Source: Minisyncoccota bacterium
GTDB lineage: Bacteria; Patescibacteriota; Minisyncoccia; UBA6257; JAGOQP01
Length of the DNA stretch: 64,000 nt
Direction: 5' to 3'
NCBI GenBank assembly: GCA_041661795.1
Contig: JBAZTS010000003.1
Span: 3,939 to 67,938 of the forward strand
The position numbers and the translations under genes are program-made. The notes beneath the pieces were generated by a model. That model did no database searches. It worked only from the letters and a program-made list of their open reading frames with translations, and was not told the origin of the DNA. Positions 1-64,000 of this stretch are shown here, piece by piece (within the stretch, counting starts at the first letter, position 1; each line of letters starts with the position of its first letter).

Positions 1-1
1 G

Positions 2-1996
2 GCCCTAGCTATTTTACTGATTTTAGCCGAATTTAAAACAGCAGGTAGAGCCGGAGGAGCTATATTTAATTTTCTCTTTGGACTGTTTGGTTGGGGATAT
101 TCGCTTTTGCCATTAACTTTTTTGGGTATCAGCGCCAGTTTTATTTTTAATCGCAAAGAATCTAAGATTTACAAAACAACTTTCTGGGGAGCGATTATTT
201 TTCTTTTTTCTTCTTTGGGATTTATTGATGTCGTTTTTAATCAAAAAGGAGGAAGTTTAGGAAATATAGCCGGATATCTTAAAAATTGGTTTGGCGATAT
301 AGCTTGGGGGATTATTGCATTTATAATTGCCATTATTGGAATTATTTTAATTTCTGACCAACCCATAATATTTAGAAAAAAAGATAAAAACGAAGAAGAA
401 ATTGAGATTGAAGAAGTGAATATTAAAATAGCCAAAAATCAAGAAGTTTTAACAAGCAATAAGGAAGAGAACAGAGAAGAAGAACAGGAAGAAAAAGAAA
501 CAAAAATTAATATTCCAATTTTTGGAAAAAAGAACGGACAAGAAAAAGGAGTTGTGAAAAAGTTTTCCGATTATAAAGCTCCGCCCATGGAACTTTTAAG
601 ATCGTCTCTGGAGAAACCGGGGGCCGGGGATTTAAGAGCTAATGCCAATATTATCAAAAGAACATTAGAAGGATTTGGAATTCCCGTGGAAATGGGAGAG
701 ATAAATATAGGCCCTAAAGTTACCCGCTACACTTTGCGTCCGGCAGAGGGAATAAAATTATCAAGAATTACCGCCTTAAATCAAGATCTTTCCCTGGCTC
801 TATCGGCCCATCCGATAAGGATTGAAGCCCCGATTCCAGGAAAACCCTATGTTGGAATAGAGGTTCCCAACAAAAGCGCCGCCGTGGTACGACTTGGAAA
901 TCTTATTTCTTATCCTGAATTTGCGGGAAGTGGAATTTTAGGATTCTGTTTAGGAAGAGATGTCACGGGAGAACCTATTTTTGCAAATATAGAAAAAATG
1001 CCTCACTTACTCGTGGCAGGAGCGACAGGGTCAGGAAAATCAATAACCCTACATTCAATATTAATATCACTTCTTTACAAAAATTCACCACAAACATTAA
1101 AACTACTTTTAATCGACCCAAAAAGAGTAGAACTTTCGGTTTACAACGGCCTTCCTCATTTAATTTCCCCGGTAATCACTCAAGGGAAAAAGGCCTTGGG
1201 GGTTTTTAGATGGGCTTTGGCCGAAATGGACAAAAGATATGAAACTTTACTTAAAGCCGGAGCTAGAGATATTCAAAGCTACAATAAAAAAAACGAACAA
1301 GATGCCTTGCCTTATATAATTATAGTGGTTGATGAAATGGCGGATCTCATGACTTCTTATGGACGAGATGTGGAAAATGCAATCGTTCGTTTAGCTCAAA
1401 TGGCTAGAGCCACCGGAATTCATTTAATTCTTTCCACTCAAAGACCGTCAGTTGAAGTAATTACCGGTCTTATCAAAGCTAACATTACCTCAAGAGTTGC
1501 TTTACAGGTTGCTAGTCAAATTGATTCAAGAACAATTTTAGATACCGGCGGCGCAGAAAAACTCCTAGGTGGAGGAGATTTATTATTTGTATCGGCGGAA
1601 CTTTCTAAACCAAGAAGAATTCAGGGTTCATACATTTCAGAAGAAGAGATAAAAAAAGTCACCGACTTTATCAAAGATAATAACGAAGATTATACAAGCG
1701 ACGAAGAAGTTTCTTTTAGTCAAGAAAACTTGGAAAATGGGACCGGACAAGAAGGTGGCCGAGGAAAAGATATGTTTGAAGAGTTTGAAGAAAATCAGGA
1801 TGATGATGAGCTTTTACAAGAAGCCATGGAAACCGTAAAACAAGCCAAAAAGGCATCTGCTTCTCTACTCCAGAGACGTCTTAAGGTTGGCTATGCCAGA
1901 GCAGCTCGACTTCTGGATATTATGGAAGACAAGGGTATAATAGGCCCAGGAGACGGCGCCAAACCAAGAGAAGTATATATCTCAAAAGAAGAATAG
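2..1996 (+). CDS. ftsK: DNA translocase FtsK/SpoIIIE (5'-partial: frame is open to the window edge; the ORF-track start at 107 is a TTG)
   Basis: Walker A GATGSGKS, Walker B VVDEMADLM, C-terminal gamma winged-helix (LLQRRLKVGYARAARLLDIMEDKGII). The upstream in-frame hydrophobic segment is continuous with an N-terminal membrane domain. Confidence 0.85.
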   Translation, partial: ALAILLILAEFKTAGRAGGAIFNFLFGLFGWGYSLLPLTFLGISASFIFNRKESKIYKTTFWGAIIFLFSSLGFIDVVFNQKGGSLGNIAGYLKNWFGDIAWGIIAFIIAIIGIILISDQPIIFRKKDKNEEEIEIEEVNIKIAKNQEVLTSNKEENREEEQEEKETKINIPIFGKKNGQEKGVVKKFSDYKAPPMELLRSSLEKPGAGDLRANANIIKRTLEGFGIPVEMGEINIGPKVTRYTLRPAEGIKLSRITALNQDLSLALSAHPIRIEAPIPGKPYVGIEVPNKSAAVVRLGNLISYPEFAGSGILGFCLGRDVTGEPIFANIEKMPHLLVAGATGSGKSITLHSILISLLYKNSPQTLKLLLIDPKRVELSVYNGLPHLISPVITQGKKALGVFRWALAEMDKRYETLLKAGARDIQSYNKKNEQDALPYIIIVVDEMADLMTSYGRDVENAIVRLAQMARATGIHLILSTQRPSVEVITGLIKANITSRVALQVASQIDSRTILDTGGAEKLLGGGDLLFVSAELSKPRRIQGSYISEEEIKKVTDFIKDNNEDYTSDEEVSFSQENLENGTGQEGGRGKDMFEEFEENQDDDELLQEAMETVKQAKKASASLLQRRLKVGYARAARLLDIMEDKGIIGPGDGAKPREVYISKEE

Positions 1997-2013
1997 TTTG
2001 TATATAATAACCC

Positions 2014-2667
2014 ATGGAAATAAAAAGCTTACGAGAGATAATAAAAGGAGGAATTAAAGCCAAAGGAATAACTCCTCAAAAATTGACGGAGCTAACCGAT
2101 ATCGCCCCTATTTACATAAAATCTTTATTGGAGGGAAATCTTGAAAATATGCCCGCCCTTCCTTATGTTAGGGGTTATATGGAAAAAATTGCCGATGTGT
2201 TGGATTTGGATTTTAGAGAAATTTGGGAACAATACAGAAAAGAAACAGAAATCAAAAAATCTGGAGAAAAGGACCTGCTTCCTAATAACCGTTATGCGAC
2301 AAAACCGATAAATAAAAAAAGTATTTTTTGGATAGTTTTGGTTTTAGTGGTTGTTTCTTTATTAATACCACAGATATCAAGTTTTTTAGGATCTCCTTAT
2401 ATTGAAGTAACTTCACCAAAAGAAAATAATATTATCGTGGAGCAAAACACTTATTTATTGAGAGGCAAAGTGAGTAATTCTCGCGACAAAGTGACTATCG
2501 GCGATGAAGAAATAGTTGTTTTCCCAGATGGAACTTTTGAAAAAGAGGTTTTATTAAATGATAAGATAAACACATTTGAATTCAGAGCTAAAAGATTTTT
2601 AGGAAAAACTTCCTTGGTCTCAAGAATAATTATTTATCAACCACTAGAAATCACCCCAATATTATAA
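2014..2667 (+). CDS. RodZ-like HTH domain membrane protein
   Basis: N-terminal HTH with the LPYVRGYMEKIA motif typical of RodZ, a single TM helix, and an extracytoplasmic C-terminal domain. Confidence 0.5.
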   Translation: MEIKSLREIIKGGIKAKGITPQKLTELTDIAPIYIKSLLEGNLENMPALPYVRGYMEKIADVLDLDFREIWEQYRKETEIKKSGEKDLLPNNRYATKPINKKSIFWIVLVLVVVSLLIPQISSFLGSPYIEVTSPKENNIIVEQNTYLLRGKVSNSRDKVTIGDEEIVVFPDGTFEKEVLLNDKINTFEFRAKRFLGKTSLVSRIIIYQPLEITPIL

Positions 2668-2697
2668 AAATTATTATTAAACTTTTATTAAAATAAA

Positions 2698-3729
2698 ATG
2701 ACTAAACCAGAAAAAAAAGAAAAGGATAAATCAGGAGAACTAGATGACCTAATTGAATCGCTCCAAAGTAAATTTGGAGAGGGTTCAGTGATGAAATTGG
2801 ACGACAGAAGAAAAGCAATGAAAGTTGAAGTTGTCCCCACCGGGTCTTTCTCTTTAGATTTAGCTTTAGGAGTTGGCGGTCTTCCCAAGGGAAGGATTGT
2901 GGAAATTTTTGGTCCTGAGATGTCTGGAAAAACCACCCTGGCTTTATCGATTATTGCCCAATCTCAAAAAAGAGGAGGAAGATGCGCATTTATTGATGCC
3001 GAACATGCTTTAGATCCAGAATATGCCAAAAGAATCGGAGTTAAAACATCAGAGCTATTAATATCACAACCCGACAGCGGAGAAGAGGCGTTACAAATTT
3101 TAGAAAATATGGTCCATTCCGGACTTATAGAAATAGCCGTGATTGACTCGGTGGCCGCTTTAACACCAAGGGCTGAAATTGAGGGAGAAATAGGAGATCA
3201 GCACATTGGCCTTCAGGCCAGATTAATGTCTCAGGCATTAAGAAAACTAACTTCCATAGCTTCCAAAGCCGGCACAACTATAATTTTTATAAACCAGATA
3301 AGATCTCAAATAGGAACCGTTATGTGGGGGAATCCAGAAACAACTCCTGGAGGAAGAGCTTTAAAGTTTTATGCTTCGGTAAGAATTGATGTTAGAAGAA
3401 TAGCCCAGATTAAAAAGGGTGAGGAAGTAATCGGAAACAGAACTAAAGCCAAAGTGGTTAAAAATAAAGTAGCCGCTCCTTTTAGGTTTGCCGAGTTTGA
3501 TATCTTATATGGACAGGGAATTTCTTATGAAAATGACATAATCGCCACCGCGTTAAAACAAGGAGTGGTCACTAAATCTGGAAATACTTATTCTTTCAAT
3601 GGAGAAAAATTGGGAGTAGGAATGGAAGGAACTGGACAAAAATTAAAAGAAGACCAAAAACTCTTAAAAGATATAGAAAATCGGCTTAAAACGGCAATAG
3701 AATCAGCGATAATAGAACCAGGAGAATAA
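2698..3729 (+). CDS. recA: Recombinase RecA
   Basis: [13 protein letters not shown]-loop, and the [14 protein letters not shown] and LIFINQIR motifs; size is canonical. Confidence 0.95.
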
Positions 3730-3753
3730 TTTTAAACTAATCAACGGTTATTA

Positions 3754-4722
3754 CTAGTTGTTAGTTAGCTTACTTTGTATATAATCCCTAATAGCGGTGT
3801 AGTTTTCAAATCCAGCCGATGGAATTAGAGCTGAAACGTAAGTAGTTGTAGCTCCAAATTGCAGTGGAATATTTTCTGTTTTTAAAAGTTTGGTGGAAAA
3901 ATCAAGAACCACACTTTCTAAAGTTATATTATCTAAAGAACTATCAAATATATAAGGGGTTATTTTTGACACATCTATACTGGAATTTTTAAGAACCTGC
4001 GAACTAAAAACAAAAGTTTTAACGAATTCTGACTTTTTATCTTTGTCTAAGTTTTTAAATTTCTCCAAAAGACCCTTAATTATTTCCTGTTGGTTTTTTT
4101 CTCTAAAAAAATCACCTTCTTTGTTGTAGCGATTCCTAATAAGCCAAATTGCATATTCCCCATCAAGATGATGAGCTCCTTTTTCTAATGTAAAACCACT
4201 TACCCAGTCAACCGCCGCTTCGTTTAGAACAACGTCTACGCCCCCAAGAAAATCAATGGCTTTAGAAACGGTGTTTAAATCAATAATCACAAATCCATCC
4301 GGATTTAATCCCGTAATCGTTTTCATTTTATCCAACACTTGAGGAATCTTTTTTTTGTAAATCACCTCGTTAATCTTGAACTGTTCTTTTCCATCGGCAA
4401 TCCAAAGGTCTCTTGGTATGGAAATTAGATAGGCCTTTTGGCTATCTGGATTATAATGGGCCAACATAATAGTGTCGGATAATTCCCCGGCATTATATTC
4501 CAGTCCTGGTTTTCCAAAAATCAAAACCGTTATTGGTTGTGTTTTAAAAATATTTTTAAAAAAATCAGAAACGTCTTGAATTCCTAAAGTACTTCTATCC
4601 TCGTCTCCCCAAGAAAGATTTCTTGAGGGTAATTTAAAAATAAGATTATAAACAAGGAACAGAAGAATAATGGCACCAACAACAAAGAGAGCGGTTTTAA
4701 GTAAAAATTTAATGATTGGCAT
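3754..4722 (-). CDS. LytR-CpsA-Psr (LCP) family cell-envelope phosphotransferase
   Basis: N-terminal TM anchor. LCP core: FGKPGLEYNAGELSDTIMLAHYNPDSQKAYLISIPRDLW. Confidence 0.7.
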   Translation of the reverse strand: MPIIKFLLKTALFVVGAIILLFLVYNLIFKLPSRNLSWGDEDRSTLGIQDVSDFFKNIFKTQPITVLIFGKPGLEYNAGELSDTIMLAHYNPDSQKAYLISIPRDLWIADGKEQFKINEVIYKKKIPQVLDKMKTITGLNPDGFVIIDLNTVSKAIDFLGGVDVVLNEAAVDWVSGFTLEKGAHHLDGEYAIWLIRNRYNKEGDFFREKNQQEIIKGLLEKFKNLDKDKKSEFVKTFVFSSQVLKNSSIDVSKITPYIFDSSLDNITLESVVLDFSTKLLKTENIPLQFGATTTYVSALIPSAGFENYTAIRDYIQSKLTNN

Positions 4723-5561
4723 TATTTATTTAGAGTATAAAAATTTTTAAACAGACAAGCCACTAAAATTGGCCCCGTTCCTCCCGGAGTGGGAGTAAAA
4801 AAAGAAAGAAAATCATCGCCATTTTCATTTAAAGATTCAATATCAAAATCTCCTCCCATTTTACCCGTTTTTTCATTTATTCCGTATCCAAAGTCAATAA
4901 CCGCTGATCCTTTTTTGAGCATACTAGTTTTAACCAATCCTGCTTTTCCTGTTCCCAGGACAACTAGATCGGCGTTTTTTAAAGAATCTAAATTACATCC
5001 TTCTGACATGGAGCAAACTTCAGGAACTTCTTCTAAAAACCAATTAGTGACCGGGCGACCAACTAAAAACCCCTGCCCTAAAACCGCTACCTCTCTAAAA
5101 GAATTTCTTTTTAAGTTTAAACTTTTTAACACCTCATCTATAACCGCAACCGTAGGAGGTAAAACAATAGATCTGTTGTGATAAAAAGCCCCAACAGCTC
5201 TTTCTGACATCGCCTCTATGTCTTTTTGAGAAGGAATAACATTGATCGCATAGAAGGGGTTTAGAGTATTAGGAAGAGGAAGTTGTAAAATAGCTCCCCC
5301 GCATTGGCTGGACAAAACCACCTGTCTTATTTTTTCCCTTAAATCATCGTTGGAAATATTTTCATCGTATTGATACAAACGAAAATCCACCCCAAGCTCT
5401 TTGGCTATTTTTTCTTTTTGAGCGATAAAACTGACGGAAGCCGGATCTTTTCCAACCAAAAACACCGCCAAAAATTTTTTGGGTACTGTTTTTGTTTTAA
5501 GCTCGTCTAAAATATTTTTAGCTATTTGTTTTCCATCTATTTTAATCATATTTTTTGACAA
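4722..5561 (-). CDS. folD: Bifunctional methylene-THF dehydrogenase/cyclohydrolase FolD
   Basis: LVGKDPAS, ILQLPLP, DLVVLGTGKAGLV and TPTPGGTGPI motifs. Confidence 0.85.
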   Translation of the reverse strand: MSKNMIKIDGKQIAKNILDELKTKTVPKKFLAVFLVGKDPASVSFIAQKEKIAKELGVDFRLYQYDENISNDDLREKIRQVVLSSQCGGAILQLPLPNTLNPFYAINVIPSQKDIEAMSERAVGAFYHNRSIVLPPTVAVIDEVLKSLNLKRNSFREVAVLGQGFLVGRPVTNWFLEEVPEVCSMSEGCNLDSLKNADLVVLGTGKAGLVKTSMLKKGSAVIDFGYGINEKTGKMGGDFDIESLNENGDDFLSFFTPTPGGTGPILVACLFKNFYTLNK

Positions 5562-6792
5562 CCAAAATATTGTGTAATTCTTTAGCTAATTTCTTCATAT
5601 CTTTTTCTTTCATTCCTCTTGAGGTAACTGCATAAGTTCCGATTCGTATGGCTGATGGCTTAAAGGGAGAGGTGTCTCCAAAAATTGTGTTGCGGTTGGC
5701 TAAAATTCCATTTTTTTCCAGCATTTTTTCCGCCTCAAACCCGTTTATACCTAAACCAGATACATCTATCAGGAACATGTGACAATCAGTTCCTCCACCA
5801 ACTATATCCCAGCCCAAGGCTGGTCCGCCTCGGGCGGAAAACCCTAATTTTTTCATTTCATCACAAAGAGTTTTAGCGTTTTTTACAACTTGCTTATAGT
5901 AATTTTTGTTTTTCGTCGTAAGCAAAAGTCCATGGGCAATGGCGGCAATTGTGTTGTTATGAGGTCCGCCTTGGAGACCGGGGAATATCGCTTTATCAAC
6001 TAATATTGGTAAATCAATATTTTCTTTTTTTATATAAATTAAAGCTGCTCTCGGACCAAAAAGTGATTTATGAGTTGTAGTCATAACAAAATCAGAATAT
6101 TTAAAAGGAGACGGGTAAAATCCGGCTGAAATTAATCCGGCATAGTGAGAAATATCAGCCAGATGATAAGCCCCTACTTTTTTGGCAATTTCTCCTATCT
6201 TTTTGAAGTTTATTTTTTTAGGATAGGCCGAGGCCCCAGAGACAATAATTTTGGGCTTATGTTTTTTTGCTAATTTTTCTAATTCTTTATAATCAATGTC
6301 ATAATTTTTATCAACGCCGTAATGAACAACGTTAAAAAGTTTTCCAGTAAAACTAACTTTGGAACCATGAGAAAGGTGTCCTCCGGCGGTCAAATCCATA
6401 GAAAGGATTGTTTCGCCTGGTTTTAGAACAGAAAGATAAATAGCCAAGTTAGCAATAGCTCCCGAATAGGCCTGGACATTCACATGCCATTTGTTTTTAT
6501 CTAATTTAAATACCTTTAAGGCCCTATCTTTAGCCAACTCTTCTATTTTGTCATAGTAAACATTCCCAGGATAATATCTTTTTCCGGAATATCCTTCCGA
6601 GTATTTATTGGTCAATTCCGACCCAAGCAACTCCAAAACACCTTGGGGAGCCAAATTTTCTGAAGCAATTAAATCAATGTCTTCTTTTTGTCTTTTTACT
6701 TCCTTGTCAGCTAGGTCAAAAAGAGTTTTGTCTGTCTTTTTTAACTTTTTAAGCATTAAACAATAATAATCCAAAAAGACCGCTTTGAGCAA
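5542..6792 (-). CDS. glyA: Serine hydroxymethyltransferase
   Basis: PLP-lysine region TTTHKSLFGPRAAL, conserved N-terminal SENLAP. Adjacent to folD (one-carbon unit pair). Confidence 0.9.
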   Translation of the reverse strand: MLKAVFLDYYCLMLKKLKKTDKTLFDLADKEVKRQKEDIDLIASENLAPQGVLELLGSELTNKYSEGYSGKRYYPGNVYYDKIEELAKDRALKVFKLDKNKWHVNVQAYSGAIANLAIYLSVLKPGETILSMDLTAGGHLSHGSKVSFTGKLFNVVHYGVDKNYDIDYKELEKLAKKHKPKIIVSGASAYPKKINFKKIGEIAKKVGAYHLADISHYAGLISAGFYPSPFKYSDFVMTTTHKSLFGPRAALIYIKKENIDLPILVDKAIFPGLQGGPHNNTIAAIAHGLLLTTKNKNYYKQVVKNAKTLCDEMKKLGFSARGGPALGWDIVGGGTDCHMFLIDVSGLGINGFEAEKMLEKNGILANRNTIFGDTSPFKPSAIRIGTYAVTSRGMKEKDMKKLAKELHNILVVKKYD

Positions 6793-6824
6793 GCTGGTTT
6801 GTTAAAATATTAAAATAACAAAAT

Positions 6825-8024
6825 TTAATTAAAATATTCCAGCTGGACATTATCTACCCATAAAGTTCCTTCCTCTCCGTCGTTTCCAAATAAATACAAA
6901 GAAGCGTCATGATTGTCCACTTCCCAATCGGAAGTAACTGTAAATTCATGGGTAATCTTTTCCCAGTCCTTTTTATTTGGAATGGTTTTACTAACAATGG
7001 CCGTGTCAAAAACATAGGCGCCTTGAGAGTTGGACCAGTGATAAATTCCAAATCTGGCGGTTTTGTTTTTATTATCAACTTTAGCCATAAATTTTACCCT
7101 AACAGCCGTGCCCGGCTTCCAACTATGAGTTAGTCCAAGATTTTGCCATGTTTGATAAATTTCTTGGAGACGATGAGGATATCCGTATTGAGTATTTTTG
7201 TCTATAAATTCTATACAAGGAGAATTTCCTATGCCACAAGGGTCAAAAACATGCCCATGATATCCAACCGAAGGACTAGGAACAGAGGGATTGTATCCGA
7301 AAGAAAATCCTCTACTTGGCTTGTGATCACCGTTCAAATTAACATCCCATCCAGGATTATATGATTCCGAAATGTGATTGATGTTTGTATTATCTACTAT
7401 GTTTCCGGAAATATCATCTTTAAAATCGTCGCTTTTTTCTTCATAGGAATAATCATCGTCTCCATCATCGGTTGATGTTTTATCTTTATCTCCGCCTAGG
7501 GTATATTCGTTACTCTCAAGGTTATTGGCAGCAACATAGAAATTGTTACTGTCGTCTACCGAATAAAGATAGTAGCTCTCGGAAGCGACGTCATTAACCG
7601 GATCGGTTGGTAAAATATTTATGGATATTGAGCCGGCCAATTTGGTGAAATCAACAGGCACCCATCCGGTTCCATCAACATTAAAAATATCTTCCTGAGA
7701 TATACAACGGTAAGACCATCCTAATGGAAGCTCGGGAAGATTTAGATTGTCGCAAGTAGGCGAAGAATCTGGAATTGAAGGATAAACGGTGTTGGGACTT
7801 CCCATAAGAACCGCCTGAGGACTAAATTTGGCTTTAGCAAGGTTAATTTCCAAGTTTTTAACATCCGATATTCTTTTAACATCCCGAGATTCGGCTAAAA
7901 ATTCGGCTGGATTGATAACAAATATTGCCGCTCCTCCCAAAAAAACCAATATTCCCATCACCACCAAAAGCTCTACAAGAGTTGTTGATTTCTTTTCTTT
8001 ATCTTCCTTGTTAGAATCTTTCAT
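6825..8024 (-). CDS. Large type IV pilin-like / pseudopilin protein
   Basis: N-terminal class-III-like signal: basic stretch, then TLVELLVVMGILVFL with Glu at +5. An acidic low-complexity stretch lies mid-protein and a large C-terminal domain follows. The -1 residue is Ser rather than Gly, so processing is uncertain. Confidence 0.45.
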   Translation of the reverse strand: MKDSNKEDKEKKSTTLVELLVVMGILVFLGGAAIFVINPAEFLAESRDVKRISDVKNLEINLAKAKFSPQAVLMGSPNTVYPSIPDSSPTCDNLNLPELPLGWSYRCISQEDIFNVDGTGWVPVDFTKLAGSISINILPTDPVNDVASESYYLYSVDDSNNFYVAANNLESNEYTLGGDKDKTSTDDGDDDYSYEEKSDDFKDDISGNIVDNTNINHISESYNPGWDVNLNGDHKPSRGFSFGYNPSVPSPSVGYHGHVFDPCGIGNSPCIEFIDKNTQYGYPHRLQEIYQTWQNLGLTHSWKPGTAVRVKFMAKVDNKNKTARFGIYHWSNSQGAYVFDTAIVSKTIPNKKDWEKITHEFTVTSDWEVDNHDASLYLFGNDGEEGTLWVDNVQLEYFN

Positions 8025-8031
8025 TTTTTAA

Positions 8032-8808
8032 TTATATCACACCAAACAAGTCGGTGGTATTTTTGAAAATTATTTTTTCTGTTTCTTCTAATGACATATT
8101 TTTTATCACAGAGATTGATTCCAAAACTTCTCCGACAAAAGACGGTTCGTTTCTTTCTTTGCGATGAGACAAAGGTGAAACGAATGGAGCGTCAGTTTCA
8201 ATTAATATATTTTCAATAGGAATATATTTTATAACTTCATCAAACTGACGGTTATAAGTAATTAATCCTCCAAATGTAAAAGAAAATCCCAAATTTAGAG
8301 CTTTTTTTGCCTCCTCTATCCCACCAGTGAAAAAATGAAAGATTCCAGCGTTTTTTAATAAAAAATCTTTATGATTTTCCAAAATTTCAAATGTTCCTGG
8401 GAAGGCCTCCCGACAATGAATAACTAATGGCTTTTTAATTTGGTCTGATAATTTTATGTGTTTTATAAAAAGTTCTTCCTGTATCACTCGATTATTTCTA
8501 TCCTCCTCCCTATAAAAATCCATCCCACACTCACCTATGCCAACAACCTTGTCATCGGCAGCCAGTTTTCCTATTTCATCAAATTTATCCAAATCCTTTT
8601 TGGCGTCAGTGGGATGGAGACCAACCGTAGCCCAAATTCCATCGTATTTATGCGCCAAATTAACCGCTTCTTGTGATGATTTCAAATCGGCTCCGGCATT
8701 TATCATTCCGATTTCTTTATCTAAGGCTCTTTTTATAACCCCTTCTCTATCTTTGTCATATTGCTCAAACTGAACGTGAGTATGGGCGTCTATTATTTTT
8801 AAATTCAT
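8032..8808 (-). CDS. tatD: TatD family metal-dependent hydrolase/DNase
   Basis: IDAHTHV N-terminal motif. Conserved metG-tatD adjacency. Confidence 0.8.
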   Translation of the reverse strand: MNLKIIDAHTHVQFEQYDKDREGVIKRALDKEIGMINAGADLKSSQEAVNLAHKYDGIWATVGLHPTDAKKDLDKFDEIGKLAADDKVVGIGECGMDFYREEDRNNRVIQEELFIKHIKLSDQIKKPLVIHCREAFPGTFEILENHKDFLLKNAGIFHFFTGGIEEAKKALNLGFSFTFGGLITYNRQFDEVIKYIPIENILIETDAPFVSPLSHRKERNEPSFVGEVLESISVIKNMSLEETEKIIFKNTTDLFGVI

Positions 8809-8813
8809 AATTA

Positions 8814-10280
8814 TTATTCCAATCGCGGAAATAAATTGGCTGCTTTTTTAACTTTGATAAATTTTCCTTTCAGAGAAACGCTTGAGGTAATCTTTTTGGA
8901 TGTATCCGGAAGAAAGGGGCCGACCAAAACCCCGATTGCGTTAAGAAGTATAAGTAGATTAAACAAAGTTTTTTCGTTTTTGATATTTCCATTTTCCTCA
9001 CTCCAGGGTTTTTGTTCGTTAACATAAGAATCGCCAACGGAAATCAGCGACCATATTTCTGATAAAGCATCATTAAACATAAAACCATCAAGCTGTTTGT
9101 CTATATTTTGCTGAACGGCTTTTATTCTCTGTTCTATAGAAAGTTCCATCAAAGAAAAATTATTGGGTATCTTTTTAAATTTTTCCGCCAGACCCAGAAC
9201 TCTTGCATAAAAATTACCAAGACCCTTAGCTAAATCCGAGTTGTATCTTTCCACAAATCTTTTTTGTGAATAATCCCCATCGTCAAAAGGAGAAATTTCT
9301 CTTAAAAAGTAATACCTAACGGGATCGGTTCCAAATTTATCAACTAAATCATTTGGTAGGATAACATTACCAAGGGATTTGGATATCTTTTGTCCTTCAA
9401 TGTTTATAAAACCGTGAATAAAAAGTTTTTGGGGTAATGGAAGTTTGGCCGAAATTAACATGGCCGGCCAGATAGCAACGTGAAACTTGGCCACGTCTTT
9501 TCCTAAAACCTGAACATCCGCCGGCCACCATTTTTCAAACTCTTTTTCGTCTCTACCATAACCAATAGCTGATATATAATTAGTTAAGGCATCAGCCCAA
9601 ACATATATAACTTGAGAGTCGTCTCCTGGAACTCTTATCCCCCAAGAAAGTTTTTCTTTGGGGCGAGAGAAGCTGACATCCTCCAACCCTTTGTCTATCA
9701 AGGAAAGAATTTCATTGGCCTTGCTTTGAGGAATAACTTTCATTTCGCCGCTTTCTATCTTACTTTTAATCGTTTTTCCGTAAGCAGAAAGACGAAAAAA
9801 ATAATTTTCTTCTTCAACCAACTCGGGTTCTTTTTGATGGATAATACACTTTCCTTCTTCTATGTCTTTGTCTGTTAAAAAGGTTTCGCACCCAGAACAG
9901 TAAAGCCCGCGATAAGTCCTTTTATAAATATCCTTGGCTTCTTCCAATTGTTTCCACATTTTAAAAACTCCGGGCCAATGTCTTTTTTTATCGGTTGTTC
10001 TGATAAAACCATCCCAAGAAAGGTTTAGTGTTTTTTTAAAATCCTTAGTAATTTTGCTAATTTTATCAACTAATTTTTTGGGGCTGATTTTTTCTTCCAA
10101 GGCCTTTTTTTGAATTTTAGTTCCATGCTCATCAGAACCGGTCAAAAAAAAGACCTCTTTGCCGTTGGCTCTGGCGTGCCTGGCTAAAACATCTGCTTGG
10201 ATAAATTCCAAAGTATTACCTATATGAGGAACACTGCTCATATAAGGTATGGTTGTTGTTATATAAAATTTTTCCCGCAT
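8814..10280 (-). CDS. metG: Methionine--tRNA ligase
   Basis: HIGN (PHIGNTLEF) and KISKS (KISKSLGN) class I signature motifs. CxxC zinc knuckle. Confidence 0.9.
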   Translation of the reverse strand: MREKFYITTTIPYMSSVPHIGNTLEFIQADVLARHARANGKEVFFLTGSDEHGTKIQKKALEEKISPKKLVDKISKITKDFKKTLNLSWDGFIRTTDKKRHWPGVFKMWKQLEEAKDIYKRTYRGLYCSGCETFLTDKDIEEGKCIIHQKEPELVEEENYFFRLSAYGKTIKSKIESGEMKVIPQSKANEILSLIDKGLEDVSFSRPKEKLSWGIRVPGDDSQVIYVWADALTNYISAIGYGRDEKEFEKWWPADVQVLGKDVAKFHVAIWPAMLISAKLPLPQKLFIHGFINIEGQKISKSLGNVILPNDLVDKFGTDPVRYYFLREISPFDDGDYSQKRFVERYNSDLAKGLGNFYARVLGLAEKFKKIPNNFSLMELSIEQRIKAVQQNIDKQLDGFMFNDALSEIWSLISVGDSYVNEQKPWSEENGNIKNEKTLFNLLILLNAIGVLVGPFLPDTSKKITSSVSLKGKFIKVKKAANLFPRLE

Positions 10281-10293
10281 AAATCGTGGGCCG

Positions 10294-11307
10294 TCAGCTG
10301 TTGTTTGTTAATTTCTTGCGCTCTGCCCAATCTTCAACTATTTCTTGCAAGATGATTGTAACAGGAACAGCTAAGATTATTCCCGACAAGCCAGCTATTG
10401 CTCCACCCGCCAACATGGCAACAACAATTAAAACTGGATCTGTACCTATGGCTTTACTCATAACAAATGGAACCAAAGCATGATTTTCTATTTGCTGAAT
10501 AATTGTGAAGATAATCAAAACCAAGAAAGCGGTACTTAAAGATTGAGGAATAGTCACCAAAAAAGCAACGATTCCCACAGTAATTGGTCCAACATAAGGA
10601 ACGAGTTCCAAAATAGCGGCCAAAACCGCCAGCACTAAAGCATATTCAACCCCTAAAACAAGCAAGCTGATAAAAACCATAAATCCAACAAAAAAACTGA
10701 TAACCAATTGACCGCTAAGCCATTTAGCTAATTTTTTTCTGGTTCTCAAATAAAGATCAATGGCATAATTTTCTTTGCTTAATGGAAAAACCGCTTTTAT
10801 AAATCTCTCCACTCCATCTCGGCTTAAAGCCAAATAAAAAGACAAAACCAAAACCACAGAAAAGAAAAGGGCGTTTTCAAGAAGAGAGGAAACAAGATTA
10901 AATCCACTACTCCCTCCGTAGAAAATTCCATCAATAAAACTCTCCAAGTTATTTCCTGCCTGAGAAACCAAATCTCCCGAACCCAAAAAATCCAAAAGCG
11001 GAATTTTAAGAGTGTTAATATTATTAAGGAAATATTTAAGTTGGATAAGAGCCACCGGAACTAATGTATAAAGGAGCAAAGCCATTAAGGCGACCCCTAT
11101 TATAAATATAGAAAGAACACTCAAAAGCCGGGGAATCTTTTTTCTTTCAAGATAAGAAACGGGCTCATGGATGGCCGATGAAATGATTATAGCCAAAAGC
11201 AAAATAACCAAAACATCTCTAATATAAAACAGAGCTACAGCCAAAATAAACATCATAAAAATTTTCCAGAGCGAACCCCAGGAAATGTCAAATGCTTGCT
11301 TTTCCAT
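10294..11307 (-). CDS. AI-2E family (UPF0118/PerM) membrane transporter
   Basis: Eight predicted TM helices and a UPF0118-like layout with C-terminal GxxGxxxxxP. Confidence 0.6.
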   Translation of the reverse strand: MEKQAFDISWGSLWKIFMMFILAVALFYIRDVLVILLLAIIISSAIHEPVSYLERKKIPRLLSVLSIFIIGVALMALLLYTLVPVALIQLKYFLNNINTLKIPLLDFLGSGDLVSQAGNNLESFIDGIFYGGSSGFNLVSSLLENALFFSVVLVLSFYLALSRDGVERFIKAVFPLSKENYAIDLYLRTRKKLAKWLSGQLVISFFVGFMVFISLLVLGVEYALVLAVLAAILELVPYVGPITVGIVAFLVTIPQSLSTAFLVLIIFTIIQQIENHALVPFVMSKAIGTDPVLIVVAMLAGGAIAGLSGIILAVPVTIILQEIVEDWAERKKLTNNS

Positions 11308-11349
11308 TAAGCTAAATATACTACAAAAAGATCAAAATTTAAAAGGGAA

Positions 11350-12621
11350 TCAAATCCTAAGAAGCTTTTTAAAGTCGGATTCTTTTTTGTATGGTCCGAT
11401 AACAGCCAAGTTTAATCCCTTGTTTTGAAACACCTGTTTGGCAACCTCCATAACGTCCTTTTTGGAAACTAATTGAAGTTTTTTTATTATTTCTTGAGAT
11501 GAATTAATTTTTCCCAAAATTGTTTCTTGTTCCCCGTAGAAAAAAGCCAAATCGCTTGACGTCTCCAAAGAAAGCATTAAATTTCCAATATAATGGTCTT
11601 TGGCTCTTATTAATTCTTTATCGTTAATTCCATTTTTTAATATTTCTCTTAGTTCATCCAATATCGCCTTTATCGCAATAAATGTTTTTTGGTGATTGAC
11701 GCCGGCAAATATTTCCAAATAGCCATGTGTTTTAAAAAGAGATGGCGATGAGCCCACATAATAAGCCGCCCCCAATTCCTCTCTTACTTTTTGAAACAAA
11801 CGAGAACTCATTCCGCCCCCTAAAATTTCAGAGAGTAGAGCAAGCGGATACTTTTTTGGAGAATTAAGGGCAAACGACTTTAGCCCAAAAATAAAATGGG
11901 TTTGGTCTAAATCTTTTTTAACTATGCTTAATAAGGGACTATTTTGTTTTTCTAAAACATTTTTTGAAATAATTCTTTTGCCCTTGTCTAAATTAGAAAA
12001 ATATTTATCCACCATCTGTCTGGCCTTTTTAGTGTCAATTCTTCCGGCAATAACAACAATCGTCTTTGAACCGTGATAGTGAGAGGAACGATATTTTATA
12101 AAATCGTTTTGAGATATTATTCTTATGTTTTCTTTGGGTCCCGCGATACTCCATCCGGCCGGTTGATTGCCATACATTAATTTATCTAATTCTTCAGAGA
12201 CCTTGGCGCGAGGCTGGTCCTCATACATATTTATCTCTTCTATAATCACCCCCTTCTCTTTTTCTATTTCTTTCTTATTAAAAACGGGGTTTAGGTACAT
12301 ATCAGCCAAAATATCAAAAACTTTGTCCATTTTATTATAAGCCACCTTGGCCCAGTAACCAGTTAAATCTCTGGATGTAAAAGCGTTACTTAGCGCTCCA
12401 AGACCAGCCAATTCACTGGCGATATCCATTGGAGTTGGTCTTTTTTTGGTTCCCTTAAAACACATATGTTCTAAAAAATGCGAGATGCCGTTGTTTTTTT
12501 GGTTTTCATAAGCAGCTCCGGCTTCAACAAAAATCCCCACAGTAACCGAGGGACTTTCTTTTTGTGGTATAACCAACAACCTCAACCCGTTTTTAAAGGT
12601 ATGTTTTATAAAATTAGCCAT
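11350..12621 (-). CDS. M16 family zinc peptidase (insulinase-like)
   Basis: Inverted zinc motif HFLEHMCF(KGT) near the N-terminus. Size is typical. Confidence 0.75.
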   Translation of the reverse strand: MANFIKHTFKNGLRLLVIPQKESPSVTVGIFVEAGAAYENQKNNGISHFLEHMCFKGTKKRPTPMDIASELAGLGALSNAFTSRDLTGYWAKVAYNKMDKVFDILADMYLNPVFNKKEIEKEKGVIIEEINMYEDQPRAKVSEELDKLMYGNQPAGWSIAGPKENIRIISQNDFIKYRSSHYHGSKTIVVIAGRIDTKKARQMVDKYFSNLDKGKRIISKNVLEKQNSPLLSIVKKDLDQTHFIFGLKSFALNSPKKYPLALLSEILGGGMSSRLFQKVREELGAAYYVGSSPSLFKTHGYLEIFAGVNHQKTFIAIKAILDELREILKNGINDKELIRAKDHYIGNLMLSLETSSDLAFFYGEQETILGKINSSQEIIKKLQLVSKKDVMEVAKQVFQNKGLNLAVIGPYKKESDFKKLLRI

Positions 12622-12630
12622 AATAAAAAT

Positions 12631-13929
12631 TTATTTTAATTTTTCTTTGAGAAAACTTTCTAATTCATCCACGGCTATTCTTTCCTGTTTGGTAGTATTT
12701 CTATCTCTGACTGTAACCGTGTCGTCTTCTAATGTTTGAAAATCAATAGTAAAACAATAAGGAGTTCCAATCTCATCTTGAGAGTAATAACGTTTGCCAA
12801 TATTGCCTCTGGCATCCCATGCAATTAGACCTAAATTTTCTTTTTTCAGATTTTCAAATATGTCACGCGCTTTTTCTACCAATTCTGGTTTATTAGCCAA
12901 TAATGGAAATACAGCGGATTTATAAGGAGCCACTTTAGGATTTAATTTAAGAACAATTCTGTCGCCATCTTCTTCGTAGGCATCAATAATAAGAAAAAGG
13001 AATGTTCTATCAACTCCGCCTGATGTCTCAACAATCCAAGGAATATATTTTTCTTTTGTCTCTTGATCTGTATAATTCAGATCTTTCCCTGAGAATTCTG
13101 AGTGTCTTGATAAATCCCAATCACTGCGCCAGTGTATTCCTTCCATTTCTTTATTACCAAAAGGAGATTTTAGATATTCTATATCAAATGCTTTCTTGGC
13201 ATAGTGAGCTAATTTTTCGTGCTCGTAAAATCCGAGATTATCTGGGTGGGTAAATAGATTTTTATACCAATTCATTCTTTCTTGTTTCCAATAATCAAAC
13301 CATTTTTCCATTTCATCTGGGTGAGTAAACCACTGTAAATCCCATTGTTCAAATTCTCTTTGTCTGTAAAGAAAATTGCCGGGAGTTATCTCATTTCTGA
13401 AAGCCTTTCCAATCTGACAGATACCAAAAGGGACTTTTAGACGAGACGAGTCAACAACGTTTTGGAAATCCAAATAAATTGTCTGACAAGCTTCTCCTCG
13501 CAAATAAGCTCCCATTTTTTCTCCCTCGATAATACCAAGCTCAGTGGGAACTAAAATATTAAAATTTTTAGGGTCAGTTAACCCTCCTCCGCAATCGGGA
13601 CAAATGCCACCCTCAATGTCGTCTGCTTTAAAACGATGGTGGCAACTTTTGCATTCCACCAACGGGTCCACAAAGCTTTTTAAATGACCACTGGCTTCCC
13701 ATACTTTTGGATGAGTAATAATAGCTCCGTCTATTCCAACAATATTTTCGTGTTCAATAGTCATCGAACCCCACCAGAGACGTTTTAGATTATTTTTCAT
13801 CTCAACGCCCAGCGGGCCAAAATCATAAAAACCTTGAAGTCCCCCGTAAATTTCAGAACCGGGGAACACAAAACCTCTTCTTTTGCACAGAGAAACTATT
13901 TTTTCCATTAAATTGTCTTTTTCTGACAT
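12631..13929 (-). CDS. glyQS: Glycine--tRNA ligase (dimeric class II type)
   Basis: N-terminus RRGFVFPGSEIYGG, class II motifs, and Cys cluster CKSCHHRF...CPDCG. Confidence 0.85.
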   Translation of the reverse strand: MSEKDNLMEKIVSLCKRRGFVFPGSEIYGGLQGFYDFGPLGVEMKNNLKRLWWGSMTIEHENIVGIDGAIITHPKVWEASGHLKSFVDPLVECKSCHHRFKADDIEGGICPDCGGGLTDPKNFNILVPTELGIIEGEKMGAYLRGEACQTIYLDFQNVVDSSRLKVPFGICQIGKAFRNEITPGNFLYRQREFEQWDLQWFTHPDEMEKWFDYWKQERMNWYKNLFTHPDNLGFYEHEKLAHYAKKAFDIEYLKSPFGNKEMEGIHWRSDWDLSRHSEFSGKDLNYTDQETKEKYIPWIVETSGGVDRTFLFLIIDAYEEDGDRIVLKLNPKVAPYKSAVFPLLANKPELVEKARDIFENLKKENLGLIAWDARGNIGKRYYSQDEIGTPYCFTIDFQTLEDDTVTVRDRNTTKQERIAVDELESFLKEKLK

Positions 13930-13952
13930 GTTTTTTATTAATCAGTTTAAGT

Positions 13953-15830
13953 TTATGGGGCAACTCTGTCAAACTTGGGTGGCAAAAGAGCGTCGCTCAA
14001 ATTTCTTGAATCTATTTCCCTGGAGGATAGATTTATGTTTCTTTTTATAAATTCATCAAACCCGGAAAGATTGGCTTGAGAGATTATACCAAAGCTCTGG
14101 TCAGTCTGAGTTGAAGAAGGAATAACCTCAACCTGGAAAATTGCCTCCGGTCCCGGTTCTATTACACCTTTATTGGCTTGAATATTAGGAATATCCCAAA
14201 CGATTTCCTGAGTTCTTGAATTGTAAAAAGGAACCGTGGATATATTTGATTTAACTTTCCCGGTCCAGCCAACTCCCGTTCCCAAAGAAGCTTTTATTTT
14301 TATTCCGCTAAAATCCGATGCCAAGGTTTTTAAGTTCCAATGAATCGTATATTGGGTCGGATTCCCTACTTTAGGAGGCAACGACCCGTTGTTTGTAATA
14401 TCTGAAGACGGTTCATCAAAATACACTTTTTGTGAAAAATCTAATTTACCCGATATTTTATATTCCGATTCGCTTACACCCAAAGTTTTTGAAGCTATCA
14501 CGTTTGCTGGAACCGTAGGAGAAGATATTTCTCCAAAAACTTTGATGGTAAAATTTTTGTCTGATAATTTTGAAATTGGAAATTGGTCCTTTATTTTTAT
14601 ATTAAAAGAAGCCGACCCAGAGGCTTTAGTGTTGAGTTCTTTTAAAATTGGCAGATTGGTGGCTGTCCAGGTTATTGATCTGTCGGCGTCGTTGAAATAC
14701 CCGGAACTATCTATAGAAGAAAAATCAAACATTTCTCCCTTGGGACGAACAACTAAAATGACATCCGACAAGGTCTCATTAGAATTATTGGAAAAGTTTA
14801 CCAGAAATCCGGCATTGGCTCCCGGACTTACAAAACCATTTTCATTAGAGAGAGATATCTGAATATTAAGAAGGGAGGGACTAATAGATAGAGAAACGGA
14901 CTGAGAGCCAACGTCATAATAACCAAAGTCCGTTTTTACCTGAGCCAAGGCCTCTATGTTTAAAAAAGAATATTCTTTTCCTATTATTATTCCCGAAAGA
15001 ATAATAACTCCTTTGGTTTTTGGATTGATATTTAATATTTTAATAGAAGAATTTTCCAGAGTCGGTTCTGAATTGCTAAGCTTAAACTCTTGAGGAAGTT
15101 TAAAATTAATAATGGTTTCTGGCAAAATTTCATCACTAATGTTTTGATATTCAAGCGACATTTCAAAATCCTCACCGTTAAAAACCTTCTCGGGAGCATT
15201 TAAATCTAAATTTATGACCGAATCCCTAACCAGCACCTCAAAAGATGTTTTTTTATCAAAACGACTGGCAAAAGCCGACCCTTCGTAAGTGTAAGATATA
15301 GAAGCATTAATTTGATAGGTTTTAGGAAAAGACCCAGTAGCTATCAACTTAAATTCATCTTTAATTATCTGTCCGGGAGTGATTATCCCCCTATCTTGGG
15401 TTGTTATCTTCTTATTTCGGTCTTCATAAAAATAGATTCCGTCAGGCAAAGACAAAGAGAGTTTGGAATCAATCAGTTTTTTTGTGGAAAGATTTTCAAA
15501 ATTTAAAGAAACGGAAAATGGGGACCCTACTAAAACCTCCTTGGGACCAGAGGTCTCTAAAGAAACGTCTTTGGTGGTAAAATATTGGAAAAGATAATAA
15601 CCGGCTATTCCAGTCAAAACTAAAAGAACCGTCACAAGAAATATGATAAAAAGTTTTGCCGGACCTATTGATTTTGGGCTTTTGTTTTTAATTTTTTCTT
15701 CACCGTTCTGCCAAGGATTTTCCACCCTCAAATCAACCTTTTCTTGATTTTTGCTTTTTTTAGAACCGCCCCCGATTCTTTCTTCTTTTTTTTGCCCGTA
15801 AAGTTCTCTTTCTAAATCTTCTAAACTCAT
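13953..15830 (-). CDS. Hypothetical large membrane-anchored extracellular protein
   Basis: Basic N-terminus, one TM helix (LFIIFLVTVLLVLTGIAGYYLF), then about 540 aa of Ser/Asn-rich, beta-rich sequence. Overlaps recO by 4 bp (likely operon). Confidence 0.5.
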   Translation of the reverse strand: MSLEDLERELYGQKKEERIGGGSKKSKNQEKVDLRVENPWQNGEEKIKNKSPKSIGPAKLFIIFLVTVLLVLTGIAGYYLFQYFTTKDVSLETSGPKEVLVGSPFSVSLNFENLSTKKLIDSKLSLSLPDGIYFYEDRNKKITTQDRGIITPGQIIKDEFKLIATGSFPKTYQINASISYTYEGSAFASRFDKKTSFEVLVRDSVINLDLNAPEKVFNGEDFEMSLEYQNISDEILPETIINFKLPQEFKLSNSEPTLENSSIKILNINPKTKGVIILSGIIIGKEYSFLNIEALAQVKTDFGYYDVGSQSVSLSISPSLLNIQISLSNENGFVSPGANAGFLVNFSNNSNETLSDVILVVRPKGEMFDFSSIDSSGYFNDADRSITWTATNLPILKELNTKASGSASFNIKIKDQFPISKLSDKNFTIKVFGEISSPTVPANVIASKTLGVSESEYKISGKLDFSQKVYFDEPSSDITNNGSLPPKVGNPTQYTIHWNLKTLASDFSGIKIKASLGTGVGWTGKVKSNISTVPFYNSRTQEIVWDIPNIQANKGVIEPGPEAIFQVEVIPSSTQTDQSFGIISQANLSGFDEFIKRNINLSSREIDSRNLSDALLPPKFDRVAP

Positions 15831-16372
15831 GTCAATAATATTACTTTATCTTGAGGTATTTTCAAAGAGTGCTCTTTGCATAAAAAAATATGATCGTGTT
15901 TATGAAATGAAAAAATGTCTTTGGAGTGGCAGGAAAAGCACTCTCCTTCTTTTGGATCAAACCCCAGCACCAAGAGAAGAGCTCTTGTCACTTCTGAATA
16001 TTCAAACTTTTTCCCCATTATCCCAACCATAAAAGCCCAGAGCTTTCTATCGGTTTGAAGCTCAAAAGCCATAGAGTCAATAAGGCCAAGAATAGGAAGC
16101 ATATCAAATCTCTTTTCTGGCCAAGACAAATCTTCATCTCTAACGCAGTCAATAATAGAAAACCCGTCCCTTGGACCGGCTAATTTTATCAAGCGGACTT
16201 TTATGAAATTGAGGGGTTGGATATGAGCCGAGAGTTTTGATTTTATTTTCCTGATACTTTTGGCCCTGGCCACAATTTTGCCATAATCCTGGGTAAACAA
16301 AGAGATGAGTCCATCAACTTCGTTTATGTCTCTACGTCCCAAGACCAATGCTCTAGTGTAAAACTCCTTCAT
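15827..16372 (-). CDS. recO: DNA repair protein RecO (short form)
   Basis: N-terminal OB-fold (ALVLGRRDINEVDGLISLFTQDYGKI) and C-terminal Cys4 zinc motif (CFSCHSK...CKEH). Confidence 0.65.
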   Translation of the reverse strand: MKEFYTRALVLGRRDINEVDGLISLFTQDYGKIVARAKSIRKIKSKLSAHIQPLNFIKVRLIKLAGPRDGFSIIDCVRDEDLSWPEKRFDMLPILGLIDSMAFELQTDRKLWAFMVGIMGKKFEYSEVTRALLLVLGFDPKEGECFSCHSKDIFSFHKHDHIFLCKEHSLKIPQDKVILLT

Positions 16373-16452
16373 TAATCAATAATAACCCATTTAGGCATCA
16401 AAAAGCCAAAAACTTTGAAATGCGCCCCTTCTTGAACTTCTACTGCCCGGGC

Positions 16453-16480
16453 TTGACTTCTATAAAAGAGGGAGTATAAT
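16453..16480 (+). promoter_or_regulatory. Near-consensus sigma-70 promoter (TTGACT-N16-TATAAT)
   Basis: TTGACT at 16453-16458 and TATAAT at 16475-16480, about 50 bp upstream of the 3D-domain gene. Confidence 0.55.
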
Positions 16481-16531
16481 AGTAGGAATCGTGCAGAGAG
16501 CGCGATTTTTTAATGTAAAAACAACAAAAAT

Positions 16532-17059
16532 ATGGCTAAATATATAGTAATAATGGCTCTAATAACATCTTCCCTCTCAACTTCATTGGTTGGCGCTAAG
16601 TTGTTTTCAATGGAAAAAGAGGTGGGTAAGGAGGTTATTTCTGGGTTTAGCGCTAAGGCCTTGGCTCAGGGCATTGTAATACCCCAAGATAGCAACGACA
16701 CCGTTGCTTTTGAGGATTCAGTCAGAGAGAGACCCACTGCTAACTTTGTGGAAGAATATGAGAATGGCAGTTCATTGGTGGTTTGGGCTACCGGATATTC
16801 AAGTGAACCCGAACAAACCGACGATACTCCTTTTATCACAGCTTCTGGATCAACCGTAAGAGATGGGGTGGCCGCCGCTAACTTCCTTCCTATGGGAACA
16901 AGATTTAGAGTGCCGGAGATTTATAAAAACAAAATTTTTACCGTGGAAGATAGAATGAATTCAAGGTTTGGCAACCAGCAAATAGTGGACATCTGGTTTG
17001 AAGACACAAATGACGCTCATGAATTTGGAAGAAAGATTGTAGCAATTGAACTTCTTTAA
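16532..17059 (+). CDS. 3D-domain protein (MltA/RlpA-like fold, secreted)
   Basis: Signal peptide. C-terminal 3D domain with conserved Asp residues (FTVEDRMNSRFGNQQIVDIWFEDTNDAHEFG). Confidence 0.65.
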   Translation: MAKYIVIMALITSSLSTSLVGAKLFSMEKEVGKEVISGFSAKALAQGIVIPQDSNDTVAFEDSVRERPTANFVEEYENGSSLVVWATGYSSEPEQTDDTPFITASGSTVRDGVAAANFLPMGTRFRVPEIYKNKIFTVEDRMNSRFGNQQIVDIWFEDTNDAHEFGRKIVAIELL

Positions 17060-17063
17060 TAAT

Positions 17064-17093
17064 AAAAACCCCCGGATAATGCGGGGGTTTTTA
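17064..17093. terminator. Bidirectional rho-independent terminator
   Basis: AAAAACCCCCGGATAATGCGGGGGTTTTTATTT: GC stem with an A-run on one side and a T-run on the other. Sits between the convergent 3D-domain gene and pnp. Confidence 0.8.
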
Positions 17094-17114
17094 TTTAATT
17101 TACTTGATTAAAAA

Positions 17115-19250
17115 CTATTGGTTGGCACCCAACGCTTTTATAGATAACCCAACTTTTCCATTTTCTTCTACTTTGATTATTTTGGCCTTAACTCGGTCGC
17201 CTAATTTAACCACATCGGTTACTTTTTGAACAAATCCGTTTTTAAGTTCCGAAACATGTATCATTCCGTCTTTCCCTCCTCCTAGATCCAAAATTGCTCC
17301 AAAATCCAATATTTTTATAATCTCTCCTTCTATAACTTCCCCCACTTCAAACTCGTGAGTCATGCTTTTTATAAAGTCACTGGCTTTTTGAGCTTTTTCA
17401 AGAGAATCAGCCGAGACAAATACTTTCCCGGAATCATCAATGTCGATTGATTGGAGTTTAAAATCTTCAATCATCCCATTTATCATTTTCCCTCCGGGTC
17501 CTATAACCATTCCTATCTGATAGGGCTTAACGTTGACGGTTAAAATAATAGGAGCATATGCGGAAAGTTCTTTTTTGGGTTCTGCTATTGTTTTTTCTAT
17601 TAAATCCAAAATCTGATATCTGGCTTTCTGGGCCTGAACAAGAGTTTTGGAAAAAATCTCACTGTTAATGCCCTCTATTTTTACATCCATTTGAACGGCG
17701 GTTATTCCACTTCTAGTGCCGGCAACTTTCAAATCCATGTCTCCATAATGGTCTTCTGGGCCTTGAATATCGGTAAGAATTTTAAACTCTTCACTTTGAT
17801 TTTTTGGGTCGTATCCTTGGTGAGTAACAAGACCCATGGCAATTCCTGCCACCGGTTTTCTTATCGGTACCCCGGCATCCATCAAAGATAAAGTAGCCGA
17901 ACAAGCCGAAGCCATAGAAGAAGAACCGTTAGATGAAAGAATTTCTGAGACAACTCGAATTGTGTAAGGAAATTCTTCTTGAGAAGGAATTACCGATCTT
18001 AGCGCTTTCTCCGCTAACGCTCCGTGGCCTATTTCCCTTCTTCCCGGCATTCCCAATTTCCCTATTTCTCCAGTTGAGTAAGGAGGAAAGTTGTAATGAA
18101 GCATAAATCTTCTTTTTACCAATCCTTCCATGGTTTCTGTCATCTGTTCCGATCCGGGAGCAGCCAAAGTAGTCACTGCTAAACTTTGCGTTTCGCCTCT
18201 CATAAAAAGAGCCGAACCGTGAAGACGTTTAAAAAGTCCGACATAAGCCAAAAGAGGCCTAATCTCATCTAGCTTTCTACCGTCAGGTCTTTTTTCTTGG
18301 GCTAAAATATTTTTGTGAACTATCTCGTTGATTAAATCCTCCCAAACGGACTCAACTAATTCTAAGTTTTCCATTTGAAGAGATTTTAAATGTTCGAAAA
18401 GTTCTTCTTTGACGGCAGAGATGGAATTATTTCTTTCCGCTCTGTTTTCTATATAAAGAGCTCCTTCCAATTTTTCTTTAACAAAAGATTTAACAGCTTC
18501 CTCAAGTTGTTTGTCGGTTTGTAAAAGAACAACCTCCGTTTTTGGCTTGCTAACTTCTTTTATTATTTCTTTTTGAAAAGAGATAAGTTTTTTTATTTCT
18601 TCAAATCCGGCAACAAAACTTTCTTCAACATCTTTTTCAGAAGCGTCTTTCCCTCCAAGTTCTATCATGTTAATTCTTTTTTCAGTTCCCGAATAAAATG
18701 CTTCAAAACCCCCAACCTCTTCCAAGGCCGGAGTGATTTGACTGTTAAGAGGGCTAAAAATAAACCCGTCTTTATTTTTTATTACCCTCACTCCAGCCAC
18801 AGGGCCATCCCAAGGAATATCAGACATTCCTAATACTAATGAAGAAGCGACTAAAGCCAGAAAATCCGGGTCGTTTTCTTCATCATAAGAAAGAACCGTA
18901 ACGACAATTTGAACATCTCTTCTTAGGCGATGATCAAATAAAGGTCTAATACTCCTATCTATCAACCTTCCCGAAAGAACCGCCGGGTCCGAAGGTCTTC
19001 CTTCTCTTCTTATAAATCTACTGCCAATAATTTTTCCCGCGGCATAAAATCTTTCCTCGTAATCCACCGAGAGAGGAAAATAATCAGTTTTTTTATCTTC
19101 TTTTCCCATAACCGCCGTTACTAAAACCGAAGTATCTCCGTATTGTCCGATAACCGAGGCGTTGGCCTGGCCGGCAATATCAGAAATTATAAACTTAAGC
19201 TCTCTTCCAAAAAAAGGAAGAGAAAACTCTTTTTTGTTTTGTATATTCAT
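17115..19250 (-). CDS. pnp: Polynucleotide phosphorylase
   Basis: Two RNase PH domains, then KH and a C-terminal S1 domain (GEVIEGEIIKILDFGAILDLGGGKDGMIHVSEL). 711 aa. Confidence 0.95.
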   Translation of the reverse strand: MNIQNKKEFSLPFFGRELKFIISDIAGQANASVIGQYGDTSVLVTAVMGKEDKKTDYFPLSVDYEERFYAAGKIIGSRFIRREGRPSDPAVLSGRLIDRSIRPLFDHRLRRDVQIVVTVLSYDEENDPDFLALVASSLVLGMSDIPWDGPVAGVRVIKNKDGFIFSPLNSQITPALEEVGGFEAFYSGTEKRINMIELGGKDASEKDVEESFVAGFEEIKKLISFQKEIIKEVSKPKTEVVLLQTDKQLEEAVKSFVKEKLEGALYIENRAERNNSISAVKEELFEHLKSLQMENLELVESVWEDLINEIVHKNILAQEKRPDGRKLDEIRPLLAYVGLFKRLHGSALFMRGETQSLAVTTLAAPGSEQMTETMEGLVKRRFMLHYNFPPYSTGEIGKLGMPGRREIGHGALAEKALRSVIPSQEEFPYTIRVVSEILSSNGSSSMASACSATLSLMDAGVPIRKPVAGIAMGLVTHQGYDPKNQSEEFKILTDIQGPEDHYGDMDLKVAGTRSGITAVQMDVKIEGINSEIFSKTLVQAQKARYQILDLIEKTIAEPKKELSAYAPIILTVNVKPYQIGMVIGPGGKMINGMIEDFKLQSIDIDDSGKVFVSADSLEKAQKASDFIKSMTHEFEVGEVIEGEIIKILDFGAILDLGGGKDGMIHVSELKNGFVQKVTDVVKLGDRVKAKIIKVEENGKVGLSIKALGANQ

Positions 19251-19356
19251 TTTTTTTAAATCTCAAACCCCAAGCACCAAATTCTAAATAAATTTAAAAT
19301 CTTAAATTTCAAACTTGTTTAGATTTTAGTATTCGGAATCTGAAAACTTTATTTAA

Positions 19357-19914
19357 TTATTTAATATTTTTTGACCTTAATAATATTTTTTGATTTTTGT
19401 CCAAATCAATGTAAACATCAGCCACTTCTTTTAACTTGGCCGAAGTGCTTCTTCCAAAAGAAACCACCTCAACTTGTCGTCCAAGTCCCCATTTTAAGTA
19501 TTCGACCAAAGGACAAAAGTCGCCATCTCCAGTGACAAGGACAATAACGTCTAAAAACGACGCCATTCTAACGGCATCTACCGCCATACCAACATCCCAG
19601 TCGGCTTTTTTGGCTCCACCGGCAAAAATTTGTAAATCTTTAATTCGTAAGTCCATTCCTCCTTTTTCCAAAGCGTCAAAAAAAGTCGCCTCCGGAGTTT
19701 TTGGGGCGAACCTCGCTCCTTCGGAGCGGGCGCTTTCACCTAAAGAAGTGTCGCTTTTAACCACATACCCTATGGCTCTTATTAACTGTCTTTGGCCAAC
19801 AATATATTTTAACAACTGACCAAAATTAACCCTGGAACTATAGAGGTGTTTAGCCGAATGGTAGAGGTTCTGTATATCAACAAAAACTCCAACTCTCTGA
19901 TCTTTATATTGCAT
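19357..19914 (-). CDS. NYN/LabA-like (DUF88) domain protein
   Basis: VGVFVDIQNLYH ... VIVLVTGDGDFCPLVEYL: PIN-like NYN motifs. Inserted between rpsO and pnp. Confidence 0.65.
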   Translation of the reverse strand: MQYKDQRVGVFVDIQNLYHSAKHLYSSRVNFGQLLKYIVGQRQLIRAIGYVVKSDTSLGESARSEGARFAPKTPEATFFDALEKGGMDLRIKDLQIFAGGAKKADWDVGMAVDAVRMASFLDVIVLVTGDGDFCPLVEYLKWGLGRQVEVVSFGRSTSAKLKEVADVYIDLDKNQKILLRSKNIK

Positions 19915-19915
19915 T

Positions 19916-20182
19916 TTATTTCTTTAACCCCAGTTTTTTTACCACCTTGGCATATGATTTCTCGTCGTTTTTAGCTAAGTAGTCCAAAAGCTTTCTCCTT
20001 TTGGAAACCATCTTCAAAAGGCCCCTTCTGGAAGAATTATCCTTTAAATGACCCTTAAGGTGTTTTGCTAATTCGTCAATCTGTTTTGTTAAAAGTCCAA
20101 CCTGAACCTGGGCCGAACCAGTATCACCATCGTGAACCTGAACTTCTTTTATAACATTTTGTTTTTTTCGTATAGTAAGCAT
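19916..20182 (-). CDS. rpsO: 30S ribosomal protein S15 (start moved to the internal Met, MLTIRKK)
   Basis: 88 aa from the internal Met matches the S15 consensus: HDGDTGSAQVQVGLLT, SRRGLLKMVSKRRKLLDYL. Classic rpsO-pnp neighbourhood. Confidence 0.9.
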   Translation of the reverse strand: MLTIRKKQNVIKEVQVHDGDTGSAQVQVGLLTKQIDELAKHLKGHLKDNSSRRGLLKMVSKRRKLLDYLAKNDEKSYAKVVKKLGLKK

Positions 20183-20229
20183 CAGAGCAATAATACACGA
20201 TTTTTTTGTAATAGTCAATTACTGCCTTT

Positions 20230-20320
20230 CAGAAAAGATTTTGGGACGCGGGTATTTTTCTACTAAAAAATCCCTCTAGTTCAGCCCATCGGCTTCCGCA
20301 TGGTCCCAAAACCTTTTCTG
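20230..20320 (-). promoter_or_regulatory. Imperfect 18-bp inverted repeat with 55-nt spacer in the rpsO 5' leader / xerC divergent region
   Basis: CAGAAAAGATTTTGGGAC (20230-20247) pairs with GTCCCAAAACCTTTTCTG (20303-20320), one mismatch. Confidence 0.4.
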
Positions 20321-20374
20321 AAAATAATAACCAAAACTGTTTTCTAGTGTCGCAAAATAATATATACTAACGTC

Positions 20375-21286
20375 ATGACTGAAATTCAAAAATACGAAAA
20401 AGATTATTTAGATTATCTGGAAATAGAAAAAAACAGGTCGCCAAAAACCATAGAAAACTACAGGCGCTATCTTGATGAGTTTATAAAAGATGAAAAACTG
20501 AAATATTTAAAAGATTTAACCGTAGAAAGCGTCAAAAACTTTCGGCTCTTTTTGTCCAGAAAAGAAAGCGGACAAGATGGGTTTATTAAAAAAAATACCC
20601 AAAGCTATTATGTTATAGCTATTAGAAATTTTCTTAAGTATTTGGCCAGAAACAAAATAAAAACCGAAATATTATCCGAACAAATCGACCTTCCTAAAGT
20701 TTCCCAAAGACAGATAGAAATAATAGAATACGCCGATTTGGAAAGATTTTTAAAGGGTCCGGATGGAAATTCTCTAAAATCCCTTAGAGATAAAGCAATT
20801 TTGGAAACTCTTTTTTCTACCGGACTTCGTGTTTCAGAACTCTGTTCTCTTTCACGATATATTGATTTAAAAAGAGAGGAGATAACGGTTAGAGGAAAGG
20901 GGGATAAATTAAGAGTGGTTTTCCTTTCTCAAAGAGCCAAAGAGGCAATTGAAAAGTATTTAAACAAAAGAGGTGACGCCGACCAAGCGATGTTTGTTAG
21001 TTTAACTAAATCTAAAAATCCAAAGGTTATAGGAAAAATTTTACCAAGAACAGTTCAGCGTCTAGTAAAATTTTATGCCAAAAAAGCGGGAATCTTAGGA
21101 AAAGTAACACCCCATCAACTGCGTCATCAGTTTGCCACGGATCTTTTAATGAACGGGGCCGACATCCGCTCAGTGCAAGCGCTTTTGGGACACGCCAATA
21201 TTTCCACAACTCAAATTTACACTCACGTAACTAATAAAGAGTTAAAAGAAATCCACCACACCTTCCATGCCCGCAGGAGAAAATAA
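20375..21286 (+). CDS. xerC: Tyrosine recombinase XerC/XerD family
   Basis: N-terminal SAM-like core-binding domain. Catalytic region HQLRHQFATDLL ... LLGHANISTTQIYTHV. 303 aa. Confidence 0.8.
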   Translation: MTEIQKYEKDYLDYLEIEKNRSPKTIENYRRYLDEFIKDEKLKYLKDLTVESVKNFRLFLSRKESGQDGFIKKNTQSYYVIAIRNFLKYLARNKIKTEILSEQIDLPKVSQRQIEIIEYADLERFLKGPDGNSLKSLRDKAILETLFSTGLRVSELCSLSRYIDLKREEITVRGKGDKLRVVFLSQRAKEAIEKYLNKRGDADQAMFVSLTKSKNPKVIGKILPRTVQRLVKFYAKKAGILGKVTPHQLRHQFATDLLMNGADIRSVQALLGHANISTTQIYTHVTNKELKEIHHTFHARRRK

Positions 21287-21350
21287 TCGATAAAAATAAA
21301 TACGAATAGAAAAGATGGAGTTAAATAACAAATTTATATAGCAGTGTTTA

Positions 21351-21388
21351 CCTCTCTTATCGGCCGATCGTTCAATAAGAGAGATTAA
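21351..21388. repeat. 38-bp GC-cored hairpin repeat, copy 1
   Basis: CCTCTCTTATCGGCCGATCGTTCAATAAGAGAGATTAA: 9-bp stem CTCTCTTAT/ATAAGAGAG around the CGGCCGATCG loop. Repeated at 22053-22090. Confidence 0.75.
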
Positions 21389-21442
21389 AAACTAGAGTTA
21401 AAAACACAAGCCAAACATAAACCAAAAAGATAAGAATTAGAA

Positions 21443-22021
21443 CTAGGAGATTTGCTCCAAACTCCCGTGTTTGGTTATCTCAAATATTTCCACATAACTC
21501 AACATTTTTAGTCCCCTCAGGTCGTCCAGGAATTCTTCTGGTAATTTTGTTTTTCCTATCCAAACACTTTTTTGGATTAAATTAAAATCAAGATTTTTCA
21601 ATACTACCGACAACCATTTTCTTTTTTTCCTCTCTGCCTCCGGAACATCAAAAGCGACCACAGTTACTCTGTTATTTGGAGGTCCCTTTTTATATTTAGT
21701 TACGGGCAAAGAGATTTTTAATTTTATTCTTAATTTCCCCAACAAGATTTTACCCTTATTGGTTAATCTTAATTTGTCCCGATTTTTACTCTCTATCAAC
21801 CCGTCCCTTTTTAATCTATAAACCAAGTTATAAAATTTTTGCTTTTCTCCTTTTACAGCTTCCGCTTCGGCTTTTTTTGACAAAGTTTTATAATACGCTC
21901 TATCCATATCAGACAAAGAAGCTCCGTAACCAGCCTCAAGAAATGACTCTATTAAAAGTCCTACTGCCGTTACGCCGTTCTTTATTAACTCCAAAGCCTG
22001 TAACATTTTGTCCTCTTTCAT
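21443..22021 (-). CDS. wHTH regulator with C-terminal Cas2/VapD-like domain (PaaX-like architecture)
   Basis: N-terminal winged helix (YNLVYRLKRDGLIES). C-terminal VVAFDVPEAERKKRKWLSVVLKNLDFNLIQKSVWIG resembles the Cas2 core. No CRISPR array present. Confidence 0.4.
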   Translation of the reverse strand: MKEDKMLQALELIKNGVTAVGLLIESFLEAGYGASLSDMDRAYYKTLSKKAEAEAVKGEKQKFYNLVYRLKRDGLIESKNRDKLRLTNKGKILLGKLRIKLKISLPVTKYKKGPPNNRVTVVAFDVPEAERKKRKWLSVVLKNLDFNLIQKSVWIGKTKLPEEFLDDLRGLKMLSYVEIFEITKHGSLEQIS

Positions 22022-22052
22022 ATTTATTACTATTACATTTTTGTTACATTAT

Positions 22053-22090
22053 ACTCTTTTATCGGCCGATCGTCCAATAAGAGAGATTAA
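22053..22090. repeat. 38-bp GC-cored hairpin repeat, copy 2
   Basis: ACTCTTTTATCGGCCGATCGTCCAATAAGAGAGATTAA. Three mismatches to copy 1, same orientation. Confidence 0.75.
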
Positions 22091-22145
22091 GTTATAAGCA
22101 ATGGAATTGAAATTAAAGTCGGGTATTTTCCAAACAAAAATTTAG

Positions 22146-22226
22146 TGGGCAGGGAGGGACTTGAACCCTCAAACCTTGCGGCACTAGCTCCTAAAGCTAG
22201 CGTGTTTACCATTTCACCACCTGCCC
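22146..22226 (-). tRNA. tRNA-Leu (anticodon UAG)
   Basis: Cloverleaf folds on the minus strand: acceptor GGGCAGG/CCTGCCC, anticodon stem CTAGC/GCTAG with loop TTTAGGA, long variable arm, T-arm GAGGG-TTCAAGT-CCCTC. CCA is not encoded. Confidence 0.85.
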
Positions 22227-22306
22227 AGTAGTACTATAGTATTTTAAAATACGGATTTTTTCAATAATAAGAGAAAAAACACTAATAAAATAGCCATTGT
22301 TCCCTA

Positions 22307-22335
22307 TTTACAAACTCTTTGTAATATGCTATTAT
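22307..22335 (+). promoter_or_regulatory. Sigma-70-like promoter TTTACA-N17-TATTAT reading into the GC-rich island
   Basis: Followed by two leader hairpins, CGCCTTTGGAAAAGGCG (22365-22381) and ACCCCCACACCAAT-TCT-ATTGGTGTGGGGGT (22388-22418), before the ATG at 22491. Confidence 0.45.
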
Positions 22336-22490
22336 ATAGGGTAGAACTTATCAAACAACTTTCTCGCCTTTGGAAAAGGCGTGGGATTTACCCCCACACC
22401 AATTCTATTGGTGTGGGGGTTTATAGGGTGCTTTAAATGCAGTTAACAACAACTATCCCCGATTCTAATCGGGGAGGAAGGAAGTGGAAG

Positions 22491-23525
22491 ATGTCGACTT
22501 TGTTGTCCACACTGTTATTTGGTCTGGCTGGAGTGGCATTCCTGCTGTTTGTGGGAATCGCCATCTTCGTCAACGGCTGGAGAAAAGTTCCACCGTATCC
22601 GTTCATGGTCGCGAGGAAGAAGTTTAACCGCTTTATCGAGACGATGACGAACGATACAACAACAGGAGGATCAACTACGCCACGTTTCATTCTGAAGCCA
22701 GGAGGAGACCAGTTGTTTATCCTCTATCCGTGGTTCCAGAGTGGTGTGGTGGTGGATTGCTCTGACAAGAACTTCGACGGATCAGTGGACGGAGTCAGGG
22801 CTCTCAAGAAGACCGCAGAGGGAAAGTATGAGGTTGGATTCGATCTCTCCATTCCCTACGAGATCACGGTCTTCATCGACTCCAAGCGATTCGACAAGTT
22901 CGTCGAAGCATGTGGAGGCATCGAAGGGGACAATGTGACTGATGGACATTTTAAGAAGGTCGAGAAGATCCTCAACGGAATCATCACCGAACAGATGGTT
23001 TCCATCGCCGCGTCCATGAAGTCCACCACTCCAAAACCGGACGGGACAACAGACGAGGGAGTGATCTGGGAGGATTTCTACAAGCGCATCGCTGATATCG
23101 CCGACCAACTCATCCGACAGATCGCAGCCGCTGAGGCGGAAGGCGGCCTTGTGCACGACAGCGAAATCCAGAGCGTCCGGAGTGGCAAGGGGAAACTCCC
23201 GTTGAAGCGACTTGGCATCAAGATCAAGCGCTTCAATTTACAAGAACCCAAGCTTCCCAAGAGCATTTCAGACGCAATAGCAAAGAGGGAAGCCGAGGAG
23301 CGAGAGAAGGACGCGGAGAAGACAGAAATGGACGGAGTGATAGACCGAATCAACGACGCCAAGACAAAGACCGGTCTCTCGCCCGAACGCGCTATGGATC
23401 TTGTTCAGAGTGAGCGTGGCAAGGCACGGCGCATCGTTCACACCATCGATCAACAAGGAAAATCAAGTGGGAGTGGGTCAACTCCCGTCATTGTGATTCA
23501 AGAAACAACCGGAAAGGGGGAGTAA
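22491..23525 (+). CDS. SPFH/band-7 (flotillin-like) membrane protein
   Basis: Strong SD GGAGGAAGG before the ATG at 22491. N-terminal TM, SPFH-like core (ILKPGGDQLFILYPWFQSGVVVDCSD ... YEVGFDLSIPYEI), then a Glu/Ala-rich coiled-coil tail (AKREAEEREKDAEK). Confidence 0.5.
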   Translation: MSTLLSTLLFGLAGVAFLLFVGIAIFVNGWRKVPPYPFMVARKKFNRFIETMTNDTTTGGSTTPRFILKPGGDQLFILYPWFQSGVVVDCSDKNFDGSVDGVRALKKTAEGKYEVGFDLSIPYEITVFIDSKRFDKFVEACGGIEGDNVTDGHFKKVEKILNGIITEQMVSIAASMKSTTPKPDGTTDEGVIWEDFYKRIADIADQLIRQIAAAEAEGGLVHDSEIQSVRSGKGKLPLKRLGIKIKRFNLQEPKLPKSISDAIAKREAEEREKDAEKTEMDGVIDRINDAKTKTGLSPERAMDLVQSERGKARRIVHTIDQQGKSSGSGSTPVIVIQETTGKGE

Positions 23526-23526
23526 C

Positions 23527-24003
23527 ATGCCAAACAAGGACTCTCTCGAGAAAGCGTCTCCTCCTTGGACACCAAGAGCCAGAGGATGTTTTCTTTTCAT
23601 TTTCTTGTTTCTGACTGTCGTTGCCATCGCCGTCGTCTCATTCTGGCCCGAAGGCAACGGCGCCAAGACCGTCGAGGCGGTCAGGCAGATCCCAGTGGTC
23701 GCGGAGATCAGTCTGGGACAAACTAAACAAGTCGCAATCCAGCCTGGACACGTAGTAGCAGTTCGCTTCGTTCTCAACCCCGGCGAACCGCCCGGTGAGT
23801 GGGGTTACCGATGGCTTGAGAGAGAGGAAGGGTTGTGCGCAAGTGTGACCCTTTCCTCGGGTTTGGTGCCCCCATTTGTGGATTGCGCCAAGCCCATCAC
23901 CATCGTGCCCCTACCCAAAATCAGGACGACCACCCAAATGATCGTCCACAACACCAGTGAGAAAACAGCCAAACTGGAGTTCTTCCTGACAAGGCCGATT
24001 TAG
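23527..24003 (+). CDS. Small membrane-anchored protein, possible NfeD-like partner of the SPFH protein
   Basis: Single TM (CFLFIFLFLTVVAIAVVSFW) and a beta-rich soluble domain. Coupled to the upstream gene with a 1-bp gap. High GC. Confidence 0.35.
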   Translation: MPNKDSLEKASPPWTPRARGCFLFIFLFLTVVAIAVVSFWPEGNGAKTVEAVRQIPVVAEISLGQTKQVAIQPGHVVAVRFVLNPGEPPGEWGYRWLEREEGLCASVTLSSGLVPPFVDCAKPITIVPLPKIRTTTQMIVHNTSEKTAKLEFFLTRPI

Positions 24004-24030
24004 AGCACCCTAACGAACACAAAAAAAACA

Positions 24031-24068
24031 AAGACCCGACCGCTCACGCGATCGGGCTCTTTTGTTTT
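24031..24068 (+). terminator. Rho-independent terminator with GC-rich stem
   Basis: AAGACCCGACCGCTCACGCGATCGGGCTCTTTTGTTTT. Confidence 0.6.
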
Positions 24069-24084
24069 AACAAAACTTTTATTT

Positions 24085-24483
24085 TTATAAGAGGCCTCCA
24101 GTTCCTTTATTAAGAGATCCTTCAACAAATTTAACAATTCCCCAAGAGAGCAAAGCAACAACTATACCGATAACGGCATAGAGAAGCATACTCTTGGCTT
24201 TTTTGACTTTGGTGTCATCTCCACTGCTGGTAATAAAGTAGAAAGCGGCGATAAGAATAAACAGGACAGCGACTATAAACAGAATTGTATAGACCCACTG
24301 AACTATTTTAGTAAATATCGCTACCGCTCCACTAACAGTTGTTGGAGCTCCCGGATTGTTCACTATATTACAGGGAAGTGCTCCTGGCTGTCCACACGGA
24401 ATCGGAGCCGCAGAAACTAAAGAAGTACTCAAAATCCCAAATAAAGCCAACAAAAGAAGAGAGGAAATTAATTTTTTTGACAT
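24085..24483 (-). CDS. TrbC/VirB2-type T4SS pilin, paralog 1
   Basis: Signal peptide, Cys-containing variable region, then conserved core VQWVYTILFIVAVLFILIAAFYF...KVKKAKSMLLYAVIGIVVAL (two TM helices separated by a short basic loop). Confidence 0.6.
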   Translation of the reverse strand: MSKKLISSLLLLALFGILSTSLVSAAPIPCGQPGALPCNIVNNPGAPTTVSGAVAIFTKIVQWVYTILFIVAVLFILIAAFYFITSSGDDTKVKKAKSMLLYAVIGIVVALLSWGIVKFVEGSLNKGTGGLL

Positions 24484-24544
24484 AATTTATTTTCAATTTT
24501 TACGACCTTTTTACTTTAAATAATTATAACAAATTATTTTAAAA

Positions 24545-24979
24545 TTAGTAGTTACCACCAGATCTCAAGAAGTTGTCTATAATAATAGGAATACCGGCTC
24601 CTAAAATTGCAACAACAATAGCAATAACGGCATATTTTAATTGAGCTCTGGCAATTTTGACTTTAGCGTCATTACTCCCCCCTTGAATAAAGTTATAAGC
24701 GGAAAGCAATATAAAGAGAACAGCAACAATAAAGAATATAGTGTAAATCCAACGAATAATTCCAAAAACAACTTGCTTAGCAGACCAACTTCCGCCCGGC
24801 TGAGCACTCACACTATTAAGACCGGTTATCGGACTTCGTAATTTAGGATCACTCCCAAACGGATTTATAATTTCCTCTCTAGTTGGTGGAGTAGCAACAG
24901 CCGCCAAAACGAAACTATTTATAAAGAAAACATTGATAAACAAAAAGCTTAAAGATACTAAAACAAATTTTTTAATCAT
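24545..24979 (-). CDS. TrbC/VirB2-type T4SS pilin, paralog 2
   Basis: Core IRWIYTIFFIVAVLFILLSAYNF...KVKIARAQLKYAVIAIVVAIL. C-terminal IDNFLRSGGN shared with paralog 3. Confidence 0.6.
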   Translation of the reverse strand: MIKKFVLVSLSFLFINVFFINSFVLAAVATPPTREEIINPFGSDPKLRSPITGLNSVSAQPGGSWSAKQVVFGIIRWIYTIFFIVAVLFILLSAYNFIQGGSNDAKVKIARAQLKYAVIAIVVAILGAGIPIIIDNFLRSGGNY

Positions 24980-24994
24980 TTTTTATTTTTAATT

Positions 24995-25336
24995 TTAATT
25001 TCCCGACCTTAAGAAATTGTCTATAATAGCAGCCACGCCCGTAGAAATTAGAGCTATTACTATAGCAATAACCGCATATTTTAAACGAGCCACTCCTTCT
25101 TTCACTTTCTCTGGCCTACCTTCAGACATCAAAAACGTATAAGCCCCAAGAAGTATGAAAAGAATGGCTAATATGAAAAATATTGTATATGCCCATTTAA
25201 CAGCTTTCAAAAGCAGATTCTGAACACCTTGAAAATCTGTGACTATCGGTTCCAAAACAGGTTGGGCCAATACAGGATAAGATAACAAGGAAAATAAACT
25301 GAGTATTATAATAATGCTAAAAAGTGTTTTTTTCAT
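24995..25336 (-). CDS. TrbC/VirB2-type T4SS pilin, paralog 3
   Basis: Core VKWAYTIFFILAILFILLGAYTF...KVKEGVARLKYAVIAIVIALI...IDNFLRSGN. Confidence 0.6.
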   Translation of the reverse strand: MKKTLFSIIIILSLFSLLSYPVLAQPVLEPIVTDFQGVQNLLLKAVKWAYTIFFILAILFILLGAYTFLMSEGRPEKVKEGVARLKYAVIAIVIALISTGVAAIIDNFLRSGN

Positions 25337-25340
25337 ATAT

Positions 25341-25724
25341 TTATGGATTTGCCGGCTGATTGACTCCCAAAAATTCTTTTAGTAATAACACCAAACTGCT
25401 TGCCACTAATATAACGGCAAATCCTATAACGGCATTATATATAATCTTTTTGCCCTTATCAAACTTGGCCTGATTTCCTCCGGCAGTCAACATATTAAAT
25501 CCGCCAAATAAAACCATAAGAGTAAGAATAGGAACTGAAATTATAATAAGCCAATTAGTGGCTTTAGTTATTAAATCGGAAAAACTTTCCGTACCTAATG
25601 GGTTTTTAAGTTTTATGGACGTTTTGGGTTGCGGATCTGTGGGTCCAACAGGATCGGCAAATACCAACTTTTGAATAGGAAACAAAAAAAGTGCTAAAAA
25701 GATAGAATAAAATAACTTCTTCAT
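25341..25724 (-). CDS. TrbC/VirB2-type T4SS pilin, paralog 4 (diverged)
   Basis: Signal peptide and the same two-TM architecture (WLIIISVPILTLMVLFGGFNML...KFDKGKKIIYNAVIGFAVIL). Confidence 0.5.
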   Translation of the reverse strand: MKKLFYSIFLALFLFPIQKLVFADPVGPTDPQPKTSIKLKNPLGTESFSDLITKATNWLIIISVPILTLMVLFGGFNMLTAGGNQAKFDKGKKIIYNAVIGFAVILVASSLVLLLKEFLGVNQPANP

Positions 25725-25755
25725 AATTAAATTATAACAACATTATTTTATAAAA

Positions 25756-26232
25756 CTATCCCTTTATCCCCAGGAGGGTTATAAGAGTGTCCACTATTAA
25801 CCAAGCGGCGAATGTAATCAATAGAGCAATAATTACTCCTTGAGCCATACTCTTTCCTTTGGAAAATTTCCCTTCGTTGCCTTGGGCGGTCATCATCATA
25901 AATCCTCCCACCATTATCCAAATAACTCCCACCGGAACAGCCACACTAAAAACAGCAAACCAGATTATCTTATCAACCATCACCATAAAATGCTTAAAGG
26001 TGCATGGAACTAAAGTTGTTTTGGTTGTTGGGTCTTCGTTTCCACAAGGAACTAATGGAATTTTACCGTTCCTTGATTCGCATTTTATTCCGTCGGGTTC
26101 TTCGCTGTTACATGGAACAACAATAATTGGCGGAGAGTTTGGCTCCTGCGGTTGAGCAGAAACAAAACTCGTTGAAAAAATATTAAACAAGACCAACCCG
26201 AACAAAGTTAAATAAAATATTTTTTTTGGCAT
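25756..26232 (-). CDS. TrbC/VirB2-type T4SS pilin, paralog 5 (Cys-rich N-terminal region)
   Basis: Signal peptide, six Cys in the variable region, and a two-TM core (IIWFAVFSVAVPVGVIWIMVGGFMMM...KFSKGKSMAQGVIIALLITFAAWLIV). Confidence 0.5.
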   Translation of the reverse strand: MPKKIFYLTLFGLVLFNIFSTSFVSAQPQEPNSPPIIVVPCNSEEPDGIKCESRNGKIPLVPCGNEDPTTKTTLVPCTFKHFMVMVDKIIWFAVFSVAVPVGVIWIMVGGFMMMTAQGNEGKFSKGKSMAQGVIIALLITFAAWLIVDTLITLLGIKG

Positions 26233-26236
26233 GTTG

Positions 26237-27544
26237 TTAGAGACTATTTATTTCTTCTTGAGCAAACCTTAATCCCTGTTGTTTTGATATCTTACCAGAA
26301 AGAATGTCTGAAATCATATTTCCTAAAACTTTTTTAGCTCCCATAAAATCACGTCTCTGCCAAGTTTTGGCAATTAACGCTCCTCTTAAAAACGGCCCGT
26401 TTTCTCCGGAAATATTATCTTCTATCAATGATTTTAGAGCAGGCAACTTTCCCGACAAACTCATATATGTCGTAAGCACCGATTCTGTTGTGGTTAGGTG
26501 TTTAACAAAATCCCAAGACGCATAAACTTTAAGAGGAACAAGCTGAGACGAAACAGCAACGCCCCAATAATCCGCCACATTTGATTTTTGAGAGGCGCTG
26601 GCTCCCTTTATCTGAGGAAGATCTATAACTTCAAAATTAAGAAATGGGTTTTTGGCTTTAATTTTTGCAATATCGCTCTGATATCCAATTATCATTCCCA
26701 ACTTTCCCAGAGCAAATTCGCTTATATAATCCCCCAATCCTTCGTTCCAGGTGTAATAAGAATTAATCGGATCGGAAAATTGCATAAAGAAATCAAGTCC
26801 GTTTTGAGCATTAGCGTCAAAATAAACTCCCGACTGATTTTGATTTACAAAAGTTGAACCGGACTGAAACATAAGAGCGGTTAAAACATCGGTAGCCACA
26901 GATATGTTTTTATATGCCCCCAAAGCCGTTGCCGGAAGATTTATTTTTTTGTTGTCGCCAATTTCTCTTATTTTTATAATTAGCTCCGTAAATTCATCCC
27001 AAGTGGTTGGGAGGGATATAATTGATTTTGAATTAAAAATATCTTTGTTATAAAAAAGAGCCAAGGAATCCATATTCAAAGGCAGAGCTAAAACATTTCC
27101 GTTTAAAACAAAATCCTTGGAAACAACGCTGGGAAATAACTTGGAAACAGTTTGGGCTGAAATTATAGTAGATGGAGCGGCCGACATTTTACCCCAGTGC
27201 TCATAAGGCCAGGCGGCAGGAATCATAAAAATATCAGGGCCTCTTTTTTCGGCTAAGGCGTTGAAAAGCTCTTTTTGATAGCTTTCAAGAGAGTCAAATT
27301 CTTTATAAACTACCTCGACATTTTCGTGGATTGCTTTATATGAACTAAGGGCTTGTTCAAAATAACTTGTCTGATCACCAACGCCCCAAAAATCTATTTT
27401 GACCGAATCAGTTGGATAGTTTGGATCGCCCCCGGAGCCGCCACTGTTAAAGATAGGAATAACTCCTAAAACTCCCAAGATAATAATTATTACCAATAGC
27501 AAAACAGCTCCAATAATAATGATCTGGTTTTTTGTAAAAGACAT
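26237..27544 (-). CDS. ABC transporter extracellular solute-binding protein (family 1, sugar-type), membrane anchored
   Basis: N-terminal TM anchor and a MalE-like SBP fold. Directly upstream of the pilin array on the same strand. Confidence 0.6.
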   Translation of the reverse strand: MSFTKNQIIIIGAVLLLVIIIILGVLGVIPIFNSGGSGGDPNYPTDSVKIDFWGVGDQTSYFEQALSSYKAIHENVEVVYKEFDSLESYQKELFNALAEKRGPDIFMIPAAWPYEHWGKMSAAPSTIISAQTVSKLFPSVVSKDFVLNGNVLALPLNMDSLALFYNKDIFNSKSIISLPTTWDEFTELIIKIREIGDNKKINLPATALGAYKNISVATDVLTALMFQSGSTFVNQNQSGVYFDANAQNGLDFFMQFSDPINSYYTWNEGLGDYISEFALGKLGMIIGYQSDIAKIKAKNPFLNFEVIDLPQIKGASASQKSNVADYWGVAVSSQLVPLKVYASWDFVKHLTTTESVLTTYMSLSGKLPALKSLIEDNISGENGPFLRGALIAKTWQRRDFMGAKKVLGNMISDILSGKISKQQGLRFAQEEINSL

Positions 27545-27562
27545 ATTCTGATTATATCACAT

Positions 27563-30022
27563 TTAAAAACAAATTATGGCTACAATTTTGTCGTTATCTT
27601 TTAAACGCATTACCCTAACTCCACTGGTGGCCCTAGCGCTTTGTCTAACATCAGAAATCTTTGTTTTAATAATTTGTCCTTTGGCGGAGAGAACAATTAC
27701 TTCTTCTTCCGCGCTTATTACTTTACAAGCTACCACATTTCCTGTTTTTGGATTAATCTTGGCGGTTTTTATTCCCTGCCCTCCCCTAGATTGAACTTTG
27801 TATTCTTTTAGAGATGTTTGCTTGGCAAAACCATGTTCCATAATAATCAATAATTTTTCACCTTTATTTACAATATCAATTCCAATAACAGAGTCAGCGC
27901 TTTTTAGTTTGATTCCCCTAATACCAGCAGCGGTTCTTCCCATCGGTCTTAGTTGAGATTCTTTAAATCTGATCGCCTGCCCTTTAGCGGTCACTAAAAT
28001 TATTTCATCTTTTCCAAAGGACGGTTTTACCCATTTAAGAAAGTCCCCTTTTTTCAAGTTAATGGCTATAATTCCACTTCTCCTGACGTTAGAAAAATCT
28101 TCTATGGGAACTTTCTTAATTATCCCTTTAGAAGTAGCCATAACTAAATATTTAATATCTTCTGATTTATCGCTGTAAGTAACAATAGCCCCAATTCCTT
28201 CCGAAGGAGGAATATCCAAAAAATTATGGATAATTTTCCCTTTGGCGGTTCTTGAACCAACGGGAATTTCATAGACCTTGGTCTGATAAACTTTTCCGCT
28301 GTCGGTGAAAAAAAGAATATTGTCGTGCGTGTTAGCATATAAAAGATTGGTAAGAAAATCATCCTCTCCAACCTCCGAACCGATAAGCCCCTTTCCTCCC
28401 CTGCCCTGAACTTTAAACGTGTCGGGGTTGATTCTTTTTATATATCCACTAGAAGACAACGTAATTATCGCCTCTTCTTGAGCTATTAAATCTTCGTCCT
28501 TAAATTCGGTTAGTCCCGATTCAATGATTTGAGTTCTTCGTGGGTCGCCATATTTTTCTTTCATCTCTAAAAGCTCTCGCTCTATAACTTCAAGTATCTT
28601 TTTAGGCGAAGACAAAATGGTTTCTAGGTCTTTTATTATCTTTTTCTTTTCTTTGAGCTCGTCTTCAATTTTTTGTCTTTCCAACGAAGCCAAGGTTTGT
28701 AATTTCATTTCTAAAATGGCGGTAGTTTGAACATCGGTAAATTTAAATTTGCTCATTAAATTTTTATGAGCTTCTTCTTTATTTTTAGATTTTTTAATTG
28801 TAGAAATAACCGCATCAATATGGTCTAGGGCCTTGGAAAGACCATCTAAAATATGAGCCCGATCTTTGGCTTTGGTTAAATCAAACTGGGTTCTTCTTTT
28901 TATAACAATTTGTCTGTGTAGAAGATATTGCTCTAATACCTCTTTTAGGGAAAGTAGTTGCGGTTGAATTCCATTAACCAGTCCTATCATATTTAAATGA
29001 AAGTCCTTTTGCAGTTCGGTGTTTTTAAAAAGCTGGTTTAAAAGTTTTTGGGGAGCAACGTCATTTTTTAACTCAACCACAATAGAAAGTCCGTCCTTAT
29101 CGCTTTCATCTCTTAAATCTTTTATTCCTTCTATTTTTTTGTCTCCTACTAATTGAGCAATTTTTTGTATAAGTTCAGATTTGTTTACCTGATAAGGAAT
29201 TTCTGAAATGGAAATATTATATTGACCGGCTTTTCTTTCAACGATTTCGGCTTTAGCTCTACAAGTAATAGACCCTTGGCCGGTTGAATAAATTTCGGCC
29301 ATGTTCTTGGCCCCATGGATTATTCCACCCGTAGGAAAATCTGGTCCCTTGACATGTTTTACCAACTGAACGGTTGAGATTGAGGGATCTTTTATGATAG
29401 CCAGTGTGGCGTCAATAATTTCCCCCAAATTATGTGGAAAAATATTTGTCGCCATACCAACGGCTATACCCATAGAACCATAAATCAGAAGATGAGGAAT
29501 TTTTGAAGGAAGGACCGTGGGCTCGTTTCTGGAAGAATCATAGTTTGGAATAAAATCAACCGTGTCTTTTTCTATATCAATTAAAAGTTCTTCGGCAATT
29601 TTTGAGAGACGACACTCGGTGTATCTCATAGCGGCCGCATTATCTCCATCAACGCTTCCCCAGTTGCCCTGACCATCAATCAACGGATAACGCAAGGAAA
29701 AACCCTGAGCCATTCTTACCATAGCATCATAAACCGAAGAATCACCATGTGGATGGTATCTTCCTAAAACCTCTCCAACAACGTTAGCGGATTTTCTGTA
29801 TTTGGCCGAATGAGTCAGTCCAGAGTCCCACATGGCCCAAAGGATTCTCCTATGAACCGGTTTTAATCCATCTCTAACATCGGGAAGGGCGCGGGTGACA
29901 ATAACCGACATAGCATAATCCAAATAAGAGGTTTCTAATTCTTTGGTTATTTCGGTCTGAACAACTCCTTGTGTCACCTCAATATTTTGATTTTTTTCTT
30001 TCTCCTGTTTGTCTTTTGCCAT
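27563..30022 (-). CDS. gyrA: DNA gyrase subunit A
   Basis: Active-site region AMRYTE(C)RL, GyrA box, [20 protein letters not shown]-terminal beta-pinwheel repeats. 819 aa. Confidence 0.95.
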
Positions 30023-30042
30023 CTTAAATTAACAAAAAAATA

Positions 30043-30324
30043 TTATTTTATTATATTTGAAATATTATCTATTCCGGTTACCATTTTTTCTCTTACTATA
30101 GAAATCCCATTTTTAAATGACCCCCAGAATTCCGAAAAGCTTCCCTCTTGCTCCTTAATAGCGATGTCTTTTTCTCCCAAAGACCTAAACACGGAACCAA
30201 AAATAATTATCCATACCAAAAAAATAAAACCAAATAAAGAAATAACTGTTATAAAAAACCATTTCTTCCTGGTCCCAAAATCTCCGTATCTGACTTTGTT
30301 TATTTTATCTATTAAATCACTCAT
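30043..30324 (-). CDS. Small hypothetical membrane protein
   Basis: 93 aa with one TM helix (FFITVISLFGFIFLVWIIIFG). Between gyrA and the MBL hydrolase gene. Confidence 0.35.
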   Translation of the reverse strand: MSDLIDKINKVRYGDFGTRKKWFFITVISLFGFIFLVWIIIFGSVFRSLGEKDIAIKEQEGSFSEFWGSFKNGISIVREKMVTGIDNISNIIK

Positions 30325-30328
30325 CCTT

Positions 30329-30976
30329 CTAAAATTTTAACTGAACAATTTTTGTCTTTTTTATTTCCTCTAAATCCTTTTTCTTAAAAACAAACTTCTC
30401 TTCACTTTTTAAGACATCGCCGTTAAAATTGGAAATAAAACTTTTAATATCCAACGTTTTTCTTTTTAATCCATCAATTTTATAGAAAGAAGGAATAAAC
30501 ACTTTGGGATTTATTTGCCTGACCAATTTAAGCATAGCATCCTGAGAAACAAAGGGGGTTCCTCCGACTGGTCCTATAACAACATCCACCTCTTCCATAT
30601 TTTCTAACGCTTGAGTGGGTAATTCCTCAGAGAGATGCCCCAACACTCCCAGAGTTATGTCGTCCCACTTAATAACAAAAACAGATTTAAAAAATTTTTC
30701 AGATGATTCTTTGGGCAGGGAAAAACCCTTAATTGAAACTCCCTTAAAATCATACTCGCCCGCCCCTATAACAGAAAAGTCGGCCTGATTATTATCGGTC
30801 GATTGGGGCCAGGGGCTTATGCTTTTTATAAGAATATCTGTTTTGAATCGAGGGGGTGTTATTCCAGAAGAAGCTTCCGGTGGATCCAACAAAACAGAGG
30901 TTTCTCCGTTTTGAATTTTAAAACACCCTTCTCCGTGCCAAGTTATTACCATAACAGAATGTAATTTTATCACCAA
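30329..30976 (-). CDS. MBL-fold metallo-hydrolase
   Basis: N-terminal HGEGCF...LLDPP resembles the start of a metallo-beta-lactamase fold. No full HxHxDH motif was seen. Confidence 0.4.
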   Translation of the reverse strand: MVIKLHSVMVITWHGEGCFKIQNGETSVLLDPPEASSGITPPRFKTDILIKSISPWPQSTDNNQADFSVIGAGEYDFKGVSIKGFSLPKESSEKFFKSVFVIKWDDITLGVLGHLSEELPTQALENMEEVDVVIGPVGGTPFVSQDAMLKLVRQINPKVFIPSFYKIDGLKRKTLDIKSFISNFNGDVLKSEEKFVFKKKDLEEIKKTKIVQLKF

Positions 30977-31194
30977 AAAACTTGCTTTGCAAATGTTTTT
31001 CTAGTATCATTCTTTTTACGCTTTTGGCAAATAAAGCAATTATTATTAAAAAGCCCTGCCCACCAGTGACTGAATGATGTTTTTGGGTAATCCCGTTGTT
31101 CCAAGCACCTTAGATAGGTTTTTACCAAAGAACAGAGCAAGGGTAATGGCAGGCGGGCAAAAATGGTGGTTTGCTATAAAAACCACAAAGTATT

Positions 31195-32328
31195 ATGAAG
31201 ATAAAACCATCAGAAGATTCAAAAAAGAGTAATCCTCTTTTTTATTTATTAAAAAATAACCCAAACTTATTAACGCCGCCAAAGGAAGGAGACACCTTTG
31301 ATGCTGAGCTACTATATAAGGACGAACGCAGAGCCTATTTTGATTTAGAAGGAAAAAGCACTGGAATCGTCTTTGGATTAGAGTTTATTAATGCAAAAGA
31401 CATAATAAAAGGATTGGAAATCGGTCAAAAAACGACTATTACGATTACCAATCCGGAAAATAATGACGGAGAAACAGAAATTTCTTTAGTTAAAGCCCTT
31501 TGGCAACAGAACTGGCAGGAAATAAAGAGGTCTAAAGACGCGTCAGAACCAGTGGTGGTTAAAATATTAGGAGCTAATAGTGGTGGACTGATGGCCGAGC
31601 TTTATGGAATTAAGGCGTTCGTCCCAGTTTCTCAGCTTTCGGCCCAAAATTATCCTCACGTTGAAGATGGTGATAAAAATAAAATCTTAGACGAACTAAA
31701 AAAATTCATAGGAAAAGATATGGAAGTAAAGGTATTGGATTTTAACCCTAAGGCCGATAAATTAATACTTTCAGAAAAAGAACTAACTGGAGAAGGAGTT
31801 AAAAAATCGCTGGAAAATTATAAAATTGGAGATACTGTTGATATTATAGTTTCTGGGGTGGCTGATTTTGGAGTTTTTGTTAAATTTGCCGACGATCTAA
31901 ATATTGAGGGTCTAGTTCACATATCCGAGATAGACCATAAACTCATAGATTCACCAAAGGAAATTGTTAAGGTTAACGATCTACTTAAAGCTAAAATAAT
32001 AGAAATTAAAGACGGCAAGGTCTCTTTGTCCTTCAAGGCCTTAAAACCAAATCCTTGGGATAAGGCGTTGGAATTTTTCAAAGAAGAACAAGAAGTCAAA
32101 GGAACCGTAACAAAGTTTAATCCTTTTGGAGCTTTAATTTTTTTGGGAAACGACTTACAAGGATTAATTCACATCTCCGAATTTTCCGCCCAAGGCGGAT
32201 CCGCCTCTGGCGGAGAAAGTAATATGGAAAAAATGAAAGAGACGATTGAGGTTGGAAAAGAGTACACATTTGTTGTCTCACAATTAAAACCTGACGAGAA
32301 AAGAATTATTCTAAAACTCAAAAAATAA
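31195..32328 (+). CDS. rpsA: S1-domain RNA-binding protein, short ribosomal protein S1 homologue
   Basis: At least three S1 repeats, for example GLVHISEIDHKLIDSPKEIVKVNDLLKAKIIEI and GLIHISEFSA...VGKEYTFVVSQL. Contains an in-frame GGSASGG insertion that matches a palindromic element. Confidence 0.6.
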   Translation: MKIKPSEDSKKSNPLFYLLKNNPNLLTPPKEGDTFDAELLYKDERRAYFDLEGKSTGIVFGLEFINAKDIIKGLEIGQKTTITITNPENNDGETEISLVKALWQQNWQEIKRSKDASEPVVVKILGANSGGLMAELYGIKAFVPVSQLSAQNYPHVEDGDKNKILDELKKFIGKDMEVKVLDFNPKADKLILSEKELTGEGVKKSLENYKIGDTVDIIVSGVADFGVFVKFADDLNIEGLVHISEIDHKLIDSPKEIVKVNDLLKAKIIEIKDGKVSLSFKALKPNPWDKALEFFKEEQEVKGTVTKFNPFGALIFLGNDLQGLIHISEFSAQGGSASGGESNMEKMKETIEVGKEYTFVVSQLKPDEKRIILKLKK

Positions 32329-32353
32329 TAAAACACTTGTGCAGATATATTAC

Positions 32354-32380
32354 AAAACCCGCTTCTGGCGGGTTTTGTTT
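32354..32380 (+). terminator. Rho-independent terminator
   Basis: AAAACCCGCTTCTGGCGGGTTTTGTTT. Confidence 0.75.
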
Positions 32381-32466
32381 AAAATTTGATTTTTATATTT
32401 TCAAATACTATAATTTCTACTCACTTTATACTTTTAAATTTATAATTTATACTTATACACACTGAA

Positions 32467-34320
32467 ATGAAAATCAACAAACCGTCAAATATTTTAAAAA
32501 ATATATTAGTTATCATCCTTGTGATCTTTTCCGTCCTTCTTTTTTTCTCGGCTTTTTATTCTCAGGAAGAAGAGACACAAAGCATAACTTTAAATGATTT
32601 AGTTACTCAAATTAACGGCGGCGGTATAACAAAAATTACCGTTCAAGGAGAGAGTATTTTTGTTGATTTGGTAAGTGGAGAAAAAGCCATAGCCAGAAAA
32701 GAAATGGAGTCGGGTTTATCAGAAACACTAAAAAACCTGGGAGTTGATCCACAAAAAATGTCCACCATCCCATTGGAGATAAAAGATGAGTCGGGTTTTA
32801 AATTGTGGGCCGGTGTTCTCTTACCAACCTTGATTCCAATAATAGTAATTGGCCTATTCTTTTGGTGGACTTTCAGGCAAGCAAAATCAGGGGCTTCACA
32901 GGCATTTAATTTTGGAAAATCAAACCTAAAGCTTTTTTCTCCTTTTAAAGACAGGATTACATTTGCCGATGTGGCTGGCCTCCAAGAATCAAAACAAGAA
33001 TTAATGGAGGTTGTTGATTTTCTAAAAAATCCAAAAAAATATCTGGATTTGGGAGCGGTTATTCCAAGAGGCGTTCTGCTTTTAGGAATGCCAGGAACCG
33101 GAAAGACGCTTTTGGCCAGAGCCGTAGCCGGAGAAGCTGAAGTCCCCTTCTTTCATATCAGCGCCTCTGAATTTGTTGAAATGTTTGTCGGCGTAGGAGC
33201 ATCAAGAACCCGTGACGCTTTTTCAACTGCCAAAAAAGCGGCTCCTTCTATATTATTCATAGATGAAATAGACGCCATCGGAAGAGAACGTGGAGCGGGC
33301 TTAGGAGGAGGACATGACGAAAGAGAGCAAACTTTAAATCAAATACTAGTTGAAATGGATGGATTTGAAAAAGAAAATCAAGTAATAGTACTTGCCGCTA
33401 CCAATAGACCGGACATTTTAGACCCAGCCCTTTTAAGACCGGGGCGTTTTGACAGAAGGGTGATTTTAGATCTTCCCGATTTAAACGACAGAGAACAAAT
33501 ACTTAAAATACACTCAAGAAATAAGGCCTTTTCTAAAGATGTTGATTTGAGAAAAATAGCCACAAGAACTCCGGGTTTTTCGGGAGCGGACCTGGCCAAT
33601 TTAATGAATGAAGGAGCAATACTGGCCGCTAGAAAAAATAAAAAACAAACAGAACAGGAAGATTTATATGAATCCATAGAAAAAGTTTTATTGGGTCCAG
33701 AAAGAAAATCGAGAGTTCTTAATAAAAAAGAAAGAGATATTACCGCCTATCATGAAGCTGGGCATGCTTTGGTCTCGGCCTGTTTAAAAGATGCTGACCC
33801 GGTTCATAAGGTTTCCATAATCGCTCGTGGGCAAGCCGGCGGATACACGTTAAAACTTCCTTTAGAAGACATGCATCTTAAAACCAGAAGACAATTTGTA
33901 GCTGATCTGGCTACTATGTTTGGAGGATACGCCACGGAAAAAATGGTTTTTGGAGACATTAGCACCGGAGCATCCAACGATCTTTCGGTTGCCTCTGATA
34001 TGGCCAGAAAATTGGTGACTAAGTATGGAATGAGTGAAAAATTTGGTCCGATAACTTTTGGGAAAACACAAGAATTGGTTTTTTTGGGAAAAGAAATTTC
34101 AACGGAAAAAAATTATTCGGAAGCTACCGCGCTTGAAATAGACAAAGAAGTGGGGAAATTTATAGAAACGGCCTATTCCTTGGCTAAAAAGATTATCAAA
34201 GACAAAAGAAAGGTTTTAGACATAATAGCCAAAACTCTTATGGATAAAGAAACGATAGAGAAAGATGCGTTTGATGAAATTATAAGAAAATCAAAGATAA
34301 AAAAAATAGAAATAAAATAA
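32467..34320 (+). CDS. ftsH: ATP-dependent zinc metalloprotease FtsH
   Basis: AAA Walker [19 protein letters not shown], second region of homology, and zinc site HEAGHAL. Confidence 0.95.
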
Positions 34321-34332
34321 TCAATTCAACCA

Positions 34333-34367
34333 AAAATGACCCAAGATAAAAATGGGTCATTTTTTTA
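34333..34367 (+). terminator. Rho-independent terminator
   Basis: AAAATGACCCAAGATAAAAATGGGTCATTTTTTT. Confidence 0.75.
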
Positions 34368-34418
34368 TGAAACATTGAAACAATTTTTTTATTGATATAG
34401 AATTTGATAATTAAAATC

Positions 34419-34490
34419 GCGCCTGTAGCTCAGTGGTAGAGCGCTACTCTTATAAAGTAGATGTCGTAGGTTCGATCCCTACCAGGCGCA
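34419..34490 (+). tRNA. tRNA-Ile with anticodon UAU (decodes AUA)
   Basis: 72-nt cloverleaf: acceptor GCGCCTG/CAGGCGC, D-arm GCTC-AGTGGTA-GAGC, perfect anticodon stem CTACT/AGTAG with loop CTTATAA (U33, anticodon TAT, A37), T-arm GTAGG-TTCGATC-CCTAC. Confidence 0.7.
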
Positions 34491-34492
34491 CT

Positions 34493-35110
34493 ATGGATTG
34501 GCTCAATTCATTTATAGATCAATACTCCAATTTTGCTTATCTAATAGTATTCTTGGCAATAATAATCGAAGGAGACGTTTCTCTTCTTTTATTCGGAGCT
34601 TTAAGCAAAGAGCACTACGTCAAATTTTGGGAGGTTTATGTTATAGCCATAGTAGCCGCCGCTATCCACGATATTATATTTTGGAACATCGGCGATCGAA
34701 TCGCTAAATCCAACAGAACAAAATATTTATTTTTTGATTTTATAAAAGCCAAAGCTTTTTTAGAAAGAATGAGGCCCTTGGCTGGAATTTTTATATTTCT
34801 CTCTAAGTTTGCTTGGAATCTTAACAGGGTGGTTCTTGTTTGTGTTGGCTATATAAGGATAGATTTTAAAACATTTGTCAAGTACTCAATACCGGTGGCC
34901 ATTCTTTGGCCGTTAATATTTCTTTCTGTGGGGTATGTATTCGCCGACCAAACTCAGATATTTAAACAGAAGATTGAGATAGCCGGATTATTTATAATTG
35001 GCATTCTTGTTTTGTTGGTTGTGTTTGAATTGAAATTAAAAACAATTTTTAAAAAATATTTTTACGAAGATTCTGGTGTTGAAAAAAATGGCGGTTCTGA
35101 TGTAAAGTAA
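34493..35110 (+). CDS. DedA/VTT-domain family membrane protein
   Basis: The ORF-track start overlaps the tRNA, so the start is moved to the Met at 34493. AYLIVFLAIIIEGDVSLLLFGAL motif and multiple TM helices. Confidence 0.55.
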   Translation: MDWLNSFIDQYSNFAYLIVFLAIIIEGDVSLLLFGALSKEHYVKFWEVYVIAIVAAAIHDIIFWNIGDRIAKSNRTKYLFFDFIKAKAFLERMRPLAGIFIFLSKFAWNLNRVVLVCVGYIRIDFKTFVKYSIPVAILWPLIFLSVGYVFADQTQIFKQKIEIAGLFIIGILVLLVVFELKLKTIFKKYFYEDSGVEKNGGSDVK

Positions 35111-35122
35111 TACTGATTATAT

Positions 35123-35200
35123 GCACTCTTAGCTCAGTTGGCCCTAAAAATTTTATTGTAGTAAAATTTAACGGGTAAATTAGAGCGCTAGTTTATTCCC
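35123..35200 (+). pseudogene. tRNA-like fragment(s): copy of the tRNA-Val 5' end (GCACTCTTAGCTCAGTTGG) with insertion and a degenerate D/anticodon region, bracketed by a 10-bp inverted repeat
   Basis: CTGATTATAT (35113-35122) pairs with ATATAATCAG (35203-35212). Internal sequence matches the tRNA D-arm consensus but cannot form a cloverleaf. Confidence 0.4.
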
Positions 35201-35247
35201 GATTTGTTTCTGATATAATCAGAATTACAAATCGCAATCCTGCTTAT

Positions 35248-35301
35248 GGTGGGCGCATAGCTCAGTTGATTAGAGCGTCCGCCTCATTCACCCCGTTAGA
35301 T
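35248..35301 (+). pseudogene. Truncated tRNA 5' half (Met/Ile-CAU-like, ends at anticodon CAT), forming the left arm of an inverted repeat around tRNA-Val
   Basis: GGGCGCATAGCTCAGTTGATTAGAGCGTCCGCCTCAT has no 3' half. The outer 10-mer GGTGGGCGCA and inner CCCCGTTAGAT are mirrored at 35429-35438 and 35387-35397. Confidence 0.5.
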
Positions 35302-35307
35302 TTATGA

Positions 35308-35379
35308 GGGCACTTAGCTCAGTGGTAGAGCGACTCGTTTACACCGAGTAGGTCGGGGGTTCAATCCCTCCAGTGCCCA
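35308..35379 (+). tRNA. tRNA-Val (anticodon UAC)
   Basis: 72-nt cloverleaf: acceptor GGGCACT/AGTGCCC, anticodon stem ACTCG/CGAGT with loop TTTACAC, T-arm GGGGG-TTCAATC-CCTCC. Confidence 0.85.
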
Positions 35380-35453
35380 CAAAAAAATCTAACGGGGCAA
35401 GCGCAAAAACCCCATGTTTGAGCCCTGGTGCGCCCACCATGCGCGGGACATCG

Positions 35454-35508
35454 AGGAGGTCATAGGTTTCCGCCAGAGGCGGATCCGCCTCTGGCGGACA
35501 ATCCTCCA
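35454..35508. repeat. Long hairpin with a perfect 28-bp GC-rich palindrome centred on GGATCC
   Basis: CCGCCAGAGGCGGATCCGCCTCTGGCGG (35470-35497), flanked by GAGGAGG...CCTCC. The 20-mer GGCGGATCCGCCTCTGGCGG is identical to 32194-32213 inside rpsA. Confidence 0.8.
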
Positions 35509-35556
35509 GCACCCACTAAATAACAACTTTTTAGTGATATTAAAAAAAGCCAGTAT

Positions 35557-35582
35557 TTAAGCCGAAAGTGAGTTTCGGCTTA
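35557..35582. repeat. Perfect 11-bp-stem hairpin TTAAGCCGAAA-GTGAG-TTTCGGCTTAA
   Basis: Seen directly. Nearby T-runs on both strands. Possible terminator or structured element. Confidence 0.4.
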
Positions 35583-35636
35583 AAACCTAGCTTTTTTGAA
35601 AATTACCCATTTTCACCCCCAAAATATGGTTTAAAA

Positions 35637-35776
35637 TGTTTCACGTGAAACAATTTTTTTATTTTAAAGTGGCAAAGATGTGGCAATTCCATTTCCACTT
35701 GGTTTCCACTTTACCACCACACTAATAGTATTAGTGTGGTGGTTTATTTCCACTTTACAATGTTTCACGTGAAACA
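35637..35776. promoter_or_regulatory. Two copies of the perfect 16-bp palindrome TGTTTCACGTGAAACA flanking a TTTCCACTT repeat cluster and a 29-bp hairpin
   Basis: Palindromes at 35637-35652 and 35761-35776. TTTCCACTT at 35693-35701, 35703-35711 and 35747-35755. Hairpin CCACCACACTAATAGTATTAGTGTGGTGG at 35714-35742. TATAAT at 35794-35799 precedes the yraN ATG. Confidence 0.6.
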
Positions 35777-35805
35777 ATTTGTATCATTTTTGGTATAATA
35801 AAGGC

Positions 35806-36246
35806 ATGAATTACAATAAATTAGTTGGATCCACAGGTGAAGGCGTCGCCTGTGGATATCTTATGGAAAAGGGGTATAAAATATTATTTAGGAATTACGC
35901 TACTAAGTTTGGGGAGCTTGATATAATAACTAAATCACCAGATAAAACCTTAGTATTTTGCGAAGTAAAGTCGTTACTTTTAAAGCGGAAAGGAAGTGGC
36001 AATAAAGTGGAAAGTTATCCACAACAAAGTGGCAATAAAGTGGAAAACCTGTGGCAAACCAATTATACACCGGAGGACAATATGTCTGCGTCTAAGATAA
36101 AGAAGTTTAAAAAGATCGCCCAGTGGTACGCAAATCAGAATAATAACCTTATAGACGAATCAGTGGGTTACAGGTTGGACTTAATAGCTGTGGAATTATC
36201 AGATGTAGATGCTCCCATTATAAGACATTATGAGAATATAAGTTAG
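35806..36246 (+). CDS. yraN: YraN/UPF0102 family putative endonuclease with an internal repeat-encoded insertion
   Basis: GEGVACGYLMEKGYKILFRNYATKFGELDIIT...LVFCEVKS matches the YraN core. The insertion GSGNKVESYPQQSGNKVENL is encoded by two copies of AGTGGCAATAAAGTGGAAA around a consensus TTATCCACA. Confidence 0.6.
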   Translation: MNYNKLVGSTGEGVACGYLMEKGYKILFRNYATKFGELDIITKSPDKTLVFCEVKSLLLKRKGSGNKVESYPQQSGNKVENLWQTNYTPEDNMSASKIKKFKKIAQWYANQNNNLIDESVGYRLDLIAVELSDVDAPIIRHYENIS

Positions 36247-36339
36247 TTAAAAGTCAGGGGTCTGGATACTTGACAGAATTGCTTGTGTATATCCTAATAC
36301 TAACTTTATACTTTCTGCTTTATGCCTTATACTTAGCAT

Positions 36340-36876
36340 ATGTCAGGGCATAATAAATGGAGTCAGATAAAAAACAAAAAGGGGGTGACCGACAAAAAAA
36401 GGAGTCAGGTTTTTTCGAAATTACTTAGAGCTATATCTCTTGCCGCTAAACAGAATGACAATCCTCAATATAATTCCAAACTCAAAGCGACGATGGACAA
36501 AGCTAAAGAAAATAACGTACCTCAGGAAAACATAGAAAGGGCTATAAAAAAATCTCAAGAAGTTGAAAATATCGAAAGCTTAATAATAGAATCTTATGGA
36601 CCAGAGGGGGTGGCTCTTTTAATAGAGGCGTCCACAGACAACAGAAATAGAACCATATCAGAAATAAAAAGAATTATATCCGATCACCAAGGCAAGTGGG
36701 CTGATCCGGGAAGTGTAATGTGGGCATTTGAACCAGACACAAACGAGCACGTTTGGAAGGCAAAATTTCCTCAAAAAATATCAGAGGATGGAGAACGGCG
36801 TCTCTTGTCTTTAATGGAGGCCCTAGATGATCACGGCGACGTTGATGAAATTTATACCAATGCTAATTTGGAATAA
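36340..36876 (+). CDS. yebC: YebC/PmpR family DNA-binding regulatory protein (short form)
   Basis: N-terminus MSGHNKWSQIKNKKGVTDKKRSQVFSKL. Conserved yebC-ruvC adjacency. Confidence 0.75.
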   Translation: MSGHNKWSQIKNKKGVTDKKRSQVFSKLLRAISLAAKQNDNPQYNSKLKATMDKAKENNVPQENIERAIKKSQEVENIESLIIESYGPEGVALLIEASTDNRNRTISEIKRIISDHQGKWADPGSVMWAFEPDTNEHVWKAKFPQKISEDGERRLLSLMEALDDHGDVDEIYTNANLE

Positions 36877-36879
36877 TTT

Positions 36880-37371
36880 ATGAAGATTTTAGGGATTGAT
36901 CCTGGAAGCACCAGGGCTGGATATGGTGTTATAGAATTTGATAAAAATCACCAGGTTTTTATTAGTGGTGGAATAATAGATATAAAATCAAAAGACAAAA
37001 ACAATCGTTTGGCAGAACTGGAAAAGGGGATAAATAAGATAATAAAAAAGAATGGACCCGATTTGGTCGGGATAGAAAAGCTCTATTTTGTTAAAAACAT
37101 GAAAACTGCGCTTGAGGTAGCTCAATCAAGGGGTGTTCTAATTCTCTGTTGTGTTAAAGAGAAAATTCCCATTTTAGAATTTACCCCATTAGAAATAAAA
37201 CAGGGGATAACAGGATGGGGAGGAGCTGATAAAAAATCTGTTGAGTTGTGGGTTAAGAAGATATTAAAAATAGAAAACTTAAAGGAGGTAGATGATGTTT
37301 TTGACGCTTTGGCAATAGCTATTGTTACCGGATATTCTTTTTTAAACAATAAATTTCAAAATCAGGGTTAG
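36880..37371 (+). CDS. ruvC: Holliday junction resolvase RuvC
   Basis: MKILGIDPGSTRAGYGVIE start with catalytic Asp. 163 aa. Confidence 0.85.
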   Translation: MKILGIDPGSTRAGYGVIEFDKNHQVFISGGIIDIKSKDKNNRLAELEKGINKIIKKNGPDLVGIEKLYFVKNMKTALEVAQSRGVLILCCVKEKIPILEFTPLEIKQGITGWGGADKKSVELWVKKILKIENLKEVDDVFDALAIAIVTGYSFLNNKFQNQG

Positions 37372-37489
37372 GCATCTTGACTTTAATTATAGAAAAGTTA
37401 TATTTCTATAATTAAAAATTAACCTTCCAAGATTTTATTAAATAAAATCGGGGCGGGCAAAAAGGTCGCTTCTTATTTTAAAAATAAAA

Positions 37490-37699
37490 ATGTTTTTTCA
37501 AGAAACTTTAAATCTAAAAGATTTTCTTCTTTTCAGCGACGACGACATGAGTGATGTAACGGACGACGAAGAAGAGCTTATTGAAGCAGGAGACGAAGAA
37601 GAGGATGAGGAAGAGGACGACGAAGAGGGCGGGGACAAGGACGACAAAGATAAAAAACCAAAAAAACCCGACGTCGTAGATGAATTAGATGAAAATTAA
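37490..37699 (+). CDS. Small highly acidic low-complexity protein (Asp/Glu-rich with Lys-rich tail)
   Basis: 69 aa, DDEEELIEAGDEEEDEEEDDEEGGDKDDKDKKPKK. Coding status uncertain. Confidence 0.25.
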   Translation: MFFQETLNLKDFLLFSDDDMSDVTDDEEELIEAGDEEEDEEEDDEEGGDKDDKDKKPKKPDVVDELDEN

Positions 37700-37755
37700 A
37701 ACAAGAGCCCGTCATTAAATTGGCGGGTTTTTGTTTTTTGGAATACAATATAAGT

Positions 37756-39897
37756 ATGGCTAAAACTAAATCTAAAAAGATCTTTTTATTTTCATTGGTT
37801 GTTGTCTTGGTTGTGGGAATCTTTTTTGTTTATCAATTTATAGACATTATTAGAGGCCTTCCCCACCCGGAAAAAATAACCAATTTTCAACCGACTCAGT
37901 CAACTAAAATTTATGACAGAACCGGAGAGGTTTTGCTTTATGAAATACACGGAGAAGAAAATCGTACGCTAATAAGAGGAGAGGATATGCCTGATTACGC
38001 TAAAAAGGCCACCATAGCCATAGAAGACCAAAACTTTTACAATCACTCGGCTGTTGATATAAAAGCCGTAATAAGGGCTGTTTTTGTGAATATTATAAAG
38101 GCTGATTTAGCCCAAGGAGGATCCACTATAACCCAACAATTAGCTAGAAACGTTTTTTTAACATTGGACAAAAATTTCAAGAGAAAAATAAGAGAGACAA
38201 TATTGGCTTATTGGATTGAAAAAAACTACAACAAGGAAGAAATACTAAACCAATATTTAAACCAGATAAGTTACGGGTCTAATGCTTATGGAATAGAATC
38301 AGCGGCTCAAACTTTTTTAGGGAAAAAAGCCAAGGATTTAACTTTGGCCGAGTCGGCTCTTTTGGCTGGACTGATTCAATCTCCTTCTTATTATTCTCCT
38401 TGGGGCAGTCATTTAGATGAATTATTATCCAGAAAGAATTATGTTCTTGAACAGATGAAAAAATTATCTTTTATAGATGAACAACAATTGGAATCCGCCA
38501 AAAAAGAAGATATAAAGTTTATGCCCCAAAGTATTGGTTCTATAAAAGCCCCTCACTTTGTGATGATGATAAAAGAATATATATCTAATAAATACGGAGA
38601 TGACTTGGTTGAAAACGGAGGATTAAAAGTTGTAACCACCCTTGATTGGAAACAACAAGAGATAGCCCAAAGAGTCGTAAAAGAAGGAGCTCAAAGAAAT
38701 AAAGAACTTTACAAAGGAGAAAATTCTTCTTTGGTTTCACAAGACCCAAAAACAGGACAAATTTTAGCGATGGTTGGCTCGGCTGATTATTTCAATAAAG
38801 AAATTGAGGGAAATTTTAATGTCGCCACCCAAGGGAAAAGACAGCCGGGATCAACGTTTAAACCTTTTGCTTATTTAGCGGCTCTTTATAAAGGATATAC
38901 CCCTGATACAATATTATTTGATGTTCCAACAGAATTTTCTACCAACAAAAATCTTTGTCCGGTAATTGTTGATTTTTCCAATAAAAACACCGCTTGTTTT
39001 CATCCTCAAAATTTTGACGGTCTCTTTAGGGGACCGATTACTTTTAAACAGGGGCTAGCTCAATCCATTAACGTCGCCTCGGTAAAAACGCTCTATCTGG
39101 CGGGCATAGATAACACCTTAGACATAGCTCAAAAAATGGGAATAACCACATTAAGTGATAGATCTAGATATGGATTGTCTTTAGTTTTGGGCGGAGGAGA
39201 GGTAAAACTTATTGATTTAGTTAACGCCTACTCCGTTTTTTCACAAGAGGGGATAAAACACAAACAATCTTTTATTTTAAAAATAGAAAACAACAAAGGG
39301 GAAACTTTGGAAGAATATAAAGATGAACCCGTTCAGGTCATAGAAAATAATTATGCCAGAATAATAAATAATATTTTATCGGATATTAATTTAAGGTCCG
39401 GGCTCTTTCACTCCAGCTTATCTCTAACTGTTTTTGAGGGTTATGACGTAGCTCTAAAAACGGGGACCACAAATGATTATAAAGACGCTTGGGTAATGGG
39501 ATATTCTCCGTTTATAACGGTGGGAGTTTGGGCTGGAAACAATAATAATAAACAAATGCAAGAACAAGGGGGAAGTATTTTAGCCGCCGTCCCTATATGG
39601 AGTAATTTTTTAAAAGAGATTATAAATCAATATCCATCGGAAATATTTAACAGCCCCGAAAGCATAACAAGTAATAAACCAATTTTAAACGGGCAATACA
39701 CTTCGGTCCTGGAGAACAACGGATTTAGCTCACAGCACATTCATGATATTCTCTATTATTTAGATAAAAATAACCCCAACGAAGATTACAATCAACCAAA
39801 TCCCGGGAATGATTCTCAATTTGAAAATTGGGAGGTTCCGGTGCTGGAATGGGCTAAAAATAACGTCCCAAACTTTCTTACTGAATACAATAAATAG
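37756..39897 (+). CDS. Class A penicillin-binding protein (transglycosylase + transpeptidase), PBP1A type
   Basis: Start moved to the MAKTKSKK Met. GT51 motifs (IAIEDQNFYNHSAVD, GGSTITQQLARN). Transpeptidase STFKP, SxN and KTG(T). Confidence 0.85.
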   Translation: MAKTKSKKIFLFSLVVVLVVGIFFVYQFIDIIRGLPHPEKITNFQPTQSTKIYDRTGEVLLYEIHGEENRTLIRGEDMPDYAKKATIAIEDQNFYNHSAVDIKAVIRAVFVNIIKADLAQGGSTITQQLARNVFLTLDKNFKRKIRETILAYWIEKNYNKEEILNQYLNQISYGSNAYGIESAAQTFLGKKAKDLTLAESALLAGLIQSPSYYSPWGSHLDELLSRKNYVLEQMKKLSFIDEQQLESAKKEDIKFMPQSIGSIKAPHFVMMIKEYISNKYGDDLVENGGLKVVTTLDWKQQEIAQRVVKEGAQRNKELYKGENSSLVSQDPKTGQILAMVGSADYFNKEIEGNFNVATQGKRQPGSTFKPFAYLAALYKGYTPDTILFDVPTEFSTNKNLCPVIVDFSNKNTACFHPQNFDGLFRGPITFKQGLAQSINVASVKTLYLAGIDNTLDIAQKMGITTLSDRSRYGLSLVLGGGEVKLIDLVNAYSVFSQEGIKHKQSFILKIENNKGETLEEYKDEPVQVIENNYARIINNILSDINLRSGLFHSSLSLTVFEGYDVALKTGTTNDYKDAWVMGYSPFITVGVWAGNNNNKQMQEQGGSILAAVPIWSNFLKEIINQYPSEIFNSPESITSNKPILNGQYTSVLENNGFSSQHIHDILYYLDKNNPNEDYNQPNPGNDSQFENWEVPVLEWAKNNVPNFLTEYNK

Positions 39898-41019
39898 TTA
39901 AGACGATTTAATAGGCATTACTATGTAAAAATAGGAGTTGTCGTCGGGAGTTTTTATTAAACTAGCTTTATTCTCACCGTTAAATCCAAAAAAGACATTG
40001 GTGGTTTTTATGTTTCTAAAACCGTCCAATAAAAATTTCCAGTTAAAAGTTATTTGAGTTTTTGATCCTTTGATTTTAGCAGGCAATATATATTCGCTCT
40101 CCCCAAAATCATTTGAAGACGAAAGCGCTTTTATATTTTTTAGGCTCTCGTCAACAACAAACCGTATTTCGTTTAACCTATTAGAGAGAGAACTAGTCAG
40201 TTTTAAAGCAGAAATAACGTCGTCTTTGTCAAACAGGCACTCGGTTTCAAAATCATTTGGTATTACTGTTTCGTAATCCGGAAATTTTCCCTCAATTAAT
40301 CTTGAAGATATTCTAACTTGGTCAGTTTTAAACAAAACCTGATTTTCTTCAAAAACCATTTTTATTTTCTCTCCTTTTTTAGATGAAAAAATTCTAATTA
40401 TTTCTTGGACTGTTTTTATTGGAACTATAAAAGATTCATCTTTTTCGTGTTTGGTTTCAATCTTTTTTTCAGAAAAAACTTTTTGAGCCAATCTAAAGCT
40501 ATCAGTGGCCGCTAATTTAAATAACCCATCTTTAAAACTAAATAAAATTCCACCCAGCTCCGGTCTTATGTCAGAAACCTGACAAGCGCAAGAAACGGAA
40601 GAGAGGGAATCTATAAAATAATCTGAATCAAAAATAAAGAAATTATCTTTTTTTTCTTCTGCCTCTGGAATTATAGGAAAGTCGTCTTTGGAGTTGGTTG
40701 AAATTTTGGCCTTAAAATTATCAGTCGCAACTAAAAGATTATTTCCTTTACTTTCCAAACTTATTCTCTCTAAAGATAAATTATTTATAATCTGGGAAAA
40801 AACTAAAAATGGAATAGCCAAAGAACCATCTTTTATTACTTTTGCGGGTATAAAATAACTAATACCTATCTCAAGATCAGTTGAGGATATTTTTAATTTT
40901 CCATCAAACGTTTCAAAAAGAAAATTTTTAAGAACCGGTAAATTAGACGATTCTTTCCTGGCTCCGGAAATAGCGTTCAAACCTTCTTTTATATTATTTT
41001 TTAAAGCAATTATATTCAT
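39898..41019 (-). CDS. dnaN: DNA polymerase III beta sliding clamp
   Basis: Three-domain clamp. N-terminus LKNNIKEGLNAISGARKESSNLPVLKNFLFE. Downstream of dnaA. Confidence 0.85.
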   Translation of the reverse strand: MNIIALKNNIKEGLNAISGARKESSNLPVLKNFLFETFDGKLKISSTDLEIGISYFIPAKVIKDGSLAIPFLVFSQIINNLSLERISLESKGNNLLVATDNFKAKISTNSKDDFPIIPEAEEKKDNFFIFDSDYFIDSLSSVSCACQVSDIRPELGGILFSFKDGLFKLAATDSFRLAQKVFSEKKIETKHEKDESFIVPIKTVQEIIRIFSSKKGEKIKMVFEENQVLFKTDQVRISSRLIEGKFPDYETVIPNDFETECLFDKDDVISALKLTSSLSNRLNEIRFVVDESLKNIKALSSSNDFGESEYILPAKIKGSKTQITFNWKFLLDGFRNIKTTNVFFGFNGENKASLIKTPDDNSYFYIVMPIKSS

Positions 41020-41175
41020 AATAACTATTATATCTTATTAATTAATATAAATAGTAGTAGTAACAGTAGTGTCTGTGGATATGTGGAAAAGCTCATGGTG
41101 GGGCTTATATAATATTGTTTTTAAAACCATCTTATTTAATTAATTGAGTAAAAATTGTTGATAAACTGGGTAAGT
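41020..41175. other. Candidate oriC segment / DUE (dnaA-dnaN intergenic)
   Basis: AT-rich. DnaA-box-like TGTGGATAT (41074-41082) and TGTGGAAAA (41082-41090). Confidence 0.4.
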
Positions 41176-42549
41176 TTAACTAACAGGATTCTTACTTATC
41201 GACTCTTTTATTAGTATTATTTTTTGATTTAATGACTTATCCTTATTCATTTCCCTGCTTATTTTCTCGTAAGAGTGAATAACGGTGGTGTGATCTCTTT
41301 TGCCCATCTTATCCCCAATATCTGGGTAGGACATCCCCAACATATCCCGTAAAAGAAACATGGTTATTTGTCTTGGTAGCACAACCTCTTTTCTTCTGGA
41401 TTTATTAGTTAGGTCGCTTAAGGATAATTCAAAAAATTGAGCCACTGATTTAATAACCTGAAGAGGATTAACGTTTACTATGTTTTGTTGTATTGTCGCA
41501 TTTATTATTTCGTCGGCTGTTTTAGTGTCTATCTCAGCATTTTTAAATTCTTTATAAAAATAGAGTTTATTTATTATTCCTTCTATCTCTCTTATGTTTC
41601 TTTGAATCTTAGAGGCTATAGTATGACAAATTTCGTCGTTTAAAATAAAATTCTTGTCTTGAATTTTATTTTTTATAATAGCTAGCTTCATCTCATAGTC
41701 CGGGTAAGTAATATCAGCTATCATACCACCCTCAAATCTAGATCTTAGGCGTTCTTCGAGTGTTGGTATGGCTGATGGCGGTCTGTCGGAGGAAAGTATT
41801 ATTTGTTTGTTGTTTTGATAAAGGATATTAAAGGTGTGAAAAAATTCTTCCTCACTTCTTTCTTTTCCGCCTATAAATTGGATGTCGTCTATAATTAAAA
41901 CGTCTATGTTGCGGTATTTATTTTTAACATCTTCCATTCTTTTGTTTCTAATAGCCCAAACAACATCGTTAACAAACTTTTCCGAGGGCACATATTTTAC
42001 CCTAATTCTTCCGTGATAATTTTTGATAATTTCATTTCCCAAGGCCTGTATTAAGTGGGTTTTTCCTAGCCCCGTTCCTCCATAAATAAAAAACGGATTA
42101 TATTTCCTGCCAACTTCTTTGGAGATGGCAATTGAAGCAGCATAAGCCATTTCATTTGACGAGCCAACTACAAAATTTTTAAAACTATAACGAGGATGAA
42201 GATTTGTTTCAGGGTCCGTAGAGAATTCAGCGAATCCAACTTGGCCAACTTCGGGAATTGGTTTTTTGGTTTGAGAGAAAATTTTTTCTTCTAGGTTGTC
42301 GTTTAAAACAACGTAATCAATTCTATTAATTCCGCTGTCTATATTTTGTAGCGCCTCTAATATAATTTTATTGTATTTACTTTGAACCCACTCTTTGGAA
42401 AAATTATTATTAACTCCTAAAACAACCAGCCCCACAGAATCGTTTTTTTCCACCAATCGGCTGTTTCTAAACCAGGTTATAAAATTTGGTTTGGATATCT
42501 GTAACTCTATTTCGGCTAGGGCTTTTTCCCAAAGTTTTTTTAAGTCCAT
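41176..42549 (-). CDS. dnaA: Chromosomal replication initiator DnaA
   Basis: AAA+ Walker A GGTGLGKTHL, Walker B/sensor motifs, and a C-terminal DnaA-box-binding HTH (TTVIHSYEKI). Confidence 0.95.
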   Translation of the reverse strand: MDLKKLWEKALAEIELQISKPNFITWFRNSRLVEKNDSVGLVVLGVNNNFSKEWVQSKYNKIILEALQNIDSGINRIDYVVLNDNLEEKIFSQTKKPIPEVGQVGFAEFSTDPETNLHPRYSFKNFVVGSSNEMAYAASIAISKEVGRKYNPFFIYGGTGLGKTHLIQALGNEIIKNYHGRIRVKYVPSEKFVNDVVWAIRNKRMEDVKNKYRNIDVLIIDDIQFIGGKERSEEEFFHTFNILYQNNKQIILSSDRPPSAIPTLEERLRSRFEGGMIADITYPDYEMKLAIIKNKIQDKNFILNDEICHTIASKIQRNIREIEGIINKLYFYKEFKNAEIDTKTADEIINATIQQNIVNVNPLQVIKSVAQFFELSLSDLTNKSRRKEVVLPRQITMFLLRDMLGMSYPDIGDKMGKRDHTTVIHSYEKISREMNKDKSLNQKIILIKESISKNPVS

Positions 42550-42715
42550 GTGTTGTGATGACTAATAATCAAAAAGAGAATAATCTAGTAGACCCATCTT
42601 AGAACAAGAGTATCTTAATTGAAATAGTGGAAAAGTCAAAAACGTTAACAAGCTGTGGATTTCTTTTTGGGTTGGGGGTTTGATATTTATGTATTTTTCT
42701 GTTAGATTGTTTCTT
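42550..42715. other. Candidate oriC segment (divergent dnaA/rpmH intergenic)
   Basis: Classic position between the rpmH operon and dnaA. DnaA-box-like AGTGGAAAAG (42626-42635) and TGTGGATTT (42655-42663). Confidence 0.4.
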
Positions 42716-42850
42716 ATGTCGGTAACTTATCAACCAAAAAAGAGAAAAAGAAGGAAAACCCACGGCTTCTTGAAGAGAATGAGAAAGCCGGGAGGAAGGA
42801 GGGTTATATCCAGAAGAAGAGCCAGAGGGAGAAAAAAACTCACCGTTTAA
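42716..42850 (+). CDS. rpmH: 50S ribosomal protein L34 (below the ORF-track length cut-off)
   Basis: Translates to [44 protein letters not shown] (44 aa), the L34 consensus. Confidence 0.9.
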
Positions 42851-42864
42851 AGGTGGGCGAACAC

Positions 42865-43206
42865 ATGCTGCCTAAAAAATACCGTTTAACAGTTGGTTTT
42901 TTTAAAAACTTAGTCACGGAAAATAAAAAACCAAACAAGATTATTGATGTGGGGATTTTTTCCGCTAAGGTTTATTCTTCTGGTAATAAATTTAGTCGTT
43001 TTGCGGTGGTGATGTCGTCGGCTAATTTCAAAAAGGCAACCGAGAGAAATCGTTTGCGTAGAATGGTTTATGAAATAATCAACAAAAAAGAAATTCATAA
43101 ATTACAAGGTAGAGATTTCGTTTTCTTTCTAAGAAAAAAAATACTAAAAGCTGACTCAAACGAATTAAAGTCTGAAATTTCTAAATCGCTGTCCTCTGTC
43201 ATCTAA
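42865..43206 (+). CDS. rnpA: RNase P protein component
   Basis: MLPKKYRL start and RNRLRRM(VYE) RNR motif. Start moved to the ATG at 42865, preceded by AGGTGG. Confidence 0.8.
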   Translation: MLPKKYRLTVGFFKNLVTENKKPNKIIDVGIFSAKVYSSGNKFSRFAVVMSSANFKKATERNRLRRMVYEIINKKEIHKLQGRDFVFFLRKKILKADSNELKSEISKSLSSVI

Positions 43207-43217
43207 CCTCTATTTTT

Positions 43218-43973
43218 ATGTCATACATCTTTAATGAATTTTTATATAGACCGCTTCTAAATCTTCTTTTTCTTGTCTACAACAACATCTATGCAGACTT
43301 GGGTGTGGCGATTATTATTCTGACGATAATTATACGTTTTGTTTTACTACCTGTTTTTTATAAGAGCGCCAAGGACCAAACGTTGATTCAAAAAATAACC
43401 CCCAAGATAAAAGAGCTCCAAAAGACACATAAAGACGACAAAGAAAGACAGGTAAAGGAAATAATGGCGGTTTATAAAGAGCACAAGGTTAATCCATTTT
43501 CTGGGTTTATTTTAATGATTATCCAACTGCCAATTCTAATAGCGCTTTATTCTGTTTTCTGGAGAGGGTTTTCACCAGAAATACTTTCAAAACTTTATTC
43601 TTTTGTTTCCGCTCCTGATCCGGTTTTACACTCTTTTCTCGGATTGTTTAATCTTTATGAAAAAAATATAGTTTTGGTTTTAATTGCCGCCGTCGCTCAA
43701 TATATTCAGTCAAAACTATTAATGAGCGTAGTTAAAAACAATAAACAATCTGATAAAAACAAGGGAGAAATGAGTGTGGCCGAAAAAGTTTCCAAACAAA
43801 TGGTATTAATTGGTCCCTTTTTAACTTTCGCGATACTCTATTCACTTCCGGCCGCGGTCTCGCTTTATTGGTTGACAACTTCTGTTTTTTCAGTTATTCA
43901 ACAGATAGTAATTAACAAGAAGATAAACAAACAAGATGGAACAGACACAGGAGATATTAAAACGGCTAATTAG
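43218..43973 (+). CDS. yidC: Membrane protein insertase YidC (short Oxa1-like form)
   Basis: Five TM helices, conserved first TM with IRFVLLP. rpmH-rnpA-yidC-jag synteny. Confidence 0.85.
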   Translation: MSYIFNEFLYRPLLNLLFLVYNNIYADLGVAIIILTIIIRFVLLPVFYKSAKDQTLIQKITPKIKELQKTHKDDKERQVKEIMAVYKEHKVNPFSGFILMIIQLPILIALYSVFWRGFSPEILSKLYSFVSAPDPVLHSFLGLFNLYEKNIVLVLIAAVAQYIQSKLLMSVVKNNKQSDKNKGEMSVAEKVSKQMVLIGPFLTFAILYSLPAAVSLYWLTTSVFSVIQQIVINKKINKQDGTDTGDIKTAN

Positions 43974-44367
43974 TTTAATGGGCTTTAATGATTTTTCTAT
44001 TAACTTTTCTCAAGAGTCAAGGCGTTTTTCGGTTTTTATAAACGACGGGCCATTTCTTGACCGCCATCTTTCTCAATTTGTTTCCGATATGGATTTTATT
44101 CTAAAAGGAATAGCTATAAAAAAGGGCTTGGAACTATCGTTTGTTGATATAAATAATTACAGAAAAGAAAGAGAAGAACTTATTATAAAATTAGCCAAGG
44201 CGGCTGCCAGAAAAGTTATAACAGAAAAAAAAGAAGTGGCACTGCCTCCCATGAACGCCTATGAGAGAAGAATTATCCATTCGGAACTGGCTGTTCATCC
44301 GGATATAAAAACAGAAAGCCAAGGAGAAGGAAAGGAAAGAAGGGTGATTATAAAACCCATCGCTTAA
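43936..44367 (+). CDS. jag: Jag/KhpB-like RNA-binding protein (KH + R3H)
   Basis: C-terminal R3H: LPPMNAYERRIIHSELA. Downstream of yidC. Confidence 0.7.
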   Translation: MEQTQEILKRLISLMGFNDFSINFSQESRRFSVFINDGPFLDRHLSQFVSDMDFILKGIAIKKGLELSFVDINNYRKEREELIIKLAKAAARKVITEKKEVALPPMNAYERRIIHSELAVHPDIKTESQGEGKERRVIIKPIA

Positions 44368-46727
44368 TTCATTTCTCCCCATCTCTTTCCTATCTTTACA
44401 CCCACTCTCAAAGGAACGTCTAATTTATAAGAGGATTCCATAATATCCCTTATTTTTTTTATTAAATCACTTTCTTTTTCTTGTCCTAGTAGTTCTTTGT
44501 TAATGTCAAAAATTAATTCGTCGTGGATTGAGAGAATAATTTTTATTTTTTTCAGAAGGTTATTTTTAGAAAGATAATCAAAAACCTTTATCATGGCGAT
44601 TTTTAAAATATCAGCCGCCAAGCTCTGGGTGGGCATATTGGTCGCCTCTCTTTCGGCGCTGGACGATAAAAATTGATTTAAAGAATTTATAGCCGGCAAA
44701 TTTCTGAATCGTCCGTTGATATTAGATGAAATTTCCGTTTCTCTGGTCGTCTCCAGAACCATTTTTTGCCATTCTTTTATAGCAGGGAACTCTTCAAAAT
44801 ATTTTTTTATAAATTCCTTGGCTTGATCGGAAGGAATGTGGGCGGTTTGGGAAAAAGCCCGATATCCCATTCCATAAATCATTCCAAAGTTTAAAGTTTT
44901 TGCCAGTCGTCTTTGTTGAGGCAAAACCTCTTTTGTATTAAATATTTTTTGAGCCGTTAGGGTGTGTATGTCCTCGCCTTTTTTAAACGCTCCTATCATA
45001 TTTTTATCTTGCGAAAGGTGAGCGATGACTCTTAGCTCTATTTGGGAGTAATCAAAAGAAACTAATGAGTTGTTTAAAGAAGGAATAAATATGTTTCTGA
45101 TTTTTTGTGACCATTCCGATTCTTGGGGTATGTTTTGAAGGTTTGGGTTTTGGCAAGAGAGTCGCCCGGTTGCGGCCCCGAGCTGTAAAAAAGTGGGGTG
45201 GATTCTTTTGTCTTCCCCTATTAGTTTTTCAAAAGAATCTAAATAAGTTGTTTTCATTTTGAAAAATTCTCTGTACTCTAAAATCCTTTTAACAACAGGA
45301 TACCCTTCCGATATTTTTTCCAGGGTTTGGGCTGATGTGGATTTTATTTTAAGGCCTTGTTTTTGAAAGTAAGAAAGGAGTTGTTTTGGAGAATTTAAAT
45401 TTATTTCTTCCCCGATTTCTTTTAAGATAATATCTTCTATTTTTTTAACCGAAACGTTTAATTCTTTTTGAACATCTTTTAGTTTTTTTAAATTGATTAA
45501 AACACCACTTTTTTCCATTTGGGATAGAACTTTAACAAGAGGCATTTCAATATTATAAAAAACCTTTTCCAATCCAAGGGTTTTTATTTTTTGAGAAAGC
45601 CAAGCAAAAGATTTATCCAAAAATTCTTCCAAGGGGAGAATTTTTTTAAATATTTTTTCGGATGCGTCTTCCCATCCGTCCGGTTTAACTCCTAAAAGTT
45701 CTAAACCTATCTTAATGTCAAAAATCGGCCCTAATATTTCCTGTTTTTTATATAAATCTTTTAGGTTGTATCCAATTTTTATATCCTCAGAATTTTGTTT
45801 AATAGAACCAAAAACCGACAATTGATTACTTTCAGCTTTCTTTTTTGTCTCTTTCTTCTTAGTATTTTCTCCTAAACCATCAACCCTTTTAATTAAGCTG
45901 GAAAAATCATTTTTATCAAAAAAATTTTTTATATTTTGAGTGTTTGGATTTAATTCTAATTCATTGATGTTTATTTTAACCGGAGCTGATGTAATTATTG
46001 TCGCTAAATCTTTTGAAAGAAGAGCAATTTCTTTGCTTTGGTTTATTCTCTCGTAAGATTTTTCTTTTTGTCCCTCTTTAAAAAAAATATCAAGAGTTTT
46101 GTATTTTCTTAATATTTCAGAGGCGGTTTTGGGTCCAACTCCGGCAACCCCGGGAATATTATCGGAGGCATCGCCTACCAAGGCCTTATAATCAATCATC
46201 TGGGTTGGATGTATGCCATATCTTTCTACAACCGCTCCTTCGTCGTAAACCATCGTTTCCGAGATCCCTTTTTTAAATGTTTCAACTAATATTTTTCCAT
46301 CTTCTACCAACTGAAGAGAATCAAGATCTCCTGTTAAAATAAGAACTTTTATATCTTTTTCTTTTTTAAATTTTATTGCCAGAGTTCCTATAAGATCATC
46401 AGCTTCATATCCGGGAATTTCCAGCCATTTTATTGAAAAACTTTCAAAAAGATCGTGGGCTTTTTTAAGTTGTGGTATTAGTTCGTCGGCTGTTTTGGGT
46501 CTTTGGGCTTTATACTGAGCATATTTTTGCTCTCTGAATGTAGCTTCTGGTCTATCAAAAAGAGCGGCCGCGTATTCTGGTTTTTTTGATTGGATTATCT
46601 TAAGGAGGATATTAGAAACTCCGTACAGAGCTCCTGTCGGCTCGTTCTTCTTGTTAACCAAAGGAGGTACCGCGTGAAAACAGCGATGAATCATAGAGTT
46701 GGCGTCAATAAGTAAGAGAGTTTTCAT
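44364..46727 (-). CDS. polA: DNA polymerase I (5'-3' exonuclease + polymerase; short, 787 aa)
   Basis: N-terminal 5'-nuclease domain (LLLIDANSMIHRCFHA). Pol A motifs (RRLAKTLNFGMIYGMGYRAFSQ; SIHDELIFD). The region between them is too short for a full 3'-5' exonuclease domain. Confidence 0.9.
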   Translation of the reverse strand: MKTLLLIDANSMIHRCFHAVPPLVNKKNEPTGALYGVSNILLKIIQSKKPEYAAALFDRPEATFREQKYAQYKAQRPKTADELIPQLKKAHDLFESFSIKWLEIPGYEADDLIGTLAIKFKKEKDIKVLILTGDLDSLQLVEDGKILVETFKKGISETMVYDEGAVVERYGIHPTQMIDYKALVGDASDNIPGVAGVGPKTASEILRKYKTLDIFFKEGQKEKSYERINQSKEIALLSKDLATIITSAPVKININELELNPNTQNIKNFFDKNDFSSLIKRVDGLGENTKKKETKKKAESNQLSVFGSIKQNSEDIKIGYNLKDLYKKQEILGPIFDIKIGLELLGVKPDGWEDASEKIFKKILPLEEFLDKSFAWLSQKIKTLGLEKVFYNIEMPLVKVLSQMEKSGVLINLKKLKDVQKELNVSVKKIEDIILKEIGEEINLNSPKQLLSYFQKQGLKIKSTSAQTLEKISEGYPVVKRILEYREFFKMKTTYLDSFEKLIGEDKRIHPTFLQLGAATGRLSCQNPNLQNIPQESEWSQKIRNIFIPSLNNSLVSFDYSQIELRVIAHLSQDKNMIGAFKKGEDIHTLTAQKIFNTKEVLPQQRRLAKTLNFGMIYGMGYRAFSQTAHIPSDQAKEFIKKYFEEFPAIKEWQKMVLETTRETEISSNINGRFRNLPAINSLNQFLSSSAEREATNMPTQSLAADILKIAMIKVFDYLSKNNLLKKIKIILSIHDELIFDINKELLGQEKESDLIKKIRDIMESSYKLDVPLRVGVKIGKRWGEMN

Positions 46728-46850
46728 AAAACTAATTTTACCATAAACAAAGAGTTATCCCCATATAAATTATTTTTTTATTGTGATACAATTTTACTAA
46801 CGTCAGCAAAATAAAATTTTGCAACTCAATATTATTAATAAAAAAATAAA

Positions 46851-48020
46851 ATGGAATATAATACAAATCCATCGCAGTTTAATCCTGGAAGAGATAACTC
46901 TCCTCAGGGAAGCGTTCCTCCTCCGCCTCCGGCTCCAGAACAGCAAGTGGGAGTAAGAACTATGAATTCAGATTTAGAGTCGGTTCAACAAACGGGAGGG
47001 GACTCTCCTCAGTCACAAGTTATAAGCGCTCCAGAACTTTCTGCGCTAAGAAATAATCAAGCACCCGCTCAACCTCAATATCAACCACAACCACAACCGC
47101 AACAACCAATCCTGGAAACAATTCCGGCCCCACCTCAATCATTTACTGAAGAATCTTCTCAAGTCGTTGATGTGTCGGAAAAATCTTCAAAATTAAAAAC
47201 TATTATTTTAGTGGTGGTAATTGTTGTTTTGGCGGTAGCTGTTGGGTTTGGTGTCTATTATTTAATTTCTTCTTTAAATAAAACTCCCCAAGCAACCGTT
47301 CCAACACCTCCTATTCAGGAACAAAACATTCCTGTAGTAGAAACTCCAATTCCACAACCAGAAGTTGTGGTTCCTCCTGCCCCAGTTCATGTTTCGGTTA
47401 TATCTAATCCGACAAAAACGGAAACCGTGGCCATTGATTTATCCGGCGATTTTAAATTAGCCATAACTAAACCAGCCGAAGAAAAACTTTTGGTTGGTAG
47501 TGTCAAGGAATTGTTATTTGTTGATGCTCAAAATAATGCGGTTGCTGCGGCCTCTATTTTCGGCAAAATCTATCCTTCTGGAGGAACCCTGCCGTTTTCC
47601 GTGAGTGATGCAACTTACTGGCTTTATGCCGACAAAACAGGTGGAAATAAATTCGGAACTGTTTTTGAAGTTTCTGATTTAACTAGTGCAAAAACATCTT
47701 TAAGTCCAATTTTGGAATCAGCCGATATAGCAAAAACTCTTTTCGTTTCAGACGTTACGGTTCCGGCTAAGCCCGAATTCAAAGACGGACAAGTAGAAGG
47801 TCAAGCCGTTAGATTTTTGGCTTTCAACGCCAAAACCAACGATGTTTTTGAATATGCTTGGATGAGCGTTGCCGGAAAAAATTATTTAGTCATTGCTACG
47901 TCTTATAATCAGATGGTGGATATAATAAAGAGATTAAAAGCAATACCGCAAGTAATTAATCCTCTAATAACTTCTACCTCTACAGCTACTACATCAACTT
48001 CCACTTTGATTAATCCATAA
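46851..48020 (+). CDS. Pro/Gln-rich membrane-anchored hypothetical protein
   Basis: Disordered P/Q-rich N-terminus (PPPPAPEQQ...QPQYQPQPQPQQP), one TM (IILVVVIVVLAVAVGFGVYYLI), and an extracytoplasmic domain. Confidence 0.45.
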   Translation: MEYNTNPSQFNPGRDNSPQGSVPPPPPAPEQQVGVRTMNSDLESVQQTGGDSPQSQVISAPELSALRNNQAPAQPQYQPQPQPQQPILETIPAPPQSFTEESSQVVDVSEKSSKLKTIILVVVIVVLAVAVGFGVYYLISSLNKTPQATVPTPPIQEQNIPVVETPIPQPEVVVPPAPVHVSVISNPTKTETVAIDLSGDFKLAITKPAEEKLLVGSVKELLFVDAQNNAVAAASIFGKIYPSGGTLPFSVSDATYWLYADKTGGNKFGTVFEVSDLTSAKTSLSPILESADIAKTLFVSDVTVPAKPEFKDGQVEGQAVRFLAFNAKTNDVFEYAWMSVAGKNYLVIATSYNQMVDIIKRLKAIPQVINPLITSTSTATTSTSTLINP

Positions 48021-48023
48021 GAC

Positions 48024-48356
48024 ATGAACTTAGAAAAATACAAAGAACAACTCAATAAAGAAAGAGAAGAAATTTTGAGTCAGATGAAGGAAGCAAAAAC
48101 TCCTCCTGATTTTGGCAATGAGCCGGGGCCGGACGACGAAACAGACGAAGCCGAAGAGTATTTTAATCAAACGTCATCTCTGTCTCTTCTTAGAAACAAA
48201 TTGTCTGATATTGACTCCGCTTTAATCAGAATAGAAAAAGGAGAATACGGAAAATGTGAACAGTGTGGAATGGAAATAGAAGAAGATGTTCTGGAAATTT
48301 CTCCCCACTCGCGATTTTGTAAGGATTGCAATAAGTCAAAAATAGTCAGTAAATAA
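48024..48356 (+). CDS. DksA/TraR family C4-type zinc-finger protein
   Basis: Coiled-coil N-terminus and C-terminal CEQCGMEIEEDVL...CKDC. Confidence 0.7.
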   Translation: MNLEKYKEQLNKEREEILSQMKEAKTPPDFGNEPGPDDETDEAEEYFNQTSSLSLLRNKLSDIDSALIRIEKGEYGKCEQCGMEIEEDVLEISPHSRFCKDCNKSKIVSK

Positions 48357-48362
48357 AAAGAA

Positions 48363-48393
48363 ACAGTCCCAACGCGACGTCGGGACTGTTTTT
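48363..48393 (+). terminator. Rho-independent terminator
   Basis: CAGTCCCAACGCGACGTCGGGACTGTTTTTAT. Confidence 0.75.
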
Positions 48394-48402
48394 ATAAAAT
48401 CG

Positions 48403-49935
48403 ATGTCCAAAACGGTATCAAAAATATTTTCTGCCGAGTTGGAGGGAATAAATTCAAGGCCCATAGAAGTGGAGACCGACATTAATGTTGGTTTGGCTTC
48501 GTTTACGATTGTGGGATTGGCCGATAAAGCGGTTTCGGAGGCCAAAGAGAGAGTCTCTTCGGCAATAAAAAATTCAGGGTTAAAACCGCCAAATAAAGAA
48601 AATAGGAAAATCACAGTGAACTTAGCTCCAGCTGATGTAAAAAAGAACGGGTCTCAATATGATTTAGCTATTGCCTTGGGATATCTATTGTCGTCTGGAC
48701 AGATGAGACCGTTTGATTCTTCCAAAAAGATATTTATCGGTGAACTTTCCTTGGACGGAAAATTAAGAAGAGTGGTGGGAGTTTTAAATATAGTCGGAAT
48801 GGCCAAGGACATGGGATTTGAAGAAATTTTTATTCCTAAGGACAATTCTTATGAAGCATCTTTTATAAAGGGAATAAAAATTTATCCGGTAGAAAATCTC
48901 GTTCAAATTATTAGTCATCTTGAAGAAAAGAGTTTTATAGAATTAAGCAAAGAGAGCGAATTTGTCCCGTTGCGGTTTTTAGGTGTAGATATTTCCGAGA
49001 TAAAAGGTCAGGAAAATGCCAAGAGGGCCTTAATGATAGCCGCAGCCGGTGGACATAATATTTTTATGTCCGGGCCTCCTGGGGCTGGAAAAACAATGTT
49101 GGCTCAGTCGCTTGTTTCTGTGTTGCCTCAAATGTCTTTAGAAGAGGCGCTGGAAACAACTAAAATATATAGCGCCGCCGGACTTCTGGAGAAAGACTTA
49201 TTTATTGCTTCTCGACCGTTTCGTTCTCCACATCACAATGCTTCCATGGTGTCGGTAGTTGGCGGAGGACAAAATCCAAGGCCGGGAGAAGTAAGTTTGG
49301 CTCACCGGGGAGTTTTATTTCTTGATGAAATTCCGGAATTCCACAGAGATGTTTTAGAAGCCCTAAGACAACCACTTGAAGATGGTAAGGTGACCATCTC
49401 AAGATCAAGAGGCGTTTTAACTTTGCCTTGTAGGTTTATGATGGTAGCCGCCTCCAATCCTTGTCCTTGCGGATATTTTGGTGACGACAAAAAAGAGTGT
49501 CAGTGTAATCCCTATGAAATTGCCAGGTATCAGAAAAAACTATCAGGACCTCTTTTGGACAGAATTGATATTCATATCTGGGTGGGAAGATTAAATTCAG
49601 AGGATCTGAAAAATCCTATTAATCCCAACGAATCAGAGAGCATAAGAAAAAAAATTTTTGACGCCAGGAACATTCAAAAAGAAAGATTTAATAAATTAAA
49701 TTTGAAAATATTTGCTAACTCGGAACTTTCATCAAAACAAGTTGATAGTATTGTTAAGTTAGAACCGCAGGCAAAAATTTTGTTGGATAAAATGTTTGAT
49801 AAGGCCTACCTTTCGGCCAGGGGATATTTTAAAATCCTAAAAGTAGCTCAAACAATAGCTGACTTAGACGGCTTGGAAATTATTACTCCACAAATAATTT
49901 CAGAGGCGTTCTCATATAGAGCCAGGGTAAGTTAA
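48403..49935 (+). CDS. comM: YifB/ComM family Mg-chelatase-like AAA+ ATPase
   Basis: N-terminal Lon-protease-like/ChlI domain, Walker A GPPGAGKTMLA, and the characteristic C-terminal domain. 510 aa. Confidence 0.85.
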   Translation: MSKTVSKIFSAELEGINSRPIEVETDINVGLASFTIVGLADKAVSEAKERVSSAIKNSGLKPPNKENRKITVNLAPADVKKNGSQYDLAIALGYLLSSGQMRPFDSSKKIFIGELSLDGKLRRVVGVLNIVGMAKDMGFEEIFIPKDNSYEASFIKGIKIYPVENLVQIISHLEEKSFIELSKESEFVPLRFLGVDISEIKGQENAKRALMIAAAGGHNIFMSGPPGAGKTMLAQSLVSVLPQMSLEEALETTKIYSAAGLLEKDLFIASRPFRSPHHNASMVSVVGGGQNPRPGEVSLAHRGVLFLDEIPEFHRDVLEALRQPLEDGKVTISRSRGVLTLPCRFMMVAASNPCPCGYFGDDKKECQCNPYEIARYQKKLSGPLLDRIDIHIWVGRLNSEDLKNPINPNESESIRKKIFDARNIQKERFNKLNLKIFANSELSSKQVDSIVKLEPQAKILLDKMFDKAYLSARGYFKILKVAQTIADLDGLEIITPQIISEAFSYRARVS

Positions 49936-49963
49936 GCGAGTACCGGGCACCGTATGCTGTATA

Positions 49964-50000
49964 CCGCGCAAAAAAGTATTTTGCGTTATTTTTTTATTTG
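49964..50000 (+). terminator. Possible terminator hairpin CGCAAAA-AAGTATT-TTGCG plus T-run
   Basis: Sits between comM and the likely uvrD start at 50017. Stem is weak. Confidence 0.35.
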
Positions 50001-50016
50001 TTGTAATTTATTAGTC

Positions 50017-51804
50017 ATGACTGGCACGTTTGAAGACCTAAACGACAAACAAAAAGAAGCGGTTTTTTTTGGTGATGGCCCTCTCTTAATTGTAGCTGGA
50101 GCCGGATCGGGAAAAACAAAAACTCTGACTTCGCGCTTGGCCTATTTGATTTCGGAAAAAAAGATAAGTCCCGAGAGAATTGTGGCTATTACCTTTACCA
50201 ATAAGGCGGCGGGGGAAATGAAAGAAAGAGTAAGTAAAATACTGTCTTATAATAACAAAAGTCCAAAGGAGCCATTTGTGGGAACGTTCCATTCTTTTGG
50301 CGCCGGCATCTTAAGAAAAGACGGCAATGTTTTTGGAAGAAATAAATATTTTAGTATCTTTGACGGAGACGACAGTGGAAGATTGGTAAAAAATATAATA
50401 AAAAACATAAACTTAGAAAAAAAGCTTCCTTCTCCGCTGTTTTTTATAAAAGAGATTTCAAGAATAAAAAATGAACTATTAAATCCGGAAGATTATTTTT
50501 CAGGAAAAGACGGAGAGATAGTAAAAATGGTTTTTTATGAATATGAAAAGAAATTACAGGAAAACAACGCCTTTGATTTTGATGATTTAATAGAAAAAGT
50601 GGTTAGAATTTTTAAAACTAAACCCCAAATTCTTCTGGAATATCAAAAAAGGTATGACTACATATTGGTTGATGAATATCAGGATATAAACACATCTCAA
50701 TATTGGATGATTAAACTTCTAGTTGAGAGACACAACAACATCAATGTGGTTGGCGACGACTCACAATCCATTTACATGTTTAGATTCTCTGATTTTAGAA
50801 ACTTTCTTAATTTTGAAAGGGATTGGCCGGGAGCTAAAACCGTTTTTCTGGAACAAAATTATCGTTCCACAAAAAATATAATAGAATCATCATCGCGATT
50901 GATTGCCCACAATCTTTCTGGAAATAAGAAAGAACTTTGGACCAAAAATGACGAGGGGTCATTTGTCCAAGTCATAGAGCATGAAGACGAATTTGTTCAG
51001 GCCGATTTTATTGTTGATAAAACCAGGGATTTTTTAAAAAACAATATGAGTGTCGGGATACTTTTTAGGACCAATGCTCAAAGCCGAGCTTTAGAGCAGG
51101 TCTTTGTTGAATATGGAATTGACTACGATTTATTTGGGGCAGTTTCTTTTTACGAAAGAAAAGAAATAAAAGATATTTTAGCGGCTCTAAGATTGGTTTC
51201 CAATCCTTTGGACCAAATAAGTTTTGAGAGGATGGAAAAAAGTTTTGGTAAAAGAGCGGCGGCACAGATAAAAGAAAAGATTTTAGGTGCTTTAGGATTG
51301 AGCCCCTCAGAAACAATAGGACTTTTTATAGAATCGTCTGGACTATTTGAATTGATAAAAAAAGAGTATCCGAATTATCAGGAAAGATATGAAAACATAT
51401 CGGAATTAATTTATTTTGCTCAACAGTTTGATTCTCTGGAAAAATTCTTGGAAAAGATTTCCTTGGCTAGCCCCCTGGAAATGACAAATAAAAGAAGGAA
51501 GAAAAAAAACTATTCGGGAGCCAATTTAATGACGGTGCACCTTTCCAAGGGGCTTGAATTTGACGTGGTTTTTATTTCGGGAGTAAACGAAGGACTTTTG
51601 CCCCACCAGAGATCATTTTTTACATCCGATGAGCTGGAGGAAGAGAGGCGATTAATGTATGTAGCTATGACTAGAGCCAAAAAAGAACTGTTTATAAATT
51701 TTTACGGAGTTCCTTCAAGATTTTTATTTGAATTGCCTCCTGAAAAAACCGCTTTTTCCGGCGACCGTCCGTTAAACGAGGAAGAGAGATTTATAGAGTA
51801 TTAA
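50017..51804 (+). CDS. UvrD/PcrA/Rep family ATP-dependent DNA helicase (short form)
   Basis: Walker A AGAGSGKTKTL and helicase motifs II-VI (VDEYQDIN, YRST). Start moved to the MTGTFEDLNDKQ Met. Confidence 0.8.
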   Translation: MTGTFEDLNDKQKEAVFFGDGPLLIVAGAGSGKTKTLTSRLAYLISEKKISPERIVAITFTNKAAGEMKERVSKILSYNNKSPKEPFVGTFHSFGAGILRKDGNVFGRNKYFSIFDGDDSGRLVKNIIKNINLEKKLPSPLFFIKEISRIKNELLNPEDYFSGKDGEIVKMVFYEYEKKLQENNAFDFDDLIEKVVRIFKTKPQILLEYQKRYDYILVDEYQDINTSQYWMIKLLVERHNNINVVGDDSQSIYMFRFSDFRNFLNFERDWPGAKTVFLEQNYRSTKNIIESSSRLIAHNLSGNKKELWTKNDEGSFVQVIEHEDEFVQADFIVDKTRDFLKNNMSVGILFRTNAQSRALEQVFVEYGIDYDLFGAVSFYERKEIKDILAALRLVSNPLDQISFERMEKSFGKRAAAQIKEKILGALGLSPSETIGLFIESSGLFELIKKEYPNYQERYENISELIYFAQQFDSLEKFLEKISLASPLEMTNKRRKKKNYSGANLMTVHLSKGLEFDVVFISGVNEGLLPHQRSFFTSDELEEERRLMYVAMTRAKKELFINFYGVPSRFLFELPPEKTAFSGDRPLNEEERFIEY

Positions 51805-51807
51805 AGA

Positions 51808-52821
51808 TTATTTTTGTTTATTAATTTTAAAAATAATCAGTCCGGCTTTTCTCTTTTTTATTAAATCATATGCTTTTTGTCCGTTTTCCAGAGTCATTTT
51901 GTGAGTAATAAGCTTTTTTATGTCCGATTGAATTTGTTTAGTTATTTCCATCGCCCTTTTTAGATCTTTAAATGTATAAGCTAAACTTCCTAATATTTTT
52001 ATCTCTCTTGTTATTATTTTTGTGACTGGAATCGGCGCGTCTTTATCATAAACACCCACCAAAATCACAGTGCCGTCTTTTTTAAGAAAAGTGAAAGTCG
52101 ATTTTAAGGCTTTTTGTGATCCGCTAACTTCATAAATAACGTCAAAAAATTTAGACGCGAACTTGTTTTTCGGAAAGATTTTTGGATTTAATATTTTTTT
52201 TGCTAATTTAAGGCGATATCTTGACGGTTCAAAGAGGTATATATTTTTTACTCCAAATATTCTTTTTAGAATCACTCCAATAACAATACCCAGGGGTCCA
52301 CCTCCATATATTCCCACGCAATCATTTTTTTGTGGGACGTGTTTTCTAACGGCATGAATGGCGGTGGCCACCAAATCAGCCATAAAACAAGCAGTTTCCT
52401 CGTTTATTCCTCTTGGTATCTTTTTGGTAATTCTTTCCGGAAAAACAGCGTAATCAGAATGAGTTCCTTTTGCCCCCATGCCAAAAACTTTGAAATTTTT
52501 ACAAAGGTTTTCTTTTTCGTCGTTACACTTTTTGCATTTTCCGCAAAAAAAGAAGTCGTTTCCAAAAACTAAGTCACCAATAGAAAACTTTTTCACGCCA
52601 GCTCCTTTTTTTACTACAACTCCTGACCATGCATGACCCAGTGTTATTTTTTTATTATTATAAACCTTGCTTTTTAGAACTCCCGATATTATATGCAGAT
52701 CGGTTCCACATAGGGCGGAATTTATTATTTTTATAAGCAACTCGCCATTTTTAACGGATGGAATGGGTTGGCTCTCTATTTTAAATTTCTTTTCTAAAAA
52801 ACTGTATATTAAAGCTCTCAT
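51808..52821 (-). CDS. Zinc-dependent medium-chain dehydrogenase (threonine/sorbitol/alcohol dehydrogenase-like)
   Basis: Catalytic zinc GHAWSGVV, structural Cys cluster CGKCKKCNDEKENLC, Rossmann GGGPLGIV. Confidence 0.7.
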   Translation of the reverse strand: MRALIYSFLEKKFKIESQPIPSVKNGELLIKIINSALCGTDLHIISGVLKSKVYNNKKITLGHAWSGVVVKKGAGVKKFSIGDLVFGNDFFFCGKCKKCNDEKENLCKNFKVFGMGAKGTHSDYAVFPERITKKIPRGINEETACFMADLVATAIHAVRKHVPQKNDCVGIYGGGPLGIVIGVILKRIFGVKNIYLFEPSRYRLKLAKKILNPKIFPKNKFASKFFDVIYEVSGSQKALKSTFTFLKKDGTVILVGVYDKDAPIPVTKIITREIKILGSLAYTFKDLKRAMEITKQIQSDIKKLITHKMTLENGQKAYDLIKKRKAGLIIFKINKQK

Positions 52822-52920
52822 TTTAGAGATATTTATAAGTTAAAATATTGGCAATAATATTTTTTATAGCCATAGCTATTAAAAAAGATATTATCAAAAC
52901 ACCAATCAAATTATGTTTTT

Positions 52921-54537
52921 TCATAATCTTATTATCTCGGTCAGCATTAAGAGTATTACAAAAATAATAAAAGAAAAATAAGTCATAAAAACGGGGAGCT
53001 CTTTATAATTTTCTTTGTTTGTGAAGTAAAAATAAAGAATTGCGCAAATTATAGACGGAATTATTAAAAGATAAAAATATTGATTGAAAATTAAAGGTAT
53101 TAATATAAAAGCCAGAGTTCCCATGGCTCCGATTATTTTTTTACCTCTCTCTAATCCGAAAATAACAGGCAATGTCCTTATGTTTTGGTTTTTATCTCCC
53201 TGATAATCTTTTATATCCTTAAAACCCACTCCTAAAGTAAATAAAACAAGAACAGACAGCGATAATTTAACCGGAAAATCGGAAATTAGATTACCGCTAA
53301 TCAATAAAAAACCCGCCATTATAGTTGTTAGATAAGCACAGGCGATAACAAACTGAGAAAGTATGGGATATTTTTTTAGATGGAAAAAGTCGGAAGAGTA
53401 TAGATATCCCAAAGAGGATTTTATTAATATCATAACAAAAAATGCGTATCCAACTATAAAACCATATAAGTACGATAATCCAAGAAATAATTTTGAGGTA
53501 AAATTATTCTCTTCCAAACTTAAAGTTTTAGAAGGAAGAGGACGATTGGTGTTGGAAATAATGTCTATTTTTTCATCCTTTCTGTCGTTATAACTAACTC
53601 CCCATCCCCAACAGAAAATATTACTAAGACATGCGGCCAGGATAAAAAATATTAATTCCCAATTTATGGACACGTATTGATCAACGTTTTTAATTCCCAG
53701 AATTATTCCTATAAACAACAGAATTGTCGTGTTTAAGGTCCTGGTGATTCTAAAATTTTTGATAACTGACCATGTTTTTTTCTTATCGTAAAGATAAAAT
53801 ATTATTCCGGCAAAAAGAGTGGACACAAATAGGTACAACAGAGACATGATGGTGTCGCCTCTTGATAAAATTCCAGACCCTTTTCCGAAAATAAGATTGA
53901 TAATATAAGGGAAATGTCCCATTAGAAACAATCCTAACTGGAGAAGTAAAAATGACCACAATAATTTTGTGACTGATTTGGTTTTGACGTAGGTATACAA
54001 AAGAAGAATAAAAATTAGTATAGCGATTTCTATCCTGATTCCGTAATTAATATAAACCTGTGATAAAGATGTGCTTTCTCCAAAAAACAAAATTCCATTC
54101 GGACCGTGGAGGATATAGTTGAAAAAATATTGGGACATTTCAATTAAATTGTTTGTTCCCGGTGGAATCTGCCGATATGTCATTAAGGTTTGATTTCCTC
54201 CTGTGGCCGCCAAATCAGCTAAAGGGGGGGTGATTATTATGGGAATTAAAAACAATACAAAAAGAATCGTTTTTTTAATGTGGTCTTTTGTAATTAAGTT
54301 TATTATTAAAATAAGCCCAAGAAATGAAGCTAAATAAAACGTGAATGAATGAAGGAAAAAGAACTCAAAGTTTTTTTGAGATAAAAAACTGCCTGATCCG
54401 CTGGAAATACCCTCTAGTATATTTCTTATAATAACAAACGAAGCAAATGTAGCTATCCAGCCCAAAGCAGATACGTATTTAGCTTCAATCACAGTTATTA
54501 CTTTCTCTATAAACGTAATCATTTTGTTCTGTTCCAC
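52921..54537 (-). CDS. UbiA-superfamily prenyltransferase fused to an about 290-aa N-terminal polytopic membrane domain
   Basis: First Asp-rich motif NDRKDEKID (NDxxDxxxD) and second DIKDYQGD (DxxDxxxD) lie in the C-terminal half. About 8 additional TM helices precede them. Confidence 0.6.
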   Translation of the reverse strand: MEQNKMITFIEKVITVIEAKYVSALGWIATFASFVIIRNILEGISSGSGSFLSQKNFEFFFLHSFTFYLASFLGLILIINLITKDHIKKTILFVLFLIPIIITPPLADLAATGGNQTLMTYRQIPPGTNNLIEMSQYFFNYILHGPNGILFFGESTSLSQVYINYGIRIEIAILIFILLLYTYVKTKSVTKLLWSFLLLQLGLFLMGHFPYIINLIFGKGSGILSRGDTIMSLLYLFVSTLFAGIIFYLYDKKKTWSVIKNFRITRTLNTTILLFIGIILGIKNVDQYVSINWELIFFILAACLSNIFCWGWGVSYNDRKDEKIDIISNTNRPLPSKTLSLEENNFTSKLFLGLSYLYGFIVGYAFFVMILIKSSLGYLYSSDFFHLKKYPILSQFVIACAYLTTIMAGFLLISGNLISDFPVKLSLSVLVLFTLGVGFKDIKDYQGDKNQNIRTLPVIFGLERGKKIIGAMGTLAFILIPLIFNQYFYLLIIPSIICAILYFYFTNKENYKELPVFMTYFSFIIFVILLMLTEIIRL

Positions 54538-55628
54538 ATAAAGTAAGCCATTTCTTTAAAAAATAAAAGAGATTCTTTTTGTAGGGCTGGATTGGCTTTT
54601 TCTAAATGTTTTATTGCGATAGATATCTTCCGATCAGCCATTTTTTGACAATAATCAAATGAGCCGGACTCATCTAATATTTTTATAACTCGTTTCATTT
54701 CTTTTGGAGATGTTTTGGTGTTGCCCAATTCTTTTATTAAAAATCCTTTATCTCTTTTATTACAATTATTTAGAGCATAAACAATAGGCAATGTTTTTTT
54801 GCCTTTTTTTATATCTGATCCAATCATTCTTCCCTTCTTACCCCCAATGCCTAAATCTAAAAGGTCGTCTTTTATCTGAAAAATATCAGCTATTTCCTCG
54901 GTATATTTTAAAAGATGGGATTTTTGAGATCTCGTGGTATTTCCCAAAACACAACCCCACTCAATAGCGGTTTTTAAAAGCTGACCAGTTTTATACGAAA
55001 CCATCTTAAAATAATCTTCGTAACTAATAATCTTTTCTTGTTCTTGGTTTAAATCAATAGCTTGTCCGATATTGTCGTATAAAGAAACTTTCTCAAGAAG
55101 TTCTATTCCTTTTAAACGTCTATTTTCCGAAATATTTAATTTGGTAATTAATAACCCACTAAGAGTATGAAGAATTTTTCCGTTTATAAATCCGGCTATT
55201 ACTCCAAAACGAGAAGGTGCGTCATGATAAAGAATTTCCGGTGCCCTTTTTATTATTTTATATTGATGTTTGAAAAAGTTTTCAAGTATTACGTGATTAG
55301 TTGTAACCCCTCTCCTTTCCTTGTCTTCGTCATATATGTCATCGTGTATAAGAGTGTAATTATGGAATAATTCAAAAACCAAAGATGGCTCTATAATTTT
55401 TTTTTCTTCTTTTCCTCCAACGGCTTTATAAGCCATAATAGTTAAGATGGGACGGAGGCGTTTACCTTGTGAGAGGCAGGCGTTTTTTATAAGTTCGTAC
55501 TGTTTTTTTATAAAATGATTTTTACCTTCCGGATAATATTTTAAGTTCTTATTAAAATAAGAATTAAGCGCTCTATTTATTAGGCGTTGATATTTTGATA
55601 GAGTTTGTTCGAATAGAGACTTTCCCAT
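54519..55628 (-). CDS. trans-Polyprenyl diphosphate synthase (isoprenyl diphosphate synthase family)
   Basis: First Asp-rich motif LIHDDIYDED and second QIKDDLLD. Overlaps the UbiA gene by 19 bp (operon). Confidence 0.75.
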   Translation of the reverse strand: MGKSLFEQTLSKYQRLINRALNSYFNKNLKYYPEGKNHFIKKQYELIKNACLSQGKRLRPILTIMAYKAVGGKEEKKIIEPSLVFELFHNYTLIHDDIYDEDKERRGVTTNHVILENFFKHQYKIIKRAPEILYHDAPSRFGVIAGFINGKILHTLSGLLITKLNISENRRLKGIELLEKVSLYDNIGQAIDLNQEQEKIISYEDYFKMVSYKTGQLLKTAIEWGCVLGNTTRSQKSHLLKYTEEIADIFQIKDDLLDLGIGGKKGRMIGSDIKKGKKTLPIVYALNNCNKRDKGFLIKELGNTKTSPKEMKRVIKILDESGSFDYCQKMADRKISIAIKHLEKANPALQKESLLFFKEMAYFMWNRTK

Positions 55629-55661
55629 TATTATTAATTATACCACTTTTAATCCAATTTT

Positions 55662-56495
55662 ATGAGACAAAAATTAGGACAGCATTTTTTAAAGAATAAA
55701 GAAGTTTTGGAAAACATTGCCGACTCTCTTGAATTAAAAAAAGGCGACGTTGTTATAGAAATAGGTCCGGGGCACGGGGAATTAACGCAATATTTGCTTA
55801 ATGCTGGCGTTACTATTATTGCCATAGAGAAAGATGAGAGTATGGTGGAATATTTATGTAATAAATTCGAAGCACGAAGCACAAAACTCGAAACAAGCAC
55901 AAAATCCAAAATTCAAAACAATGAGTTAAATTTAATTAATGGGGACGCCCTCAAAATACTCCCTGTTTTGAATACGGTATACGACATACGGCATACGAAA
56001 TACAAAATTGTTGGCAATATTCCCTACTACATAACTGGGCATCTGTTAAGAATTATTAGCGAGTTAAAAAACAAACCCAAATTAACTGTTTTACTTATAC
56101 AAAAAGAAGTGGCGCAAAGAATTTGCGCAAAATCTCCACAAATGAATTTATTATCTGCTAGTGTGCAATTTTGGGCGGAACCCAAAATAATACAAAATGT
56201 GACTAGGGGAAATTTTAATCCTCCTCCAGACGTTGATTCGGCTATTGTTTTGTTAAAAACAAAATCACTGATTAACACGGATAAAAATAACACACGGATT
56301 GATACAGATATATACTATGGTTTTATAAGAAAAATTTTTAAGCAACCCAGAAAAACGGTTTTGAATAATTTAATTAGTGGTGGATATAAGAAAGATGAGG
56401 TTTTGGGGTGGTTTAAAAATAACAAAATAAAGGAGAATTGCCGACCGCAGGATTTTGATGTGAATATGCTGATAAAAATGGCTTTAGAGCTTTAA
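55662..56495 (+). CDS. ksgA: 16S rRNA (adenine1518/1519-N6)-dimethyltransferase KsgA/RsmA with a repeat-derived in-frame insertion
   Basis: GQHFL, SAM site EIGPGHGELT, NGDAL and VGNIPY motifs. Insertion KFEARSTKLETSTKSKIQNNE is encoded by the AAATTCGAAGCACGAAGCAC repeat at 55863-55882. Confidence 0.8.
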   Translation: MRQKLGQHFLKNKEVLENIADSLELKKGDVVIEIGPGHGELTQYLLNAGVTIIAIEKDESMVEYLCNKFEARSTKLETSTKSKIQNNELNLINGDALKILPVLNTVYDIRHTKYKIVGNIPYYITGHLLRIISELKNKPKLTVLLIQKEVAQRICAKSPQMNLLSASVQFWAEPKIIQNVTRGNFNPPPDVDSAIVLLKTKSLINTDKNNTRIDTDIYYGFIRKIFKQPRKTVLNNLISGGYKKDEVLGWFKNNKIKENCRPQDFDVNMLIKMALEL

Positions 56496-56576
56496 TTTTG
56501 AATATAGTGTTGTATAATAAACAAGCGATGCCGAAGGGGAATTACCAGTCCCTCAATTTGCTTTAGAAAACACAAA

Positions 56577-57407
56577 ATGCAAACTTTAAACTTTAAAAAT
56601 CCGTTTGTTATTTTTGGAATTATTGTGATTATCTTTGTTGGTTATTGGATACTCGGAGGATTAACTCCAGATAAAATTATAAATCTTTCTAAAGATAGTG
56701 CTGACGTAGTTAAAAGTAATAATTCTCAACAATTGGGAGATTTGAGCTGGGTAGAAAATCCAAACGATGTCGCAAAAGATTTGTCTCAGACGTCGCTGGA
56801 AAATTTAACCAGCAAACTATCAGAAAACATATCTTCGGAATTTCTGTCTCAAGTAGATTTTTCTCAAGCATCATCTTCTCCTAAGAACTTAATAGATCAA
56901 TTAAACGGAGCAGATTTGAATGATCCTAAAACACTTTCTTTTTTAAAAAATAACCCACTTGGGTTTTTATATAGCATACCCGACAAGAGTATTAAAATTT
57001 CTTCTGATAACTCATCTCAAAAAGCAGTTGAATACATTTTTAGTTATACAAGCATCATGTCTGAAGTTGCTGGTCAAAAATCACAAGACCCGCAAGACCT
57101 TCTGGAAGAAATTACCTCTGTTATTGAAAGCCAGGACCAAGGAGAAATGTCTCAAATGGCGTTTAATTTAAATAAGGGATTTGATAGAATAATACAATTA
57201 GAAGTTCCTTCGGGTTTAGTTGAATTACATAAACAAAACTTAATGATATTCAAAAATTCAGCGATTGTTTTTGGGGCGTTGGCTTATAAGGATAACGACC
57301 CGTTAAAGGCGTATCTTGCGGCCATGAATGGTTCTGACCTTATTATAAAAGAAACCGACAAAGCCGATTTATTATTTAAGGAGGCATCTAAAAAATATTC
57401 CTTATAA
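56577..57407 (+). CDS. Hypothetical membrane-anchored protein
   Basis: N-terminal TM (FVIFGIIVIIFVGYWILG) and a hydrophilic Ser/Asp-rich domain. Upstream of T4SS-like genes. Confidence 0.45.
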   Translation: MQTLNFKNPFVIFGIIVIIFVGYWILGGLTPDKIINLSKDSADVVKSNNSQQLGDLSWVENPNDVAKDLSQTSLENLTSKLSENISSEFLSQVDFSQASSSPKNLIDQLNGADLNDPKTLSFLKNNPLGFLYSIPDKSIKISSDNSSQKAVEYIFSYTSIMSEVAGQKSQDPQDLLEEITSVIESQDQGEMSQMAFNLNKGFDRIIQLEVPSGLVELHKQNLMIFKNSAIVFGALAYKDNDPLKAYLAAMNGSDLIIKETDKADLLFKEASKKYSL

Positions 57408-57413
57408 AAATTT

Positions 57414-59003
57414 ATGGTAAGCGTTTTTAAAAAAATATTGATAGTGGTAGTGCTTTTTTCTTTTGTTTTAAATGCCTCTGGGGTTGCTTCGTTTTTTACG
57501 GTCAAAAAAGCGCAAGCGGCTTGGCCTGTCAGCGAACTGCTCTCTCTGCCGACTTTTATTCAGATAATGAAAGACCTTGCGCAATGGATTAAAACTGAAT
57601 TGCTAAAAGCCCTAAGAGACGCCGTTGTTAAATCTATTATAGCCAAAATACAAAATGATATAATCCAACAAGTAACTGGTGGTAATGGAGGGGATAGCAG
57701 TTTTGTCTCTGATTGGGGCTCTTACCTAAAGGATGATATTATTAATTCTACTTTTAGTGAGTTTAACGATATTTTAGCCAATGATACTGGAATTGATTTG
57801 TGCGTTCCTTTTGCTCAGCAGTTCTTGTCGTTGCGGTTAAATGCTTTAACTGCCAGTTATGGAGTTGGTCAGGACTATCTTGGTCTTCCGGTTAGATGTA
57901 CTTTTGACCAATTTAAATACAATTTGGAATATACTTATGATTTTATAACAAAAGGAGGATGGGCTTCTTATGACGCCCTCTTCTCTCCAGATATTAATCC
58001 CTATTGGATATCTTGGCAGGTTGAAGATAAATTCGCTCAACGTGTTGCTGAACAAAAAGATGCAAAAAAATCTGAGGCCGAAAGCTCGGGAGGATTTTTA
58101 GGAACAAAAGAGTGTAAGATGTATGGTCCTAAAACAGAACAACAAATAAGAGATGAGTGTACCGATGACGTTATAAATGGAACCGCACAAGGAGAAGCCG
58201 GAGAAGCTTTTAAAAGTTGTTTGGGGTATCTTACTCAACAAAACTGTAAAGAGTGGGGGATTCTTACTCCGGGACAAGCAGTTTCGGAAGCTGTAACAAA
58301 AGCGATTGGTTCTGATTTTGAATATGCAGAAAACGTTCAAAGTGCCATATCGGCTATAATAAATGTTTTAGTGTCAAAAGCTCTAAGTGAAGGACTTCAA
58401 AGTGCTTCAGGAGGAACAACCGTTAATAGAGAACCCGGAGATTTAGATGGTACAGGATTTGAGGATTATGAAGGCGAAACATACAGGCAAGACCTGGAAG
58501 ATGCTAACAGGGATTATGATGACATAATTTATTATATTACTAACGACCTAGGGCCGATTGTTTCTACGGTTTTAGCTTTTGCGCACGACATGGCCGGAGA
58601 CGGAACGGATTTGGAAAGTTGTCCGAATAGTAGAATAAGTGTTGATGATGGAAGCGGAACAAAAAAAATATATACCGCGGCAGAAATTATTGATTTGCTA
58701 AATGGATTTGATTTGAATAATTCCAGCTCAGCTACTTCGCGAGCCCTGACTCAAGCCAGAGCCAATCAAATTGAAGTTTCGAATTTATTAGACCAAGACA
58801 ATCCGAGTAGTAATGACGTTAATAAGGTGGTTAATAAGTTGTCTAATTTTGTCAGGACATATCAGCCATTTTACATTGACGTTCAGCTGGTTAATAGTGG
58901 TGGTGACGGAGAATTAGTAACTCTGGTTTGGAATATTTACAACGCTCTAAGGGCGTTTAACAACGAAGACGGTAATGATAAGAATAATTTTGTCTGTAGA
59001 TAA
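57414..59003 (+). CDS. Hypothetical secreted/membrane-anchored protein (Cys-containing, acidic)
   Basis: N-terminal signal/anchor (ILIVVVLFSFVLNASGVASF) and 529 aa with several Cys pairs. Co-directional with the VirB6-like gene, with a 3-bp gap. Confidence 0.45.
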   Translation: MVSVFKKILIVVVLFSFVLNASGVASFFTVKKAQAAWPVSELLSLPTFIQIMKDLAQWIKTELLKALRDAVVKSIIAKIQNDIIQQVTGGNGGDSSFVSDWGSYLKDDIINSTFSEFNDILANDTGIDLCVPFAQQFLSLRLNALTASYGVGQDYLGLPVRCTFDQFKYNLEYTYDFITKGGWASYDALFSPDINPYWISWQVEDKFAQRVAEQKDAKKSEAESSGGFLGTKECKMYGPKTEQQIRDECTDDVINGTAQGEAGEAFKSCLGYLTQQNCKEWGILTPGQAVSEAVTKAIGSDFEYAENVQSAISAIINVLVSKALSEGLQSASGGTTVNREPGDLDGTGFEDYEGETYRQDLEDANRDYDDIIYYITNDLGPIVSTVLAFAHDMAGDGTDLESCPNSRISVDDGSGTKKIYTAAEIIDLLNGFDLNNSSSATSRALTQARANQIEVSNLLDQDNPSSNDVNKVVNKLSNFVRTYQPFYIDVQLVNSGGDGELVTLVWNIYNALRAFNNEDGNDKNNFVCR

Positions 59004-59006
59004 AAA

Positions 59007-61355
59007 ATGAATTATTTTAGAGGAAATAAAAAGACTTTAATAAAATCATTATTGATGTTGGTTTTAGTTGTAACTCTGTTTGGGTTTTTTAATCAAGAAG
59101 CTCAAGCGGGTATTTTAAGTAGTTTTATAGATTTTTCGGGGTCTGTTTTGATAAAAATTATATTGTTTGTTTTTGGTTTAATTCAATGGTTGGTAGGAGT
59201 TGTATTCATTAAATTTGGGGCCATGCTTGTCAACTTTGCAATGTACATTAATAAAGGATTGTTAACAGATTTAAACGATACTCACTTTGTCATAATTGGA
59301 TGGAAAGTTTTTAGAGATTTGGCAAATTTAGGGTTTACTTTGGGAATAATAATAATTGCCGTTTCCATTATTCTTAGATTTAAAAGTTATGGCTCTCAAA
59401 AAGTTCTTACAAATCTTATAGTGGCGGCTCTTTTAATAAATTTTAGCTTAGTTATTGCCGGTTCAATAATAAAAACATCAGATGTTTTTTCGAACTTCTT
59501 CTTAAAATATATTGATGCTTCTGGAACTAGTAACTGGTCAGCTAGAATTACCGGTATGTTTAGAATGCAGGGAGTTGTTATTTCTAAAGATCCGTCAGCG
59601 CGACCAGTTTGCGATGCTGAAAATGATGAAAAAATTAAAGAAGCTTGTGAGCAACAAAAGAAAGATGGGACAATAACAGATGTTGATGCCTGTATTAAAA
59701 ATGTTACGGATAGTATGTGTAAATTTGACTCTGTTATACCAGATAATACGGATTTAGCAAACATCAAAGAAGATAGCGCGCTTTCGGCTAGTTTTTATAC
59801 TTTGGCCGGTCTTTTAATATCTATAGTGGTAGGTGTTTTTATCGGATTAACGCTTTTGGCGTTAGCTTTTATGCTTCTTTTAAGATATTTTAATCTCGCT
59901 TTTCTTTTAATGGTATCGCCTCTTGTTTGGGTTCTTTGGGTATTTCCTTATACCAAACAATATTGGAAAAAATGGTGGGATAGTTTTATAAAATGGGTTT
60001 TATTTGCTCCGATAACGCTGTTCTTTGTATATTTAACATTAATTTTCCTTTCTAAAAGTAGCGGTGGTTTTGGAGGGCAGGCGAATGAAGTGGCTACTGG
60101 TTCTGGAACAAGTATAGCCGGTATTGGTTTTGCAGATATGATGATTCCCTTTATGGCTGGGGCATTGCTTTTAGCTGGATTAAAAATCTCTCAAACGATG
60201 GGATTTGCTGGAGCCGGATTTGTTTTGAAGCAGTCCTCAAAATTGCAAAATTGGGCAAAAACAAAAGCTCGAAGAGGAGCGGCAAGAGCTGGAAGAAGGG
60301 CTTTAGGAGAGAGGACCAGAAATGTAGCAAATAAAATTGGTTCTAGTAAATGGGCTAATAGATTGACTTTAGGAGGAGCAAGTAAGCTCGCTGAAGTAAC
60401 AACCAAAGGCAGGGCTACCTTAGAAAAAAAATCTCAAGAATTTATTGATGAAAAAGTTAAACATTATGAGACCATAAAAGATTCCAAACAATTAGCCGCT
60501 CTTCTCCCAACAATGAACAAAGAAGAAAGAATGGCGGCGTTAGAGGTTTTGTCTAAAAGAGGAGACATGAAAGAAACTCAAGGATTACTTGGAATGGATC
60601 AAGTAATAGAATCGGTTGAAACCGCTAATACAATTGGTCGTGGTAAGTCGGCGTCTGATACTCAGAAATCTTTTGGAATGAGTCTTAATATGATGAAAGC
60701 TATGAAAAGTAGCGATGGAAAGCACGAGGGAAAAACATATGAGGAACACGCTAAGGAATTTTACGGAAATTTTTCATCTGATGATTGGAAAAAATCGGGG
60801 GCTGCAATAGGAAATCATATTTTTAAACCAGTGGACCCAACGACTAAAGAGGTGGTAGATATGCCAGGAATGACAAAAGAACAATCAAATAAGTTTAGGG
60901 AGCAGTATGTGGCTGGTTTGACCGGAGGTTTTGGAGAAGGGATATCTGCTATCGCCCCCAAACTCAAAGGAGAAAGCACGAAAAAAATGCTTGAGGATGT
61001 TGTAGCATCTGTTGCTGGAGATGCGGAAGTAGTAAGTATCAAAGATGCTATAGAAAAAGCGAGTAAAGATATGGATGGTGATAAAGTTATTGAACTTGTG
61101 CGTCAAAGGGATGAGGAGGGAGTGAAGGAAATAAAAATAACTGCCAGTCGTGATGATATATTAAGAGCTATAAGAGAAGGTGATTTGGATAAAGCTGTTA
61201 ATCTTATGAAAAATTCTAAAAATCCCAAACTAATAACTATCGCCTCTAAGATTAACAAGAGTATGGGAGCTGCTATACTGTCTGCTAGTGGAGAAGAAGG
61301 CAAATCAGAAGAGAAGAAACCAGAGGAGAAGAAACCAGAGGAACCTAAGAAATAA
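59007..61355 (+). CDS. VirB6/TrbL-like polytopic T4SS membrane protein with Lys/Glu-rich C-terminal extension
   Basis: Signal/TM, about 8 TM helices with a Cys-containing extracytoplasmic loop, then an about 380-aa hydrophilic tail. Synteny VirB6-like, then VirB3-like, then VirB4 as in Gram-positive conjugation loci. Confidence 0.45.
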   Translation: MNYFRGNKKTLIKSLLMLVLVVTLFGFFNQEAQAGILSSFIDFSGSVLIKIILFVFGLIQWLVGVVFIKFGAMLVNFAMYINKGLLTDLNDTHFVIIGWKVFRDLANLGFTLGIIIIAVSIILRFKSYGSQKVLTNLIVAALLINFSLVIAGSIIKTSDVFSNFFLKYIDASGTSNWSARITGMFRMQGVVISKDPSARPVCDAENDEKIKEACEQQKKDGTITDVDACIKNVTDSMCKFDSVIPDNTDLANIKEDSALSASFYTLAGLLISIVVGVFIGLTLLALAFMLLLRYFNLAFLLMVSPLVWVLWVFPYTKQYWKKWWDSFIKWVLFAPITLFFVYLTLIFLSKSSGGFGGQANEVATGSGTSIAGIGFADMMIPFMAGALLLAGLKISQTMGFAGAGFVLKQSSKLQNWAKTKARRGAARAGRRALGERTRNVANKIGSSKWANRLTLGGASKLAEVTTKGRATLEKKSQEFIDEKVKHYETIKDSKQLAALLPTMNKEERMAALEVLSKRGDMKETQGLLGMDQVIESVETANTIGRGKSASDTQKSFGMSLNMMKAMKSSDGKHEGKTYEEHAKEFYGNFSSDDWKKSGAAIGNHIFKPVDPTTKEVVDMPGMTKEQSNKFREQYVAGLTGGFGEGISAIAPKLKGESTKKMLEDVVASVAGDAEVVSIKDAIEKASKDMDGDKVIELVRQRDEEGVKEIKITASRDDILRAIREGDLDKAVNLMKNSKNPKLITIASKINKSMGAAILSASGEEGKSEEKKPEEKKPEEPKK

Positions 61356-61356
61356 T

Positions 61357-62379
61357 ATGTTGAAGGTTGATAATAAAACGATAAATAAAAGGTGGGATGA
61401 AGCTCCGGACGTTTTAAGAGAGGCGGTATTTTCTCCTGTTTGCAATGATGCCTTAGAAAATGTTTGTGAAGAGTTTCATTTAGTTGAAGAAAAAAGAGTT
61501 ATTTTAAGACGATTAGGATTTTTTGTTTTTTTTGGCTTTATTCATCTTCAGGACTTGTATAAAGAAATAAAAGATAGCTTAGGAATAGATGGACGGCTAG
61601 CTCTGGAAATTTATCAAGAGTTAGATAAAAAAGTATTTTCTCCCTTCCACAAAGAAATAGAGGATAATTATTTGAAATTTAAAATAGGAGTAGTAAGACC
61701 GGAAGATATTGACGAGGCCCCTAAAGCTCAAATTCAAAGAGTAGTTCTTAAAGAACAGGAGCCGAGCGTGGTAGATTTGAAACCGGTGGAAATAATAAAG
61801 GACAGAGGAGAGAGAACAGAGAATAGTGAAGAGAGGGTAGGGACGCAAGAGACGGAACCACCAAGCCCATTAGAGGAGAAAGAGAAGCCCCCTGTTGTTA
61901 TAAAGCCGACCCAGGAAATTAATGAACAGGGTAAAGAGGAAAGGGAAAAAGGTAAAGTAGAAGAAAGAATTATTGTCAAAAAACCAATTGAGTCCATTCC
62001 ACTGACCCCTAAACCTTTACCCCTCACCCTTAGTGATGTTGCTGACTTGGGGCCGGTGATTATTCATAAAAGAGAGGAACCTTCATCTGTTTCTCAAACA
62101 AAAGCTACCAGCGGGTTTAAAATAAATACGTTTGGAGGATTTTTCGGTTCTTTTAAATCGTCCATACCAAGACAACAAGACGCGGTTTCCAAAGCCCAAG
62201 TTCAGACGCCGAGCAATTTTAAAAAAGAAGAAATGAGCGAAGCCGGAAAAGTGCCGGTGGTGGTAAAAAAATACGAAGAACAACCAAAAACAATACACTA
62301 TAGTGGATTTAAAACCGATCTTGGAAAGAAATCAGAAGAAAAAGATAATAGCGAAAAGATAGATTTAAATAAATTATAA
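61357..62379 (+). CDS. Hypothetical protein (Glu/Lys/Pro-rich C-terminus)
   Basis: Start moved to the MLKVDNKT Met immediately after the upstream stop. No recognisable domain. Confidence 0.4.
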   Translation: MLKVDNKTINKRWDEAPDVLREAVFSPVCNDALENVCEEFHLVEEKRVILRRLGFFVFFGFIHLQDLYKEIKDSLGIDGRLALEIYQELDKKVFSPFHKEIEDNYLKFKIGVVRPEDIDEAPKAQIQRVVLKEQEPSVVDLKPVEIIKDRGERTENSEERVGTQETEPPSPLEEKEKPPVVIKPTQEINEQGKEEREKGKVEERIIVKKPIESIPLTPKPLPLTLSDVADLGPVIIHKREEPSSVSQTKATSGFKINTFGGFFGSFKSSIPRQQDAVSKAQVQTPSNFKKEEMSEAGKVPVVVKKYEEQPKTIHYSGFKTDLGKKSEEKDNSEKIDLNKL

Positions 62380-62389
62380 CTATTTATTT

Positions 62390-62497
62390 AAGCACGAAGC
62401 ACTAAATCCGAAATTCGAAACAATATTTAAATTCTAATGTTAAAAATTTTTAAACTCAAACACCGTTTCGGATTTTGATATTAGAATTTCGAATTTT
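62390..62497. repeat. Intergenic repeat block: AAGCACGAAGCAC + AAATCCGAAATTCGAAA, then inverted TTTCGGATTTTGATATTAGAATTTCGAATTT
   Basis: Member of a family also found at 55863-55882, 63068-63106 and (inverted) 63501-63532. Confidence 0.7.
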
Positions 62498-62504
62498 ACT
62501 AATT

Positions 62505-63056
62505 ATGGCTCAATTTGAAGTACCACAATTTATAGATATGGAGCCAAAAATTGTTGGCCCGTTAACGTTAAAACAGTTTGCTTTTATAGCGGCTCCTTTT
62601 TTGATTTCATTCTTTCTATTTTTTGTATTAAACAGATTTGTCTGGTTTATTATGGCTTTTATTTTGGCGGTTTTTGCCATTTTATTTGCCTTTGTAAAAG
62701 TTAGCGGACGGCCTTTTTGGAAAATCTCTCTTTACGCTTTAACGTTTTTCTGGCAACCAAAACTTCTTTTATGGAAGCGGGCTGTTATACAAGAAAGAAT
62801 AGAAATTCCTGCTCCGGTTGCCGTCAAAGCTGTGGCCGAAAAAAGAAGCGCCCTAAAATCAGTTTCATTGGGAGTATCAGGAAAGATTGCGGGAGTGTCA
62901 AAGCTTTGGCAGGATTTAACCACAACCAAAAATCCGATTCCAAAAAGAGAAAAATCTGTTCCTAAAAAAACAATCTCGGATATAAAAGAACAATACATGG
63001 TTTTTAAGAAGATGAGTGGCGAGAGAGAAGTAGCTAAACGAATAGATTACAGGTAG
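62505..63056 (+). CDS. PrgI/VirB3-like small T4SS membrane protein
   Basis: N-terminus FEVPQFIDMEPKIVGPLTLKQFAFIAAPFLISFFLFFVL, then a second TM: VirB3/PrgI-like topology. Start moved to the MAQFEV Met. Confidence 0.45.
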   Translation: MAQFEVPQFIDMEPKIVGPLTLKQFAFIAAPFLISFFLFFVLNRFVWFIMAFILAVFAILFAFVKVSGRPFWKISLYALTFFWQPKLLLWKRAVIQERIEIPAPVAVKAVAEKRSALKSVSLGVSGKIAGVSKLWQDLTTTKNPIPKREKSVPKKTISDIKEQYMVFKKMSGEREVAKRIDYR

Positions 63057-63067
63057 TCTATTCGTTT

Positions 63068-63106
63068 AAATTCGAAGCACGAAGCACGAAATCTGAAACA
63101 AATCAC
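63068..63106. repeat. Repeat AAATTCGAAGCACGAAGCACGAAATCTGAAACAAATCAC
   Basis: Shares a 20-mer with the ksgA copy at 55863-55882. Confidence 0.7.
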
Positions 63107-63107
63107 A

Positions 63108-63473
63108 ATGACAAAAATCCAAAATAATAAGCAATATGATTTAGAAGAGAGAACCTATGAGTTTGCCAAGAACGTTAGGGTATTTATTAAGAAAATCAGA
63201 AGAACAATATCAAACATTGAAGATGGAAAACAAGTCATAAGATCGTCAGGTTCTATGGGAGCTAATTATATAGAAGCCAACGAAGCATTAAGTAAGAAAG
63301 ATTTTATTATGAGAATTAAAATTTCCAGGAAAGAATCTAAAGAAAGTGTTTATTGGCTGACCTTGATAGATGTTGAGGGTGATAAAGATTTAGAAAAAGA
63401 AAGAGAAATTTTAGTAAATGAGGCACAAGAATTGATGTTAATTTTTAGTTCTATTATGAGGAAATCAGTTTAG
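63108..63473 (+). CDS. Four-helix-bundle protein (family often encoded in rRNA intervening sequences / accessory loci)
   Basis: YDLEERTYEFAKNVRVFIKK...GANYIEANEALSKKDFIMRIKISRKESKESVYWLTLI pattern. Confidence 0.55.
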   Translation: MTKIQNNKQYDLEERTYEFAKNVRVFIKKIRRTISNIEDGKQVIRSSGSMGANYIEANEALSKKDFIMRIKISRKESKESVYWLTLIDVEGDKDLEKEREILVNEAQELMLIFSSIMRKSV

Positions 63474-63500
63474 TTATTTTTTATTTATAATTTAGATATT

Positions 63501-63532
63501 ATTTCGAATTTCGATATTCGAATTTCGTGCTT
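63501..63532. repeat. Inverted copy of the TTCGAAA / AAGCACGAA repeat family (ATTTCGAATTTCGATATTCGAATTTCGTGCTT)
   Basis: Immediately upstream of a TATAAT (63542-63547) and the VirB4 start. Confidence 0.65.
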
Positions 63533-63553
63533 AGATTATGGTATAATCTATTT

Positions 63554-64000
63554 ATGAGTGATAAGGTTGTTGAAAAAATTATTTCTCCTCCAAATTCTAC
63601 TCAGAGATTTGTTGATGTAGAGGAGATAAAAAATGGAGTGGTTGTTTTAAAAGGAGGCGCTTTACGAGCCGTAATTATGGTTTCAGGGGTAAATTTTGAA
63701 CTTAAATCCGAAGATGAACAAGATATTATCACATCAACCTACCAAGATTTTTTAAATTCTCTGGATTTTTCTCTCCAAATAGTCATCCATTCAAGAAAGC
63801 TTAATATAGAAAATTACCTCAAAAAGATGGAGGAGATAAGAAATAAAGAATCAAGCGAACTTTTAAGAAATCAGATAGACGAATATGTGTCTTTTATAAG
63901 AAGTTTTGTTAAAGAGAACGAGATTATGACTAAAAACTTTTTTGTCGTAGTTCCTTATGAGGCGGCCGGAGCTGGGGAAATAAAAAAGGGATTCTTTGGA
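63554..64000 (+). CDS. VirB4/TrbE/CagE-like T4SS ATPase, N-terminal domain (3'-partial, runs off the window)
   Basis: Reading by eye, MSDKVVEKIISPPNSTQRFVDVEEIKNGVVVLKGGALRAVIMVSGVNFELKSEDEQDIITSTYQDFLNSLDFSLQIVIHSRKLNIENYLKKM resembles conjugative VirB4/PrgJ-type N-terminal domains (not checked against any alignment). No stop before the window end. Confidence 0.5.
   Translation, partial: MSDKVVEKIISPPNSTQRFVDVEEIKNGVVVLKGGALRAVIMVSGVNFELKSEDEQDIITSTYQDFLNSLDFSLQIVIHSRKLNIENYLKKMEEIRNKESSELLRNQIDEYVSFIRSFVKENEIMTKNFFVVVPYEAAGAGEIKKGFFG

Follow-up and report, generated by a model that had tools for sequence, protein, structure and literature searches.

The window, a 64-kb (64,000-nt) stretch of DNA from an ultrasmall member of the Patescibacteria, was found to contain three nested tRNA layers: a presumably working tRNA-Val lies inside a split tRNA, which itself lies inside a decayed tRNA-Val. 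Among these three layers, only the innermost tRNA-Val(UAC) is intact, and it is presumed to be the functional gene. The nest is surrounded by ftsH, a DedA-like gene, yraN, yebC and ruvC, and no nuclease, transposase or integrase gene was found in it or next to it. The two inserts that separate the layers are referred to here as the A and B cassettes. The features of the locus are as follows.

35107-35122, plus strand: left arm of an inverted repeat, GTAATACTGATTATAT, overlapping the stop codon of the upstream DedA-like gene
35123-35195, plus strand: 5' part of the outermost layer, with acceptor strand, D arm and anticodon stem strand, ending in the loop at ..TTTA
35142-35175, plus strand: D-loop hairpin of the outermost fragment, CCCTAAAAATTT..AAATTTAACGGG, within a D-loop interruption given as 35142-35179
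35196-35250, plus strand: left module of the B cassette, with TTCCCGATTTGT, a variable hairpin, an invariant 22-mer and a leader pairing with the trailer
35251-35286, plus strand: 5' half of the middle layer, with acceptor GGGCGCA, D arm with A19, anticodon stem TCCGC and loop CTCA(T)
35287-35307, plus strand: left flank of the A cassette, with TTCA, the 13-nt stem CCCCGTTAGATTT (35291-35303) and the spacer ATGA
35308-35379, plus strand: inner layer, tRNA-Val(UAC), 72 nt, D loop AGTGGTA, without encoded CCA
35380-35401, plus strand: right flank of the A cassette, with a spacer, the 13-nt stem AAATCTAACGGGG (35385-35397) and CAAG (35398-35401)
35398-35436, plus strand: 3' half of the middle layer, with loop CAA, stem GCGCA, variable loop AAAACC, T arm CCATG TTTGAGC CCTGG, acceptor TGCGCCC and discriminator A
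35436-35448, plus strand: right module of the B cassette, the trailer ACCATGCGCGGGA, pairing with the leader at 35238-35250
35449-35516, plus strand: 3' part of the outermost layer, CATCGAGG AGGTC ATAGG TT .. CAATCC TCC AGCACCC AC
35469-35498, plus strand: T-loop double hairpin of 30 nt, TCCGCCAGAGGCGGA and TCCGCCTCTGGCGGA, between T55 and C56 of the dead tRNA

The inner tRNA-Val had already been described as intact in a sequence-only reading of the window, which is borne out by an ARAGORN call and by an Rfam tRNA score of 70.7 bits. On the raw sequence, the intron and pseudogene modes of ARAGORN found this inner tRNA alone. The stem-flanked A cassette around it, 111-115 nt long, interrupts the anticodon loop of a tRNA that is split yet complete, and CAAG (35398-35401) overlaps the start of that tRNA's 3' half. 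The inner mirrored 11-mers noted previously are really a perfect 13-mer pair (35291-35303 / 35385-35397), and the outer 10-mers, which are exact as claimed, grow to a 20-nt pair with 85% complementarity (35238-35257 / 35429-35448). The left arm (35251-35287) is indeed a tRNA 5' half, but its attribution to a Met/Ile-CAU-like tRNA is uncertain; the anticodon is CAU or CAC depending on junction placement, and comparison with 201 tRNAs by similarity gave no clear isotype assignment. The right arm had been taken for a diverged reverse complement of the left one, which does not hold: between the mirrored ends, 97% of shuffles align equally well. It is actually the 3' half of the same tRNA, with its anticodon-stem strand, variable loop, T arm and acceptor strand. 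The CCA reported after this arm is encoded, but it belongs to the leader/trailer helix and is not conserved in the related species L099.

The split middle tRNA is supported by several tests. Deletion of 35287/8-35397/8 yields a cloverleaf that ARAGORN calls at its default threshold, and no outer cloverleaf is called with the insert present. When the 31 internal bases of the right arm were shuffled, none of 3000 sequences gave a tRNA call. In a splice-out test, junction-spanning tRNA calls numbered 48 in the window, 450 in L099 and 296 in L117, compared with zero at about 20 isolated tRNAs in bacterial loci; these controls comprised isolated tRNAs only, and dense phage tRNA arrays give false positives in the form of neighbour chimaeras. 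The A19 D loop is accompanied by a U56 T loop in all 16 phage tRNAs having this D arm (16/16), and the A19/U56 type is common in phage contigs, which the search covered.

With regard to the B cassette, its order is TTCCCGATTTGT, a hairpin (35208-35224) whose loop contains TATAAT, the invariant 22-mer TTACAAATCGCAATCCTGCTTA (35225-35246), the leader, the cargo tRNA and a trailer ending in ..TGCGCGGGA. Pairing of leader and trailer lengthens the acceptor helix of the middle tRNA by 13 pairs. The tRNA-Val whose anticodon loop this cassette occupies is older and decayed (35123-35195 and 35449-35516), and the junctions of both inserts (35286/35287 and 35195/35196) lie within loops. The inverted repeat seen earlier around the upstream fragment is real and longer than noted, with 16 nt and 94% complementarity (35107-35122 / 35213-35228), and its right partner falls in the B-module hairpin. 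The outermost 5' part resembles the 5' end of the inner tRNA-Val in a repeat comparison within the window and has homologues in the host 5' half of L134, which carries a hairpin at the same D-loop position, and in L099 (3737-3790). The right arm of its own D-loop hairpin resembles the right stem of the A cassette (repeat pairs, 92%). The 3' fragment at 35449-35516, with its 30-nt T-loop palindrome, had escaped the sequence-only reading. It shares the 17-mer CGAGGAGGTCATAGGTT with the tRNA-Val of L014, its homologues are L099 4030-4095 and the T arm of the L134 host, and its end forms a direct repeat, 81% identical, with the end of the inner tRNA-Val. The 30-nt T-loop element is a dispersed mini-palindrome with a near-identical copy at 32185-32214. 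The genome contains other small palindromic insertions.

Every 5' half has a matching 3' half beyond the insert, and decay rises outwards: the inner tRNA shows none, two stems of the middle tRNA carry a single mismatch each, and on direct reading of the sequence the outermost 5' and 3' stems no longer pair. The proposal of a decayed or rearranged tRNA cluster was therefore right in that decayed pieces are present, but these are nested halves of single genes rather than remnants of a tandem array. An integrase target scar, which had also been suggested, is unsupported because an att scar would show one tRNA end directly repeated and no matched halves; the neighbours, moreover, are housekeeping genes without an integrase. 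A 3'-end direct repeat is present at the locus, yet matched 5' halves lie upstream in nested order.

The same syntenic site, after the DedA-like gene, is nested in the window and in four related Patescibacteria species (L099, L121, L123 and L134) and carries a plain tRNA-Val in six or seven relatives (L004/L036, L014, L038, L119, L135 and L136), so that five nests stand against six or seven plain sites at one position, a pattern of filled and empty sites shared with homing-endonuclease cassettes. Comparison with related genomes had been proposed earlier as a means of recognizing assembly collapse. Some relatives do have a plain single tRNA-Val here, but given that the four other nests come from independent assemblies, the plain sites look like empty sites and not like the product of such a collapse. 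A mis-joining or collapse of reads from several tRNA genes could be suspected from a Logan contig of the same organism (L002), which breaks at 35472, inside the 30-nt palindrome. Nevertheless, an artefact is hardly credible: the region reads identically in the ENA contig L001, NCBI and JGI contigs of about 110.6 kb also carry the flanking protein, and homologous nests recur in 24 contigs for the L099 species as well as in L121, L123 and L134.

Four stages were observed here: relatives have a plain tRNA-Val, a host tRNA with A inserted, a host holding A nested in B, or a host holding B nested in A. The nesting order is A in B in the window and L099 versus B in A in L121, where precise removal of B yields a canonical tRNA-Val(UAC). 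The A cassettes follow a common pattern, in which TTCA on the left and CAAG on the right enclose a stem of 11-13 bp, and the stem encloses a 72-nt tRNA-Val; the left flank TTCA plus yCCCGTTAGAT recurs in L123 and L134, and the right end CAAG is common to L099, L123 and L134. The 22-mer of the B cassette is identical in L099 and has one mismatch in L121. The cargo tRNAs form two sequence families, with 79-89% mutual identity for A cargo (88-89% between the inner tRNA-Val of the window and those of L099 and L123) and 81-97% for B cargo together with the plain genes. In the clear cases, every cassette is inserted in a tRNA of the opposite family. This reciprocity of A in B and B in A could reflect survival bias, near-identical nests being deleted by recombination. 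The plain tRNA-Val of L136 is chimeric, as would be expected if nests are occasionally resolved by recombination.

These relatives also bear on a reading in which nothing moves: a recombination-prone graveyard would have formed in one ancestor through duplications, template switching at palindromes, hairpin expansions or old integrase events, would have been inherited vertically, and would have been lost by deletion or gene conversion in the lineages with a plain tRNA-Val. In favour of this reading, all Val nests lie at one syntenic site, and the window and L099 share the whole three-layer layout, T-loop palindrome included. The att-scar-like direct repeats formed by the inner 3' end and the outermost 3' fragment, the small palindromic insertions elsewhere in the genome and the lack of a mobility gene fit it equally. 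However, the reversed order and the cleanly excisable B of L121 are hard to derive from one ancestral arrangement, and in other lineages the B module surrounds tRNA-Ser, at loci unrelated to this one. Nests and plain sites are, in addition, interleaved among similarly distant relatives (flanking-protein identities of 63, 53, 52 and 51% for nests and of 57, 54, 51 and 50% for plain sites), and repeated precise loss to an intact tRNA is unlikely without recombination between copies. We therefore consider local decay without mobility to be improbable.

The B module was found to wrap tRNA-Ser(GGA) inside split tRNA-Ser genes in L105 and L117, and its 22-mer is invariant across the Val and Ser loci. 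The insertion point differs slightly, after position 35 in Val (34 if a shared A is shifted) versus after 34 in Ser, and L117 has lost part of its outermost 3' half. In or beside both Ser nests there are GIY-YIG ORFs (Pfam PF01541). Three further homologues, in three other species, lie directly 5' of a tRNA-Ser(GGA), and upstream of each is a tRNA-Ser fragment full of hairpins, which brings the loci at which a GIY-YIG nuclease gene adjoins tRNA-Ser to L105, L117, L127, L129 and L130. By tblastn, no GIY-YIG homologue was detected in the 64-kb window. A nuclease beside the insert, as in a homing cassette, is therefore present at Ser loci and absent from the window.

The conservation of the stems raises the alternative that the nested folds are a precursor architecture selected at the RNA level. 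A weaker form of this idea has the outer cloverleaf and the helices of 11-20 bp steering RNase P, RNase Z or RNase III processing, or else stabilising the inner tRNA; in a stronger form, the outer tRNA would itself be matured by excision and ligation, as a bacterial protein-dependent tRNA intron or split tRNA. Several observations are consistent with such a design. The A stem is maintained while its sequence changes completely (CCCCGTTAGATTT in the window versus CCCACCCACCT at the same position in L099), and the leader/trailer helix is kept in L099, L121 and L105 by compensatory changes (ATGGT/ACCAT, AAAGT/ACTTT and ATGGC/GCCAT), making four species with the window. The mismatches in the A-like stem of L117 are G-T and not A-C. 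The middle tRNA of the window has perfect acceptor and D stems and keeps the 19-56 tertiary pair; compared with that of L099, it shows about nine compensated pair changes versus two uncompensated ones, plus the 19-56 pair. Such compensated divergence is unexpected for orthologous pseudogenes, and it requires independent insertions or cargo exchange, or to continuing selection on the outer fold. Folding of 35240-35445, a check proposed by the sequence-only reading, gave z = -5.7, and no shuffle folds as well. Together with the invariant 22-mer, the covariation of the leader/trailer helix across Val and Ser loci could indicate an RNA-level function instead of a mobility signal.

Against an RNA-level design, the window's outermost layer has clearly degenerated and that of L117 is partly deleted, the L123 host has three acceptor mismatches, and six or seven relatives manage with a plain tRNA-Val. 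Excision yields a canonical tRNA for the window middle layer, for B in L121 and for L117, but not for the L099 anticodon arm, L123 or the window outermost layer; a canonical Val anticodon loop of 7 nt is not regained in the outer tRNA of L099 by any simple excision. By definition, a bulge-helix-bulge motif has two bulges of 3 nt with a 4-bp helix between them where exon and intron meet (PMC4033280). The A junctions instead show a continuous 13-bp helix and an 8-nt by 3-nt internal loop beside the anticodon stem, a 5 x 5 loop lies between the opposed B junctions, and neither pair contains the motif. A group I core was equally lacking, with no Intron_gpI match at E <= 10 in window positions 34000-36000 or at E <= 0.01 in L099, L105, L117, L121 and L123. 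The group I splice rule (U before the 5' site, G last) is violated by the Ser B inserts, which end in ..GCGGGA after a 5' exon ending in G, and by the A insert, which has G or C as its last base and A or U as that of its 5' exon; for B at Val loci, a U/G placement is possible solely by a one-base shift. Cleavage by RNase P and RNase Z produces 5'-phosphate and 3'-OH ends, which are not substrates of RtcB-type ligases. An RNA-level design is accordingly an unlikely account, and the unusual structured RNA put forward by the sequence-only reading is not the best reading of the locus.

Other known classes were also considered. At permissive thresholds, Rfam reported tRNA alone in this locus and five related loci, with no group I or II intron, ribozyme, Y RNA-like element or tmRNA. 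Terminal inverted repeats as in MITEs are perfect over 13 bp in A and limited to TCCCG/CGGGA in B; no target-site duplication is evident at any junction, and the A and B motifs each occur in one copy within the 64-kb window, not in the many copies of a MITE. The A stem GTTAGAT / ATCTAAC fits the integron attC consensus GTTRRRY / RYYYAAC, but this candidate was rejected, the L099 stem being without the motif. A target rule of the IS200/IS605 type was also rejected, as the 5' bases vary (TTTA, CTTG, CTCA) while the left end is constant. The B module may be a promoter, since four loci have TATAAT or TAGAAT at 31-32 nt upstream of the cargo tRNA, but this element is absent in L121 and no -35 element accompanies it. 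As regards a phage origin, the inner tRNA-Val and the B 19-mer had no exact match in IMG/VR, and 9 of the 14 metagenome matches to this 19-mer lie in coding DNA and are chance hits. A full-text literature search returned no published description of nested bacterial tRNA genes.

On balance, we regard as probable, by a modest degree, a serial invasion by two rival ORF-less tRNA-replacement cassettes, with the outer halves left as dead genes. Each cassette would be a complete tRNA gene in a long stem that lands in the anticodon loop of a resident tRNA: A would have split the cargo tRNA of B, and B an older tRNA-Val, since decayed with hairpins in its D and T loops, so that the layers would record the order of invasions. 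Insertion would kill the resident gene and bring its replacement, and a cassette acting in this way could not be lost without losing an essential single-copy tRNA. For the middle layer, such replacement of host by cargo is conjectural, because the middle tRNA of the window is only 59-72% identical to either tRNA-Val family and has no clear isotype. From the distribution of the cassettes, we infer that they are mobile. The flanking tRNA halves may serve as homology arms, and recombination through them would carry a cassette from one genome to another, whether DNA uptake suffices or a trans-acting site-specific nuclease first makes a cut; the nuclease idea is prompted by the GIY-YIG genes that adjoin the tRNA-Ser versions. 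The copy in the window, which lacks a nuclease gene, looks non-autonomous or fossil. The inner tRNA would be freed by RNase P, a 3' nuclease and CCA addition, possibly with RNase III acting on the long stems, and the outer halves would be waste. More tentatively, the A and B families, for Val and for Ser, may be at least two rivals that repeatedly invade each other's cargo and may represent an undescribed class of selfish elements of Patescibacteria, namely stem-enclosed ORF-less tRNA cassettes of 110-250 bp that home into the anticodon loops of the same tRNA, destroying and replacing it.

If these elements are indeed replacement cassettes, they would represent a new route by which selfish DNA enters an essential gene, through replacement of the whole gene from within, and neither by splicing, as for introns and inteins, nor by restoration of a gene end, as for tRNA-targeting islands. 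They would explain the tRNA halves and hairpins that litter tRNA loci in tiny genomes, provide natural cases of short homology arms driving gene replacement across species, and turn the GIY-YIG proteins encoded next to tRNA-Ser into candidate nucleases specific for tRNA genes. If the RNA-level design were true instead, the locus would hold a protein-dependent tRNA intron or split tRNA, a first for bacteria and a still greater surprise. Since tRNA finders report the innermost gene alone, the split copies escape annotation and can mislead tRNA counting, pseudogene calling and contig assembly, as in the one assembly that breaks here.

Among known systems, the group I introns of tRNA genes in bacteria resemble the nest in being inserted in the anticodon loop, patchy among relatives and inferred to be mobile. 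In contrast to them, the nested inserts have no ribozyme core, are 111-253 nt long and consist mostly of tRNA, and function is apparently restored by a replacement gene inside the insert rather than by splicing. Genomic islands and prophages integrate into tRNA genes and restore them with the tRNA 3' part that they carry; the integration sites in tRNA and tmRNA genes are reportedly the subject of work by K. P. Williams. As in the nest, the target of these islands is the anticodon-loop region, the incoming tRNA sequence keeps the function and displaced fragments remain. The nest differs in having no integrase or large island, in carrying a whole tRNA gene instead of a 3' segment, and in its matched, nested 5' and 3' halves in place of direct repeats at island ends.

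Intron-containing, split and permuted tRNA genes of archaea have loop interruptions, sometimes several, in the D, anticodon and T loops (PMC4033280, PMC3218864). These genes, among them the split tRNAs of Nanoarchaeum, share with the nest the flanking helices at the interruption and the presence of related inserts in different tRNAs, whereas the nest has a bacterial host, no bulge-helix-bulge, decaying outer genes and an insert that holds a whole tRNA. Phage T4 SegB is a free-standing GIY-YIG homing endonuclease encoded in a tRNA gene cluster (PMC2330249). As at the Ser loci, its gene adjoins tRNA genes, and as proposed for the cassettes, the tRNA region would be inherited by recombinational repair; SegB, however, sits between intact tRNA genes without splitting them, the window nest has no nuclease, and the nucleases of Patescibacteria are putative. 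Finally, non-intron insertion sequences have been described in CPR rRNA genes, in a report that does not mention tRNA (PMC11270868). Although these inserts reside in fragmentation-tolerant rRNA and none has been reported with a replacement gene, they come from the same phylum as the nest and are likewise short, ORF-less and located at the tips or bases of stem-loops, some of them being linked to GIY-YIG genes.

The intact tRNA-Val(UAC) was found to lie within a split middle tRNA, which is itself enclosed by the remains of an older tRNA-Val. From 5' to 3', the nest comprises the 5' piece of the old tRNA-Val, a left module, the 5' half of the middle tRNA, a stem, the intact tRNA-Val, a stem, the 3' half of the middle tRNA, a short trailer and the 3' piece of the old tRNA-Val. 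The mapped elements are as follows, all other layers being enclosed between the first and the last:

35123-35195, outermost 5' piece: decayed 5' part of a plain-type tRNA-Val, its D loop carrying an inserted hairpin
35238-35257 and 35429-35448, outer mirrored pair: 20 nt at 85%
35291-35303 and 35385-35397, inner mirrored pair: a perfect 13-mer
35308-35379, intact tRNA-Val(UAC)
35449-35516, outermost 3' piece: decayed 3' part of a tRNA-Val, its T loop split by a 30-nt palindrome

The sequence-only reading had recognized the intact gene, the mirrored ends of the two arms around it and an inverted repeat upstream (here measured at 16 nt, 94%), all of which were borne out; folding of 35240-35445, which it had proposed as a check, gave z = -5.7. 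It was wrong to read the right arm as a degenerate reverse complement of the left one, since 97% of shuffles align equally well between the mirrored ends. The two arms are instead the 5' half (left) and the 3' half (right) of a single tRNA, the right one having an anticodon stem strand GCGCA, a variable loop AAAACC, a T arm CCATG-TTTGAGC-CCTGG, an acceptor strand TGCGCCC and discriminator A. Deletion of the 111 nt between the halves yields a cloverleaf called by ARAGORN at its default threshold, as Met(CAU) with junction 35287|35399 or Val(CAC) with junction 35286|35398, while shuffling the 31 internal bases of the right arm gave no tRNA call (0/3000). The middle tRNA combines an unusual A19 in the D loop (5' half) with U56 in the T loop (3' half); as phage tRNAs with the same D arm carry U56 in 16/16 cases, the two halves belong together. 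The outermost 3' piece shares the 17-mer CGAGGAGGTCATAGGTT with the tRNA-Val of L014, a relative. The anatomy, matched tRNA halves nested around an intact gene, is secure.

The palindrome splitting the dead outermost T loop is a double hairpin (TCCGCCnnnGGCGGA twice, 35469-35498). A copy at 32185-32214 (28/30 identical) lies in frame inside the S1 protein gene and encodes SAQGGSASGG; a related copy (5809-5838) lies inside ORF 5542-6792 (- strand). It looks like a dispersed mini-palindrome inserting in frame into coding genes, similar in this to the Rickettsia palindromic elements.

The nest is contained in a 668-nt intergenic region of a metagenome contig (35% G+C) from a member of the Patescibacteria, Paceibacterota/Parcubacteria type, in the order gyrA, S1 protein, ftsH, tRNA-Ile(UAU), DedA-like membrane protein, nest, yraN, yebC, ruvC, class A PBP, dnaN, dnaA, the region being bounded by the DedA-like gene and yraN. 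ENA contig k141_217480 (L001) carries identical sequence across it. A Logan assembly (L002) made from this organism has its position 1 at window 35472, exactly within the 30-nt palindrome; nests are likely apt to break short-read assemblies and hence to be under-reported. The tRNA-Ile(UAU) at 34419-34491, a rare way to read AUA, is kept beside the locus in relatives L014, L038, L099, L119-L123 and L134-L136. The automatic DedA-like ORF call overlaps it, the true start being probably near 34493. At 35622-35791, two copies of a palindrome (TGTTTCACGTGAAACA, at 35638 and 35762) surround a perfect hairpin of 15 bp and boxes of TTTCCAC / GTGGCAA that occur repeatedly; in L099 this palindrome pair is present too, around other repeated boxes (TTGCCGGAT). 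The cumulative GC skew minimum falls near 30-32 kb, dnaA-dnaN lie 4-6 kb downstream, and this region may be the replication origin. Elsewhere, an island of two genes with a G+C content near 55% (22437-24003; genome 35%) ends at a terminator-like hairpin, directly adjoins tRNA-Leu(UAG) (22145-22226, - strand) and is likely foreign DNA.

A plain 74-77-nt tRNA-Val(UAC) lies directly 3' of the DedA-like gene in relatives L004, L014, L036 and L038, and further homologues of the flanking protein led to plain genes in L119, L135 and L136. Of the relatives found, L099 is the closest (63% identity in the flanking protein; 24 independent contigs), and it shows these three layers at the same site. The inner tRNA-Val genes of L099 and the window share 88% identity, the surrounding stem is wholly unlike in sequence (CCCACCCACCT / AGGTGGGTGGG), and its middle tRNA nearly copies the plain tRNA-Val of L004. 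Both genomes carry the 22-mer TTACAAATCGCAATCCTGCTTA unchanged 5' of the middle tRNA, and two compensatory pairs preserve a 13-bp leader/trailer helix that extends the acceptor stem. We propose two ORF-less cassette types:

Type A: TTCA, a stem of 11-13 bp (its sequence being yCCCGTTAGAT in the window, L123 and L134), a tRNA-Val of 72 nt whose D loop reads AGYGGTA, the partner strand of the stem, CAAG
Type B: TTCCCGATTTGT, a sequence-variable hairpin, the invariant 22-mer and leader, a tRNA, a trailer ..TGYGCGGGA

Enclosed type A genes are mutually 79-89% identical, and type B genes together with plain genes 81-97%. Where classifiable, the split hosts of type A belong to the 74-75-nt family and those of type B to the 72-nt family; the middle tRNA of the window stands apart (59-72% identity to all the others). 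Flanking-protein homologues also led to L121, L123 and L134. L121 has the opposite order: the 22-mer module and a 74-nt tRNA-Val lie inside a 72-nt-type tRNA-Val, inside a stem-type insertion, and removal of the module-type insert restores a canonical tRNA-Val(UAC). In L123 and L134 the stem-type cassette is located in a decayed host. When inserts were spliced out, junction-spanning tRNA calls numbered 48 in the window, 450 in L099, 296 in L117 (a tRNA-Ser nest) and 0 in the controls, some 20 tRNAs standing alone in bacterial loci.

Two loci hold further traces. In L134 (2470-2620), 3' of the host 3' half, a second type A right stem with CAAGCCGAGAAGG runs into a T arm and acceptor strand of the 72-nt type, which together bear two GC hairpins; this is an additional fossil layer. 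The plain tRNA-Val of L136 (1971-2045) is of the 72-nt family in its acceptor stem and T arm (GCGCGC.., GGGGG/CCCTC) but of the 74-75-nt family in its D loop (AGCTGGTTA), a chimera such as host-cargo recombination would leave.

A metagenome search with a 19-mer from within the 22-mer located the type B module 5' of tRNA-Ser(GGA) genes inside split tRNA-Ser genes (L105/L108 and L117), and tRNA-Ser shows two allele families with the same host/cargo reciprocity. ORFs of the GIY-YIG type (PF01541) occur within the L105 nest and adjacent to that of L117. Three further homologues, from other species and genomic contexts, each immediately precede an intact tRNA-Ser(GGA), with a tRNA-Ser 5' fragment with GC-rich hairpins upstream. 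The subfamily (about 80-100 aa) comprises:

L105, 2045-2302, - strand
L117, 2317-2574, - strand
L127, 1501-1812
L129, 1501-1740
L130, 1501-1752

These genes, from five different species, are directly 5' of tRNA-Ser(GGA), overlapping it in some cases; the upstream fragments carry one or two hairpins (CCGCC nnn GGCGG, CCCCGC nnn GCGGGG). The homologues occur mostly on very short contigs, as expected of repeated or mobile DNA. In L041, another relative (8884-9190 and 9246-9378), a GIY-YIG gene downstream of ruvC is flanked by a 22-nt inverted repeat (GACCCCGCACCTTTTTAGGA / TCCTAAAAAGGTGCGGGGTTGA) and followed by a second one of 19 nt containing ATGTGCGGGA; a similar repeat pair occurs at 380-520. 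No such GIY-YIG gene was found in the 64 kb of the window.

These data fit small cassettes inserted serially, each breaking and replacing the resident tRNA gene, in five respects: filled and plain sites interleave among relatives, the layers are not always nested in the same order, the insert of L121 can be excised cleanly, another tRNA is found within the type B module, and decay grows outwards. The tRNA halves would serve as homology arms, and movement might proceed through a trans-acting nuclease or through DNA uptake and recombination alone. The differences between the middle tRNAs of the window and L099 are mostly compensated, however, which does not readily fit serial insertion, and the 22-mer and helices are conserved with covariation, so that a function at the RNA level is possible. 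For these reasons two other readings keep some weight: an RNA scaffold or intron-like element, which we consider unlikely, and local decay without mobility, which appears rather improbable. With serial insertion as the preferred reading, we only tentatively suggest, at somewhat less than an even chance, that the nest stands for a type of selfish element not seen before.

Among known families, a group I intron was rejected for want of a core, a bulge-helix-bulge intron (as defined in PMC4033280) since the motif is absent, and a MITE since there is no target duplication. The observation made from sequence alone was confirmed and extended, and its interpretation was partly supported; the integrase scar it had entertained was rejected, there being no integrase and the repeat geometry being wrong. 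Reviews of disrupted tRNA genes name, for bacteria, group I introns only (PMC4033280), a survey of CPR rRNA insertions leaves tRNA unmentioned (PMC11270868), and our literature search turned up no account of one tRNA gene nested within another. The arrangement is unusual and recurrent, and apparently undescribed; it resembles known insertions in tRNA anticodon loops and elements that restore their target tRNA.

Follow-up and report, generated by a model that had tools for sequence, protein, structure and literature searches.

A 30-bp twin hairpin in coding and tRNA-derived DNA of a Minisyncoccota bacterium is probably a miniature insertion element

Palindromic repeats lying in-frame within protein-coding genes were described from Rickettsia as Rickettsia palindromic elements (RPEs; Ogata et al. 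2000, 2002; PMC10969869). RPEs are about 100–150 bp in length and fall into families confined to Rickettsia, with no cross-phylum spread reported. Short GC-rich palindromes are also found in the AT-rich, compact genomes of mitochondria: examples are the double-hairpin elements of Allomyces and, in Neurospora, PstI palindromes that flank tRNA genes. Sponge mitochondria carry repetitive hairpin elements (RHEs; PMC2800124), and the GC clusters of yeast mitochondria (GC42) combine conserved stems with variable loops, show putative 2–3-bp target duplications, and have been proposed to be mobilised by intron endonucleases (PMC4478555). Bacterial REP and BIME sequences (Di Nocera et al. 2013, PMC3733652) are extragenic, and one end of their palindrome is marked by a conserved tag, GTAG or CGTC.

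Here we analyse a GC-rich palindrome in a 64,000-nt stretch of DNA (hereafter the window) from a Minisyncoccota bacterium. The palindrome probably belongs to a family of insertion elements that are miniature and non-autonomous. On our best reading these are analogous to RPEs and mitochondrial GC clusters, with a single sequence family spanning about a dozen phyla.

Three copies of a twin hairpin in the window

The initial annotation had singled out a perfect 28-bp palindrome, CCGCCAGAGGCGGATCCGCCTCTGGCGG, and a 20-mer, GGCGGATCCGCCTCTGGCGG, recurring in an S1-domain gene, where it reads GGSASGG. Both were found as described: the palindrome occupies 35470–35497, within the non-coding copy of a 30-nt unit that we term the twin hairpin (TH), and the 20-mer is identical at 32194–32213. 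Such identity is, as had been supposed, unlikely to arise by chance, for none of 100 dinucleotide-preserving shuffles produced a match within 3 mismatches. A profile search (nhmmer, trained on 136 copies) found exactly three copies of TH in the window (E 7e-13 to 2e-10; Table 1) and nothing else below E 0.01; the copy at 5809–5838, in the gene for serine hydroxymethyltransferase (SHMT), is newly found. With intervals of 26 kb and 3 kb between them, the copies form no regular array, which excludes a CRISPR repeat. A weak fourth candidate at 38105–38139 (60% identical) was rejected as a chance match: a PBP1A-like gene encodes its conserved transglycosylase motif, GGSTITQQ, at that place.

Table 1. 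Coordinates of TH copies, host genes and neighbouring features (a slash separates the two hairpins; ^ marks the insertion point).
Feature	Position	Strand	Details
TH in SHMT gene	5809..5838	-	TCCGCC-CGA-GGCGGA / CCAGCC-TTG-GGCTGG (minus strand); S-A-R-G-G-P-A-L-G-W; inserted at GGGTTT^GATATA
Host gene 2: serine hydroxymethyltransferase (SHMT)	5542..6792	-	Pfam PF00464, E 5e-139; PDB matches, E 2e-105
Host gene 1: four-domain S1 RNA-binding protein (rpsA-like), 377 aa	31195..32328	+	Pfam PF00575, E 2e-31
TH in S1-domain gene	32185..32214	+	in-frame S-A-Q-G-G-S-A-S-G-G, residues 331-340; at GAATTT^GAAAGT
S1-gene intrinsic terminator	32354..32376	+	AAAACCCGC-TTCTG-GCGGGTTTT, then TTTTGTTT; not TH family
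Interrupted tRNA-like gene	35251..35439	+	5' half GGGCGCA..CTCATTC, 35251-35289; 3' end TGCGCCC-ACCA, 35429-35439
tRNA-Val(TAC)	35308..35380	+	88 nt upstream of TH copy
Decayed tRNA 3' fragment with TH	35457..35516	+	AGGTC-ATAGG-TT[TH]CAATC-CTCC-AGCACCC-A-C, read directly
TH non-coding copy	35469..35498	.	TCCGCC-AGA-GGCGGA / TCCGCC-TCT-GGCGGA; profile E about 2e-12
Bidirectional terminator-like hairpin closing the tRNA/TH block	35543..35597	.	core AAGCCGAAA-GTGAG-TTTCGGCTT, 35559-35581

Both coding copies lie at a TTT^GA site and each adds exactly ten residues. In the S1 protein – which is 100% identical to a public protein labelled 'Candidatus Paceibacterota bacterium' – the reading across the insert is F-S-A-Q-G-G-S-A-S-G-G-E. 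The GGSASGG stretch had been taken for an insertion, and the alignment agrees: it is missing from all 119 S1 orthologues (52–75% identity), and a linker shared by the orthologues but encoded by unrelated DNA is therefore not what is seen. The SHMT insert is likewise missing from 119 of 119 orthologues (closest 79% identity), appears as a 10-aa gap against all solved SHMT structures, and carries two compensatory pair changes in its second hairpin. On these alignments TH is shown to have entered both genes after divergence from every sampled relative. The inserts use the codons TCC, GCC, GGC and GGA in a window whose non-RNA 100-nt blocks have about 19–55% GC. The ten S1 residues are predicted to form a disordered loop: AlphaFold2 models residues 331–340 as coil, with a pLDDT of 57 compared to 86–95 in neighbouring blocks. 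The public call for the SHMT gene (404 aa) starts 36 nt inside the open reading frame (ORF) listed in Table 1. The SHMT copy was recovered with 0 mismatches over 1215 nt in the independent Logan assembly of run SRR18595301, and is therefore no artefact of one assembler. Translational bypassing (of the T4 gene 60 or mitochondrial 'byp' type) is unnecessary, the insert being in-frame and stop-free with no take-off/landing codon pair around it.

The remaining copy had been placed in an intergenic region. It is indeed non-coding, but its surroundings are no plain spacer: TH separates T55 from C56 within the T-loop of a decayed tRNA fragment, which may be compared with tRNA-Val (AGGTC-GGGGG-TTCAATC-CCTCC-AGTGCCC-A-C). 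A relative (L121) has a homologous fragment with a degenerate TH, and shares the architecture of the interrupted tRNA-like gene further upstream, in which a 13-bp helix (35291–35303 with 35385–35397) closes round the nested tRNA-Val. ARAGORN called neither the TH-bearing fragment nor the interrupted gene, even in intron mode with lowered thresholds. Because its loops are complementary, the non-coding copy folds – as DNA or RNA – into one 13-bp hairpin, and pairing is extended by the flanks GAGGAGG (35453–35459) and CCTCC (35503–35507), so that the palindrome lies, as first described, within a longer hairpin (z = -6.9 for 35381–35600). The 100-nt block holding TH (35400–35499) has a GC content of 0.64, against about 0.2–0.45 in most neighbouring blocks.

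Known RNA families do not account for this region. In a search of the window with Rfam 15 only three tRNAs reached the gathering threshold and TH matched no family; permissive settings (E up to 10) gave nothing credible over 35381–35600. A group I intron in the tRNA was rejected, there being no Intron_gpI match at gathering or permissive thresholds. The bulge-helix-bulge motif of tRNA introns has 3-nt bulges staggered across a 4-bp helix, whereas the two 3-nt loops of TH lie directly opposite one another in its long-hairpin form. Neither the integron attC core site (GTTRRRY) nor the dif/Xer site (11-6-11) fits in geometry or flanks.

The rpsA terminator, which had been thought related to the palindrome, is not: the likeness amounts to one 13-mer with 1 mismatch in another stem register, and the TH profile gives no match there at a cut-off of E 50. 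It is an ordinary hairpin-plus-T-run terminator.

Anatomy, targets and spread of the family

The consensus TH is 30 nt long and consists of TCCGCC-NNA-GGCGGA followed directly by TCCGCC-TNN-GGCGGA, so that two 15-nt hairpins abut in dyad symmetry, each with a GC-rich stem of 6 bp and a loop of 3 nt. Stem variants are always altered on both sides (TCAGCC/GGCTGA, CCAGCC/GGCTGG, CCCGCC/GGCGGG). Across 126 copies, among the matches listed, stem pair 3:13 is C:G in 69 and A:T in 57, with no non-complementary pair despite mismatches being permitted by the search pattern; pair 1:15 is complementary in 118. The middle positions of the loops (NNA and TNN) are complementary in just 33 of these copies. 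Because the stems covary and the loops vary, the conserved unit is a doubled 15-nt hairpin. A single long hairpin is excluded as the conserved structure, both by the scarcity of pairing between the loops and by the 57 copies with an A:T pair in hairpin 1, which would mismatch across halves. The palindrome first noticed is thus real but is a special case of the twin hairpin, perfect only because the loops at this one locus (AGA/TCT) are complementary.

None of the six frames of TH contains a fixed stop codon, and its length is divisible by three. On both strands it is preceded by a run of T and followed by a run of A, which is the order of a terminator reversed. Together these properties make TH tolerable within a transcribed and translated gene without truncation. 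A terminator scan does not flag it, and copies lie inside intact ORFs; TH is thus not an intrinsic terminator.

A pattern scan of species-representative genomes returned at least 120 loci, and TH was found on 14 viral contigs. The matches listed comprise 51 from Patescibacteria, 17 from the Planctomycetes–Verrucomicrobia–Chlamydia (PVC) group, 13 from Gamma/Pseudomonadota (the Gammaproteobacteria being described as low-GC), 11 from Omnitrophota, 9 from Ignavibacteria/Bacteroidota, 8 others and 11 unclassified: a spread over about a dozen bacterial phyla, with taxa assigned from record titles. All of these loci are in metagenome-assembled or single-cell genomes; labels of the former can be wrong, and several matches are on contigs of 120 kb to 1.6 Mb. 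Since the scan pattern fixes most stem bases, diversity and copy number are under-sampled. The consensus found no match by BLAST in GenBank phages or in PLSDB plasmids, a result with which the low-complexity filter may interfere. Literature searches by keyword found no description of the element, and a search with the exact core sequence returned cloning primers only.

TH inserts, with no evident target duplication, where T-rich sequence meets A-rich sequence (consensus TTY^RAA); the flanks of 126 copies, among the matches listed, give the target logo T(-3) T(-2) Y(-1) ^ R(+1) A(+2) A(+3). Deletion of exactly 30 nt restores canonical tRNA sequence at loci L116, L087, L061, L109 and L140. When 130 copies among the matches listed were excised in silico at many offsets and lengths, an ARAGORN-callable tRNA was regained in two (L087 and L116); the remaining tRNA contexts are fragments or bear further insertions. 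Outside the window copies also occur in clusters, abutting or 7–9 nt apart.

Coding copies show a marked preference of frame. Among the matches listed, 51 of 130 copies are deep within ORFs of at least 150 aa, and 38 of these 51 are read as S-A-x-G-G, compared to a 27/23/29 split of frames for copies outside long ORFs. Selection need not explain all of this bias, part of which could stem from the codon phase at TTT^RA targets. Evidence for maintenance of TH comes from the CCA-adding-enzyme orthologues of L011 and L060, which are 59.5% identical (third-position identity 0.39) and have TH at a shared site: all 24 stem bases are identical and the loops differ. Stem conservation at this depth is accounted for equally well by functional constraint and by a purely selfish element. 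Maintenance is not universal, given that the orthologous non-coding copy has decayed in L121.

Relation to described elements and to GIY-YIG nucleases

TH resembles RPEs in that both insert in-frame in genes, leave the host protein intact and add a surface peptide, occur also in non-coding DNA, and encode no transposase. It is distinguished by its 30 bp, its build of two minimal hairpins and its occurrence in about a dozen phyla. It is not known to share sequence with RPE-1 to RPE-10. TH is thus no member of the RPE family proper (it is 30 bp long and its host belongs to Paceibacterota), but falls within an RPE-like functional class, being in-frame, absent from orthologues and, among the matches listed, often deep in long ORFs.

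The likeness to mitochondrial elements is one of organisation: these too are short GC-rich palindromes, some with two hairpins, whose stems are conserved and whose loops vary, and they lie near tRNA genes and in spacers, occasionally in coding or rRNA sequence. For both, the proposed means of mobilisation is an endonuclease encoded elsewhere. Whereas the mitochondrial elements are organellar and lineage-specific, TH is bacterial (the hosts being free-living or episymbiotic), fixed at 30 bp, and one family across phyla; the putative target duplications of GC42 (PMC4478555) likewise contrast with their absence at TH. TH therefore shares with GC clusters the dispersed GC-rich hairpins with conserved stems, but not the organellar, lineage-specific setting.

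In the REP/BIME/REPIN class, mobilised by RAYT (Y1 HUH) transposases, there are 20–40-bp GC-rich imperfect palindromes, often paired, multicopy and non-autonomous. REPs are species-specific and linked to RAYT genes, whereas TH is common to many phyla and no RAYT-like neighbour recurs among the matches listed. Nor is TH extragenic – ORFs contain two of its three copies in the window and, among the matches listed, about 40% of those found elsewhere – and its T-T-Y ^ R-A-A flanks (126 copies among the matches listed) hold no GTAG or CGTC tag. Classical MITEs have terminal inverted repeats and a target-site duplication, are typically 50–500 bp in length and derive from insertion sequences (IS). 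TH is not of this kind: it is 30 bp, removal of 30 nt restores tRNA or orthologue sequence without duplicated bases, and no parent IS was found among the neighbour families of 134 loci (among the matches listed). Minimal elements of the IS200/IS605 type have two subterminal hairpins, insert without duplication on the 3' side of a fixed tetra- or pentanucleotide, and depend on TnpA provided in trans. The two hairpins of TH, its lack of duplication and its T-rich 5' flank would fit such an element; however, its hairpins abut with no guide or cleavage spacers between them, it is dyad-symmetric, and no TnpA was seen near the copies among the matches listed.

No transposase-like or RAYT-like neighbour recurs next to TH copies (134 loci among the matches listed). 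The only neighbour family present in more than four loci encodes a GIY-YIG nuclease of ~85 aa, found beside TH at 10 loci (within 200 nt at 9), or only about 7% of loci among the matches listed. In the reverse test, TH was present at 8 of the 11 closest metagenome relatives of this nuclease, where it lies 14–34 nt ahead of the start codon within a second copy of a tRNA 5' portion. The GIY-YIG cassettes are flanked by tRNA duplicates, one of which has TH in its D-arm, and arrangements of the form TH-ORF-TH occur at L088 and L145/L146. More distant members of the nuclease family showed no TH, the 64-kb window holds no GIY-YIG gene or remnant, and viral contigs gave one distant relative only. TH copies themselves favour tRNA genes (20 of 130 are within 300 nt of one, against 3.9% of random positions in the same loci, among the matches listed), and the association with the nuclease is confounded with this proximity; it may also reflect descent from a single ancestral cassette in which TH is a passenger.

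A precedent for such a cassette is SegB of phage T4, a free-standing GIY-YIG homing endonuclease at tRNA genes (PMC2330249). In each case a small GIY-YIG gene lies among tRNA genes, with tRNA sequence as target and homology. SegB is larger, phage-borne and without a hairpin, whereas the predicted TH-linked nuclease is chromosomal and its tRNA duplicates include one split by TH.

Competing readings and implications

The initial proposal of a small palindromic insertion element able to land in-frame in genes gains support from the absence of the S1 insert in orthologues, from the second in-frame copy in SHMT, and from the at least 120 loci elsewhere. The strongest competitor, though an unlikely one, is that TH is a cis-element selected by the host: a structure, in RNA or DNA, that some conserved protein binds or cuts, with the copies in genes retained for their action on those transcripts. 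Possible roles are a signal for RNase processing or stability close to tRNAs, and a site for a dimeric DNA-binding protein, for which dyad symmetry is typical. The perfect stems of all three window copies, the perfect covariation of stems, their identity in orthologous genes whose synonymous sites are near saturation, and the position of TH 14–34 nt upstream of the GIY-YIG start in many cassettes (which could reflect a 5'-UTR role) are all consistent with this. Against it, the positions of TH are unrelated to gene ends: it occupies mid-protein loops of unrelated enzymes, the D-, anticodon and T-loops of tRNA remnants, and spacers. The 119 of 119 orthologues of both host proteins that lack TH, the decaying copy in L121 and the want of an Rfam match argue in the same direction, and a distribution over about a dozen phyla without a conserved neighbour gene (matches listed) is hard to square with vertical conservation of function.

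Marginally less likely again is that a solitary TH is the 30-bp scar of a larger element (for example a GIY-YIG cassette between two THs) that inserted and later disappeared, whether through recombination of its two ends or during break repair. TH-ORF-TH arrangements are consistent with this, and TH is at the tRNA-duplicate junction in every cassette, with no target duplication. Against this, a cassette of at least 300 bp would have had to enter the essential single-copy S1 and SHMT genes and be removed precisely, while among the matches listed all cassettes are at tRNA genes, none is inside a protein gene, and most TH copies are far from tRNA.

Selection for a Gly/Ser/Ala-rich linker, with the shared DNA being incidental, is very improbable: coding copies strongly favour the peptide reading and the peptide forms a flexible loop, but the codons are identical in every copy, lack synonymous variation and are atypical of an AT-rich genome, and changes compensate at the nucleotide level while altering the peptide (S-A-S-G-G to P-A-L-G-W). 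The non-coding and tRNA copies of the same DNA, along with this codon identity, effectively refute it. The probability of an assembly artefact, chimeric read or synthetic contamination is close to nil, for although a GGATCC centre (a BamHI site encoding Gly-Ser) and a GGS-type peptide resemble an engineered linker and the core string finds cloning primers only, the SHMT copy is identical in an independent assembly, at least 120 loci derive from projects and assemblers that have no connection with one another, some copies have a centre other than GGATCC, the stems covary, and a degenerate orthologous copy exists in another genome.

The insertion-element reading accommodates these observations as follows. 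Coding copies would persist mainly when read as Ser-Ala-x-Gly-Gly twice, a reading that would give a flexible loop and for which selection would filter; the third window copy would have come to rest in the T-loop of a dead tRNA fragment, in a region that appears to be full of hairpin insertions in tRNA-like sequences. TH would be mobilised in trans by a structure- or sequence-specific nuclease, for which the subfamily of ~85-aa free-standing GIY-YIG endonucleases is the best candidate. Universally conserved tRNA sequence would serve these cassettes as homology, which would explain how a 30-bp sequence reached about a dozen phyla. The stems may be kept by the mobilising machinery itself (through re-insertion or intrastrand hairpin correction) rather than by a host function. 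That TH is in this full sense a bacterial counterpart of GC clusters – spreading horizontally among phyla whose members are mostly uncultivated, both carried from genome to genome and mobilised in trans by GIY-YIG nucleases via tRNA landing sites, with stems actively maintained and ten-residue loops seeded in proteins that are essential – is a tentative proposal that we judge rather doubtful. On a more radical variant, bacteria would have an undescribed processing pathway that takes hairpin insertions in tRNA loops, such as those of the nested tRNA region, out of the RNA.

If confirmed, TH would count as invasive DNA of very small size (30 bp), and its stop-free, three-divisible, anti-terminator design would explain how selfish DNA persists in the tiny, gene-dense genomes of CPR/Patescibacteria. 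Being common to about a dozen phyla, the sequence would allow gene flow to be traced among lineages of groundwater and sediment that are uncultivated. Core proteins such as ribosomal protein S1, SHMT and the CCA-adding enzyme would also gain new surface loops from TH. Annotation and structure prediction for metagenome-assembled genomes should therefore allow for ten-residue S-A-x-G-G-S-A-x-G-G inserts and for tRNA pseudogenes that TH has split. Finally, the association with GIY-YIG nucleases and tRNA genes would offer a bacterial handle on a mitochondrial question, namely how GC-rich hairpin clusters move.

Three twin-hairpin copies in the window

The initial annotation had described a perfect 28-bp palindrome in non-coding DNA and a 20-mer that recurs within the rpsA-like S1-domain gene (S1): both are present, and a repeat search (family D3) adds a third copy in the serine hydroxymethyltransferase gene (SHMT). 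Shuffles of the window gave no match to the 20-mer at up to three mismatches. Each copy is a 30-nt twin-hairpin (TH) element – consensus TCCGCC-NNA-GGCGGA, then TCCGCC-TNN-GGCGGA – in which two hairpins, each with a 6-bp stem and a 3-nt loop, directly abut; the second hairpin of the SHMT copy is two base pairs off consensus, both being compensatory changes. A profile from 136 TH copies recovered the three (E 7e-13 to 2e-10) with no further match in the window below E 0.01, and a structural scan (two stem mismatches allowed) returned the same three, so that a proposed kinship of the palindrome with the rpsA terminator is unsupported. DNA folding gave twin hairpins for the S1 and SHMT copies, and one long stem in the non-coding copy only.

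Positions of TH copies, tRNA-like pieces and other repeats in the window
Feature	Position	Strand	Detail
SHMT gene	5542..6792	-	serine hydroxymethyltransferase
TH copy in SHMT (repeat-search match)	5807-5841	-	tttt TCCGCC CGA GGCGGA CCAGCC TTG GGCTGG gat
S1 gene	31195..32328	+	four-domain S1 protein (Pfam)
TH copy in S1 (position of its 20-mer)	32194-32213	+	tttt TCCGCC CAA GGCGGA TCCGCC TCT GGCGGA gaa
TH copy, non-coding (position of its 28-bp palindrome)	35470-35497		gttt TCCGCC AGA GGCGGA TCCGCC TCT GGCGGA caa
tRNA-like patchwork	35123-35439		
tRNA-like 5' piece	35123-35243		GCACTCT-TA-GCTC-AGTTGG ... TTAGAGC
AT-rich hairpin insert in its D-loop	35142-35178		37 nt
Interrupted tRNA-like gene	35251-35439		
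its 5' half	35251-35289		acceptor GGGCGCA, D-arm, anticodon loop CTCATTC with CAT
13-bp helix closing round tRNA-Val	35291-35303 / 35385-35397		CCCCGTTAGATTT / AAATCTAACGGGG
tRNA-Val	35308-35380		
its 3' end (interrupted gene)	35429-35439		TGCGCCC-ACCA
Segment aligned with tRNA-Val	35457-35516		AGGTC-ATAGG-TT[TH]CAATC-CTCC-AGCACCC-A-C
Perfect 16-bp palindrome, two copies	35630-35665, 35754-35789		TGTTTCACGTGAAACA
UPF0102 (YraN-like) gene	35779..36246		
37-nt repeat, two copies	21352-21388, 22054-22090		CTCT(C/T)TTATCGGCCGATCGT(T/C)CAATAAGAGAGATTAA
tRNA-Leu	22145-22226		
AT-rich repeat, ~57 nt	19257-19313, 55862-55918, 62389-62445, 63067-63123		TAAATTCGAAGCACGAAGCAC...AAATTCGAAAC...
52-nt inverted pair	62386-62437 / 63485-63536		
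69-aa ORF	37490-37699		DDDMSDVTDDEEELIEAGDEEEDEEEDDEE...

Alignment of the window S1 protein with 119 orthologues (52-75% identity) shows that SAQGGSASGG follows the conserved HISEF in this protein alone, all others running straight on to E/G-S/N: the absence of the stretch from 119/119 orthologues upholds the earlier reading of a small palindromic insertion element that lands in-frame in genes. An identical protein is public from a 'Candidatus Paceibacterota bacterium' metagenome-assembled genome. In the AlphaFold2 model (60-sequence alignment, mean pLDDT 87.9) residues 331-340 score only 57; they are modelled as a coil, with a short helix (327-330) before it and helix 340-350 of the fourth S1 domain after it. 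SHMT likewise has an exact 10-residue insertion, SARGGPALGW, relative to solved structures and 119 orthologues (closest 79% identity); it is flanked by conserved G-F and D-I-V-G-G, and independent support comes from the Logan assembly of SRR18595301, which holds this copy with zero differences. Both insertion points are TTT^GA in the DNA (GAATTT^GAAAGT in S1, GGGTTT^GATATA in SHMT). TH is demonstrably an insertion; how it moves we infer.

Distribution, structure and tolerance in genes

A scan of species-representative genomes with a degenerate pattern admitting the SHMT variant gave at least 120 loci; the same pattern matched 14 viral contigs. Grouped by record title, the 120 loci among the matches listed fall to Patescibacteria of many classes (51), the PVC group (Planctomycetes-Verrucomicrobia-Chlamydia; 17), Gamma/Pseudomonadota (13), Omnitrophota (11), Ignavibacteria/Bacteroidota (9), other phyla (8) and unclassified records (11), and no title among them names a cultured isolate. 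Because the GC of these listed loci runs from 0.31 to 0.67, and several matches come from contigs between 120 kb and 1.6 Mb in length, mis-binning does not explain the spread.

In the first hairpin of 126 copies, pair 3:13 is either C:G (69) or A:T (57) and never a mismatch, which the pattern would have let through; 118 copies have a complementary pair 1:15. Loop 1 closes with A in 119/126 and loop 2 opens with T in 120/126; complementary middle loop positions occur in just 33. Covariation of the pairs, together with loop middles that are rarely complementary, therefore indicates that the conserved structure is two hairpins with dyad symmetry; one long hairpin is rejected by those same loop positions. 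The flank logo of these copies is T-T-Y^R-A-A. The flanking bases are part of the target wherever the sequence lacking TH is known, as for the D-, anticodon and T-loops of tRNAs, and taking exactly 30 nt out of tRNA loops restores the canonical sequence with zero duplication.

In Kiritimatiellae and Verrucomicrobia (L012 4587-4616 and 6408-6437; L003; L065) TH forms part of a longer repeat (150 nt or more), with flanks cataggaattt[TH]caatccgt and then a gtcattccgagcg...cgctcggaatgac-type hairpin repeat. The short flanks of the window's non-coding copy, cataggtt[TH]caatcc, are common to this repeat and merely lengthen the outer stem.

TH can sit in genes because it has no fixed stop in any frame, a length of 3n, and T-run/A-run flanks that are those of a terminator reversed. 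Fifty-one of 130 copies are found 20 codons or more inside ORFs that span at least 150 aa. Of these, 38 read S-A-x-G-G-(S/P)-A-x-G-(G/W), mostly after Phe, against an expectation of one third (about six standard deviations, computed here); outside long ORFs no frame is preferred (27/23/29). Selection for a small, flexible reading is the simplest explanation of the bias; the codon phase of TTT targets possibly contributes to it.

Functional constraint on the element has its main supporting point in two CCA-adding-enzyme genes (loci L011 and L060) that are 59.5% identical, with third-position identity of 0.39 at conserved fourfold-type codons. Both carry TH at the same site, with stem bases identical at 24/24 positions and different loops. 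This identity means that the element was maintained at the nucleotide level, that it inserted here repeatedly and site-specifically, or that other copies converted it. The pattern mirrors what is reported for GC42 of yeast mitochondria (PMC4478555).

tRNA surroundings and GIY-YIG cassettes

Set against the adjacent tRNA-Val, the segment holding the non-coding copy appears to be a decayed variable-loop, T-arm and acceptor fragment of a tRNA, whose T-loop TH splits between T55 and C56; the GC-rich block behind tRNA-Val matched no Rfam family. The same block, with a degenerate TH (CCACCAGAGGCAGATCCGCCTCCAGCGGG), is present in a relative, L121 (S1 75% identical, full alignment), and the more distant L122 has a plain tRNA-Val, then a terminator: the non-coding insertion thus predates both coding ones and can decay.

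The DNA upstream is a patchwork of tRNA-like pieces broken up by other hairpin inserts. tRNA-Val itself is nested between the halves of an interrupted tRNA-like gene, which has no ARAGORN call; L121 keeps this architecture (about 11337-11527), its T-arm better preserved. It may be that an anticodon loop took up a hairpin-bounded unit, or that the tRNA is split or intron-bearing. Behind the other tRNA-like 5' piece come TTTATTC, a stem-loop and a motif, TTACAAATCGCAATCCTGCTTA, identical in L121.

Across the family, 20 of 130 copies have a tRNA gene no more than 300 nt away, against 3.9% of random positions drawn from those loci; tRNA-Ser is over-represented. When ORFs within 1.5 kb of TH copies were compared all-against-all, the single family recurring in more than four loci was a GIY-YIG protein of ~85 aa (PF01541, E 6e-15), found in 10 loci and in 9 of them within 200 nt of TH. 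In reverse, 80 metagenome loci were taken solely for encoding this family. All of the 11 nearest relatives, with identities of 54% or more, adjoin a tRNA gene and mostly lie immediately upstream of it; in 8 TH lies 14-34 nt upstream of the GIY-YIG start codon; the more distant relatives among the 80 have no TH. Two layouts occur: [tRNA positions 1-12]-TH-[positions 13 to about 24]-spacer-GIY-YIG-[intact tRNA], and [intact tRNA]-GIY-YIG-[full duplicate tRNA with TH in the D-loop]. One cassette (L141) lacks TH, and its upstream tRNA remnant is just 8 nt.

One lineage of tRNA-targeting GIY-YIG cassettes thus has TH as a built-in component; either the nuclease may move solo THs, or the cassette may merely carry TH between genomes. 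Neither a GIY-YIG gene nor a remnant of one is present in the window.

Small GIY-YIG genes in L116 (225-700), L087 (6115-6620) and L088 (6452-6956) stand between direct tRNA duplicates, of which one is intact and the other TH-split; in L116 the whole unit (spacer, GIY-YIG, tRNA-Val) was apparently added in tandem behind an intact tRNA-Val. This suggests homing in which the tRNA itself would provide both homology arms. A tRNA-Ser duplicate of metagenome contig Ga0208373_1000072 (L145) has TH in its D-arm and a different palindromic insert, ccgggtcatccgacccggcgtccagtcggatgactgggc (about 1855-1893), in its T-loop (GGTTCG^AATCC), so that these tRNA-loop niches are also used by other families of hairpin elements.

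Other repeats and relation to known systems

The window has further repeats. Two TGTTTCACGTGAAACA palindromes, 124 nt apart just upstream of the UPF0102 gene and both conserved in L121 (about 12228-12250 and 12416-12440), look like operator sites for a dimeric regulator. Near tRNA-Leu, two 37-nt copies (95% identical, 702 nt apart) are internally palindromic round CGGCCGATCG. A dispersed AT-rich family includes an inverted pair that brackets ~1 kb near the window end, and a short ORF between ruvC and a PBP1A-like gene is nearly all Asp/Glu-rich low complexity.

TH is not a member of REP/BIME, classical MITE, terminator, CRISPR or Rfam families. Rickettsia palindromic elements share a functional likeness, both being tolerated in-frame insertions (PMC10969869). 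Mitochondrial GC clusters and double-hairpin elements are closer: GC-rich hairpins with conserved stems in an AT-rich compact genome, near tRNA genes and with endonuclease mobilisation suspected (PMC4478555, PMC2800124). TH belongs to neither group proper. The searchable literature, itself incomplete, yielded no description of TH, and an earlier one is possible. TH is best classed with the miniature palindromic insertion elements and is unusual in its 30-bp size, twin-hairpin dyad architecture and cross-phylum distribution, and also in its tRNA-loop insertions and its link to small GIY-YIG nucleases.

Follow-up and report, generated by a model that had tools for sequence, protein, structure and literature searches.

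Probable copies of a mobile, IVS-type palindromic element among T4SS genes and within ksgA of a Minisyncoccota bacterium

Repeats among T4SS genes and in ksgA

The window analysed here is a stretch of 64,000 nt from a Minisyncoccota bacterium. Its G+C content is 36%, and the repeat units are simple. An exact 20-mer, AAATTCGAAGCACGAAGCAC, is present at 55863-55882 and 63068-63087, and a 13-mer, AAGCACGAAGCAC, at 55870, 62390 and 63075, as the original prediction had reported. With up to three mismatches allowed, the 20-mer has no additional site in the window (0.04 matches expected by chance). For the 13-mer the expectation is 0.03, and three or more occurrences were seen in none of 100 shuffles. 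The similarity extends far past the 20-mer, the 57-nt stretches starting at 55862, 62389 and 63067 being 67-75% alike, and 63485-63536 is 79% complementary to 62386-62437. TTCG/CGAA heptad units lie where they had been placed, and Tandem Repeats Finder detected a 7-nt periodicity at 55868-82, 55900-18, 63073-90 and 63501-27.

Arm profiles made from 34 copies of other genomes match the window in four places only, A (55863-55917, E=7.6e-10), B (62390-62447), C (63068-63126, E=2.9e-11) and D (63485-63527). They represent three copies, A, B and C-D, of one palindromic element in which an A-rich left arm (AAATTCGAAGCACGAAGCACGAAATCCGAAAC...) and a T-rich right arm enclose a variable loop. The repeats had been described as flanking the genes for a PrgI-like protein, a four-helix-bundle protein and VirB4. 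Their positions are correct, but they are not equivalent units: B is a small palindrome, complete in itself, and C and D are the arms of a single element enclosing the four-helix-bundle gene. Copy C-D spans 63068-63536, between prgI and virB4-N. The features are listed below.

55662-56495, + strand: rsmA/ksgA, 16S rRNA dimethyladenosine transferase, host gene of copy A (ORF; Pfam RrnaAD, E=1.2e-43)
55863-55920, + strand: copy A, lone A-rich left arm, in frame in ksgA (exact 20-mer; arm profile, E=7.6e-10)
62386-62497, + strand: copy B, complete ORF-less palindrome in the spacer between a 340-aa ORF and prgI (repeat families D1, D11 and I1; arm-profile match)
~62386-62447 and ~62465-62497, + strand: left and right arm of copy B, with the loop between them (repeats and fold)
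63068-63129, + strand: left arm of copy C-D, in which the cargo gene begins (ATG at 63108; first codons MTKIQN) (exact 20-mer; arm profile, E=2.9e-11)
63108-63473, + strand: cargo gene, 121-aa four-helix-bundle protein, PF05635 23S_rRNA_IVP / TIGR02436 (Pfam, TIGRFAM and PDB matches)
63485-63536, + strand: T-rich right arm of copy C-D (inverted repeat I1, direct repeat D11, arm-profile match)
63539-63547, + strand: TGGTATAAT, extended -10-like, outside the element and a marker of its boundary, 6 nt 5' of the virB4-N start codon (63554)

In copy C-D, the right-arm ATTTCGTGCTT is complementary to the left-arm AAGCACGAAAT, and the predicted fold pairs 63082-63092 with 63522-63532; taken as a whole, the C-D RNA is no more stable than shuffles (z=-0.17). 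Copy B folds into a hairpin that is only modestly more stable than its shuffles (z=-3.2 and -2.9). At 10 family loci in other genomes, the hairpins close from the first to the last base, with z of -3.6 to -7.3. Copy B could be aligned with 34 elements of other genomes, and the resulting 35-copy alignment gave the consensus arms; the left arm of C-D aligns with those of L025 and L098, copies that bear an ORF. Two of the three frames are free of stops in both arms. The inter-arm distance is bimodal: 101 pairs, all ORF-less, are at most 142 nt apart, and six are 341-368 nt apart, the ORF class to which C-D belongs with its 355 nt. A full copy would consist of a left arm in 7-nt units (AAATTCG AAGCACG AAGCACG AAATCCG AAACAAA TTCAAAT GACCAAA...), the 121-aa PF05635 gene, located inside the arms with its start codon within the left one, and a T-rich right arm ending in ...TTGTTTCGnATTTCGATATTCGnATTTCGGATTT. 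Most copies have presumably lost the gene, leaving MITE-like hairpins of 100-200 nt.

The cargo protein scores 40.9 bits against PF05635 (cutoff 33.8) and 58.9 bits against TIGR02436 (cutoff 24), and matches PDB 2RLD with E=4.4e-10. PF05635 is the sole gene found between these arms, in four independent copies (L025, L098, L105 and the window copy) and the duplicate locus L123; in L008, the sixth of the long copies, no ORF could be recognised. All 8000 scored candidates of the homologue search have E<=1e-10. The best 120 of the 8000 represent several phyla, at 69-79% identity, and homologues named Nitrospirae, Aminicenantia and Pseudomonadota reach 70-79%. The host proteins, in contrast, reach at most 56% (KsgA) and 75% (PrgI). 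A Berkelbacteria copy is 72% identical to the window cargo protein, the syntenic copies only 65% and 57%. To our knowledge, no catalytic activity has been described for PF05635. The cargo protein belongs to the Avd superfamily, which is reported to form a pentameric four-helix-bundle barrel (PMC4990558, PMC10053308), and this membership suggests that it binds nucleic acid.

Distribution of the element and its sites in relatives

In 596 Gb of species-representative genomes, the 20-mer was found at more than 118 loci in at least 83 assemblies among the matches listed, against about one expected by our own calculation; this abundance of further copies argues against coincidence. The flank past the 20-mer is also conserved among loci, and the ends of the element recur nearly unchanged in dozens of unrelated microbial phyla. 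Hosts among the matches listed include CPR, Aminicenantes, Planctomycetes, Desulfobacterota and at least one archaeon, the archaeal residence having been examined on a single contig, L074, with a dph5 gene; the taxonomy assigned to some MAGs may be wrong. One Aminicenantes MAG carries at least 16 loci, and copies of the same genome are 91-99% identical. Whole elements that are nearly identical were seen only in a single genome or in closely related MAGs, and none common to different phyla was found, so that the conservation of the arms may be a sign of constraint and not of recent transfer. Searches of IMG/VR viral contigs, phage records and plasmids gave no match to the element and thus point to no vector. 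No transposase, nuclease or reverse transcriptase was found associated with it.

The family resides in 23S rRNA genes (L092, with two copies in one gene, L053 and L097), in intergenic spacers and in reading frames. In-frame insertions lie within or between the Pfam domains of TsaD, TGT (Tgt), RNase HII, UvrC, a class-V aminotransferase, DUF2298, an NRPS A-domain and MBOAT; IscS is likewise named as a host. The in-frame uptake by a housekeeping gene, noticed earlier for ksgA, is a recurrent habit of the family. In other genomes, copies have no preferred orientation to the genes next to them (13 same, 7 opposite, 7 convergent and 7 divergent). The borders of six aligned copies from one genome have no common direct repeat and are blurred by the varying number of 7-nt units; for filled and empty sites, the relatives are too divergent for base-by-base alignment.

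Among the syntenic T4SS loci, a copy sits between prgI and virB4 in the window, L126 and L128; L124, L125 and L130 have none there. The site 5' of prgI holds an ORF-less copy in the window, a PF05635-bearing copy in L124 and arm remnants in L125 and L126; it is empty in L127, L128, L130 and L131. TGGTATAAT lies directly 5' of the virB4 start in relatives whether their junction is empty (L124, L125) or occupied (L126, L128). Simple promoter and terminator scans of the window repeats found no site inside them, promoter-like matches being fewer than in shuffles. The genes around the C-D cassette encode T4SS components, RsmA and a GxxExxY protein. A reverse transcriptase and a template/variable repeat pair are absent from its surroundings (called genes, roughly 18 kb), and no HUH or transposase domain was found among the neighbouring genes.

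In a Candidatus Paceibacterota MAG, a protein identical to the window KsgA carries the name RsmA. Copy A is read in frame as KFEARSTKLETSTKSKIQN, KsgA residues about 68-87, a site at which solved homologues have 9-14 residues fewer. The AlphaFold2 model has a mean pLDDT of 89.8, and only two loops, one of them the inserted one, are of low confidence; residues 71-90, between helix 59-69 and strand 89-93, are at ~70. The model thus predicts an intact KsgA fold with an inserted loop of low confidence. Downstream of copy A, no family-type right arm was found, and this single arm has no complementary terminus. In the KsgA ortholog of L119/L125, homologous arm DNA (AAATTCGAAGCCCGAAGCGCAGAATCCGAAACAAT...) is located at the identical site; across orthologs the loop is patchily long or short, with differing heptad arrays. 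In ksgA, the A-rich arm alone would have been left, without a family-type hairpin, and is probably translated as a hydrophilic surface loop.

Origin of the repeats

The repeats are most probably (about 0.78) copies of a mobile, horizontally spread palindromic element of the IVS type with MITE-like and RPE-like behaviour. The observations bearing on this are the arms and hairpins, the two size classes, the amplification, the presence/absence pattern, the residence in rRNA, spacers and reading frames, and a cargo conserved beyond its host proteins. The MITE-like character, already proposed in the original prediction, is borne out by the inverted arms, the small ORF-less class (101 pairs), the many copies per genome (at least 16 loci in one MAG) and the presence/absence differences between relatives. 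Derivation from an autonomous IS with a transposase and the same TIRs is not seen, PF05635 being the only gene found between the arms.

The same prediction offered a regulatory repeat as the alternative, and saw the copies as markers of T4SS module boundaries. That they are promoter, operator or terminator modules co-regulating the T4SS genes in cis is now very unlikely. All intergenic copies do lie directly 5' of T4SS gene starts, in the orientation of the genes, and hairpins could terminate or process transcripts. However, orthologous T4SS loci function without copies or have them at different junctions, and identical arms occur in 23S rRNA genes, ORFs and unrelated operons of many phyla, with the unbiased orientation described above. 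Promoter- or terminator-like sites are absent from the repeats, and the conserved, promoter-like TGGTATAAT lies outside the element and is kept in relatives devoid of it. It is also unlikely, though somewhat less so, that copies of mobile origin were domesticated, B and C-D now being sites of RNase III processing or of stabilisation that make the expression of prgI and virB4 independent of the upstream genes. Their long imperfect stems form, each precedes a gene with its own start, and some form of the element is retained 5' of prgI in four of the relatives examined; RNase III is documented to process IVSs, as well as Correia elements in mRNAs (PMC4990558, PMC10969869). Against this, several relatives have no copy at these junctions, copy B shows decay (z about -3), and slow decay of neutral insertions could explain the persistence equally well.

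For ksgA, a local, microsatellite-like expansion of 7-nt units in a tolerant loop, merely resembling an arm, would fit the patchy loop length across the tree and the other heptad arrays that KsgA orthologs carry in the copy A loop and the next one (CTCACAA x4, TTCAAAA x4, CTACAAn, ATACGAC). This explanation is nevertheless improbable, given the exact 20-mer, the 57 nt 75% identical to copy C (arm-profile E=7.6e-10), the clearly homologous arm at this site in the L119/L125 ortholog and the in-frame insertion of the family in at least eight other proteins. Chance resemblance of low-complexity, AT-rich sequence might be suspected in a window of 36% G+C with simple units. Its probability is negligible, and it was rejected on the shuffle expectations of 0.03-0.04 and the count of exact 20-mer loci (>118 among the matches listed, ~1 estimated).

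As a mobile element, the palindrome would insert at the DNA level, with a preference for spots tolerant of hairpins or loops, such as rRNA helix tips, operon spacers and protein surface loops, and would be co-transcribed with its host gene. Complete copies might then form long imperfect dsRNA stems cleavable by RNase III, a cleavage that experiments have demonstrated for rRNA IVSs and Correia elements. Copies in coding regions would persist only when the frame is kept.

Relation to known palindromic elements

IVSs were first described in rRNA genes around 1990, and those of 23S/16S rRNA with an S23p (PF05635) ORF are known from Leptospira, Coxiella burnetii and Brucella. An IVS takes the place of an rRNA helix tip and is excised from the transcript by RNase III, with no religation. 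IVSs are described as stem-loops with terminal inverted repeats, some with an S23p ORF, and as cut by RNase III; where they come from, how they move and what S23p/PF05635 does were still considered unclear in 2016 (PMC4990558). PF05635 ORFs have also been reported in rRNA insertions of CPR (PMC11270868). The element shares with IVSs the stem-loop, the complementary termini (in B and C-D), the optional ~120-aa PF05635 ORF, family members in 23S rRNA (L092, L053, L097) and a sporadic distribution that suggests horizontal transfer; the comparison with Coxiella and Leptospira is one of descriptions. It differs in location, as the window has no rRNA gene and its copies sit in operon spacers and a coding frame. 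It differs also in the heptad arms conserved across phyla and the large ORF-less class, neither of which appears in PMC4990558 or PMC11270868.

Rickettsia palindromic elements (RPEs) are small, palindromic and selfish, and reside in frame in unrelated housekeeping genes, apparently compatible with the protein fold (PMC10969869). The recurrent in-frame residence in unrelated conserved genes is found here too, as a functional analogy only: RPEs are confined to Rickettsia, geneless and not known in rRNA, whereas the present element crosses phyla and has a gene-bearing form, and its ksgA copy keeps one arm only. Like Correia/NEMIS and ERIC, bacterial MITEs with processing at the RNA level, it is a 100-200-nt inverted-repeat element, presumably co-transcribed with its neighbours; the TIR stems of those elements are cut by RNase III (Correia) or influence mRNA decay (PMC10969869). 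Those elements, however, are restricted to a genus or family, with defined TIRs and target duplications, whereas the arms here consist of 7-nt units, cross phyla and have no TSD that could be found. REP/BIME elements, mobilised by IS200-like RAYT transposases, likewise combine abundant intergenic imperfect palindromes with a dedicated protein family, but the arm consensus lacks a GTAG-type REP motif, there is no HUH transposase, and the protein is a four-helix bundle without known catalytic site. The cargo protein belongs to the superfamily of Avd, the accessory variability determinant of diversity-generating retroelements; its gene, however, stands alone between inverted arms, with no reverse transcriptase among the genes called around it.

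It is possible, if rather doubtful, that PF05635-hairpin elements constitute a distinct cross-domain mobile class uniting rRNA IVSs, MITE-like hairpins and RPE-like in-frame insertions. A transposase-free mobility, perhaps involving the Avd-like protein and a host polymerase, reverse transcriptase or repair, would use their heptad arms as its sequence-specific substrate. Such a class would explain both the 20-mer-level conservation of the arms and the 70-79% protein identity across phyla. Speculatively, PF05635, as a homologue of the nucleic-acid- and reverse-transcriptase-binding Avd, may bind the arms and promote their spread or retention.

An IVS-type element with searchable arms therefore occurs far beyond rRNA genes, in gene-bearing and gene-less forms. 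It multiplies within genomes, spreads across phyla and, for one checked case at least, across domains, and it remodels surface loops of essential proteins. An old descriptive puzzle becomes a set of testable questions, such as the binding of PF05635 to the arms and what cuts or copies them. In practice, the insertions inflate and split gene calls in MAGs of CPR and others: Pfam domain matches are split in two, and mis-called N-terminal extensions of cargo homologues, reading NSKHEARN..., translate the arm as peptide (e.g., NSKHEIRNSKQIQMTKI).

Copies of the repeat around the T4SS genes

The repeat consists of an A-rich left arm and a T-rich right arm, both organized as arrays of 7-nt units (CGAAGCA, CAAAATC and ATTTCGA according to Tandem Repeats Finder) and separated by a variable loop. 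Its sequence agrees with the original prediction. The 20-mer AAATTCGAAGCACGAAGCAC is found exactly at 55863-55882 and 63068-63087 (shuffle expectation 0.04), and the 13-mer AAGCACGAAGCAC additionally at 62390 (0.03 expected). Similarity reaches beyond the 20-mer, over ~57 nt at each of three sites, and 62386-62437 is 79% complementary to 63485-63536. Whole-window exact-word counts, together with searches using arm profiles built from copies of other genomes, confine the family to four places in the 64 kb (copies A to D). These arm-profile matches and the surrounding genes are:

55662-56495, rsmA/ksgA
55863-55917, copy A, within ksgA
56577-62379, four T4SS-linked ORFs, one of them TrbL-like
62390-62447, copy B, its right arm reaching 62497
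62505-63056, PrgI-family protein
63068-63126, copy C
63108-63473, PF05635/TIGR02436 four-helix-bundle protein, 121 aa
63485-63527, copy D
from 63554, VirB4 N-terminal (TraC-like) part, virB4-N

The TrbL-like and TraC-like labels were taken from precomputed Pfam matches on the identical genes of L123, which is the window's own organism and runs beyond the window end.

Copy B by itself forms an imperfect palindrome. Arms C and D belong to one element around the PF05635 gene, in which AAGCACGAAAT (63082) pairs with ATTTCGTGCTT (63522), and the left arm C contains the ATG of this gene. Copy A is a left arm alone.

The family and its cargo protein in other genomes

In a scan of species-representative genomes, the 20-mer was identified at a minimum of 118 loci in at least 83 assemblies, for a chance expectation, by our own calculation, of ~1 match in 596 Gb. 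By their labels, the matches listed belong to many CPR/Patescibacteria lineages, Aminicenantes, Planctomycetota (among them a Gemmataceae isolate), Desulfobacterota, Nitrospirota, Omnitrophota, Armatimonadota, Chlamydiae, Bacteroidetes, Chloroflexi, Gammaproteobacteria (among them a Wenzhouxiangella isolate) and two archaea. One archaea-labelled contig (L074) is genuinely archaeal, as its element adjoins diphthine synthase; the other (L009) is not diagnostic.

Conservation continues 3' of the 20-mer (...GAAATCCGAAACAAATTCAAATGACCAAAATTCAAAAC), followed by a variable loop and the T-rich arm (...GTTTTGnnCATTTGAATTTGTTTCGGATTTCGATATTCGGATTTCGGATTT). The hairpins of elements elsewhere close from first base to last, with z-scores of -3.6 to -7.3. 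When the arm hits are paired, the elements fall into two size classes, 101 with a loop of at most 142 nt and six whose arms are 341-368 nt apart. One of these six is L123, a duplicate of the window copy, which leaves five independent long copies. Four of them carry a PF05635 ORF (window, L025, L098 and L105), and no recognisable ORF is present in the fifth (L008). The element is unmatched in Rfam at the gathering score and at a permissive E-value, where only plant miRNA-hairpin models appear, sub-threshold. RNAalifold on a MAFFT alignment of 35 copies, which vary in arm length and register, did not recover the long stem. Duplex energies compared between own and other arms favoured the own partner in 9 of 77 cases; confounded by loop length and G+C, this comparison was set aside.

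Among the matches listed, whole elements are 88-99% alike solely inside a single genome or between closely related MAGs, and 16 of the matches come from one Aminicenantes MAG. It follows that the family amplifies within genomes, that its loops are lineage-specific, and that conservation across phyla is restricted to the arms and the cargo gene. In the Aminicenantes MAG WVZO01 (L010, L079, L084, L090, L095, L115), a second small hairpin, AGGGCGACGTCAAAGTCGCCCT, always lies 5' of the element, and in some copies its partial complement AACTTTGACGAGACCCTG comes after it; there, another palindrome may surround the element or be its target.

The window PF05635 protein is 72% identical to a Berkelbacteria copy with identical arms, versus 65% and 57% to the syntenic copies of L128 and L126, the arms of which are CTAA-type variants. 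All 8000 scored candidates are homologs (E≤1e-10). The best 120 of these 8000 are 69-79% identical and nearly all 120-122 aa long; the names of their bins are Patescibacteria, Nitrospirae, Aminicenantia and Pseudomonadota. In contrast, the non-self relatives of the host protein KsgA are all at or below 56%, and none of PrgI exceeds 75%. Mis-called N-terminal extensions of the homologs read the arm as peptide (e.g., NSKHEIRNSKQIQMTKI), so the linkage of arm and gene is general. PF05635 is without a PADLOC hit that would point to a defence role.

Insertion sites in junctions and proteins

The relatives sharing the ksgA-T4SS synteny differ precisely at the element-bearing junctions. Between prgI and virB4-N, the PF05635 cassette is present in the window, L126 and L128/129; this junction is empty in the closest relative L124 (PrgI 75% identical), L125 and L130, and remnants were seen in none. 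Upstream of prgI, the window has the ORF-less copy and L124 a PF05635-bearing one, L125 and L126 retain right-arm remnants, and L127, L128, L130 and L131 are empty. The repeat had been proposed to regulate the T4SS genes and to mark their module boundaries. This does not stand: junction occupancy varies among relatives, the arms are generic over phyla and contexts, and consensus scans place no promoter or terminator signal in the repeats. The description as MITE-like, on the other hand, is borne out by the gene-less palindromic form, the amplification within genomes and the differences between orthologous sites.

A TGGTATAAT-like motif directly 5' of the virB4-N start codon lies outside the element and is kept in occupied and empty loci. 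In all relatives examined, an extended -10-like TGnTATAAT ends 5-8 nt before this start codon (window 63539-63556; L124 6838-6856; L125 9570-9590; also L126 and L128), a position which suggests that the virB4-N transcript may be leaderless.

The predicted in-frame uptake by ksgA is borne out: copy A is part of the ksgA reading frame, in which it encodes KFEARSTKLETSTKSKIQN. The insert amounts to 9-14 extra residues compared to solved homologues. In the AlphaFold2 model of the window KsgA (mean pLDDT 89.8), it is located between helix 59-69 and strand 89-93 with a pLDDT of ~70, and the rest of the fold is confident. About half of the CPR KsgA orthologs examined have a long loop at this site and the others a short one. 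On a crude NJ tree, long and short loops are intermixed, a pattern suggesting that the loop was gained or lost more than once. An unmistakable arm is seen at this site in the ortholog of L119/L125 as well (AAATTCGAAGCCCGAAGCGCAGAATCCGAAACAAT..., profile E=4.7e-07). In L120, L121 and L122, the A-rich heptad DNA is more degenerate and ends in CAAAAC.

Members of the family habitually reside in reading frames. At the loci listed, whole or partial elements lie in frame in TsaD and a class-V aminotransferase (the domain hit being split in two in each), UvrC (between the UVR and RNase H domains), TGT, RNase HII, DUF2298, an NRPS adenylation domain and an MBOAT protein. Read from the consensus, two of the three frames of either arm are free of stop codons.

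The KsgA loop after the insert-bearing one, just 5' of GNIPYY (55971-56003), likewise consists of 7-nt repeats: the unit is ATACGAC (x3.6) in the window, CTCACAA (x4) in L119, CTACAAn in L120 and TTCAAAA (x4) in L122. Such an odd period in a coding region suggests that this loop, too, arose from arm DNA or by slippage. A 27-nt tandem duplication within ksgA at 56254-56310 (2.1 copies, 76% matches) falls where the ortholog alignment varies in length and where the model has its second low-confidence stretch (residues 201-210, pLDDT 58). The final arm unit TTCAAAACAA (55911-55920) can pair with CTGTTTTGAA (55964-55973), 44 nt downstream, with the conserved GDALK motif in between (fold z=-2.9), and the right arms of the family also begin with GTTTTGAA. 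This pairing is probably a coincidence, because the bases form P-V-L-N codons.

Comparable known elements and possible mode of action

In L092, the element is found twice inside one CPR 23S rRNA gene (5056-5243 and 6577-6707, within L092:4400-8000), and the elements of L053 and L097 likewise reside in 23S rRNA. By textbook definition, an element so placed is an intervening sequence (IVS). IVSs are stem-loops with terminal inverted repeats, some with an S23p (PF05635) ORF, which are excised by RNase III; they are sporadically distributed, and their origin and mobility are unknown (PMC4990558). From this residence and these descriptions, the window element is the same kind of object as an IVS, differing in its location outside rRNA. 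PF05635 ORFs are also described in CPR 16S and 23S insertions (PMC11270868) and wedged within cas operons (PMC3936711), and the closest precedent for in-frame residence in proteins is the Rickettsia palindromic element (PMC10969869). The L092 gene also has sub-threshold group I intron matches (6928-7155 and 7587-7709).

As separate ideas, the IVS with its S23p ORF, the MITE and the in-frame palindromic element are all known. In the literature searched, which excludes most subscription journals, we found no single sequence-defined family uniting the three, and no description of arm conservation at the 20-mer level or of a cargo protein 70-79% identical over many phyla and into Archaea. The arm sequences as exact strings returned nothing relevant there, and by keyword only IVS, CPR-insertion, cas-neighbourhood and diversity-generating retroelement papers were relevant. 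A retroelement of the latter type was rejected, as neither a reverse transcriptase nor a template/variable repeat pair is seen among the genes called in the ~18 kb surrounding the cassette.

The family is one of palindromic insertions with gene-bearing and gene-less forms, tolerated at rRNA helix tips, in operon spacers and in protein loops. Integration would take place at the DNA level, and the element would be co-transcribed with its host; a crude ORF-based test gave no strand bias relative to neighbouring genes. By analogy with IVSs (PMC4990558) and Correia elements (PMC10969869), on which its action has been demonstrated, RNase III may act on the long imperfect stems. In coding regions, selection would spare only frame-preserving, surface-loop insertions. 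The right arm of copy A may have been lost or never present; as it is missing, no family-type hairpin is expected in the ksgA mRNA. Binding of the arms by the Avd-like PF05635 protein is speculative. What speaks against a confident mechanism is that no target-site duplication was seen at the element borders, and that neither a catalytic protein nor a vector match was found (0 matches of the 20-mer in IMG/VR; the C-D cassette unmatched in PLSDB plasmids and INPHARED phages).

The ksgA-T4SS gene order is kept throughout this CPR clade. The TrbL-like protein has a KPEEK-rich C-terminal tail, for which a 15-nt tandem repeat, AAACCAGAGGAGAAG x2.7 at 61302-61342, is the coding sequence. In L123, L124 and L125, VirB4 is split into two ORFs, a TraC-like N part of 222-233 aa and an ATPase part of 583-584 aa. 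Between them, ~250 nt past the window end (window 64000 = L123 10463), L123 has a GxxExxY / PD-(D/E)XK_3 gene of 129 aa (L123:10711-11100; TIGR04256, 104 bits; PF13366), which is missing from the same junction in L124 and L125. Inverted repeats of 17 nt (TACTAATAAACTAATAA / TTATTAGTAAATTAGTA) bound this gene, the second small-gene cassette of the T4SS operon to have inverted ends.
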